A stretch of 33,494 nucleotides of DNA, taken from positions 1 through 33,494 of the IMG/VR virus record IMGVR_UViG_3300025389_000060. One strand, written 5' to 3'. The number at the start of each line of letters is the position of its first letter. The first letter of the stretch is position 1. A program made the translations under genes and the position numbers. The notes beneath the pieces are model-generated. The model had not been told where the DNA came from. It did no database searches and saw only the letters and a program-made list of their open reading frames with translations. Shown here piece after piece: positions 1 to 33,494 of this stretch. This DNA comes from a virus. Its lineage: Duplodnaviria; Caudoviricetes.

Positions 1-1607
1 GGGCCTTGTTTCGCTTGTGCTTGCTGTTTTTGCTGCTCGGCTTGCTTGGCTTCTAACTTCTTCAAGTCTTCTTTCAAGTGTTGCTTCATAGGCGGGTCGA
101 TCAAGTCAAGCAACGACTCTTTACTGATAACGCCTTCTTTAAACAAGTTGAAAGCCAACTGACGGTTGTCTTCCATAAAGATGGGCGAGTTAGAGTGGGC
201 ATCCACCTTAACAACAAAGTTCTCTGTGAACTGCTCGGCAATAAACGGACGGTTCTCTGTGTCTTTGAAGTGAGTGGGGTCATACTTTTGCATGACTTTC
301 AAATACAGAGTTGCCAGCTTCTCAAGGCTGTCCTCGATTACCAGAGCGCGTTTTTTGGTGCGGCTAGAGCCAAGACGAGCAAGCTGAGAAGCATGTCCAG
401 CAGAGCGAACGCCAGACTCACCTTTACCTTGTAGAACATTTCCAATCCCCGATGCCTCTTCAAACATGGCATCTATCTCATGAATCTCGTTAAACAAGTC
501 GGCAGGCATGGTAGGAGCTAACTTCTCCACCTTTGCGTTCGGCATGTCGGTTGCTAACAAACCGCCAGCGCGGTTGAGAGCAAAGTTCTTCTCGTCCAGA
601 ATACCCGTAAAACCAATCAGCGCAGTGGGAGGGGAGACTTGCTTGGACAGCAAATCCATGATCTCACCCATACGCTTGTTACGGAGCTGCTGGAGGTAGA
701 CCAGACGGTTAACTTCTGAGCCGCCCCAGTAGTAGTCATAGAGCGGGTTGGGAGCAATCTGAACAAAAGGCAGCTCGCCTTTCAAGAACATTTGCTCGCC
801 AGGACGGTCATAGATGATGATGTCGGGGTCTGCTTTGGTGACGACTTGGTAGTCTTCTGTGTCGTCGTTCCACAGCCAGAGTTCAATCATCTCAACGGTA
901 GGCTCGGACACTTCTGCTTTGTAGCGCATAGTGCCGTTCAAGTCTAAGTTCACGTTACCCATCAGTTGTGGGTTTGACTGAGACATGATGATGCGGTCTA
1001 CACCGTTGGGAGTTTCTGTACGCACATGCTCCATAAAGGAGAGCTTGCGAACAATAGCGTCACGCCGGGGGTGGCTATACAGTTGAGAGTACAGCTCGGA
1101 CTTGGTGATGTAGTAACGCTGGATGATTGCTTCTTGGCGATCTGTGTAAGCAATATCCTCACGCAGCACACCCATCGCTTGAGGCTCAACCATGTAGGGG
1201 TGGATGCTGCCACCCTTCTTCACAACGGCTTTAACGTAAGTGGTGTTGTACACCAGCGCCCAAGTCACAGCAGAGGCGAATACTTGGTCAGCGTTTGAGT
1301 TTAGCCACTCGTCGTTGAGAGCGCGGGTCAGGACGGGAATCTTGAATTGCTCTAGGGGGCTGACATCAGCACCTGTGTTGATACTGAAGCGTGTGGTTTC
1401 TGCTGAATAGAGAAACGAGGTGAGCTGGTCGATGTGAGGGAAAATCTTGTTGTACAGAGCTGGTGGCTCGGTTGGCTCAGCACCAAACAAATACCAGCTC
1501 CGCAAGATCCCTGCATCTACCTGACGTTGTTGCATGGAGACGGAACATTTTTCTATCACATCGAGATAGAAGCGTTCGCGGTCTTCTGGATCGTCAGGGA
1601 TTCTCAT
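1..1607 (-). CDS. Portal protein (3' end runs off the window)
   Basis: Not in the ORF track. Read by hand from ATG 1607 (ATGA overlap with the upstream stop): MRIPDDPEDRERFYLDVIEKC...YNKIFPHIDQLTSFL...KGELPFVQIAPNPLYDYYWGGSEV...QQLRNKR...MFEEASG, open for more than 530 codons. Size, the PF..P...W.G.S motif and position after terL fit a P22-like portal. Confidence 0.85.
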   Translation of the reverse strand, partial: MRIPDDPEDRERFYLDVIEKCSVSMQQRQVDAGILRSWYLFGAEPTEPPALYNKIFPHIDQLTSFLYSAETTRFSINTGADVSPLEQFKIPVLTRALNDEWLNSNADQVFASAVTWALVYNTTYVKAVVKKGGSIHPYMVEPQAMGVLREDIAYTDRQEAIIQRYYITKSELYSQLYSHPRRDAIVRKLSFMEHVRTETPNGVDRIIMSQSNPQLMGNVNLDLNGTMRYKAEVSEPTVEMIELWLWNDDTEDYQVVTKADPDIIIYDRPGEQMFLKGELPFVQIAPNPLYDYYWGGSEVNRLVYLQQLRNKRMGEIMDLLSKQVSPPTALIGFTGILDEKNFALNRAGGLLATDMPNAKVEKLAPTMPADLFNEIHEIDAMFEEASGIGNVLQGKGESGVRSAGHASQLARLGSSRTKKRALVIEDSLEKLATLYLKVMQKYDPTHFKDTENRPFIAEQFTENFVVKVDAHSNSPIFMEDNRQLAFNLFKEGVISKESLLDLIDPPMKQHLKEDLKKLEAKQAEQQKQQAQAKQG

Positions 1608-2161
1608 TCTTTAGGCAATGCAAGGTTGTCTTGATCGGGAATGTAACTCGCCACCTTTGGGCCTGTCAAGTTACCTGCGTCTGAGGGCCTAAACCCAACA
1701 GATTCGCCTTTAATGGATTGTACCGCACGGCCCGACAAAACGGACTGCATACTAAATCTATTATCACCTCCCCACACTGCGGCGTCACCTGGGCGGGCTT
1801 CTCGGGGTTGCGGGGCCTCTGTAGAGATGCCATTCTCTGCTGCATGGTGCATAGCTTGGCGTTTCATCTCGTCTATCGCCCCACTTGCGTGTTTATATTC
1901 TGCTTCTGAGAGCTTATTGTCCTTTGTAAGGAAGCCAGTCTGACTTTCCCCTGCTCTGGTGCTTTGAATGTCGTTCATCCCAAAGTCTTGGGCCAGTCCA
2001 CGGACAGTTTTGTCTGTATTCTTGGTTTTATCCGAGATTAGACCTGGTGCTTGCAAGATGACGTTGTGAATTTCGCCTGTACAGCCTTTGATAGGGCATT
2101 TTGCGTCCCAGCCCTCAAAGTATGAGTGTACAGAGCAGTGATAGTCCCGTAGTATTGCCAT
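1604..2161 (-). CDS. Hypothetical protein with N-terminal zinc-ribbon-like motif (FmdB-like)
   Basis: DYHCSVH...KCPIKGC at the N-terminus; translationally coupled to the portal gene. Confidence 0.6.
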   Translation of the reverse strand: MAILRDYHCSVHSYFEGWDAKCPIKGCTGEIHNVILQAPGLISDKTKNTDKTVRGLAQDFGMNDIQSTRAGESQTGFLTKDNKLSEAEYKHASGAIDEMKRQAMHHAAENGISTEAPQPREARPGDAAVWGGDNRFSMQSVLSGRAVQSIKGESVGFRPSDAGNLTGPKVASYIPDQDNLALPKE

Positions 2162-2164
2162 AAG

Positions 2165-2560
2165 TTACCCTCTTAGTGCTTCATCAAGGTCGTAGGTTGA
2201 ATAATCTCGTCGGTTGACCATTCCCAGCGAGATTTTTGGCCCGTCAGAGGTCATTTTGACCCCCATACTGGGCACGATGACTGGCTCAGCCTTTTGTTTG
2301 TACTCTACAAACCGTGTCATGTCCTTGCGACGCATCACACGCACACGGCCTTCTTTCCATTCTCTATATCCTTTGTTAACCCGTATCTGGGTTGTCTCTG
2401 TCATGGGCAAGTCCTCTATCAAGAAGACCCGCTCCATAAGCGTTTGTGAGATGCCGCACAGTTCTGAGAACATTACCTGAGAGATACCGCGATGAGGGTC
2501 TTTCAGGAAGCGTTTAACCTGCCTTAGCAGCTCTTTCTTAGGCAATGGGCGTGGATCCAT
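2165..2560 (-). CDS. Hypothetical protein, possible HTH DNA-binding
   Basis: ISQVMFSELCGISQTLMERV resembles an HTH; overlaps the terL 3' end. Start placed at MDPRP. Confidence 0.55.
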   Translation of the reverse strand: MDPRPLPKKELLRQVKRFLKDPHRGISQVMFSELCGISQTLMERVFLIEDLPMTETTQIRVNKGYREWKEGRVRVMRRKDMTRFVEYKQKAEPVIVPSMGVKMTSDGPKISLGMVNRRDYSTYDLDEALRG

Positions 2561-4304
2561 AAAGACCAATCCCTTTCAGGTAATTGCTGACGTTGCGACC
2601 CACAGAAATTTGTTCTGGAGTCATTTCTTCTTGCTTCTTAGAGATTTCGCGTGTGATCTTTTGAGCTATCAATCTTGGCTGCACTTGCTCAGCGTAGGCC
2701 ACCACAGCAAGGGCAGAGGCAAGAACTCTGTCATCCTTAGCACGACCAGGTGCTCCCAAGAAACCGTCCTCACGCACGATGGTTTTCATTTCTTCCAGCG
2801 TGTCCATGCTGTAGATTTTCATCATCTCGCGCTCAAAGTAATCCTTCATGTAGTTCATCATCCGCTCTTTAGAGTTGTGAGTGGTGACGTACCCCACGGA
2901 GTTAGAAAGCCCACCAAGGGTGTCATTACGCCGCCAGATGTAGTTTTGCATACTGCCAAGGACGTCCATAAGGCCACGACCCATATCGCCTCCTGTAGCG
3001 GCTGCATGGCGTTTCAGGTTGCGGATCTCGTTAATAACTGCTTGTCCCGGGCCGTTAACCTCAAGGTTAAGGGTGGAGTTTTTGTATGCTCCGGCAAGGT
3101 GGGCGATGATCCAGGCGAACTGGTAGGTATTGAGTTCTGAGGTGGCAAACTCAGCCACTTGGTCGAGACCGTTAGCATAGACTCGATACACTTGAATACA
3201 AAATCGGTCTGCCCAGTCTGAGGATCCGTAGGCAGGATCTGCACCGATGACGTAGTAAGCAGTGTCAATGGGTTGCTCCCAGATCTTGAGTGTACACAGT
3301 CGCTCAGTTGCTCGCACGACTTGGGTGTCTTGGAACAGACTACCAAACACGTAGGTGTAGGCTTCATAAGGTTTTGTCTTCGCAATCTTAGCTGCGTCTG
3401 TACAGCGGGAGTTAGAAAAGAAGCTAGTGCCTGTCATCACAAAGGCATAGTCTTCTGTAGGGGGAAACTCTTGGTACATCAGGGACTCGTCTTTAATCCC
3501 TTCTGTCATTTTCCAGCGCCACCAAGCTATCTGGCGGGAGTTGATCTCGTAATTGTAGAGCTTCTTAATGTCCTTGACCCACTCCTTCTCTTCAGGCTTT
3601 AGTCTGCCGTTCCAGTAGGCTTTGTACTCAGGGGTCTCAGCATCAATCATGTAGTACTCGTTACGCCACCAACCACAAAAGATGGCTTTCTGGGTACGAG
3701 CAGTCTTGGCGGTCTTGTACATGTCGTGAAACATGTTGAAGCCTTGTGCGGTGCTCTCAAACATGTAGAGCCGCTCAGGGTTCTTCTCAGCAAGAGAGGC
3801 TATCAGAGAGGCCAATCCCTCTTCGTTTCCCCACGAGGCAGTTTCTGTGCCGTGAAGGTAAGTGATCGCCTTGCCTTGCCCCAAACGAGATTTATTGCCA
3901 GCGATCTGATAAAAAATTCTTGATCTGTTCTTGAGTACAAGCTGGTTTCTATTGTGGGCAGATAACGGGATCTTGTACTGTTTGGGGAGTCCTTCCATGT
4001 ACATGCCCAGAGTCGAGCGGAACATGTCACGGTTTTCCTCCGTATCAGCCACCAGCGTTCCCTGCCAGCCTGGGTGCGTAAACTGCCAGTAGAGGTCGAG
4101 AGCCAACGATATTGTCGTGATACCCAACTGACGACCCTTGAGGATAACAAAGAAGTGAATGTCATTGTCTAACCCTTTTGCTATCTCACTCATCGTGTAA
4201 GTCTGAGTACCCAGCAGCTTACCCATCTTTTGTAAGCCAGCTTCCTTAGTCTCAATCTTCAATTCTGCACAGAACTTGTAGAACTGCTGGAGATTAAATT
4301 TCAT
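2538..4304 (-). CDS. terL: Terminase large subunit
   Basis: 588 aa; Walker A region ILKGRQLGITT, variant Walker B YLHGTE, coupling motif FESTAQG, RNase H-like nuclease motifs IGADPAYG, LEVNGPG and DDRVLA. Confidence 0.95.
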   Translation of the reverse strand: MKFNLQQFYKFCAELKIETKEAGLQKMGKLLGTQTYTMSEIAKGLDNDIHFFVILKGRQLGITTISLALDLYWQFTHPGWQGTLVADTEENRDMFRSTLGMYMEGLPKQYKIPLSAHNRNQLVLKNRSRIFYQIAGNKSRLGQGKAITYLHGTETASWGNEEGLASLIASLAEKNPERLYMFESTAQGFNMFHDMYKTAKTARTQKAIFCGWWRNEYYMIDAETPEYKAYWNGRLKPEEKEWVKDIKKLYNYEINSRQIAWWRWKMTEGIKDESLMYQEFPPTEDYAFVMTGTSFFSNSRCTDAAKIAKTKPYEAYTYVFGSLFQDTQVVRATERLCTLKIWEQPIDTAYYVIGADPAYGSSDWADRFCIQVYRVYANGLDQVAEFATSELNTYQFAWIIAHLAGAYKNSTLNLEVNGPGQAVINEIRNLKRHAAATGGDMGRGLMDVLGSMQNYIWRRNDTLGGLSNSVGYVTTHNSKERMMNYMKDYFEREMMKIYSMDTLEEMKTIVREDGFLGAPGRAKDDRVLASALAVVAYAEQVQPRLIAQKITREISKKQEEMTPEQISVGRNVSNYLKGIGLYGSTPIA

Positions 4305-4543
4305 TATGGTTTCCCCATTTGTTCATCTGTCCACCCCGCTATCTCCCAAGCAACATCTCTGTTCCTAGCCAGCCGGATCAACTCCTTGTAATGCCACTCA
4401 CTGTATTTTGCTTTCCAAGACTTAGCTAGCTTAATCTTTTGCTGCTTCCTAGTGCAGTGCATGGCAACAAGCATTTCTCTTTTCATCTGCAAGCGCGATT
4501 CGTACAACTGTGTCCGTAACGCCACGCTCATAACCTGTCTCAT
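4304..4543 (-). CDS. Hypothetical basic protein
   Basis: Its stop overlaps the terL start; start codon uncertain. Confidence 0.55.
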   Translation of the reverse strand: MRQVMSVALRTQLYESRLQMKREMLVAMHCTRKQQKIKLAKSWKAKYSEWHYKELIRLARNRDVAWEIAGWTDEQMGKP

Positions 4544-4664
4544 AAACTTTTTGTAATTGCTGCTGCTGCATCACCCGCACGGCCTCACTCTGGTAAAGAC
4601 GGATCAACAACAGGTTGCATTGCCACCTTAGTTCATCTTCATCCATCCAGAGGAAATCAGTCAT
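4449..4664 (-). CDS. Hypothetical protein
   Basis: AAGGA RBS before MTDFLWMDEDELR; 71 aa. Confidence 0.55.
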   Translation of the reverse strand: MTDFLWMDEDELRWQCNLLLIRLYQSEAVRVMQQQQLQKVYETGYERGVTDTVVRIALADEKRNACCHALH

Positions 4665-4692
4665 GATTTTCCTTGTCAACCATACAGCACCT

Positions 4693-4917
4693 TTATCTGG
4701 TTCTCCATACTCTGACCCTACCTTCTTCTGTTCGTGCCTCAAAAGCCCTAGCAAGGCGCTTGCCAGCCCTGTAGTTGGCATTGAGCACCTTCGCTCTAGC
4801 CTCCAGCGGCACAACAAAAGAATCCCCTATGTCCATCACCTCGTAAGGGTAGTCATACACCACCCGACTTACAGGCATCTTTATATCTCTATCTATCTCT
4901 ATCTTCACACTAGGCAT
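4693..4917 (-). CDS. Small phage protein (YP..M..GDSF...RVWR type), possibly DNA-binding
   Basis: GAGGG RBS; MPSVKIEID...YPYEVMDIGDSFVVP...GRVRVWRTR, a pattern I recognise from small phage proteins. First gene of the late arm. Confidence 0.7.
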   Translation of the reverse strand: MPSVKIEIDRDIKMPVSRVVYDYPYEVMDIGDSFVVPLEARAKVLNANYRAGKRLARAFEARTEEGRVRVWRTR

Positions 4918-4953
4918 ACAACCCTCTCTACATATATCTGCACTATACACTCG

Positions 4954-4979
4954 AAAAAAAGCCCGCACAAGTGGCGGGC
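4954..4979 (-). terminator. Intrinsic terminator-like hairpin upstream of the late operon
   Basis: Minus strand reads GCCCGC-cacttgt-GCGGGC-TTTTTTT. Confidence 0.65.
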
Positions 4980-5130
4980 ATAAAGTGAACAAGTGCAACT
5001 GCGAATTGCAGGGAAATAGTAGCAGGGTTTCCTGCGGAAAACTAGAAAATTTTTATGGGGGGGTAATGTGGGGGGCACACCTTTTCACCCCCTCCGTCCC
5101 CATTCAAGTTCCACACCTCACATGTAATGA

Positions 5131-5210
5131 CTGAGCACTATGTCAACGTGTCCATTCCCTAATTGAGCACATGCCGAGCACTGAGCACTGGCTAAGCACT
5201 AAGCAAGCAA
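5131..5210. repeat. Short (G/A)AGCAC repeat cluster
   Basis: tgagcacta, tgagcacat, cgagcactg, tgagcactg, taagcacta, aagcaagcaa in the non-coding divergent region. Confidence 0.7.
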
Positions 5211-5280
5211 GGTGAAAACAATTGTCGCCCAAGTGGGCAGAGGGTGACAATATCCCCTCACCTTATACAAACTGACAATC

Positions 5281-5362
5281 ACACAAACTAGTAACACACT
5301 ACACACACAGTAATTAGAATACTAGCAATAACTAGTATAACAACTAGTGTAACACTAGTGTG
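5281..5362. repeat. ACTAG(T) repeat cluster
   Basis: Five ACTAG(T) copies, the last a full ACACTAGTGT palindrome; the same unit recurs at 8948-9146. Confidence 0.7.
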
Positions 5363-5428
5363 CAGAGCATAAGACACATGTCCGGCATACTGTGTTTATT
5401 CCCATAAGTAGAATTCCTAGGTCTTATA

Positions 5429-5441
5429 AATCAACAACTTA
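5429..5441 (+). promoter_or_regulatory. IHF-binding site
   Basis: AATCAACAACTTA matches the IHF consensus WATCAANNNNTTR; the 17-mer TAAATCAACAACTTACG recurs exactly at 12377-12393. Confidence 0.6.
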
Positions 5442-5531
5442 CGCTAGCTGGCACGATTCTGTTATGCACTATATGTGAAAGGGTCAGAAATGATGCTTTC
5501 AATTCCTAACTTAACTTTGAGGTCAGTGACC

Positions 5532-5873
5532 ATGAAAAACGATCGTAAATACTTTGATGCAGCTAAGGCCATGCGCTCTGGTGGTTCCTTTGCTTCTGCT
5601 ATTTCTGATGCTTACTTTGCGGCAGACCCTGCCAACAAGGAAACACTGTTAAACGCATTTAAAGGGCTTTTTGACAGCTTTGTGCGCTCCTACCATAACG
5701 AGGTCTTAGACCACATCTCTGCATGCTCTCCATGCTCGTTTAAAACGATTGAGCATTTTGTAAAAGAACAATTGCCGGATGATGTTGACACCGGCGACAT
5801 TGTTCAAGCGTTGATTGACAAGGGTTTGATTACGTTTGACCACTCTATGCAGGCTTATGAGGTGAGTGCTTAA
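5532..5873 (+). CDS. Early hypothetical protein
   Basis: GAGG RBS; MKNDRKYF...GGSFASAISDAYFAADPANK; first plus-strand gene. Confidence 0.75.
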   Translation: MKNDRKYFDAAKAMRSGGSFASAISDAYFAADPANKETLLNAFKGLFDSFVRSYHNEVLDHISACSPCSFKTIEHFVKEQLPDDVDTGDIVQALIDKGLITFDHSMQAYEVSA

Positions 5874-5934
5874 CATTTCAACTAGTAACCTCACGCGTGG
5901 GGTTACTGGGTGCAATGTTGCATCATCCTAATTT
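5868..5934 (+). repeat. Intergenic long hairpin, copy 1 (RNase III site-like)
   Basis: AACATT..CTAGTAACC-loop-GGTTACTGG..AATGTT followed by TCCTAATTT and the RBS. Confidence 0.7.
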
Positions 5935-5949
5935 GAGGAGCTAGTAGCC

Positions 5950-6147
5950 ATGAAATTCGCTTTTATCCCTAAACAGTCTTACAAGATCGGCCAAATCATT
6001 AAGGTGCATGGCAAGCGCATGCGTGTTGAGAGCTACACACACACGGGCAAGAATGTCACTGTTTGCACTTTAGTAGGTGCACCCAAATTTGAGCGCATTG
6101 TTTGTGTATGCACGGATTCGCCAGCTATTGAAGCTGTAACCGCTTAA
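5950..6147 (+). CDS. Early hypothetical protein
   Basis: GAGGAG RBS; 65 aa. Confidence 0.75.
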   Translation: MKFAFIPKQSYKIGQIIKVHGKRMRVESYTHTGKNVTVCTLVGAPKFERIVCVCTDSPAIEAVTA

Positions 6148-6210
6148 CATTTCAGCTAGTAGCTGTGTGACAGACAGTTACTAGAAGCAATGTTGCTTCA
6201 TTCCTAACTT
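6142..6210 (+). repeat. Intergenic long hairpin, copy 2
   Basis: AACATT..CTAGTAGCTGT-loop-ACAGTTACTAG..AATGTT followed by TCCTAACTT. Confidence 0.7.
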
Positions 6211-6224
6211 TAAAGGGCTGTGCT

Positions 6225-6539
6225 ATGTCAAATGTAAAAGATCATGTTCAATCTATCGCCAAGACTCTCAGCGAGGGCTTCGGCGACGAACTCAACCATG
6301 AGGGCGAATCGTTCTCAGCGTTCGACTATTTGCAGGATGCGCTTGATATTGAATACATTGTCAATAGCAAGCGTGAGTATTTAGGTGCTCGGGTACTTGT
6401 CGCCTTTGGTGGGCCTAACATTTGGATCAACACTCGCACGGGTACTGTAGAGGGGCATTGGTGGGGTGACAGCGCTACCGCCTCATTCACTGACGCTATC
6501 GGCCTTGATGACGCTCTCTCTGAACTTTATAACTGCTAA
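6225..6539 (+). CDS. Acidic phage hypothetical protein
   Basis: GARVLVAFGGPNIWINT...WWG; AAAGGG RBS. Confidence 0.8.
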   Translation: MSNVKDHVQSIAKTLSEGFGDELNHEGESFSAFDYLQDALDIEYIVNSKREYLGARVLVAFGGPNIWINTRTGTVEGHWWGDSATASFTDAIGLDDALSELYNC

Positions 6540-6550
6540 GAGGTGACACC

Positions 6551-6694
6551 ATGAAAACTTTTAAAGATGTTTCCATAGGTGAGACGTTTTATTTTGCTGG
6601 GGGACTTTGGATTAAAAAATCCAGTCGCACCGCATGGATAGCAAATAAGACTCAATTCTTTTATTTTGGCAAGAATGAGGGGGTGACAGAATGA
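6551..6694 (+). CDS. Small hypothetical protein (47 aa)
   Basis: GAGGTG RBS; MKTFKDVSIGETFYFAGGLWIKKSSRTA...; read by hand. Confidence 0.65.
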   Translation: MKTFKDVSIGETFYFAGGLWIKKSSRTAWIANKTQFFYFGKNEGVTE

Positions 6695-6783
6695 AAAGCC
6701 TATTTCTTGACCTTATCCGTGCTCTTGTCTTTGTGGCCTTATTTGCAGGGCCTGCCGCTCTCATGATGTATTTCAAGGGGTAA
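6691..6783 (+). CDS. 30-aa single-pass membrane peptide
   Basis: ATGA overlap; MKSLFLDLIRALVFVALFAGPAALMMYFKG. Confidence 0.6.
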   Translation: MKSLFLDLIRALVFVALFAGPAALMMYFKG

Positions 6784-6786
6784 ACC

Positions 6787-7044
6787 ATGTTAACAACTGA
6801 TTTCACCGGCACTTACGATTACGAGCAAGAAGAGGCAAAACACGCGGCCTCTTACATCCTTAACGATGTTTATGACGGTTATACAAACCCAGAGGAATTG
6901 CCCTTCACGCTAGAGAAAGAGCGTCAACACTGGAAAAAACACCTTCCAGATACTTTCGAGGAATTTGACAAGCACTTCATTCAATTCATCTCTGATGGCT
7001 TAGAACACGCCCTCAAGGGCTATAAATTGTCACAAGAGGGGTAA
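6787..7044 (+). CDS. Acidic hypothetical protein
   Basis: AAGGGG RBS; 85 aa. Confidence 0.7.
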   Translation: MLTTDFTGTYDYEQEEAKHAASYILNDVYDGYTNPEELPFTLEKERQHWKKHLPDTFEEFDKHFIQFISDGLEHALKGYKLSQEG

Positions 7045-7047
7045 ACC

Positions 7048-7236
7048 ATGAATGACGACTGGCCCACTACGCGCACCTACCCCCGCTCACTCGCAGAGGC
7101 TTTCCCTCATGATCCTGAGAACGCATGTGCTATCACTGTATACACGTCAAAACCTCTTGACCGCTCTGACATTGTGACGATATGCTGCACTGTTATCGTC
7201 TTATCCCTCACTATCCTTCCATTTATTCATCACTGA
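7048..7236 (+). CDS. Hypothetical protein with C-terminal TM helix
   Basis: TRTYPRSLAEAFP motif and hydrophobic C-terminus. Confidence 0.7.
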   Translation: MNDDWPTTRTYPRSLAEAFPHDPENACAITVYTSKPLDRSDIVTICCTVIVLSLTILPFIHH

Positions 7237-7246
7237 AAGGTTGACC

Positions 7247-7561
7247 ATGTTTCCTAACTCGCACCCCCCCCCACGCATACACGCACCCGACAGGGCACGT
7301 AAAAACGACCCAGAGACGTCAAAAGAGGCTGGACGTAGTGCACCTACTGCAAAACACTTTGAGGCCATTCTAGGGGCTTTAAACGAGTTTGGCCCCCTAG
7401 GTGTCCACGGTATCGCTACTGTTGCTGATTTAGACCCCTCGCAGGTGTTCAGGCGCATGACTGAGCTTGAACGTATGGGCTTTGTGAGGCTTACAGGTTA
7501 CAAAGTGTCGTCCCCTAGTAGCAGGGCTGAACGTGAATGGGAGGCTGTCACTCATGACTGA
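7247..7561 (+). CDS. Winged-HTH DNA-binding protein
   Basis: ARKNDPETSKEAG followed by ILGALNEFGPLGVHGIA...LDPSQVFRRMTELERMGFV (wHTH pattern). Confidence 0.75.
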   Translation: MFPNSHPPPRIHAPDRARKNDPETSKEAGRSAPTAKHFEAILGALNEFGPLGVHGIATVADLDPSQVFRRMTELERMGFVRLTGYKVSSPSSRAEREWEAVTHD

Positions 7562-7763
7562 CGAACAAATTATTGAGATGGCTAAACAGGTTGGCATAAA
7601 ACGGCGCACTGATAAGTTTTTCTCAGAATATTGTGACGGTATTTATGATGATGATCTTAAAGCCTTTGCCGAACTGGTAGCACAGCATGAGCGTGAGGCG
7701 TGTGCAAAAGTGTTTGCCAAAGTAGCAGCACATCTCGCTATACAGGAGATAAAGCATGACTGA
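7554..7763 (+). CDS. Hypothetical protein
   Basis: MTDEQIIEMAKQVG...FAELVAQHEREACAK; coupled to its neighbours. Confidence 0.7.
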   Translation: MTDEQIIEMAKQVGIKRRTDKFFSEYCDGIYDDDLKAFAELVAQHEREACAKVFAKVAAHLAIQEIKHD

Positions 7764-7917
7764 ACAAGAAATCCTAGACCAGATGGAAAAGATTAAAGAG
7801 GCACAGGCACATTGGCAGAGCGCACAGGATGGCTCTTACGAGATGGCCCTGCACTACGCAGGCTACACACGCCTGAGGAATGAACTTAAAGCATTAAGGG
7901 AGGCTAAGCATGACTGA
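7756..7917 (+). CDS. Hypothetical protein (53 aa)
   Basis: AGGAG RBS; MTEQEILDQMEK...EAKHD; read by hand. Confidence 0.6.
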   Translation: MTEQEILDQMEKIKEAQAHWQSAQDGSYEMALHYAGYTRLRNELKALREAKHD

Positions 7918-8050
7918 ATGTGTTTGGAAAAAAATTTCGAGATACGAATGGAAAACGCACTGCGGGGCAAAAAAGCTGTTGTTCTGCGGATTCTGGAATG
8001 GTCTTAAATGCACTTGTGGCAAATACGCAAAAGAAAAGAAGAACACATGA
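7910..8050 (+). CDS. Small Cys-rich protein (46 aa)
   Basis: GGGAGG RBS; MTECVW...THCG...KCTCGK...KNT; read by hand. Confidence 0.6.
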   Translation: MTECVWKKISRYEWKTHCGAKKLLFCGFWNGLKCTCGKYAKEKKNT

Positions 8051-8256
8051 CTAAAAAGAAAACCAAAGAGCCGACATACCACTGTCCTGAATGTGGAAGC
8101 GACCAAGTGACGACTGAGCATCACCAGATGTTCATGCGTAATACAGGCGAACACTATTGCCACAGCATGAAAACGCAAGATGCAGATTCACCAGCAACCT
8201 GCTTGGTCTGCCGCTGGACGGGCGAGGGGTATCAACTCAAGGATAAGAACACATGA
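8047..8256 (+). CDS. Small zinc-ribbon protein
   Basis: CPECGS...CLVCRW pair; ATGA-coupled. Confidence 0.7.
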   Translation: MTKKKTKEPTYHCPECGSDQVTTEHHQMFMRNTGEHYCHSMKTQDADSPATCLVCRWTGEGYQLKDKNT

Positions 8257-8345
8257 GTAACTGGCCTTTTCCCCTCGCACCCCTGCCTAACAAACCTGGC
8301 AGAGTCCCCTTTAACCCTGATAATTTTGAGGATGCACCGCTATGA
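8253..8345 (+). CDS. 30-aa Pro-rich peptide
   Basis: MSNWPFPLAPLPNKPGRVPFNPDNFEDAPL; ATGA-coupled at both ends. Confidence 0.6.
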   Translation: MSNWPFPLAPLPNKPGRVPFNPDNFEDAPL

Positions 8346-8557
8346 CTAAAGACGAAACCCCAGATTACTTTTTCTGTGAGCGAACATTGATTAACTCGTT
8401 GGAAGATACAAACGTAAGTCAAAAAATTGAAGATTCGCATCGTTTTGCATTGGCAATTACTGGGCACTATCAACAAGCATTTAATTTAACTGGCGATTTA
8501 AATGCAAAACTTTGCGCTGTAATTGGGTATGACCGCGCTATTCGGCTTCAACAATAG
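8342..8557 (+). CDS. Hypothetical protein
   Basis: 71 aa; GAGGA RBS; AT-richer than its neighbours. Confidence 0.6.
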   Translation: MTKDETPDYFFCERTLINSLEDTNVSQKIEDSHRFALAITGHYQQAFNLTGDLNAKLCAVIGYDRAIRLQQ

Positions 8558-8573
8558 CAACAGGAGAAACAGA

Positions 8574-8813
8574 ATGACTGAAAAAGACTGGACACCGGAA
8601 GAAGAAGAAGCGTTTAACGCTATAGAAAAGCAGTCCAACTTAGGCAAGCAAATTCTGCAAGACATGAAGTTGGTAGACACCCCAACGCATATCAGGCTCG
8701 ACAAGCAGCAAATAAGCCGTTTAATGGCACGATCTGGACTGTCTGCACCCTACGATACTGTCAGGGCTTACACACGCCTTGTAGAGCGTTTAATCCAAGG
8801 AGAAAAGAAATGA
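8574..8813 (+). CDS. Hypothetical protein
   Basis: AGGAG RBS; MTEKDWTPEEEEAFNAIE. Confidence 0.7.
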   Translation: MTEKDWTPEEEEAFNAIEKQSNLGKQILQDMKLVDTPTHIRLDKQQISRLMARSGLSAPYDTVRAYTRLVERLIQGEKK

Positions 8814-8947
8814 CTGAACTCGATTGCTCACCAACCTCAGAGGAAGAGGCCAACATCATTGCTCAACTGGAGGCAGACCCTGAATACCAGAAATGGCTCA
8901 AACAGGTCTCTGAGCTGCAAGAGGTGTTTGACGATCTTCCGTTCTAA
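8810..8947 (+). CDS. 45-aa acidic peptide ending DDLPF (SSB C-tail-like)
   Basis: AAGGAG RBS and ATGA overlap; MTELDCSPTSEEEANIIAQLEADPEYQKWLKQVSELQEVFDDLPF. Confidence 0.65.
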   Translation: MTELDCSPTSEEEANIIAQLEADPEYQKWLKQVSELQEVFDDLPF

Positions 8948-9166
8948 CACATATATACACTAGTATACACTAGTGTGTCTTACACTAGTGTGAGACATGT
9001 TAAACACTAAGGTGTTTAACACTAGTGTGTGACACACTTAGTGTGAGACAAGTATTGTATTTATATTATTTATATATTTAATACAACATAGTGTTTAACA
9101 CTAAGTGTTTAACACCTTAGTGTGTCACACAGTGTTACTAGTGTGTTGTGGATAACTTGTGGAGAA
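8948..9166. other. Putative replication origin: palindromic ACAC-N-GTGT repeats, AT-rich core, tandem DnaA boxes
   Basis: Multiple ACACTAGTGT, ACACTAAGGTGT and ACACTTAGTGT units flank an almost pure A/T tract (about 9053-9086). TGTGGATAA at 9147-9155 is a perfect DnaA box; TGTGGAGAA at 9158-9166 has one mismatch. Confidence 0.7.
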
Positions 9167-9171
9167 AAAGA

Positions 9172-9291
9172 ATGACAAGACAAGAGGCTAACTTGATCTT
9201 AGACATGGTAAGGGCTGGTGAAGACATTGACCCCTACTTTGTTGATTGGGCATTGTTTGTTACAGAAAGGGGTTTGACACTTCAGGAGTAA
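9172..9291 (+). CDS. Small hypothetical protein (39 aa)
   Basis: GGAG RBS; MTRQEANLILDMVRAGEDIDPYFVDWALFVTERGLTLQE. Confidence 0.6.
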   Translation: MTRQEANLILDMVRAGEDIDPYFVDWALFVTERGLTLQE

Positions 9292-9304
9292 GTGTGGTTA
9301 TAAT
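9274..9304 (+). promoter_or_regulatory. Sigma70-type promoter with 19-bp spacer
   Basis: TTGACA (9274-9279) and TATAAT (9299-9304) ahead of the recombination module. Confidence 0.6.
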
Positions 9305-9355
9305 CATCTCGTCTTAACAAAGACATGTTTTCCTAACTTTTAAAGGGTAGTACCA

Positions 9356-9556
9356 ATGACAACTGAAATACACATTTGTGCGGAATGTACGCACTTCTTG
9401 CCCGCTGAGGGTGATCCTGGGCACACGTTTGCTCGCTGCCAAGCTAAGTTTGAACTTAACTTAGTTACAGGTGAGAAAACCTACATCTACTGCCAAGCCA
9501 GGCGTAACAACGCCACTTGCCCCAACTTTGAGAAGTTTGAGGTGAACTATGGATGA
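9356..9556 (+). CDS. Small Cys-rich protein
   Basis: CAECTHF...C...NLVTG...C...R....C. Confidence 0.7.
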   Translation: MTTEIHICAECTHFLPAEGDPGHTFARCQAKFELNLVTGEKTYIYCQARRNNATCPNFEKFEVNYG

Positions 9557-9860
9557 CATCTATGAAGCATGGCTGGCTGGCAAAGAGATTGAATGTCGCT
9601 GGAAAGAGTGTGAAGACCCAGGTTGGATTCTTTATAAAAACCATCCTGATTGGCCTCCTTTTTATCACCAAGATTTTGAATTTAGGGTCAAACCTAAGTT
9701 TATAGCTCAGACTAAATTTAAAGAAGATTTGTATGACGTTATTCCTTCATACATAGTCACTTACAACAACAAGCGCATCTACTTGTGTGATGACCTCTTG
9801 CTGACTTTTACCAAGCAAGGCTTCTTAAGAAAGGCAGTGATTGTTCATGACAAACTTTGA
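9549..9860 (+). CDS. Hypothetical protein
   Basis: EAWLAGKEIE...EFRVKP pattern; GAGGTG RBS. Confidence 0.7.
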   Translation: MDDIYEAWLAGKEIECRWKECEDPGWILYKNHPDWPPFYHQDFEFRVKPKFIAQTKFKEDLYDVIPSYIVTYNNKRIYLCDDLLLTFTKQGFLRKAVIVHDKL

Positions 9861-10746
9861 TCCCGCACACCGAGCTAAAGGCTGGTATGCCTCTGATACT
9901 CGCAAAGCAGTAGCAGGTAAGGCTAACGAAGTAATCCTAACCAAGCAGGGGAAACTCCCTGTGGAGGACTTGTCTCACATAGAGGCTGTTCAGATGGGGC
10001 ATGTGATGGAACCCGTGATAGGGCAACTCGCTGCCAAGCAACTAGGGATAGAGCTGGTCAAGATAGAGGAAGAACTCTCACACAAGACTGAGCCGTGGCT
10101 GAAATCACATTTTGACTTTGCAGGTAAAGAAAATGGTAAGAGTATTCTTGTCGAAGCTAAGAACTACAACGCTGGTGCACGTAGCAAGTTTGACGCAGAA
10201 ACTGGAGTTATACCTGCGCCTGACTTTTATCAATGCGTCCATGAAGCTACGGTCTGGGGCTGTTCTAAAGTCTATCTTGCAGTGCTGTTTGGCGGTCAAG
10301 AGTTTCAACTCTTCCCTGTCGAAGTTACTGAAGAAATGAAAGATGAATTTATCCGCCAGATGGCTATGTACTGGGGTCACGTTGTTGCAGGCACTCACCT
10401 ACCCGCAGAATCAACAGACCAAGCAAAGCTCCTCTACAAGGATGCCGGACACCAGAAAATAGCCAATTCTCAAGCTGAATTTGTCTGCCAGCAGCTCTTC
10501 CAGATAAAAACACAGATTAAGCAGCTAGAGGAACAAGAGGAGAAGGCTCAGGCCATGCTTCAGGAGTACCTTAAAGACGCTTCTACGCTCGTTTCTGTAG
10601 ATGGGCAGGTGCTGTGTACCTGGAAGGCTGCTAAGCCCTCTAAACGCTTTTCTAGCACGTTATTTCAGCAGTCTATGCCTGACATCTACAACAGCTTTGT
10701 TGTTGAGCAGCCAGGATCTAGACGCTTCTTAGTAAAGGGATCATGA
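9847..10746 (+). CDS. YqaJ/lambda-Exo-like viral recombination exonuclease
   Basis: MGHVMEPVI, SHFDF, LVEAK and YQCVHE motifs of the PD-(D/E)XK YqaJ family; C-terminal coiled coil and SRRFLVK. Confidence 0.88.
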   Translation: MTNFDPAHRAKGWYASDTRKAVAGKANEVILTKQGKLPVEDLSHIEAVQMGHVMEPVIGQLAAKQLGIELVKIEEELSHKTEPWLKSHFDFAGKENGKSILVEAKNYNAGARSKFDAETGVIPAPDFYQCVHEATVWGCSKVYLAVLFGGQEFQLFPVEVTEEMKDEFIRQMAMYWGHVVAGTHLPAESTDQAKLLYKDAGHQKIANSQAEFVCQQLFQIKTQIKQLEEQEEKAQAMLQEYLKDASTLVSVDGQVLCTWKAAKPSKRFSSTLFQQSMPDIYNSFVVEQPGSRRFLVKGS

Positions 10747-10877
10747 TGCTTGCCCTGTATTGCATCTGTGTAGCTGTTGGGGCTGCGCTGATAAACGCAT
10801 CACAAGGCTTTGACATTTATTTTGTAGTTGGAGTCCTGATGATTATTGAGGGCTTCTATTTAATAGAAAAGTACTGA
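10743..10877 (+). CDS. 44-aa hydrophobic (two-TM) peptide
   Basis: ATGA-coupled; MMLALYCICVAVGAALINASQGFDIYFVVGVLMIIEGFYLIEKY. Confidence 0.5.
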   Translation: MMLALYCICVAVGAALINASQGFDIYFVVGVLMIIEGFYLIEKY

Positions 10878-10878
10878 C

Positions 10879-11154
10879 ATGAAAAAAGAATTTACCGCAG
10901 AGCAAACTGCTGCTGCACAACTTATTTACGAGCAGGGACGAAAGTTGGGAGAAGAAATACTGGAATACCTGAAAGAGCAGGAAGTAGACAATATGAGTGC
11001 TGCTGCTACAGGCCTTGCTATCGCTCTGGGAAGCATTATCGGGGCTACAGACCAGCCTGAGATGATGTTTCAGGGAATGATGGGCTTGGTGAAGTCTATA
11101 GCAGACGCACAAGTGTTCGGCACAAAAGTAACCACACACGGAGTAACACAATGA
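10879..11154 (+). CDS. Hypothetical protein
   Basis: 91 aa; coupled to the downstream annealing protein. Confidence 0.65.
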   Translation: MKKEFTAEQTAAAQLIYEQGRKLGEEILEYLKEQEVDNMSAAATGLAIALGSIIGATDQPEMMFQGMMGLVKSIADAQVFGTKVTTHGVTQ

Positions 11155-11909
11155 GTAACGCTCTTATTCCCTACAACGATGTAGAAAAGATGGGTTCTGC
11201 TATTGCTAAATCCAACTTGTTTGGCGTAAAGACACCTGAGCAAGCAGTTGCTCTCATGTTGATCGCACAAGCAGAAGGATTACACCCTGCTATTGCAGCT
11301 CGTGACTACAACATCATTCAAGGCCGTCCAGCACTCAAAACAGATGCAATGCTGGCTCGTTTCCAGCAAGCAGGTGGCAAAGTACAGTGGGAGGTATATA
11401 CAGATGCTGAAGTCAAAGGCACTTTTAGCCATCCGCAAGGAGGCACGTTGTCCGTCTCGTGGACTTTTGCACAGGCAAAGGCTATCGGGCTTACAGGCAA
11501 AGATAATTGGCGTAATTACCCTCGTGCGATGCTCCGCGCTAGGTGCGTATCTGAGGGCATCCGCTCCGTCTATCCGGGCTGTGTCGTTGGCGTCTACACG
11601 CCTGAAGAGGTCGAGGACTTTTCATCACCTACGCAACCAGCGCCATCGTTCACGCCTGCACCTACACTTGAAGTTCTAGAAGACGTGCGAGGCGAAGAAG
11701 TCTTCCCACTGTTCGTTCCAGGCTCTCCAGAACCTCACAAGGTCTACAACACGCTAGAAGAATGGCATACAGGCTTTACAGCTATGGAAGCCCGTATAAA
11801 GCTCTCTACGAAGCTGGATGACGACATTAAGGAGCTGAAGCTGTCTGACCTTGCTGATTGCAATAAAGAGCTTTTAAATGCGTACTATCAACAGCCTGCT
11901 ACCAAGTAA
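11151..11909 (+). CDS. RecT/Red-beta-like single-strand annealing protein
   Basis: IIQGRPAL, NWRNYPRAMLRARCVSEGIRSVYPG and GVYTPEE motifs; close to the YqaJ gene. Confidence 0.8.
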   Translation: MSNALIPYNDVEKMGSAIAKSNLFGVKTPEQAVALMLIAQAEGLHPAIAARDYNIIQGRPALKTDAMLARFQQAGGKVQWEVYTDAEVKGTFSHPQGGTLSVSWTFAQAKAIGLTGKDNWRNYPRAMLRARCVSEGIRSVYPGCVVGVYTPEEVEDFSSPTQPAPSFTPAPTLEVLEDVRGEEVFPLFVPGSPEPHKVYNTLEEWHTGFTAMEARIKLSTKLDDDIKELKLSDLADCNKELLNAYYQQPATK

Positions 11910-11970
11910 AGAGCACGTAGAGGCATGGGTAGAACGAGTAAGACATAAACTTAAACCAGAGATTACAGAA

Positions 11971-12379
11971 ATGGCGTACGATCAAAAGAAGGGCTTTGCC
12001 CACAAAGAAATGCCCGGTTTCGGGGTTGCTTACCAAGTCCTGCAACAGGAAAAGAAAACAGAAAAGTCACCAGACTATGAAGGTTTCGTTGTCCTGAAGT
12101 TCGACTACAAAGCAGGAGAAAAGCTGCAACTGGGCATGTGGGCTAAACCCACTTCCAGAGGCACAACGCTGCTCTCCCTGAAAGAAATACAAAGCAGGAG
12201 AAAAGCTGCAACTGGGCATGTGGGCTAAACCCACTTCCAGAGGCACAACGCTGCTCTCCCTGAAAGAAAACACCTTCCGCAAGGAAAAGGCTGCTGAGCA
12301 GAATCGCCCTGTAGAAGTGTCTTACTCTTACAAACCCCGTGTGCAAGCAGGGGACGATGGGGACGATATACCCTTTTAA
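11971..12379 (+). CDS. ssb: Single-stranded DNA-binding protein, frameshifted here by an 82-bp duplication
   Basis: Removing one repeat copy gives 108 aa: MAYDQKKG...KSPDYEG...LGMWAK...LSLKENTFRK...GDDGDDIPF, ending in a canonical SSB acidic tail. Confidence 0.75.
12106..12269 (+). repeat. Exact 82-bp tandem duplication
   Basis: 12106-12187 is identical to 12188-12269 (TACAAAGCAGG...CTGAAAGAAA). Confidence 0.95.
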
Positions 12380-12391
12380 ATCAACAACTTA
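12379..12391 (+). promoter_or_regulatory. IHF-binding site (second copy)
   Basis: AATCAACAACTTA matches WATCAANNNNTTR. Confidence 0.55.
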
Positions 12392-12392
12392 C

Positions 12393-12464
12393 GGGGGAAA
12401 GCGGATGCTGGTTACTTGTTCTAGACAAGGCATATAAAGAGACACCAGACGCAGCGAGTACCCC
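12393..12464 (+). ncRNA. Putative structured RNA with loop-E-like internal loop
   Basis: GGGG/CCCC stem, GAAA/GAGUA internal loop, GC/GC, UGC..UGGU/ACCA..GCA stems, inner CUUGU/ACAAG hairpin. Confidence 0.55.
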
Positions 12465-12471
12465 ACCCTAT

Positions 12472-12792
12472 ATGGCTACAAAAGTATCACCCACACAGAG
12501 AAGTCTGGCTTACCTACGTGAGCTGGGCTACCATGTCGAGATTGTTGAAAAGTGGAACCACTTTACCAAGCAACGTAAAGACCTGTGGGGGTGGGCAGAC
12601 CTGCTTGCTATCCGGCGAGATGAGGTTTTAGCCGTACAAGTGACTGCCTCCGCAGTTGCTGCTCGTATAAAGAAGATAGAGGCTTCCGACACTCTCCCAC
12701 TCGTGAGAGAAGCCAACATCCGTGTAGAAGTACACGGGTGGCGTAAGTTAAAAGACGGGAAATACCACATTCGTGTGGTTGACCTGTCGTAA
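12472..12792 (+). CDS. PD-(D/E)XK endonuclease, Holliday-junction resolvase-like
   Basis: AYLRELGYHVE...DLWGWADLLAIRRDEVLAVQVT pattern. Confidence 0.75.
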   Translation: MATKVSPTQRSLAYLRELGYHVEIVEKWNHFTKQRKDLWGWADLLAIRRDEVLAVQVTASAVAARIKKIEASDTLPLVREANIRVEVHGWRKLKDGKYHIRVVDLS

Positions 12793-12801
12793 GAACACCC
12801 A

Positions 12802-12862
12802 GTCTGAGGGGCACTGCCGCAAGGCAGGAGTTAGGACGCTGCTAGCAGACCAGCGATCAGAC
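12802..12862 (+). ncRNA. Putative three-way-junction regulatory (antisense-like) RNA
   Basis: GUCUGA/UCAGAC closing stem, CUGCC-GCAA-GGCAG GNRA hairpin, unpaired GAGUUAGGA, CGCUG-cuagcagac-CAGCG hairpin. Confidence 0.6.
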
Positions 12863-12895
12863 AGTCTGCCTTCACCTAACTTTTAAAGGAAAAAT

Positions 12896-13639
12896 ATGAG
12901 TAATCCACACATCTTGATAGCCACTCCCATGTACGGTGGCATGTGTACAGGCTACTACACGCAAAGCATGGTCGGTGTAGGCCCGTATATGAAGGAAAAC
13001 AACGTAGACATCAGCATCACCATGATGTTTAACGAATCCCTCATCCAGCGAGGCAGAAATGCGCTTGTAAACCAGTTTATGCACAACACCCAGTGCACTC
13101 ACCTGATGTTTATAGACGCAGACATCAGGTTCAGCCCCGTAGACATCCTAAAAATGCTCCAGGCTGACAAAGAAGTCATCTGCGGTATCTACCCCAAGAA
13201 AGAGATCAACTGGGCTTCTGTAGAGGCTGCTGTACACCGTGGAGTGCCTACAAATGAACTCACCAACCACACAGGTGCGATGGTTATCAATTTAAAAGAC
13301 TATGCAGGTGAGGTAACAGTGCCTGTAGACCAGCCGCTAGAGATCTGGAATGGCGGTACAGGGTTTATGCTGATAAAGCGTGAAGTGTTTGAGAAAATGA
13401 AGGATCACGTTGACAGTTATATCAACAACGTGAAGGTACTCAACACTGAGCAGCAAGCTGAGCGTATTTACGAGTATTTCCCCGTCTTTATTGACGAGCA
13501 TGAACTTCTGCTGTCTGAGGATTTTGGCTTTTGTAAGAAAGCACGAGATCTGGGGATTAAGATCTGGGCAGCACCGTGGGTGAAGTTAGGCCACTTCGGG
13601 ACTTACCTGTTTGAAGGTGGCCTGCTACCAGCAGCTTAA
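12896..13639 (+). CDS. GT-A fold (GT2-like) glycosyltransferase
   Basis: ILIATPMYGG, RGRNALV, HLMFIDAD (DxD), GTGFMLIKREVF, LSEDFGFC and LGHFG motifs. Confidence 0.8.
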   Translation: MSNPHILIATPMYGGMCTGYYTQSMVGVGPYMKENNVDISITMMFNESLIQRGRNALVNQFMHNTQCTHLMFIDADIRFSPVDILKMLQADKEVICGIYPKKEINWASVEAAVHRGVPTNELTNHTGAMVINLKDYAGEVTVPVDQPLEIWNGGTGFMLIKREVFEKMKDHVDSYINNVKVLNTEQQAERIYEYFPVFIDEHELLLSEDFGFCKKARDLGIKIWAAPWVKLGHFGTYLFEGGLLPAA

Positions 13640-13860
13640 CGGCAGCCCCAGCGTCTACGAGCGGCTTTACCCCGCTCTCCCTTCCAAGATTTAGACCGAG
13701 CACAGAAAGACTTGTGTCTCGGGCCTGATTTCTGAGGGGCTTTAAGTTTAGAGCCTGTTGCCTTGTTGTACTTGGCACGGCCTTTAGCAGTTAAGCCCCC
13801 GCCCTTAGAAACAGACAGTTTCTCACCCCTACCGACTGACAGATTAGGTTTTTTTGCCAT
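13636..13860 (-). CDS. Small basic phage protein
   Basis: GGLTAKGRAKYN...LKAP...KSFCAR...RRWGC; very K/R-rich. Its stop overlaps the convergent glycosyltransferase stop (TTAA). Confidence 0.75.
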   Translation of the reverse strand: MAKKPNLSVGRGEKLSVSKGGGLTAKGRAKYNKATGSKLKAPQKSGPRHKSFCARSKSWKGERGKAARRRWGCR

Positions 13861-13910
13861 ATTTGTTCCAAAAATCGAAATTTTCTTGTCGCGGGGCAGC
13901 GTAATGCTTT

Positions 13911-14501
13911 TTATAGAATTTGCAAAGCCTGCTGCATGAGTTTTATACGCTCTTCCAGCCCTATTGTCCCACCATTGATATGCTTGGTTAGCCCAACCCA
14001 GTTCTCGGCCTCTGCAAGGGGATTACAGCCGTGCGTAGCCCAGAACCACCCGGCACTCATAGCTGCGTACATAGGTTGAGCTACAGGAGCAGGGTTCTTA
14101 ACAAAGTCCTGCCCGACAGCCTGCCCGAAGTGCCAGTAGTTGTCGTGCCCAGTCAACTGGATGCAACCCCTGCCGTGGTACAACCACCCATCCCCAGACG
14201 CCTCATCACGGTTGCCCATACGGTTGGCGTAAATCCTGTTTGCGATACGTTGAGGCTGGTTGGCGTACTGAGGTATCTCTTCCGGTTTGAACTTGTGCCC
14301 GAACAAACGCTCTAATGTTGCAGTTCTGTAGCTCAGGTTTTCTTCCAGCACCCTGAAATGATTGCACTCATGAGAGCACTGCCCTATAAAAGCAGCTTGT
14401 TTACGCACATCATCTATGCCAAACCGTTTAAAAGTAGCTTCCAGAGGTTCCAGCCACTCTGCACCTATGCCTAGAGCATGTAGCTTGTCAGGCGTAATCA
14501 T
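13911..14501 (-). CDS. Endolysin, glycoside hydrolase family 19
   Basis: AAFIGQCSHEC, EENLSY, YANRMGN, DGWLYHGRGCIQLTGHDNY, SAGWFW and INGG motifs. Confidence 0.92.
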   Translation of the reverse strand: MITPDKLHALGIGAEWLEPLEATFKRFGIDDVRKQAAFIGQCSHECNHFRVLEENLSYRTATLERLFGHKFKPEEIPQYANQPQRIANRIYANRMGNRDEASGDGWLYHGRGCIQLTGHDNYWHFGQAVGQDFVKNPAPVAQPMYAAMSAGWFWATHGCNPLAEAENWVGLTKHINGGTIGLEERIKLMQQALQIL

Positions 14502-14965
14502 TTAACACCTGCATTTACGGTTTCTCTGACGTTGTTGTAGGTTGTGATGCAGGCGTTGAGCTGGGTGATGGCTGTGTCGCCTTCTGCTGCGATGGCGATA
14601 AGATCTTTGATAGCCTGTCGCTCAGTGTCGGACTCATTGGTTGTATTTCCGCTGGGAGTTCCGGCATCTGCACTGGTTTGTACACTACAGGTGGGGAGCC
14701 GCAGCTCACCAGAGTCAGCGCGAGCAACAAGATTAGCTTGCTTGGTTTTAACATCGTCTTTAGCCCTCTTTAATGTTGAATTAGCAACTGCCAGCTTGGT
14801 TGTCAGCTCCGCTTCCTTTGCTCGAGCCTCCTCATTCAACCGCATAATCTCCGCTTGGTCTTCCTCAACCCTAGCTTGGTATCCTGCATGATGCTCGTAA
14901 GCCCCAAACCCTGCTAGAGCCAACAACAAGCCCAATATCACCCACGGGTTCATAAGACTAAACAT
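14498..14965 (-). CDS. Rz: Rz-like inner-membrane spanin
   Basis: N-terminal TM (WVILGLLLALAGFGAY), coiled coil, GELRL, C-terminal AAEGD..ITQLNACITTY. Confidence 0.85.
   Translation of the reverse strand: MFSLMNPWVILGLLLALAGFGAYEHHAGYQARVEEDQAEIMRLNEEARAKEAELTTKLAVANSTLKRAKDDVKTKQANLVARADSGELRLPTCSVQTSADAGTPSGNTTNESDTERQAIKDLIAIAAEGDTAITQLNACITTYNNVRETVNAGVK
14515..14754 (-). CDS. Rz1: Rz1-like outer-membrane lipoprotein spanin, fully embedded in Rz
   Basis: MLKPSKLILLLALTLVS-C lipobox followed by a Pro-rich mature part, in a shifted frame inside Rz. Confidence 0.8.
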   Translation of the reverse strand: MLKPSKLILLLALTLVSCGSPPVVYKPVQMPELPAEIQPMSPTLSDRLSKILSPSQQKATQPSPSSTPASQPTTTSEKP

Positions 14966-15431
14966 TGTTGGCCTCCGCTCTGGCAGCAGACATACGTTCA
15001 CGTTCATGATCTGGCTCTAATGTTGGGGGGTAATTAGGCGCAGGGGGTGGCGTCCAGCTTGGAGTCATCATCACGACAGGAGCAGGTGGCGGGGCAGGTG
15101 GAGGTGTATATGCAGCCGTGTTGTTCTTGGCTGCTGTAATCATGTTAGACGCCTCTGTGGTGATGCCCTTTGTCAGGATGCCGCCTATACCGCCAACAAT
15201 CAGCAAAACAATGTCGTTCAGCATCTTTGTATAGGCTTGGTCTATAGGAGCCATAGCCTTCATAGGCTGCGTCACGAACGTAACGCTGTAGAGCAGCGCA
15301 ATCGTGATGAAACCAAAGATCAACGTCACCATGATGATGACAAACGCCCGTACACGGGTGTCTATCTCATCGGCAGTTAGTCGCTGCTGATCCGGATGGC
15401 GGGTTAGAAGGGCTAGGAGGATTTCCTTCAA
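14958..15431 (-). CDS. Two-TM membrane protein with Pro-rich tail (holin candidate)
   Basis: TM helices FVIIMVTLIFGFITIALLY and DIVLLIVGGIGGIL; lies in the lysis cassette. Confidence 0.6.
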   Translation of the reverse strand: MKEILLALLTRHPDQQRLTADEIDTRVRAFVIIMVTLIFGFITIALLYSVTFVTQPMKAMAPIDQAYTKMLNDIVLLIVGGIGGILTKGITTEASNMITAAKNNTAAYTPPPAPPPAPVVMMTPSWTPPPAPNYPPTLEPDHERERMSAARAEANNV

Positions 15432-15606
15432 GTTTCTTCTCCAGAATAGGGGCTATCAAATAGTCAGGACAGGTTTGAGCAAACTCACAAGCAGGTTTCT
15501 TACACTGCTCGTCCCCGAAATGTTTGGGATCCTGGCAATGGTAGCGATATTGGTCGCCACACCCACTAATTGCGATGGTGAACAGGATGGCTAGTCTTTT
15601 TAGCAT
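15367..15606 (-). CDS. Cys-rich lipoprotein
   Basis: MLKRLAILFTIAISG-C lipobox, then YRYHCQDP...CKKPAC...CP. Confidence 0.75.
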   Translation of the reverse strand: MLKRLAILFTIAISGCGDQYRYHCQDPKHFGDEQCKKPACEFAQTCPDYLIAPILEKKLEGNPPSPSNPPSGSAATNCR

Positions 15607-16072
15607 AGTCAACACTATCCTCAATAAACATGTAGCCTACATAGCCCAGCACAAGAACAAGAACAATTACAAGAGCCACAATCATGAACTCTTCTTGCTC
15701 TTCCTTTTGTTTCTTAGCTCTGTCTTTAGCAGCTTGCTCAGCGTACTTGTCGGCCTTGTCCATCTGACCAGCACGCTCTTTAATCTTGTTCCAGACATCC
15801 ACCTTGCCAGCCTGCATGAATAGCATCTGGAGTTCTGCCTCAAACTGCTTAGTCTGCTCCAGCGCCATCTCAATCTGGATGGCTGTGCCCATGTTGGAGG
15901 CTTTGCCGGAGTCTTTAGCTTCTTTGACCGCTTGGACTGCGTTTGTCTTAGCGTCGAAATACTTGCCCAGAACAGGGCCGAGAGATCCTACGTCGTCAAC
16001 CGTCTGGCTGACTTTCTTAACCAGCTTAACAGCCGACTGGATCGCTGCTAGGGCGGTTAGGGGATCAATCAT
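15566..16072 (-). CDS. Coiled-coil protein with C-terminal TM anchor
   Basis: MIDPLTALAAI...; TM FMIVALVIVLVLVLGYVGYMFI. Confidence 0.75.
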   Translation of the reverse strand: MIDPLTALAAIQSAVKLVKKVSQTVDDVGSLGPVLGKYFDAKTNAVQAVKEAKDSGKASNMGTAIQIEMALEQTKQFEAELQMLFMQAGKVDVWNKIKERAGQMDKADKYAEQAAKDRAKKQKEEQEEFMIVALVIVLVLVLGYVGYMFIEDSVDYAKKTSHPVHHRN

Positions 16073-16073
16073 G

Positions 16074-16283
16074 TTACCCCCGATTAAACAGACTGTGAGC
16101 TATAGAGCCAACAATACCAGATAAACCAGAAGCGATAGCCATACCCACCCAGAACCCACCTTTAGACTTGTTAGCCATTTCAAGGAGCTGCTTAACGTCA
16201 GCTTGCATGGCAGATACTTGGGTTTCAAGTGTGTCTACCTTTGCAATGATCTGACCATATTGGATAGGATCTATCTCTGCCAT
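16074..16283 (-). CDS. Small coiled-coil plus TM protein (holin/antiholin-like)
   Basis: IDPIQYG...LLEMANKSKGGFWVGMAIAS. Confidence 0.7.
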   Translation of the reverse strand: MAEIDPIQYGQIIAKVDTLETQVSAMQADVKQLLEMANKSKGGFWVGMAIASGLSGIVGSIAHSLFNRG

Positions 16284-16631
16284 TTACATACCTTCACCTG
16301 GGCAGACGTAGACAGCAGGTGTTCCAGCAGAGCCAATAACACGCACGTAAACCGTTTGTGTGGGGCTGGTCTGCAAAGAGCTAATCACCTGATAGCCAAA
16401 CGCAGGAACAGGGTAAACCGCAGTACCAGCAGCGTTAGGCACAGCAGCGTTAGCAGTAGCAGACGTTGAAATAGAGACAAAAGCCGTGTTAACGGTGTCG
16501 CTGTTAATCAACGAGTATTGCTGGCAAGGAGAATTGGCAGCAATAGCAACTGCGTTTGATTGAGTACCTGCTGTGGCTTGTTGCACCAAGTAGGTGTTGC
16601 CCATAGGCTGGAAAGCTGCATTAAGTGCCAT
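16284..16631 (-). CDS. Putative beta-rich structural protein
   Basis: 115 aa; A/S/T/V-rich; ends PGEGM. Confidence 0.7.
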   Translation of the reverse strand: MALNAAFQPMGNTYLVQQATAGTQSNAVAIAANSPCQQYSLINSDTVNTAFVSISTSATANAAVPNAAGTAVYPVPAFGYQVISSLQTSPTQTVYVRVIGSAGTPAVYVCPGEGM

Positions 16632-16903
16632 CAGTAAACTCCTCTTCCACCACCACGGGTAGGACTCTTCTTCGTGTTGAGCGGCTCATTACCGGAGAAA
16701 TCAAACACAGAGCGATAGCCACCTTTAGGCAGCATACCTGGTTGCCAGCTCACCTGACCTGGGGAGCCATCACGGGGCAACTGAGGACGCACAGACTTAG
16801 CAATCTGCTGGTTCTGCTCGTGAGGACGTTGATGGTCAGAGTTACGCATATGGTTGTTTTCATATGCGTCGCTAGGGCTATACGGATTGATTTTGTTGCT
16901 CAC
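16631..16903 (-). CDS. Hypothetical protein
   Basis: AAGGAG RBS; 90 aa; coupled to the downstream gene. Confidence 0.65.
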   Translation of the reverse strand: MSNKINPYSPSDAYENNHMRNSDHQRPHEQNQQIAKSVRPQLPRDGSPGQVSWQPGMLPKGGYRSVFDFSGNEPLNTKKSPTRGGGRGVY

Positions 16904-17099
16904 TTGGTTTCTCCTTCGCTCGTCCGAGAGCGTAACCGAAAATTGTGAAAATTACTAGCGTTACCACTCGCTCCCACTCCGGCCCTGACATCGCCCAGCA
17001 AGCTAGGCCGCAACCCATAAGTAGCGTCAGAATAGTAATCAAGCGATCTGATATGACCTCTAACGCTAGGCGAATAGTCTTCAGAATAGATGCGTCCAT
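16878..17099 (-). CDS. Small two-TM protein (holin candidate)
   Basis: TAACTTTTAAAGAGGG leader; LITILTLLMGCGLACWAM and VVTLVIFTIFGYAL. Confidence 0.7.
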   Translation of the reverse strand: MDASILKTIRLALEVISDRLITILTLLMGCGLACWAMSGPEWERVVTLVIFTIFGYALGRAKEKPSEQQNQSV

Positions 17100-17134
17100 A
17101 TGTACCCTCTTTAAAAGTTAAGGGGTTCATGGTA

Positions 17135-17353
17135 TCACTTATCGTCTTCATCGTCATCTAGTCCCATAAAGCCAGCACCCCACTCATCGTCCTGCATCTT
17201 GAGCTTGAGTTGCTCCAGCTTCAGGGCGCGGTCAAGAATCTTTGTCTTGTCCGTCAAAGACGCTTCAGGATCATTCATCGTCTGAGTCAGCAAGGTAGCG
17301 ATAGCGTCCTCCAGCTCAGAGCTTATGCCTTTGTCTTTAGGTTTCTTAGCCAT
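17135..17353 (-). CDS. Hypothetical protein with acidic C-terminus
   Basis: AGGA RBS before MAKKPKDK; ends DDDEDDK. Confidence 0.7.
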   Translation of the reverse strand: MAKKPKDKGISSELEDAIATLLTQTMNDPEASLTDKTKILDRALKLEQLKLKMQDDEWGAGFMGLDDDEDDK

Positions 17354-17354
17354 G

Positions 17355-18713
17355 TTATTCCTGTGACTCTCGTTGAGTAGCTTTAACTGTGGGAGGCAAA
17401 AGTGTTTGAGCTGTAGCCGCACGATCTGCTAATCTGCTTCTTAGTCGGGGCTGCATAACCGTACCAAGAGCTTTAGCAAGAGGATTCTCCGTCAACGTGC
17501 CCATAACTGCTTTGTAGCCAGTTTGAGGGACGTTAATCTTGGCCTTCATAATGTCGCCATACTCAGCCAAATTCTCAAACAGAGGATTGCGTTTAGCTGT
17601 GCCGCCGGTGCGTCTTGTTATCTCGTCCAGCAAACCTTTAGGGTTTAACTGCCCAGCAGAAGTAACTCCAGCATTACCGCCTAACTGGTTGGCATCTTTA
17701 ATACTTGCGTAGGCGTTGTACTTCTTCCGCCAGTCAGCGTACTTTGTTGCCAAGTCTTTAGGAAGGTTTGTTTGAGCCAAGTCTTCAAGAGCGTCCTTAA
17801 GGTCGTGCAGCATCCCAGCTTGAGGGCCTTTAGCTGTGCTCAAAGCGGCATTGACTTGGGTAATTGCACTTCTCAAGTCTTCAGCTTTGAATTGAGGGCT
17901 AACTAATGAACCGCCAGTACGTTGCCCCGCAATGTTCTTTTCAAGGATAGTCTTAGCAACATTACCTTGTTCACCAAAAGCACCTTCCATCTTGTTAGCA
18001 AGGTCAGTAATCTTTTGTTGAAACTGAGGTGTAGCGTTGAAGGTCTTGCCAGCAAAAATGTTCTTTACTTCTGTGCCAAGCTCATCGCCAGTTTTTTCAA
18101 TCCAATCAGCGTTGACATTTTTAGTCTTAGATCCAGCTCTAGAGGTCGCTTCTTCAGTGAACTTGTTTAAGTTTCTGAGGCTGCTTTGAGGCGTGTCTCC
18201 AGCGCCATACTTCATCCCCTGCTCAGCTCTAGCGCCAGGGCCAATCTCATAAACCTTGCTGGCTTTCTTGGCTAAGTCTTCTAAAGGCTTTTGAATGTAG
18301 CCCATAGTCCTACCGGCAATATCTCTGCCAAGTTGAGGTATACCGCCGCCAACCAACTCAGCAACACCCTGATAAGACTTAGGCAAACCAATCTCTTCAG
18401 CGGCTTGTCCTAGTCCAGTAGCACCGACAAATCCAAGAGCAGCAGGAACAGCTCCAACACCAGTTGCACCAGCAGCCAAAGCATAAGGCAAGTTGGTAGC
18501 TGCGCGTTTGGTAAGTCTTTCGGTAAATGTTGTTGGCTGAGGTAAATTTGCCTTTTCAGCGGCCCTCTCTCCAACAAAAGGAACCGCCTCTAAAACACCT
18601 CGTCCAACTTGTTGAGCTGCGCCTTTAAAACCGCCAGCAGAAGTTGCAGGAGGAGTTATCTTGACCTCTCCGTCTTGAGAGTCTGGAGCAATAATTTTTA
18701 CTTCATCATCCAT
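17355..18713 (-). CDS. Putative internal virion/DNA ejection protein
   Basis: 452 aa, A/G-rich and helical with a hydrophobic segment; lies after the tail genes, as P22 gp7/gp20/gp16 and T7 gp14-16 do. Confidence 0.55.
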   Translation of the reverse strand: MDDEVKIIAPDSQDGEVKITPPATSAGGFKGAAQQVGRGVLEAVPFVGERAAEKANLPQPTTFTERLTKRAATNLPYALAAGATGVGAVPAALGFVGATGLGQAAEEIGLPKSYQGVAELVGGGIPQLGRDIAGRTMGYIQKPLEDLAKKASKVYEIGPGARAEQGMKYGAGDTPQSSLRNLNKFTEEATSRAGSKTKNVNADWIEKTGDELGTEVKNIFAGKTFNATPQFQQKITDLANKMEGAFGEQGNVAKTILEKNIAGQRTGGSLVSPQFKAEDLRSAITQVNAALSTAKGPQAGMLHDLKDALEDLAQTNLPKDLATKYADWRKKYNAYASIKDANQLGGNAGVTSAGQLNPKGLLDEITRRTGGTAKRNPLFENLAEYGDIMKAKINVPQTGYKAVMGTLTENPLAKALGTVMQPRLRSRLADRAATAQTLLPPTVKATQRESQE

Positions 18714-20302
18714 TATTTGCCCCCAACCTCGGAGATAACGCCGCCGTTGATAATGTAAATCTTGCCACCAAACTCAGCCTTGTGACCATCACTGAGACCA
18801 CCCAGAGCTTTTTGAACCTTGTCAGGAACAGTGCTCTGAGGAGAACGCTCTTTTATGTAGTCGTCAATACTCTTGGCTTCAGAGAACGGGAACTTCTCAG
18901 GGACGTTTGATCTCTCAATGTTGAGAAAGTAAGGACGAAGGTTTCTGTTGTTTTCATCAGCACGTTCACGAACAACTGTGAGCAGCGTCTTAGGACGAGA
19001 AGCCTGATCGTAGAAGTTTTGAAACTGGCGATCAAGATAAACTGAGCCACGCTGACCAGCACTTTGAGCATCTGACAAAGCCAAGCTAAACAACCGCTTA
19101 GAAAGGACTTTTGCCTTTTCAGCAGCGTCAGCGCTAATGGTTTTGCTTTGCACAGCCTTGTCAATACCTTGCTCGACAAGTGCTGCTTTTTGATTTGCGG
19201 CTTGAGTCTCGTCAGGGTTCTGGATGCTCTTAATTGCGTCCATCTTGACGATGTTGCGGATAGCAGCCAAAGCGCCAACAGCATCGGGATTACGTGCAAT
19301 GTAGTCAGCAACTTGCTCAGACTCTTGAATTGCTCGGTAAGAACCCATGATGCGTTTCTTATCATCTGTGGAAGCTCCCACCAAACGCTGAGCAGTGCCT
19401 TCAGGATAGTCCTCAGCAATACCCCTCAGAGCTGGGCCAATAGCCTGCAATGCTTTTTCATCTCGTCTTAAAGGCGCTTCATCCAGTCGTCTTTGCTGGA
19501 GGCCTTCTTCAAACAAGTTGTGTCGTCTTGTTTCTTGATGAGTGCGCTCAGTTTCTCTCCGACGCTCTTCAGCATCTTGCAACTTCTGCTCAGCCGCTTT
19601 AGCTTTCTCCAGCATACTTACGGTATCTCTTATCTGATCGTAAGCATAAGCAGGGCCAAACTTCTCTAGCGAATCCTGAATAAAACGTGCGTTGTGCTCA
19701 GCGATAGCCATCCGAGCCTTTGCCATGCCTTCTTCTCGGTCATTGGCATACGTCTTCATGGCGTCTTCGTACTGAGTCTTCAGGCTCTGAATGGTCTTAT
19801 CCAGCGTTTTAAAGTTCTCGTCAAACTTGTCTTTTTCTTGTTTGTAAATGTCCTGGCGACCTTTTTGGTGGCCTTCAAGCATCCCATTCATGGCAGACAT
19901 AGCAGCCTGAGCATTACCCTTGCTCTTGCCACCGATAGCAAAACCAAGAATGTTAGTCAGGGTGAACAAGAGGCCCAGATCGCCAGCAGTTTCTTGTGTA
20001 GGCACAAACTTGGTATCAGCTTGCTCTTTCACCTTTTCACGGTACTCAGCACGGAAAGGATCTGTCTCTACAGCCTTTTTAAATGCCTCACGACCTTGTA
20101 CGTCAGCCTCTGACAGCATCCTTGTTTGCTCAGCCTTCTCACCAGCTTGCGCTTGCTGCAACATACCCTTGCTCGTTCCTGCTTCAGTTAACTTCTGACG
20201 AGCAGACTGAAGCTGGTCATCAGTAGTCAACTTAGGAGTAGGCTCACGCATAGCCTTGGTAGCAGGGTCAGAATAGAACCCAGTTAAAGAGGTATCCATC
20301 AA
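18713..20302 (-). CDS. Putative internal virion/DNA ejection protein
   Basis: 529-aa coiled coil with one hydrophobic helix (LGLLFTLTNILGFAIGG). Confidence 0.55.
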   Translation of the reverse strand: MMDTSLTGFYSDPATKAMREPTPKLTTDDQLQSARQKLTEAGTSKGMLQQAQAGEKAEQTRMLSEADVQGREAFKKAVETDPFRAEYREKVKEQADTKFVPTQETAGDLGLLFTLTNILGFAIGGKSKGNAQAAMSAMNGMLEGHQKGRQDIYKQEKDKFDENFKTLDKTIQSLKTQYEDAMKTYANDREEGMAKARMAIAEHNARFIQDSLEKFGPAYAYDQIRDTVSMLEKAKAAEQKLQDAEERRRETERTHQETRRHNLFEEGLQQRRLDEAPLRRDEKALQAIGPALRGIAEDYPEGTAQRLVGASTDDKKRIMGSYRAIQESEQVADYIARNPDAVGALAAIRNIVKMDAIKSIQNPDETQAANQKAALVEQGIDKAVQSKTISADAAEKAKVLSKRLFSLALSDAQSAGQRGSVYLDRQFQNFYDQASRPKTLLTVVRERADENNRNLRPYFLNIERSNVPEKFPFSEAKSIDDYIKERSPQSTVPDKVQKALGGLSDGHKAEFGGKIYIINGGVISEVGGK

Positions 20303-21369
20303 GCAGTTCCTCCTGTCGTACCGCCACCAGGTGTGCCGTACACAGTTCTAGCGATATTTTGTGCATAACTGGCAGTGAGCTGGTTAACATACTGGTCAGC
20401 TTGAACACCAGCTTGAATAGCACCTTGAGCAATCTTGTCGCCAATCTGCTGTAATTGCAAGCCCATATTCATCTGTTGCTGCAACAAGTTGTTGGTCAGT
20501 TGAGCAATCTGTGTTTGCATTTGTGCAGCACCCACACCACCGCTAGCCTGCACTTGCTGAGCCATCTGAGCTTGTGCCGCTTGAAGAGCTTGCTGGTTAG
20601 CAGGGGTCAACGTACCTGATGCAGCCTGAGCTTGCAACTGTTGACCTTGTTGTTGGTAAGGCGCAGCCTGTGCCATTAACTCTTGTTTGGTTTGTTGGCC
20701 TTGTGCTTGTGCTCTACGAGCTTGAGAAGCGCCCAACAGAGCTTGCAAGCCACCACCAATGCCTTTGCCTAAAGCATCTGAACTAATACCCAGAGCCTTA
20801 GCTGCGTCACCAAACAATCCAGTTTTCTGTGCAACTTGCTGGTCTTTAGTTACTGGAGGTTGTTGAGAAGTAACATCAGGAGTAGAAGCAACATCGCCTG
20901 TTGGCGTGGCTGCTGCTGGGCCATAAGCAGCGTTCTCAGCAGAAATCTCTTGTTGACGGAAACTTTGCTGACCAGGCAGACCGGTTGAAGGGGCGTTCAA
21001 ATAAGCGTTAGCCGCATCAAAACCACCAGATGGTTGAGCGGCAGGGGCTTCTGGTGCAGAGACAGGAGCATTACTTACACCGCCGCCAGCTTGGACATTG
21101 GTAACAGGCTCAGAACTTATAGGAGTAGGGGAAGGCTCACCTGTTGCTATGTTAGTAGGCTGAAGGTCAAACCCTTCTGTATCGTCGTAGCTTTTAATTC
21201 CGGTGTCTTCCACCTCTTTGCCGCTACCGCCGTGCCGCTTTAGGAGCGCAGCCTCTCTGTCGTTGATAAACGCCAGTTTCTCTCCCGGAGGAGCTTTCTT
21301 CTGTAACAGGGCCGCTAGCTTTTTAGCACTGCTGCCGATTCCGGTGATGCTGCTGAGATGTGTTGCCAT
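20299..21369 (-). CDS. Putative pilot/ejection protein, Gln-rich
   Basis: LAFINDREAALLKRHGGSG...TGIKSY N-terminal motif; Q/A-rich C-terminal half. Confidence 0.55.
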   Translation of the reverse strand: MATHLSSITGIGSSAKKLAALLQKKAPPGEKLAFINDREAALLKRHGGSGKEVEDTGIKSYDDTEGFDLQPTNIATGEPSPTPISSEPVTNVQAGGGVSNAPVSAPEAPAAQPSGGFDAANAYLNAPSTGLPGQQSFRQQEISAENAAYGPAAATPTGDVASTPDVTSQQPPVTKDQQVAQKTGLFGDAAKALGISSDALGKGIGGGLQALLGASQARRAQAQGQQTKQELMAQAAPYQQQGQQLQAQAASGTLTPANQQALQAAQAQMAQQVQASGGVGAAQMQTQIAQLTNNLLQQQMNMGLQLQQIGDKIAQGAIQAGVQADQYVNQLTASYAQNIARTVYGTPGGGTTGGTA

Positions 21370-23636
21370 TATTCCAATCCTAGAGCGTCACGCAGACGCA
21401 AAGATGACTCATTCCATACGTTTCTACGGGGTTTACCAGTCTCTAGTGATTGTATTTCACCGCCTTCACCGCCGCTTGTCAACCCTTGTGTTGTACCCGT
21501 TGTTATCTGTGGAGCCACCCCTAAAGCCCGAGCTAACGAGGATGTCTTGCTAGGCCCAGCCGTGATTGACAGCGGGATGTTCGACAATTCTGGCGCTTGT
21601 ACGTTGGCAACCTGACTGGAATCCACCGTTTCTGGGATAAACGTGTCAGTAACGTCAACAGTTGGTATTTCTTTTGTGTCCGTCACCGTGACATTACCCA
21701 TATCCGTTGTGGTCGGTCTAGGAGCAACAACGTCAATATTGCCGTAGTTCTTGATGGCTGTATCAGCGGTTGGAATCTCACGTTGGCCCACAACGTCTAC
21801 AGTTCCATAGCTTGTTGGTATCTCACGCTGACCTACAACATCCACATTACCGTAGTTTTGCACAGCGGTGTTTGACGTAGGAATGTCTTTTTGTCCGGTT
21901 ACAACAACAGTGCCAGCATCAGGAACAGAAGTTGGCCCTGCACCCGTTACAGCAGCATTAGACGTAGGAATATCACGCTGACCGACAACTTCTACTGTCC
22001 CAGCACTGGGCGCAGATGATCCACTTGTGCCTGTAACAGCAGTTGGCACATCACGTTGTCCAACAACATTTACAGTGCCAGCACTCGGAGTAGCATTACC
22101 AGCGCCTATCAAATCAATAATGGCCTGATCTTTAGCCGGAATGTTTCCAGAGTCTACGACCTCAACATTTTGCAAAGGTGCAGCAGGGCCGGTGATTGCT
22201 GTTTTTTCTGGGGCGACAATAGGCCCAGCAGCTACACCCGTGGTTGACGTAGTAGCGTTTGCCGGAGATACGACAGGAATATCTTTCTTGTCTGTCACCG
22301 TCACGGTATCTGCCGGAGTTGTGCCGCTAGTTGTGGTTGTAGGCGTGGTTGTCGTTGTTACAGGGACAACATTGTCAGAAGCGCCAGTTACCGTCACGTT
22401 GGCAGCAGGCGTCGTGGTAGATGCAGCGTTATTCAACCCAAGTTGATTTATAAGCGCAGCAGTATTGTTTGTTGTAGCTACATTTGTGTCTTTAGCCCCC
22501 GTAACAGTGACGTTAGGCTGTGTAGTCGATGTTGTTGTAGGTATGCTGTCAGTCGTGCCAGCCACATTAACTGTTGGCGTTGTTGTCGGTGTGGTTTCGA
22601 CAACAGCGTTAGGATCAGGCTGGCTACCTATAGATCCTGTCCTTGTATAGGGAGAAGCAGAGGCTTGAGCATCTGAAATGGGCGACTTCGCCGTGCTGTC
22701 ACCGGGCAAGATAGAGTTAAGGTTGCCGCTACCTAACTGACCAGCAAGGCTAGCAAGAGTGGCCTGTGTACTACCCGTTCCCAGTGCAGTGCCCAGAGTA
22801 GACGCTAAGGCTGTACCAAGGTTTGTTGCTTGAGTAGGTGTAACGCCTGTTAATTCTTGAATAGGAGACGGGGTAGTAACACCTGGCACATCTGTAGTGC
22901 CTTGAGTTCCCAGTGCAGCACCTGTCGCACCACCGACAGCTCCACCAGCAGCAGCCTGAGCAATCTGATTAACGTCTTTGCCTTGAGCAGCAGCAGTGAT
23001 GGCAGAACCTGTGGCACTGGTAATCGCAGAAGCAACAGCAGGGCTACCTATAGCCGCATTTAGGGCTTGCACAGCAGGCTGAGATTGTGTGTTAACAAGC
23101 AAGTTAACACCAGCGTTTTCTATAGCCTTATCTAGCGGAACGCCCTGTGCAGTTTGTACGGCAACACTGGCAGCAGCAGAACCAACTTGTGCGGCAACAG
23201 TGTCGGTTAATGTAATGCCAGCAGAAGCAGCCGCATCTGCAATCGTTCCTGCCAGAGCTTCACCGATACCAGGCAAAGCAATAGCAGCAGCTATTTGAAT
23301 TACAGGGTTAGAAGCTACATTTTTAAGGGTAGCCCCTAGTCCTCCTCCATCTGCCTTTGCTTGGTAAGTTACGGCTCCAGTAGACGGGTCAAAAGAATAG
23401 ACTTGACCATTCAGAGAGGCAGCGCCAGTTACTTGACCCTGTGCGTTGTATTGAGTGCCATCTGCGCCGCTATAACCAGTAATTTGAGGCGTACCAAAAT
23501 AAGAGCTTTGCCCGCTATAAATTGGGGTTAATGCGGCTTGAGTGTTGTATCCCATCGCGGGCTGTTGAGCCGCAGCCATTTGATCTGGCGTCAGGTTTGA
23601 TAAACCTAAGCTCTCAGCGGTTACAGTTGCCATCAA
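21369..23636 (-). CDS. 755-aa low-complexity virion-region protein with tandem TonB-box-like repeats
   Basis: A/G-rich hydrophobic N-terminal half; C-terminal half has about 13 (T/N)-V-x-V-(V/T/A)-(G/D/A) motifs on Thr/Pro linkers. Confidence 0.7.
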   Translation of the reverse strand: MMATVTAESLGLSNLTPDQMAAAQQPAMGYNTQAALTPIYSGQSSYFGTPQITGYSGADGTQYNAQGQVTGAASLNGQVYSFDPSTGAVTYQAKADGGGLGATLKNVASNPVIQIAAAIALPGIGEALAGTIADAAASAGITLTDTVAAQVGSAAASVAVQTAQGVPLDKAIENAGVNLLVNTQSQPAVQALNAAIGSPAVASAITSATGSAITAAAQGKDVNQIAQAAAGGAVGGATGAALGTQGTTDVPGVTTPSPIQELTGVTPTQATNLGTALASTLGTALGTGSTQATLASLAGQLGSGNLNSILPGDSTAKSPISDAQASASPYTRTGSIGSQPDPNAVVETTPTTTPTVNVAGTTDSIPTTTSTTQPNVTVTGAKDTNVATTNNTAALINQLGLNNAASTTTPAANVTVTGASDNVVPVTTTTTPTTTTSGTTPADTVTVTDKKDIPVVSPANATTSTTGVAAGPIVAPEKTAITGPAAPLQNVEVVDSGNIPAKDQAIIDLIGAGNATPSAGTVNVVGQRDVPTAVTGTSGSSAPSAGTVEVVGQRDIPTSNAAVTGAGPTSVPDAGTVVVTGQKDIPTSNTAVQNYGNVDVVGQREIPTSYGTVDVVGQREIPTADTAIKNYGNIDVVAPRPTTTDMGNVTVTDTKEIPTVDVTDTFIPETVDSSQVANVQAPELSNIPLSITAGPSKTSSLARALGVAPQITTGTTQGLTSGGEGGEIQSLETGKPRRNVWNESSLRLRDALGLE

Positions 23637-24649
23637 GTTACTCCTAGTGCTGCTGCTATTTGCTCGTGTATCGTCTGGTGAACGCCTATCCAGTCGTAGA
23701 AGTCGTCTTCAACATTAAAGTCTGCGTCCAACAACTGGAACGGATTATCCAGCCCCAAAATCTTAGCTACAGCCTCATGCTGCTGGTTATGTAACAACAA
23801 CCAGTCATCCAAGTTCTTAGGGTCTGCGTCGAACAAGGGGTAATCTGGGGTCGCCTGTCCTTGACGCATCATTGTTTCATAAAACACCCTGTGCTGTATA
23901 GCATTGTGGAACAAAAACTCTTGTAAACCATCTATATCACCAAACTGCACGTACGACAAGGCATCTAGGTTAATCCCTGCTGTGCCGTACCCCTGTGCTA
24001 AGTTGTCAGGCGTCTTAATGACGTTCTCAGGAACACTGACAAACATGTTCCAGGTATCGTTACCCTCTTGTAGCGGGGCATTGATACCGATAACAGAGAC
24101 AATGTTGCCTGCAAATACGTCAGCACCGTCCGTATCATTGCTGTTGATAGAGATGAGGATGCTCTCAGTGCCTGCAAAGACATCCGCACCATCGGTGTAG
24201 GTCAGCCTGCCAGCAACGGTAGGCCCACCCAAGGCTGCTAGCGTGTCTGCCCCATCTGTATAGGTGAGTGACGCAGATATAGAGCTGGTAACAACGGCAG
24301 ACAGAACATCTGCACCATCTGTGTAACTTACAGACGCACTGATAACTGGGCCAGCACGACCCGTAAACGTATCTGCACCATCCGTGTACGCTAAGACAGC
24401 AGAAGCTACAGGCGTTAGCGCACCTGAAAACGTGTCTGCCCCGTCTGTGTAGGTCAGACTGGGGGTAGGATTAGGGTTTACGTTAACTTGGACTGTGTTT
24501 GTCCAAGCAACAAGGGCTGAGCTGTTATTCGTCCACGTTACTGTGGCAGAACTGTTGTTTATCCAGCCAACAACATAGGATATAGGCTTGGTAGAGCCTA
24601 GTAGGTCTGCACCTTCAGTAACCGCAACTGAGATTGACGGGCCAGCCAT
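23633..24649 (-). CDS. Structural protein: 21-aa TDGAD repeats joined to a His-rich C-terminal domain
   Basis: Six TDGAD repeats at 21-aa period; C-terminal HNAIQH, HNQQH and HQTIH. Confidence 0.7.
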   Translation of the reverse strand: MAGPSISVAVTEGADLLGSTKPISYVVGWINNSSATVTWTNNSSALVAWTNTVQVNVNPNPTPSLTYTDGADTFSGALTPVASAVLAYTDGADTFTGRAGPVISASVSYTDGADVLSAVVTSSISASLTYTDGADTLAALGGPTVAGRLTYTDGADVFAGTESILISINSNDTDGADVFAGNIVSVIGINAPLQEGNDTWNMFVSVPENVIKTPDNLAQGYGTAGINLDALSYVQFGDIDGLQEFLFHNAIQHRVFYETMMRQGQATPDYPLFDADPKNLDDWLLLHNQQHEAVAKILGLDNPFQLLDADFNVEDDFYDWIGVHQTIHEQIAAALGVT

Positions 24650-24668
24650 CTATAGACCCGCCCTTTCA

Positions 24669-25343
24669 TCAAGCACCGTAGGCTGTAACCGTGATGCTGG
24701 TTATCGTACAGGTCTGACCTGTAGCAATGTTGGTGTTAGTAAGAATCATGTCAGCACCAGATGTCCCGCAAGTGCCCTGCACCACAGAGTTGTTGGTTGT
24801 TGCTGTAGCGGGATAGATGCGGAAGTAACCAGCAGTGCCTGTACCGGCAGCGGTAGCATTGGCAATGGCATTAGCGTACAAAATACCGTAGTCAGCCGTG
24901 ACAGTAAGACCTGTAGGTGTACCAGCAGTGGTAGTCACACCTGAGCCGCCTTGCACTGTAGACAGCGTAGCGGTAGTTGTGCCGTTGGTGGCAACGATAA
25001 AGTAGGTTGTACCGCTGACATAGCCAGAAATACTGCCTGTGCCGCCGAATGTACCGCTGATGGTGATACCCATGCCTGTGGTGAGTGTGGCAGCGCCACC
25101 AGGAAGGGTGAAGGAAATCTGACCAGCAGTGCCTGTGATGACAAAGCTGGACATGGCTACAGAAGCGTAGCCGAATGACGTTGCGTTACCTGTGAAGGTG
25201 ACAAGCAGAGTACCTGTATCAGATGCGCCGCAGTTTGAGGGTACTGAGCCTGTGAACAACTTAATGTTGCAACTTGTCCCAATGTCGCTATTCAACTGCG
25301 ACATCGCATTTGTTCTGTGAACAATGGAATACTGAATAGCCAT
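24669..25343 (-). CDS. Tail-associated structural protein
   Basis: MAIQYS...GTLLVT...GTGTAGYFRI...QGTCGTSGADM; T/G-rich beta protein. Confidence 0.65.
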   Translation of the reverse strand: MAIQYSIVHRTNAMSQLNSDIGTSCNIKLFTGSVPSNCGASDTGTLLVTFTGNATSFGYASVAMSSFVITGTAGQISFTLPGGAATLTTGMGITISGTFGGTGSISGYVSGTTYFIVATNGTTTATLSTVQGGSGVTTTAGTPTGLTVTADYGILYANAIANATAAGTGTAGYFRIYPATATTNNSVVQGTCGTSGADMILTNTNIATGQTCTITSITVTAYGA

Positions 25344-25356
25344 CGGGTGCTCCTAA

Positions 25357-25545
25357 TTAGGCGGTAGGTTCAGCAGGAGTGTCAGTAGCAGGAGCAGCTT
25401 CTGTAGGTTGCTGCAAAGCCTGAATTTGTGGCACTGCTTGCTTTTCCAGCTTGGTGAGCAGGTCGTGTACCAACTTGTGTGGCAGCTCACGAAGTGCGCT
25501 AGCAATCAAGTTGACTTCTTCAATCGTGTGATTAAGGTTAATCAT
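25357..25545 (-). CDS. Small hypothetical protein
   Basis: GAGGA RBS; EEVNLIASALRELP...QAVPQ; follows the tail fibre genes. Confidence 0.7.
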   Translation of the reverse strand: MINLNHTIEEVNLIASALRELPHKLVHDLLTKLEKQAVPQIQALQQPTEAAPATDTPAEPTA

Positions 25546-25588
25546 GTTTATCCTCGGTGATACCCGATATTGGGCATCATGATTGTAC

Positions 25589-25927
25589 TTAAGCAGTTAC
25601 CCAAGGCAAGGCTTCAGTCACGGGGCTGACAGGGGGATTAGCCAAGCTGTTCAATTGACCCTGCACATTCGCCTCAAAGTTGGCGATGCCTTGTGCGCCC
25701 AGAGACTCTTGCACCCAGCCAATGACTTGTTGAGGTTGCAATTGTGCGTAAGGTGTAAAACCAGCTTCAGCGTCAGTAACGGGGTATTGGGTGTTGTCCC
25801 CAATAGATGCGGTGTGAGTGCCATCAGTGCCGGTAAGCAGCCAGTTGACGTTCACAACGTAGCCAGCGTTTGTGCCGCTAGGCCATTGTTGCATGGAGGT
25901 GATTGACCAAGTATATGAGGTTGACAT
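25589..25927 (-). CDS. Tail fibre-associated (assembly-type) protein
   Basis: YTWSI...FTPYAQL...VIGWV...LPW pattern directly after the fibre gene. Confidence 0.7.
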   Translation of the reverse strand: MSTSYTWSITSMQQWPSGTNAGYVVNVNWLLTGTDGTHTASIGDNTQYPVTDAEAGFTPYAQLQPQQVIGWVQESLGAQGIANFEANVQGQLNSLANPPVSPVTEALPWVTA

Positions 25928-25945
25928 GAGATTTCCTTTCGGGGG

Positions 25946-27550
25946 TTAGGGATGGGATGCTTTGTATGCGTCAAACTCTGCTTTGAGTTCTTGGATTGCG
26001 GCGGTCAGTAACGGGATAAGTTCCGTATATCGAACCATATAGTATTTATTTTTATCTTCCAAATCCATGAAGTTTTCGGATTCGTCAACTGCTTCAGGGA
26101 CGATTGGCAAAATACTTTGAGCGGAAATACCAACTTGTGGTTTGTTTTCAGAATCACGTTTCCACGAAAAACGAATTGGCTCTAATTGCATAATGCCATT
26201 AAGAGCATTTTCAATTTTGCCAGTTATATTTTTTAATCGTACATCTGAGTAAGATGACCAAGATTGCGCGCTTTCAGAGGCCAATGCTACGCCAGCACCA
26301 GTATTGCTTTGAATAACAAATGAACTTCCATTGTTAGACCATGACCCAAGGGCGTAGTATTTACCTGAAGCGTTCCCAGAATATCTCAAATTTAATTGAA
26401 CTGTATTGGTTCCAGTAACAACAGAAACACCTGAATTTATTGCACTCGTAGTCCCCACCAAGAAGTTACCCGAGCCATCAAAGATACCCCGTGGATTCCC
26501 ATCCCCATCAGACAGAACAATGTAGTTGGAGGATGTGCGGATGTCTAGGCCACCTTGGTTGCCGTTGTAGCCGCCAAGGATAGTGCATTTAACAGCGGTA
26601 GTTGTGGCGTAACCCGCTTGATATCCAACAAAAGTGTTGTATGTATAGGAGGAAGTATTGTTTTGCGTGTAACCAGCTTGATAACCAATAAAAGTGTTGG
26701 CTCCAAATGTAGTTTGGCTATAACCAGCTTGATACCCTACAGCAGTGTTGTTATTGGATGTGGTGTTGGAATAGAGGGCTTGTCCGCCTATTGCAGTATT
26801 TGAACCACCTGTAGTATTTCCATTCATTACTCCTTGACCCAAAGCGGTATTATTACTTCCAGTTGTGTTTTGACCCAAAACTCCTGAGCCAACAGCAGTA
26901 TTTGAACTTCCGCTAGTATTTGCGCCTAAAGCATAAACATAACCATTAAATCCACCTAAAGCAGTATTTTGATTTCCTGTTGTATTTGAACTTAAAGCGT
27001 TAGCACCAAAAGCCATATTGCTATATACAGAACCTGCGCCCAGACCCACAGTCAGCCCGTGGATAGAGGCGTCAGATGTGCTTGTAAGCGTGGTGAACTT
27101 GCCTGTGCTTGGCGTCGTGCCACCAATAGCAGGGGGAGAAGCTAAGTAAGTGCTAAACCCTGTGCCAGATACGGTTCCTGAAGAAGACAGGTTGGTAAAG
27201 CTACCAGCAGCAGCGGTAGTTCCCCCAATTGCTGGAGGGCTTGCAAGATACGTGGAAAAACCCGTTCCTGACACCGTGCTGGATGCTGATAACGTCGTAA
27301 ACGCACCTGTACTAGCAGTGGTAGCGCCTACAGTCGTTCCGTCAATCGTTCCACCAGTGATGACTGCATTGCTTGTAGTGACGTTACCCGTGAAGGTAGA
27401 GCCTGTTAGGGTTAACCCTGTGACAGTTGTGGTGGTGTTACCCAGATACAGGTTAGTGCCACCCAGCGTGATAGCGGTAGCAAAATTAGAGTCCAGTTGC
27501 GACAGCGGGATAGAGCTTGTCGCGGTAGCAAAGGTATACGGTACAGACAT
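25946..27550 (-). CDS. Tail fibre/receptor-binding protein with C-terminal S74 intramolecular chaperone
   Basis: NTTG.NNTA.G repeats (trimeric beta-roll-like); SDVRLKNI...GISAQ...PEAV...VRYTELIPLLTAAIQEL. Confidence 0.88.
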   Translation of the reverse strand: MSVPYTFATATSSIPLSQLDSNFATAITLGGTNLYLGNTTTTVTGLTLTGSTFTGNVTTSNAVITGGTIDGTTVGATTASTGAFTTLSASSTVSGTGFSTYLASPPAIGGTTAAAGSFTNLSSSGTVSGTGFSTYLASPPAIGGTTPSTGKFTTLTSTSDASIHGLTVGLGAGSVYSNMAFGANALSSNTTGNQNTALGGFNGYVYALGANTSGSSNTAVGSGVLGQNTTGSNNTALGQGVMNGNTTGGSNTAIGGQALYSNTTSNNNTAVGYQAGYSQTTFGANTFIGYQAGYTQNNTSSYTYNTFVGYQAGYATTTAVKCTILGGYNGNQGGLDIRTSSNYIVLSDGDGNPRGIFDGSGNFLVGTTSAINSGVSVVTGTNTVQLNLRYSGNASGKYYALGSWSNNGSSFVIQSNTGAGVALASESAQSWSSYSDVRLKNITGKIENALNGIMQLEPIRFSWKRDSENKPQVGISAQSILPIVPEAVDESENFMDLEDKNKYYMVRYTELIPLLTAAIQELKAEFDAYKASHP

Positions 27551-27551
27551 C

Positions 27552-29960
27552 TTAGAACCTCACTCTTAATTCATGTTCAAACTCAAACGTGTTCACTGTG
27601 AACGGTGACGAGTTTGCAGTCAATGTTAAACCCAAGTATTTGCCATACTGTTGTGCGTCTGACTTGTACAGCGCATAACCAGCAGAGAAAGTCCACGCAA
27701 CTACCTGACTACTGTTGTTGACCCACGCAATCGTAGTTCCACTGTTGTTAGTCCAGTTATCGTAGTTGTTAAGTGTGTAAGTAGGACTACTGCCAGTCTC
27801 ACTGTCCACCGTTACCATCAGGCTAGTAGCGTTCGTAATAGTCGCTTCGATAGCAAACTTCAGTGCTTGCTTGGTACGAATGGCATCCTGCATAGGTTGC
27901 AACGCAGTTTGCACGTACATGGGCACATTTACAGACTGTGAGGCATACAACTGGTACAAGTTAGTGCCATCTGTGCCGTACAAGTTGATCTTGCCTTGAT
28001 ACGGGGCAGAAGTAACGAATGTCAGGCTACCCTGAGATGACAAAAACCATTTTTTTTCAAAAAACACTGCTTGTATAAAGCGAGATGAGCTTGAATAGCC
28101 CTGACCACCCGTGTACCAGAAGTTAAAAGCCGCACACAGCAGGTTGTTGATAATGACTTGCCCACCAGACACCTGGTAGTTCGTGAAGTCTATATACGGA
28201 AAGATGTTGTCCAGCGGATCTGAGATTTTTGACGTTGTAGACCCCACCAAAGAGTACACACCGTAGTTATTCATCAGCAAAACAGACCGGAAATACGGGA
28301 AAACAGCGTAAGAAAGCTGTGTACCAATACTTGCAGACACGTTTGTGTTCGTAAACACAGTTGTACCCGCGCTCGTTACCTGCAAGTTGGAAAACACGTT
28401 AATACTGTCTGGCCCAAAGATATACAAGAAGTTGTTGGCAGAAAGCAGACTGTTGATATTGCCCGTTAACGTCGAGTCAGTAAGCGTCAACGACCCCGCA
28501 GAAACAGATGTGAAGTCTGAGAAGGACACAGAAGAGGAATACGTGACTGTACGACCCTGGGCAACCCAAACACGACCAGAAAATGAGGCCACATCTACTA
28601 TAGGATTGCTGTTTAGCACCACCACGCCGGTTGCGTTAGCTCCCTGACCTTGGGCAAAGCTAATAGTAGGGGGGGTTGTGTACCCCGTACCAGGGTTAGT
28701 CATGATGACTTGAGTAACTGCACCCCCCGACACGATGGCTGTAGCGGCAGCATTAGCCCCGTTACCCCCCGTAATCGTCACTGGGAAAGAACCGTTAGCC
28801 CCGTAACCCGCCCCACCACCCGTCACTGCAATCGCTACAGTGCCCGTCTTGAAGGTAGACAACTGGCAGATAGCAGTAGCAGCCGTGCCATTACTGGCTG
28901 TGATGATGGTAGAACTTACTGTCTGAGATACGCTGACCACCCAGCTAGATCCTGAGCCGCTGACAATTGTTGTGCCAGCAGTAACACCTGTGCCTGACAA
29001 GGTTGCACCCACCTGCATAGCCCCTGTAGATGTGCTGTTGATGGTCAGTGTTGTGCCAGAAATGCTGCAATTCCCTGTAAAAACAACAGGTTGCGCCATC
29101 GTGATAGTAGGTGGGGACGTATACCCACTGCCACCGTTGGTGATGGTAATTGTGTTGACCGTACCTGTGTTTAACACCGCAGTAGCGTTAGCACCAGACC
29201 CCACACCAGAGATTGTGATGGTGGGTGGAGAAAGGTAGCCTGAACCTGGGTTAGACAGCGTGATGGCTACAACAGCATTAGCTTGAATAGTGGCATACGC
29301 TACAGCCTGCACACCGCCTGAAACAGTAGGTGCAGAGATGGTGACAGACGGTACAGACGTGTATCCTGAGCCACCAGAGCTAAGCGTGATGTAAGAAATG
29401 CCACTAGCACCTGTCGTGATGGTGGATACAGCGGTTGCTTGCACACCACCCGTCTGATTAGGGGCGCTGATAGTGACTGTAGGGGCTGTAATGTAGCCAG
29501 CACCGGGGTTTGTGATGCCGATAACACCTACAGAGCCTATAGAGACTAAATTAGCCCCATCCCAAGAAAACAACCCGTTATTGGGGTCTCCTATGAGGGC
29601 ATACTGGTTGTTAAATTGAGTTGCAGTAACACCTGAGCTGCTAAACGTACCACTGGAAGCCACGTTACCCGTTGTGCCAGCAGGAGTGCAATACTGTGCA
29701 GCCCCGTTAGATTCGGCAGCAAAGATGTATTCTGTGTTGTTAATGTTAAACGAAGTGAGATAGCTAACTGTGTTGCTAAAAGCACCCGTCTTGATGGTCG
29801 TCTGACCTGGTACAACCCGCAAATTACCGTAGCCTACAGGCTGGACGTTCTCAATCCACGAAAACTCTTCTGTTTCGATAGCTGTACGGTTGGCCTTGGT
29901 GTTTAGACCTTTAAAGCTCTTAATGACAGCATAGGACTTTTTTTGTTCTGATGCTGCCAT
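27552..29960 (-). CDS. Tail nozzle/DNA-stabilisation protein (P22 gp10 / T7 gp12-like) with inserted repeats
   Basis: FKGLNT...WIENVQP N-terminus; beta-propeller-like segments (FSGRVWVAQG, FLYIFG); follows the adaptor gene. Confidence 0.7.
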   Translation of the reverse strand: MAASEQKKSYAVIKSFKGLNTKANRTAIETEEFSWIENVQPVGYGNLRVVPGQTTIKTGAFSNTVSYLTSFNINNTEYIFAAESNGAAQYCTPAGTTGNVASSGTFSSSGVTATQFNNQYALIGDPNNGLFSWDGANLVSIGSVGVIGITNPGAGYITAPTVTISAPNQTGGVQATAVSTITTGASGISYITLSSGGSGYTSVPSVTISAPTVSGGVQAVAYATIQANAVVAITLSNPGSGYLSPPTITISGVGSGANATAVLNTGTVNTITITNGGSGYTSPPTITMAQPVVFTGNCSISGTTLTINSTSTGAMQVGATLSGTGVTAGTTIVSGSGSSWVVSVSQTVSSTIITASNGTAATAICQLSTFKTGTVAIAVTGGGAGYGANGSFPVTITGGNGANAAATAIVSGGAVTQVIMTNPGTGYTTPPTISFAQGQGANATGVVVLNSNPIVDVASFSGRVWVAQGRTVTYSSSVSFSDFTSVSAGSLTLTDSTLTGNINSLLSANNFLYIFGPDSINVFSNLQVTSAGTTVFTNTNVSASIGTQLSYAVFPYFRSVLLMNNYGVYSLVGSTTSKISDPLDNIFPYIDFTNYQVSGGQVIINNLLCAAFNFWYTGGQGYSSSSRFIQAVFFEKKWFLSSQGSLTFVTSAPYQGKINLYGTDGTNLYQLYASQSVNVPMYVQTALQPMQDAIRTKQALKFAIEATITNATSLMVTVDSETGSSPTYTLNNYDNWTNNSGTTIAWVNNSSQVVAWTFSAGYALYKSDAQQYGKYLGLTLTANSSPFTVNTFEFEHELRVRF

Positions 29961-29962
29961 GT

Positions 29963-30850
29963 TTAGAAGTAAGAGTAAGCGTCAGGGATACGTCGCGTGA
30001 ATACAGAGTTCAACACAGCTTGGATGTGCTTGATGTACTCTTGCTTGTAAATCTCGGCCTCCCCGTAGCTTTGCTCCTTGTATTTTGCCTTGTATGCGGC
30101 ATAGAACACTACAGGAGTTGTGTACGGGTCGTTTATAGGGTCTACAGCACTCGGATTAGACAAAGTGAGGGGTGTAGGCAGCAAAGTGGTGTCCACTTCG
30201 ATGTAATAAGCCTGATCCGGCACAGGAGAGATGTAAAGCGTTTGCTGACCGTATGTTGAGAAGCAAACAGGGCGTCCAACATAGTTTTGCCAGTAACGGA
30301 GCTGTGCGTTGAACTCAGTCCAGTTCAAATTGCGTAGTGGGATGCGTGAATTGCCCCAATACAGCGTCACATTCAGAACATCGAGCGTTTGTGTGCCCGA
30401 GGGGAGACTTGCGTACTGAATTTGCTCAGCAGGCTGAACATACTTAAGGGTAGCAGTACCGTCTGCAAAAGCAGTTGCTGGGGGAAACACGTTGTTTTGA
30501 GTTGGGTAAGCTGGCGCTGTAGAGCCAGATGTTCCCGACGTTTGGTACTGATAGATAAATACATTGTTGAATACGTATTGACCCGCAGTAACAGCCGTGT
30601 TTGCGACCCAGGCGGTTGCAGGAGTTTGGTTGGTAGAGTTGCCTGCGTACGGATTGTAGGCGGCGATAGGCGTAGAGAGTGGTTGACCCACACCTGCGCC
30701 TTGGAGTGTTCTTAGACAGCCAGTGTCACGACATACACGCTGACGAGCGTCGTTAATGTCGTTTGTTAACTCTTGTTGAGTCCAAAAGTTATTGTTCTGA
30801 TCGTGCAGGATTGTCTGCAAGTCAGTAAGGTAGGACGACAGAGTTGCCAT
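29963..30850 (-). CDS. Head-tail adaptor (tail tubular A-like) with inserted CBM-like module
   Basis: LHD...FWTQQELTNDINDARQRV, GRP...LYISPVPD, VFYAAYKAK motifs; insert WVANTAVTAGQYV...GTSGSTAP. Confidence 0.72.
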   Translation of the reverse strand: MATLSSYLTDLQTILHDQNNNFWTQQELTNDINDARQRVCRDTGCLRTLQGAGVGQPLSTPIAAYNPYAGNSTNQTPATAWVANTAVTAGQYVFNNVFIYQYQTSGTSGSTAPAYPTQNNVFPPATAFADGTATLKYVQPAEQIQYASLPSGTQTLDVLNVTLYWGNSRIPLRNLNWTEFNAQLRYWQNYVGRPVCFSTYGQQTLYISPVPDQAYYIEVDTTLLPTPLTLSNPSAVDPINDPYTTPVVFYAAYKAKYKEQSYGEAEIYKQEYIKHIQAVLNSVFTRRIPDAYSYF

Positions 30851-30862
30851 GTATTACTCATT

Positions 30863-31207
30863 TTATGCTGCACGACGAGAGACTTTTCCCCCGCTCCGGC
30901 CTTCACCGGATTGGGGTACTAACTCTACCACCGAGGGTAACGAGTGGTTCTGCTTGGGAAGCTCAGACGCAACTTCAAATTGCGCGAGCATCTCCAGTCC
31001 TTTTTTGAGTTCTGCCCGAGACTGAATCCAACCTAGACGAGCTAGCTTTTCTTCTTTCTCTTTGTCTGTCATGCCGACACCAAAAATATGACGAGCAATC
31101 TCGAACGGCAACTCTACAGTTGTGTCCTTTTTAAACTCGTACATGACACCGTTCCAACCATCGGTTAGTTCAATGTCGCTTTTATTGGTGACGTAGACAT
31201 TAGGCAT
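30863..31207 (-). CDS. Hypothetical head-region protein
   Basis: 114 aa; coupled to the upstream gene. Confidence 0.7.
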   Translation of the reverse strand: MPNVYVTNKSDIELTDGWNGVMYEFKKDTTVELPFEIARHIFGVGMTDKEKEEKLARLGWIQSRAELKKGLEMLAQFEVASELPKQNHSLPSVVELVPQSGEGRSGGKVSRRAA

Positions 31208-31665
31208 TAAAAGCTCACTGTATCGCCGTAAACACGAATGTCAACAGTTGCGTTAGCAACGGCAGTGTTGACCTTCACGAAAAGGGCTTGTGTAATGTTG
31301 CCCGTTAAGGCGGTGGTTGTGCTGTAAGGAGACGCGATTGTCAAATCTTGGTAAGTACCCGTTGCAGTGAGGTTGGACAGCACGGTAGCTGCCACAACTG
31401 CATTGCTTGCGTTACCGTCAGAAGAGGTCAAAATAGACACGTTTGCAGTGCCTACGTTGCCGCTAGGATTCTGAACAGTAACACGACGGATAATCACGCC
31501 ACCCGAGCTGACAGCATTACCAGAATTGGTAAGGCCACCAGACAGGATAGGCAAAGCGACAACGGCATTTCCAGTAGAGCCAACAGGAACGCTGCTTGCC
31601 GTAGCAATAGCGTAATTACCAAAACTGTTTGGGTAATTCTGTGCGACTGAATCTGGATTAGCCAT
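31207..31665 (-). CDS. Putative capsid decoration/minor structural protein
   Basis: AAGGAG RBS; beta-rich, A/S/T/V/N-rich; ends VDIRVYGD. Confidence 0.6.
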   Translation of the reverse strand: MANPDSVAQNYPNSFGNYAIATASSVPVGSTGNAVVALPILSGGLTNSGNAVSSGGVIIRRVTVQNPSGNVGTANVSILTSSDGNASNAVVAATVLSNLTATGTYQDLTIASPYSTTTALTGNITQALFVKVNTAVANATVDIRVYGDTVSF

Positions 31666-31675
31666 TTAGCTCTCC

Positions 31676-32020
31676 TTAAGAGTTGTAAGTACCGCTAGCG
31701 GCTTGACCACCATTGACGGTAGCCAGAGTCATCGTAGTAGCGGTAGCAACGGTCACGTTAGCTCGGACGTTCACGCCATCAGAGATGATGACGCCACCAG
31801 TGTTGTTAGCCAACAGAGTAGACCAAGTAGCAGTGCTGTTGCTTGAGTTATAAGCAGACACAGCTTCGATGGTCACGTTGCCAGTGGGGAACGCCAGGTA
31901 AGTACCGGCGGGAATCAGGACGGTTGCGTTGTTGGCGGTAACGCTAGTCAACTGCCAATACGCACCAGGCGTGTTGGTAGAGGCGTTAGCCAGAACGATT
32001 TTATTTAAACCAAGTGCCAT
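31676..32020 (-). CDS. Putative capsid decoration/minor structural protein
   Basis: AAGGAG RBS; directly after the major capsid gene; ISDGVNVR. Confidence 0.6.
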   Translation of the reverse strand: MALGLNKIVLANASTNTPGAYWQLTSVTANNATVLIPAGTYLAFPTGNVTIEAVSAYNSSNSTATWSTLLANNTGGVIISDGVNVRANVTVATATTMTLATVNGGQAASGTYNS

Positions 32021-32032
32021 GACTATTACTCC

Positions 32033-33043
32033 TTACAGTGAGAGAGAGTTGTAGTTGTACACACGAGACATCGACTTGGGCTTGGTGCTAATCAACTCAG
32101 CAATCATAAGCACAGCGCCGACGTAACCAATCTGCCAGTTGGGAAGAGTGGACTCGAAACCAGTGAACACAAACGAACCTTGCTCGTGGATGTACAAGCT
32201 CAGGTAATTGGTGTTAATGAAGTACACAGTACCTTCGGGGCAATATGGATCGGGGTAGATTGGCACACCAGCAACCATCAAAGCGCGGAAAGCGGCTTGA
32301 GGGCCATTGCCATCACCGTCGAAACCAGAACCGGGGGTGATAACGTACTGCTCTTGGCCCACAAAGTCTTGTGCCAACAGAGTCCAAGTACCAAAACCGC
32401 AAACGCCGAATGAAGGCATTTCAGCACCCTTCTTAACAGTACCAGAGATGTACTGCAAGATGTTTTGACGGGTGGGGTTCACGTTACCAGCGTTATACAC
32501 CTTCGACTGCCACCAAGTGTAGGTGGAGCGGTTAATGTTACCGTAGGTTTGCAAATTAGTACCGTCGTCAATAGCACCAGGCAAACCAATAAATTGTTGT
32601 TGGTTGGTGGTGTTGTTGTACAAAGCGGTAGCCATAGCGTCCATCATCACGTTGGTAGCATCGTTCATACGAGCTTCGATCAACGGAATAATGGCAGCGT
32701 CTTGCTGTGCGACACCTTCCATGCCCAGGAAAGGCACGGGAGAAATCATCAACTTCAAGTTGAACTCGGCGTTAAACGCACCTTGTTGGACTGAAGGCTG
32801 GTTGAAAGAACCAGAATAGTCAGACCACTGGGCGTTCACAAACTGTGCGCCTTGCACGGGAACCGTGACAGAGGACACACCGCCGGATGCTTGTTGGCTG
32901 TTAGCGATAAGCGCAGCCATCAGCGGGGTTGAGTTATAAAGCTGGACGACCAGCTTTGGGATAAAGGCCCGGCGCGTTACGTACGTTAATTCCGTATATT
33001 GCGACGAACCTGTTGCCGGGAGAATCCCGCCACCAATAGCCAT
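32033..33043 (-). CDS. Major capsid protein (HK97 fold)
   Basis: 336 aa; AGGAG RBS; FIGLPGAIDDG, YGNINRSTYTWWQS and GVPIYPDPYCPEGTVYFINTNYL motifs; position after the scaffold gene. Confidence 0.88.
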   Translation of the reverse strand: MAIGGGILPATGSSQYTELTYVTRRAFIPKLVVQLYNSTPLMAALIANSQQASGGVSSVTVPVQGAQFVNAQWSDYSGSFNQPSVQQGAFNAEFNLKLMISPVPFLGMEGVAQQDAAIIPLIEARMNDATNVMMDAMATALYNNTTNQQQFIGLPGAIDDGTNLQTYGNINRSTYTWWQSKVYNAGNVNPTRQNILQYISGTVKKGAEMPSFGVCGFGTWTLLAQDFVGQEQYVITPGSGFDGDGNGPQAAFRALMVAGVPIYPDPYCPEGTVYFINTNYLSLYIHEQGSFVFTGFESTLPNWQIGYVGAVLMIAELISTKPKSMSRVYNYNSLSL

Positions 33044-33054
33044 AGCAAACTCCT

Positions 33055-33090
33055 AAAAAATAAAAAAATAGCATCCCAACTAAGAGATGC
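33055..33090 (-). terminator. Hairpin plus U-rich tract between scaffold and capsid genes
   Basis: Minus strand reads GCATCTC-ttagtt-GGGATGC-TATTTTTTTATTTTTT. Confidence 0.45.
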
Positions 33091-33101
33091 CGCCTACCCT
33101 C

Positions 33102-33494
33102 TTACAACCCAATAGGCCGCGTAGGTTTACGCAGGTCATTGAGTGCATTAAACGCTTCGTTACGAGCTGCCGCCTGCGGATTCTTCCAATATGCGCTCAA
33201 GTTGAAGTTCTTGACTGCACTTGGGTTGTAACCCGTAGATGTTGGAACGGCTGCTTGCTTCATCCACGCATGATACTGTGCTGCTGTCTCATGATCGGAG
33301 ATTTTCTTCTCCAGCATGATCTTTTCTACGTCTGCGATGTCGTCTTCAGTTGCCAAACCTTTTTTAACAAGGCTTTGACGACGACGCTCTAACTCCTCCA
33401 TAGCATCACGCTCACGCAACTTAGCTTGAAGCTGTGCGTTTTCGCTTCTGATCTGGTCAATGGCAGAATTGGTCTTGTCCTCGATCTCCAATTC
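33102..33494 (-). CDS. Putative scaffolding protein (5' end outside the window)
   Basis: Charged coiled-coil ORF directly upstream of the capsid gene, open to the window edge. Confidence 0.6.
   Translation of the reverse strand, partial: ELEIEDKTNSAIDQIRSENAQLQAKLRERDAMEELERRRQSLVKKGLATEDDIADVEKIMLEKKISDHETAAQYHAWMKQAAVPTSTGYNPSAVKNFNLSAYWKNPQAAARNEAFNALNDLRKPTRPIGL

Follow-up and report, generated by a model that had tools for sequence, protein, structure and literature searches.

TonB-box-like motifs in a probable ejection protein of an uncultured freshwater podovirus and their possible part in entry

Phage T1 needs TonB. In TonB-dependent transporters, the proteins that carry a Plug domain (PF07715), TonB is engaged through the TonB box, which is unstructured when free and is reported to bind TonB by parallel strand augmentation (PMC3602595). 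Ton-dependent bacteriocins such as colicin B, pyocin S2 and klebicin C are described as mimicking this box in a flexible segment that recruits TonB–ExbBD; theirs is a single, essential N-terminal box, accompanied by receptor-binding and toxin domains. According to one study, a TonB pull dislodges 50–60 aa, and one box is enough for the import of bacteriocins ten times longer than this stroke (PMC12927319). Strand augmentation with a periplasmic energy transducer is also reported for g3p, a virion protein of Ff phages, which engages TolA through its N1 domain during entry without a need for coupling to the proton-motive force (PMC7391070). In phage P22, the ejection proteins gp7, gp20 and gp16 are described as being packaged in a disordered state, and the word TonB is absent from the main text of a preprint on the P22 channel.

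The window, meaning the whole stretch of DNA analysed, is a 33.5-kb virus record that is 94% complete and comes from an uncultured freshwater podovirus. Pfam and PHROG searches identified head and packaging genes (terminase, SU10-like portal and adaptor, and major head protein, the portal match lying slightly under the Pfam cut-off) and tail genes (a head-closure/nozzle-like gene and a tail fibre). After the tail genes come four consecutive genes without any family match, of 754, 356, 528 and 452 aa, and the lysis region lies beyond this block. It contains a GH19 endolysin gene and an Rz-like spanin gene in which an Rz1-like lipoprotein ORF is embedded, and another small ORF in the region (15367–15624, minus strand) likewise resembles a Cys-rich lipoprotein. 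All 20 data sets listed as carrying the sequence are freshwater or lake metagenomes, with no RNA data set among those listed. A search of 50,697 records returned two spring-metagenome genomes as the only close relatives and no cultured relative; the capsid is conserved at 87–89% identity. Although L002 and L003 are near-identical to the window phage, they have a different tail fibre, another type of endolysin and differing genes 3 and 4 in the block, indicating that the host-facing genes are strongly mosaic. Elsewhere, the window has a perfect 82-bp tandem duplication at 12106–12269, at the end of an ORF at 11878–12228, which is possibly an assembly artefact or a recent duplication. It also has a glycosyltransferase-like gene at 12896–13639 (plus strand; PHROG 34859, E 4.5e-7) with a 247-aa look-alike in L003; speculatively, its product could modify Thr-rich virion proteins.

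Spanins imply a host with an outer membrane, and the Rz-like spanin with its embedded Rz1-like lipoprotein ORF thus makes such a host likely. No host was assigned from relatives among the 50,697 records, from bin matches or from the endolysin, which was uninformative. Six matches from the host search, on short contigs (1.3–7.6 kb) in four unrelated bins (Bacteroidota, Alphaproteobacteria, Saccharibacteria and a proteobacterium), were rejected as likely mis-binning; the Saccharibacteria bin, whose gene 1 is outside the scored set, had no Plug match. In a sample of 61 Pseudomonadota genomes, 58 had a TonB_C match.

The four-gene block sits downstream of the adaptor, nozzle and fibre genes in a phage without a tail-tube or tape-measure match. 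It resembles the P22 gp7/gp20/gp16 genes in its place after the tail genes and in its predicted hydrophobic helices, but it has no sequence or fold match to them. Position and predicted helices together suggest that these are probably ejection genes. The first-pass annotation had called gene 1 a putative ejection protein; gene 1 does head the block, and position and helices agree with that label, but homology to known ejection proteins is nearly absent, with a PHROG match in only 1 of 60 block proteins of relatives (PHROG 26400, at the gene-4 position) and none for gene 1. Two observations concern the neighbours of gene 1. In the relatives L007, L021, L022 and L073, gene 1 opens with a sequence resembling the N-terminal motif of gene 2 (LAFINDREAALLK..GGSG type; 21369–21200, minus strand), which suggests a shuffled packaging or processing module. 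The upstream gene contains YTDGADT-type repeats whose number varies (338 aa in the window versus 401 aa in L003, at 3950–5155), and its 113-aa C-terminal domain (minus strand) is highly conserved, with five invariant His and several invariant Asp/Glu residues, so that it possibly binds metal; it has no Pfam or PHROG match and about 450 relatives in viral contigs.

For gene 1 itself, the most likely start codon is not the TTG at 23636 but the ATG at 23633; this codon overlaps the stop of the upstream gene. Gene 1 with its array is not an assembly artefact, since one contig of an independent 2023 run covers positions 21300–23630, with 56 differences. Among the differences listed, 32 of 38 are synonymous (14 of 17 within the array), and to judge from the sequence the gene appears to be under a purifying pattern. 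Its product has no Pfam or PHROG match. The A/G-rich, hydrophobic N-terminal half described in the first-pass annotation was borne out by composition (aa ~100–300) and by predicted helices, which AlphaFold2 (AF2) placed with moderate confidence at aa ~115–285 from a six-sequence alignment; this core likely inserts into the membrane. From the same alignment, AF2 gave pLDDT values below 50 over aa 288–741. Together with a T/V/A/P/G-rich composition, this agrees with the linkers having been called disordered and Thr/Pro/Ala-rich, and the linker is likely disordered as far as prediction goes. Foldseek matched nothing to the full-length model at E ≤ 0.001, and profile searches of the PDB with the gene-1 core, gene 2 and gene 3 were blank. 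An Atlas search gave nothing usable for the repeats; for the core, all its leads stayed under 0.9.

Relatives were collected by using the conserved domain upstream of gene 1 as an anchor. Of the 110 loci found, 22 were dropped; in the other 88, gene 1 is complete and has the family C-terminus, and 68 of these remained after removal of redundancy. The hydrophobic core is common to 61 of these 68 orthologues, most of which also end in WNExSLRLxDALG; core and C-terminus are joined by a hypervariable linker. The C-terminal segment occurs in orthologues with and without boxes and is a candidate packaging or assembly signal. A profile of the core matched 478 representatives at E ≤ 0.001 among 1.84 billion, and the family C-terminus is present in 127 of the 150 representatives listed, a set that overlaps partly with the 68 orthologues. 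The linker also contains a second motif, D-x-x-[IV]-[IL]-D-L-I, with 27 matches in 18 of 68 orthologues (0.15 in shuffles) and six copies in L071. Controls with this hand-fitted pattern gave 1 match in genes 2–4 and 0 in 364 upstream proteins, and the motif was recovered de novo in 27 of 61 linkers. It accompanies strong TonB-like boxes in seven orthologues and occurs alone in 11.

In the window, all 13 motifs that the first-pass annotation had listed were found in the order given, at nt 22574–21645 of the minus strand, corresponding to aa 354–663 of gene 1 (Table 1). A hand-fitted pattern matched 13 times, whereas 10,000 shuffles gave 0.18 matches on average and never more than 3. Among 130 complete family members this is the longest array. 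Spacing of the motifs is irregular, at 11–46 aa (mean 25). At the DNA level no tandem array covers the motifs, except for a 6-bp unit at 22330–22358, and of 386 codon pairs that encode the same residue in different copies, 259 show synonymous differences. An origin of the array by recent tandem duplication of DNA was rejected on the strength of the repeat scan and this divergence. Across five close homologues the motif columns were no more conserved than the linker columns, a weak test in which the compared segment was offset by one residue. A self-contained beta-solenoid or fibre, which would have spoken against the original proposal, was not seen: such repeats have a regular period and a confidently predicted stack, whereas the spacing here is irregular and AF2, from a shallow alignment of six sequences, predicted no folded stack.

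Table 1. Features of the gene-1 locus and its surroundings (window coordinates)
Feature	Position	Strand	Basis
Upstream gene, 338 aa; C-terminal 113-aa domain at 23636–23974 used as anchor	23633..24649	-	relatives search
Gene 1 of the four-gene block, 754 aa, probable internal/ejection protein	21369..23633	-	position, predicted helices
Family-conserved A/G-rich hydrophobic helical core, aa 110–240	22914..23306	-	composition, AF2, family profile
13 TonB-box-like motifs in a low-confidence, likely disordered linker	21645..22574	-	pattern, profile scores, AF2
First bases of the motifs	22574, 22514, 22400, 22307, 22169, 22076, 21998, 21911, 21848, 21803, 21740, 21695, 21662	-	
Second linker motif DQAIIDLI, aa 502–509, predicted short helix	22107..22130	-	pattern, AF2
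Strong copy AGTVVVTGQK, aa 573–582, 12.8 bits	21888..21917	-	transporter profile
Strongest copy MGNVTVTDTK, aa 645–654, 15.3 bits	21672..21701	-	transporter profile
Conserved C-terminal segment ending WNExSLRLxDALG	21369..21461	-	common to orthologues with and without boxes
Gene 2, 356 aa, conserved, window copy without boxes	20299..21369	-	annotation, profile scan
Gene 3, 528–529 aa, without boxes	18713..20302	-	annotation, profile scan
Gene 4, 452 aa, without boxes	17355..18713	-	same-position gene of L041 matches PHROG 26400, 'DNA ejection protein'
Rz-like i-spanin, embedded Rz1-like lipoprotein ORF at 14515–14754	14498..15007	-	sequence searches

The resemblance of the linker motif to TonB boxes was then measured with profiles built in both directions. 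On the transporter side, 90 of the best-scoring Plug-bearing proteins were taken from the 61-genome Pseudomonadota sample, and in the 78 non-redundant ones kept, unsupervised motif search found L-[DEGP]-[ETP]-[VIL]-V-V-T-A-[TS]-R, mostly 14–18 aa before the Plug. At a threshold of at least 12 bits, a profile trained on transporters only gave 58 matches in 26 of the 68 gene-1 orthologues (1.48 per 1000 aa; shuffles 1.0). Within the block the boxes are confined to gene 1, with one match in 53 gene-2 proteins and none in 50 gene-3 or 39 gene-4 proteins (1 in 142 overall). The same profile found 2 matches in 17,687 aa of transporter plugs and barrels (0.11 per 1000 aa) and 14 matches in 364 upstream proteins (0.14 per 1000 aa; shuffles 2.8), whereas the 127 complete representatives among the matches listed gave 116 in 57 proteins (shuffles 4.0). 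In the other direction, de novo motif discovery recovered a TonB-box-like motif in 40 of 61 phage linkers, and a profile trained on phage linkers only, whose training sites included one window copy, placed its best site 8–40 aa ahead of the Plug domain in 23 of 30 transporters, where 1.5 were expected by chance (one of the 23 sites differs from that of the transporter search, and three are near duplicates). Columns of the two profiles correlate at 0.80 when in register, and never above 0.42 when shifted. The agreement extends to positions that were left free in the family pattern: a leading L/I/M/V in 42 of 50 family sites versus 59 of 78 transporters, an acidic residue in 34 of 50 versus 48 of 78, and a terminal R/K in 34 of 50 versus 45 of 78. 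A tblastn search with the arrays of two relatives against phage records returned only matches at E ≥ 2. The two reciprocal, non-circular profile tests, which include the comparison with transporter N-termini that had been proposed at the outset, indicate that the family linker motif is strongly TonB-box-like, following the consensus L-[DEGP]-[ETP]-[VIL]-x-V-T-[AG]-x-R common to both groups, in a linker that is predicted to be disordered.

For the window copies the resemblance is mixed. With the transporter-trained profile they score 2.2–15.3 bits, with seven of 13 at 7 bits or more, two at 12 or more and four below 4, compared with a median of 13.4 bits and a lower quartile of 7.4 for held-out real TonB boxes. 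Five copies reach at least 8 bits, against 0.29 in shuffles, and none of 1000 shuffles contained five. A leading hydrophobic residue is present in three of the 13 copies, the acid in one and the terminal R/K in nine; relative to the TonB-box consensus, the window copies are degenerate in sequence. The likeness first proposed for this array therefore holds at the level of the family and is uncertain for the window copies. The phage locus further differs from transporters in that the record has no Plug match and no barrel, and in that the copies are many and lie C-terminal to the core. Unlike the bacteriocins, it would appear from the sequence to present 13 internal copies in a virion-type gene that has no receptor-binding or toxin domain and whose boxes are absent in many relatives, although the array would recruit TonB likewise. 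It is also unlike Ff g3p N1, which is described as a folded domain that pairs antiparallel, with Tol and not Ton, at one site (PMC7391070).

The degenerate copies raise the question of whether the repeats are a low-complexity spacer or a self-assembling beta-structure that resembles TonB boxes by composition alone. The four copies below 4 bits are consistent with this, as are the unrelated PT, GTG and acidic repeats that orthologous linkers also hold. Moreover, beta-rich tail proteins exceed their own shuffles (14 versus 2.8), which suggests a raised background in which the transporter profile partly reads generic VxVT strands. However, composition-matched shuffles yielded about 1–4 matches against the 58–116 observed (116 among the listed representatives), and the phage-derived profile would not be expected on this account to find the transporter box in 23 of 30 cases. 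Self-assembly is further opposed by the irregular spacing, by the lack of a predicted solenoid and by the synonymous divergence of the copies. We consider a purely compositional or structural origin quite unlikely.

The distribution of strong boxes bears on what they might do. No box of at least 12 bits is present in 42 of the 68 orthologues or in 70 of the 127 complete listed representatives, although some orthologues without a strong box carry weak variants. As had been expected at the outset, the motif persists across relatives while linker and copy number vary; a strong box is nevertheless missing from most of the orthologues. In a FastTree phylogeny of the anchor and gene 2 covering 58 loci (ten of the 68 were left out, as gene 2 was incomplete or gene 1 split), strong boxes occur in 23 loci with at least 12 gains or losses. 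Shuffling states on the tree gave a mean of 18.3 changes, and 2 of 1000 shuffles were as low as 12, which suggests some kinship signal yet repeated turnover; strong-box presence differs even between close relatives. In the listed representatives, the boxes are C-terminal to the core, mostly 100–290 aa from the C-terminus, which counts against a TonB-box role in that transporter and bacteriocin boxes lie close to the N-terminus; 94 of 110 spacings between the boxes are at most 60 aa. Copy number and box strength showed no trade-off (rho -0.05, n = 53).

From these data, it seems fairly probable that the array binds TonB in one way or another, a judgement that pools two readings, an aid to entry and a decoy. 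The reading we favour, at somewhat less than an even chance, is that the boxes of the injected protein engage host TonB in the periplasm and so assist entry without being essential to it. The gene-1 product would be ejected from the virion, its hydrophobic helical core would lodge in or pass the outer membrane, and the linker, which in extended form would span at most about 108 nm, would then lie in the periplasm. Each box could pair as a parallel beta-strand with the C-terminal domain of TonB; with many weak copies on offer, a scarce TonB molecule would more probably be caught, and the proton-driven TonB pull would tether the forming conduit or draw it toward the inner membrane. Since relatives without strong boxes exist, such a function would be accessory, depending on host or niche, and no ratchet that the phage cannot do without.

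A strict serial ratchet is a special case of this tether, in which the boxes would be successive handholds less than one TonB stroke apart and the proton-motive force would haul the conduit, and possibly the leading DNA end, across the envelope. As part of such a scheme, a widespread family of freshwater podoviruses would bring its own TonB boxes instead of using those of a receptor. The spacings of at most 60 aa fit this idea. However, the proposal that successive handholds power entry is weakened by the 42 of 68 orthologues without a strong box, the 12 or more changes on the tree, the presence of only two strong copies in the window and the sufficiency of one box in bacteriocins, and we regard the strict ratchet as rather doubtful.

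All of the sequence evidence for TonB likeness would apply equally if the boxes were a decoy, with ejected copies sequestering TonB to block TonB-dependent superinfecting phages, bacteriocins or nutrient uptake and playing no part in entry. An array suits titration better than pulling, for which a single box is reported to suffice (PMC12927319), and patchiness with fast turnover fits a competitive accessory trait. TonB is described as limiting in the cell, and free box peptides as lowering colicin killing and phi80 infection (PMC9841981). Against a decoy, the same source gives the free pentapeptide as effective only above 100 uM, a HasR box peptide is reported to bind HasB at about 25 uM (PMC3602595), and the window copies are weak. 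In addition, the few molecules ejected would presumably act locally and briefly. A decoy without any role in entry is rather unlikely on this evidence.

A further alternative is that the motifs are strand-augmentation handles for TolA, for some other periplasmic protein, or, at the packaging stage, for a structural part of the phage itself such as the capsid, portal or nozzle. In its fold and way of binding TolA is similar to TonB, and Ff g3p is reported to use it (PMC7391070); the repeated DxxILDLI motif shows that the linker is a general platform for motifs, and the window copies depart from the TonB consensus. Against this, the family motif matches TonB boxes beyond a generic strand, in the Leu, the acid, the Thr-Ala/Gly and the Arg, and a motif for a packaging partner should be universal given the conservation of the capsid, yet it is patchy. 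A partner other than TonB is therefore unlikely, and we return to the tether, in which TonB is captured during entry, as the preferred explanation.

No described phage virion protein with a TonB-box array was found in the full-text literature, a body with few subscription journals, in agreement with the first-pass annotation. As far as sequence comparison can tell, the array represents probable TonB-box mimicry in a phage internal protein, as an accessory and not a universal trait. It is an open question how podoviruses power the passage of ejection proteins and DNA across the diderm envelope, and for bacteriocins one study states as unresolved how TonB moves polypeptides far longer than its stroke (PMC12927319). 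Podovirus entry energetics and TonB-dependent import of long polypeptides would be connected by a virion protein that carries TonB boxes itself. Such boxes would also serve as a marker in the sequence of uncultured phages that their hosts possess TonB, and the arrays would be natural multi-box constructs for models of repeated strokes; if the boxes act as a decoy, superinfection exclusion would take a new form in which the particle itself delivers the agent.
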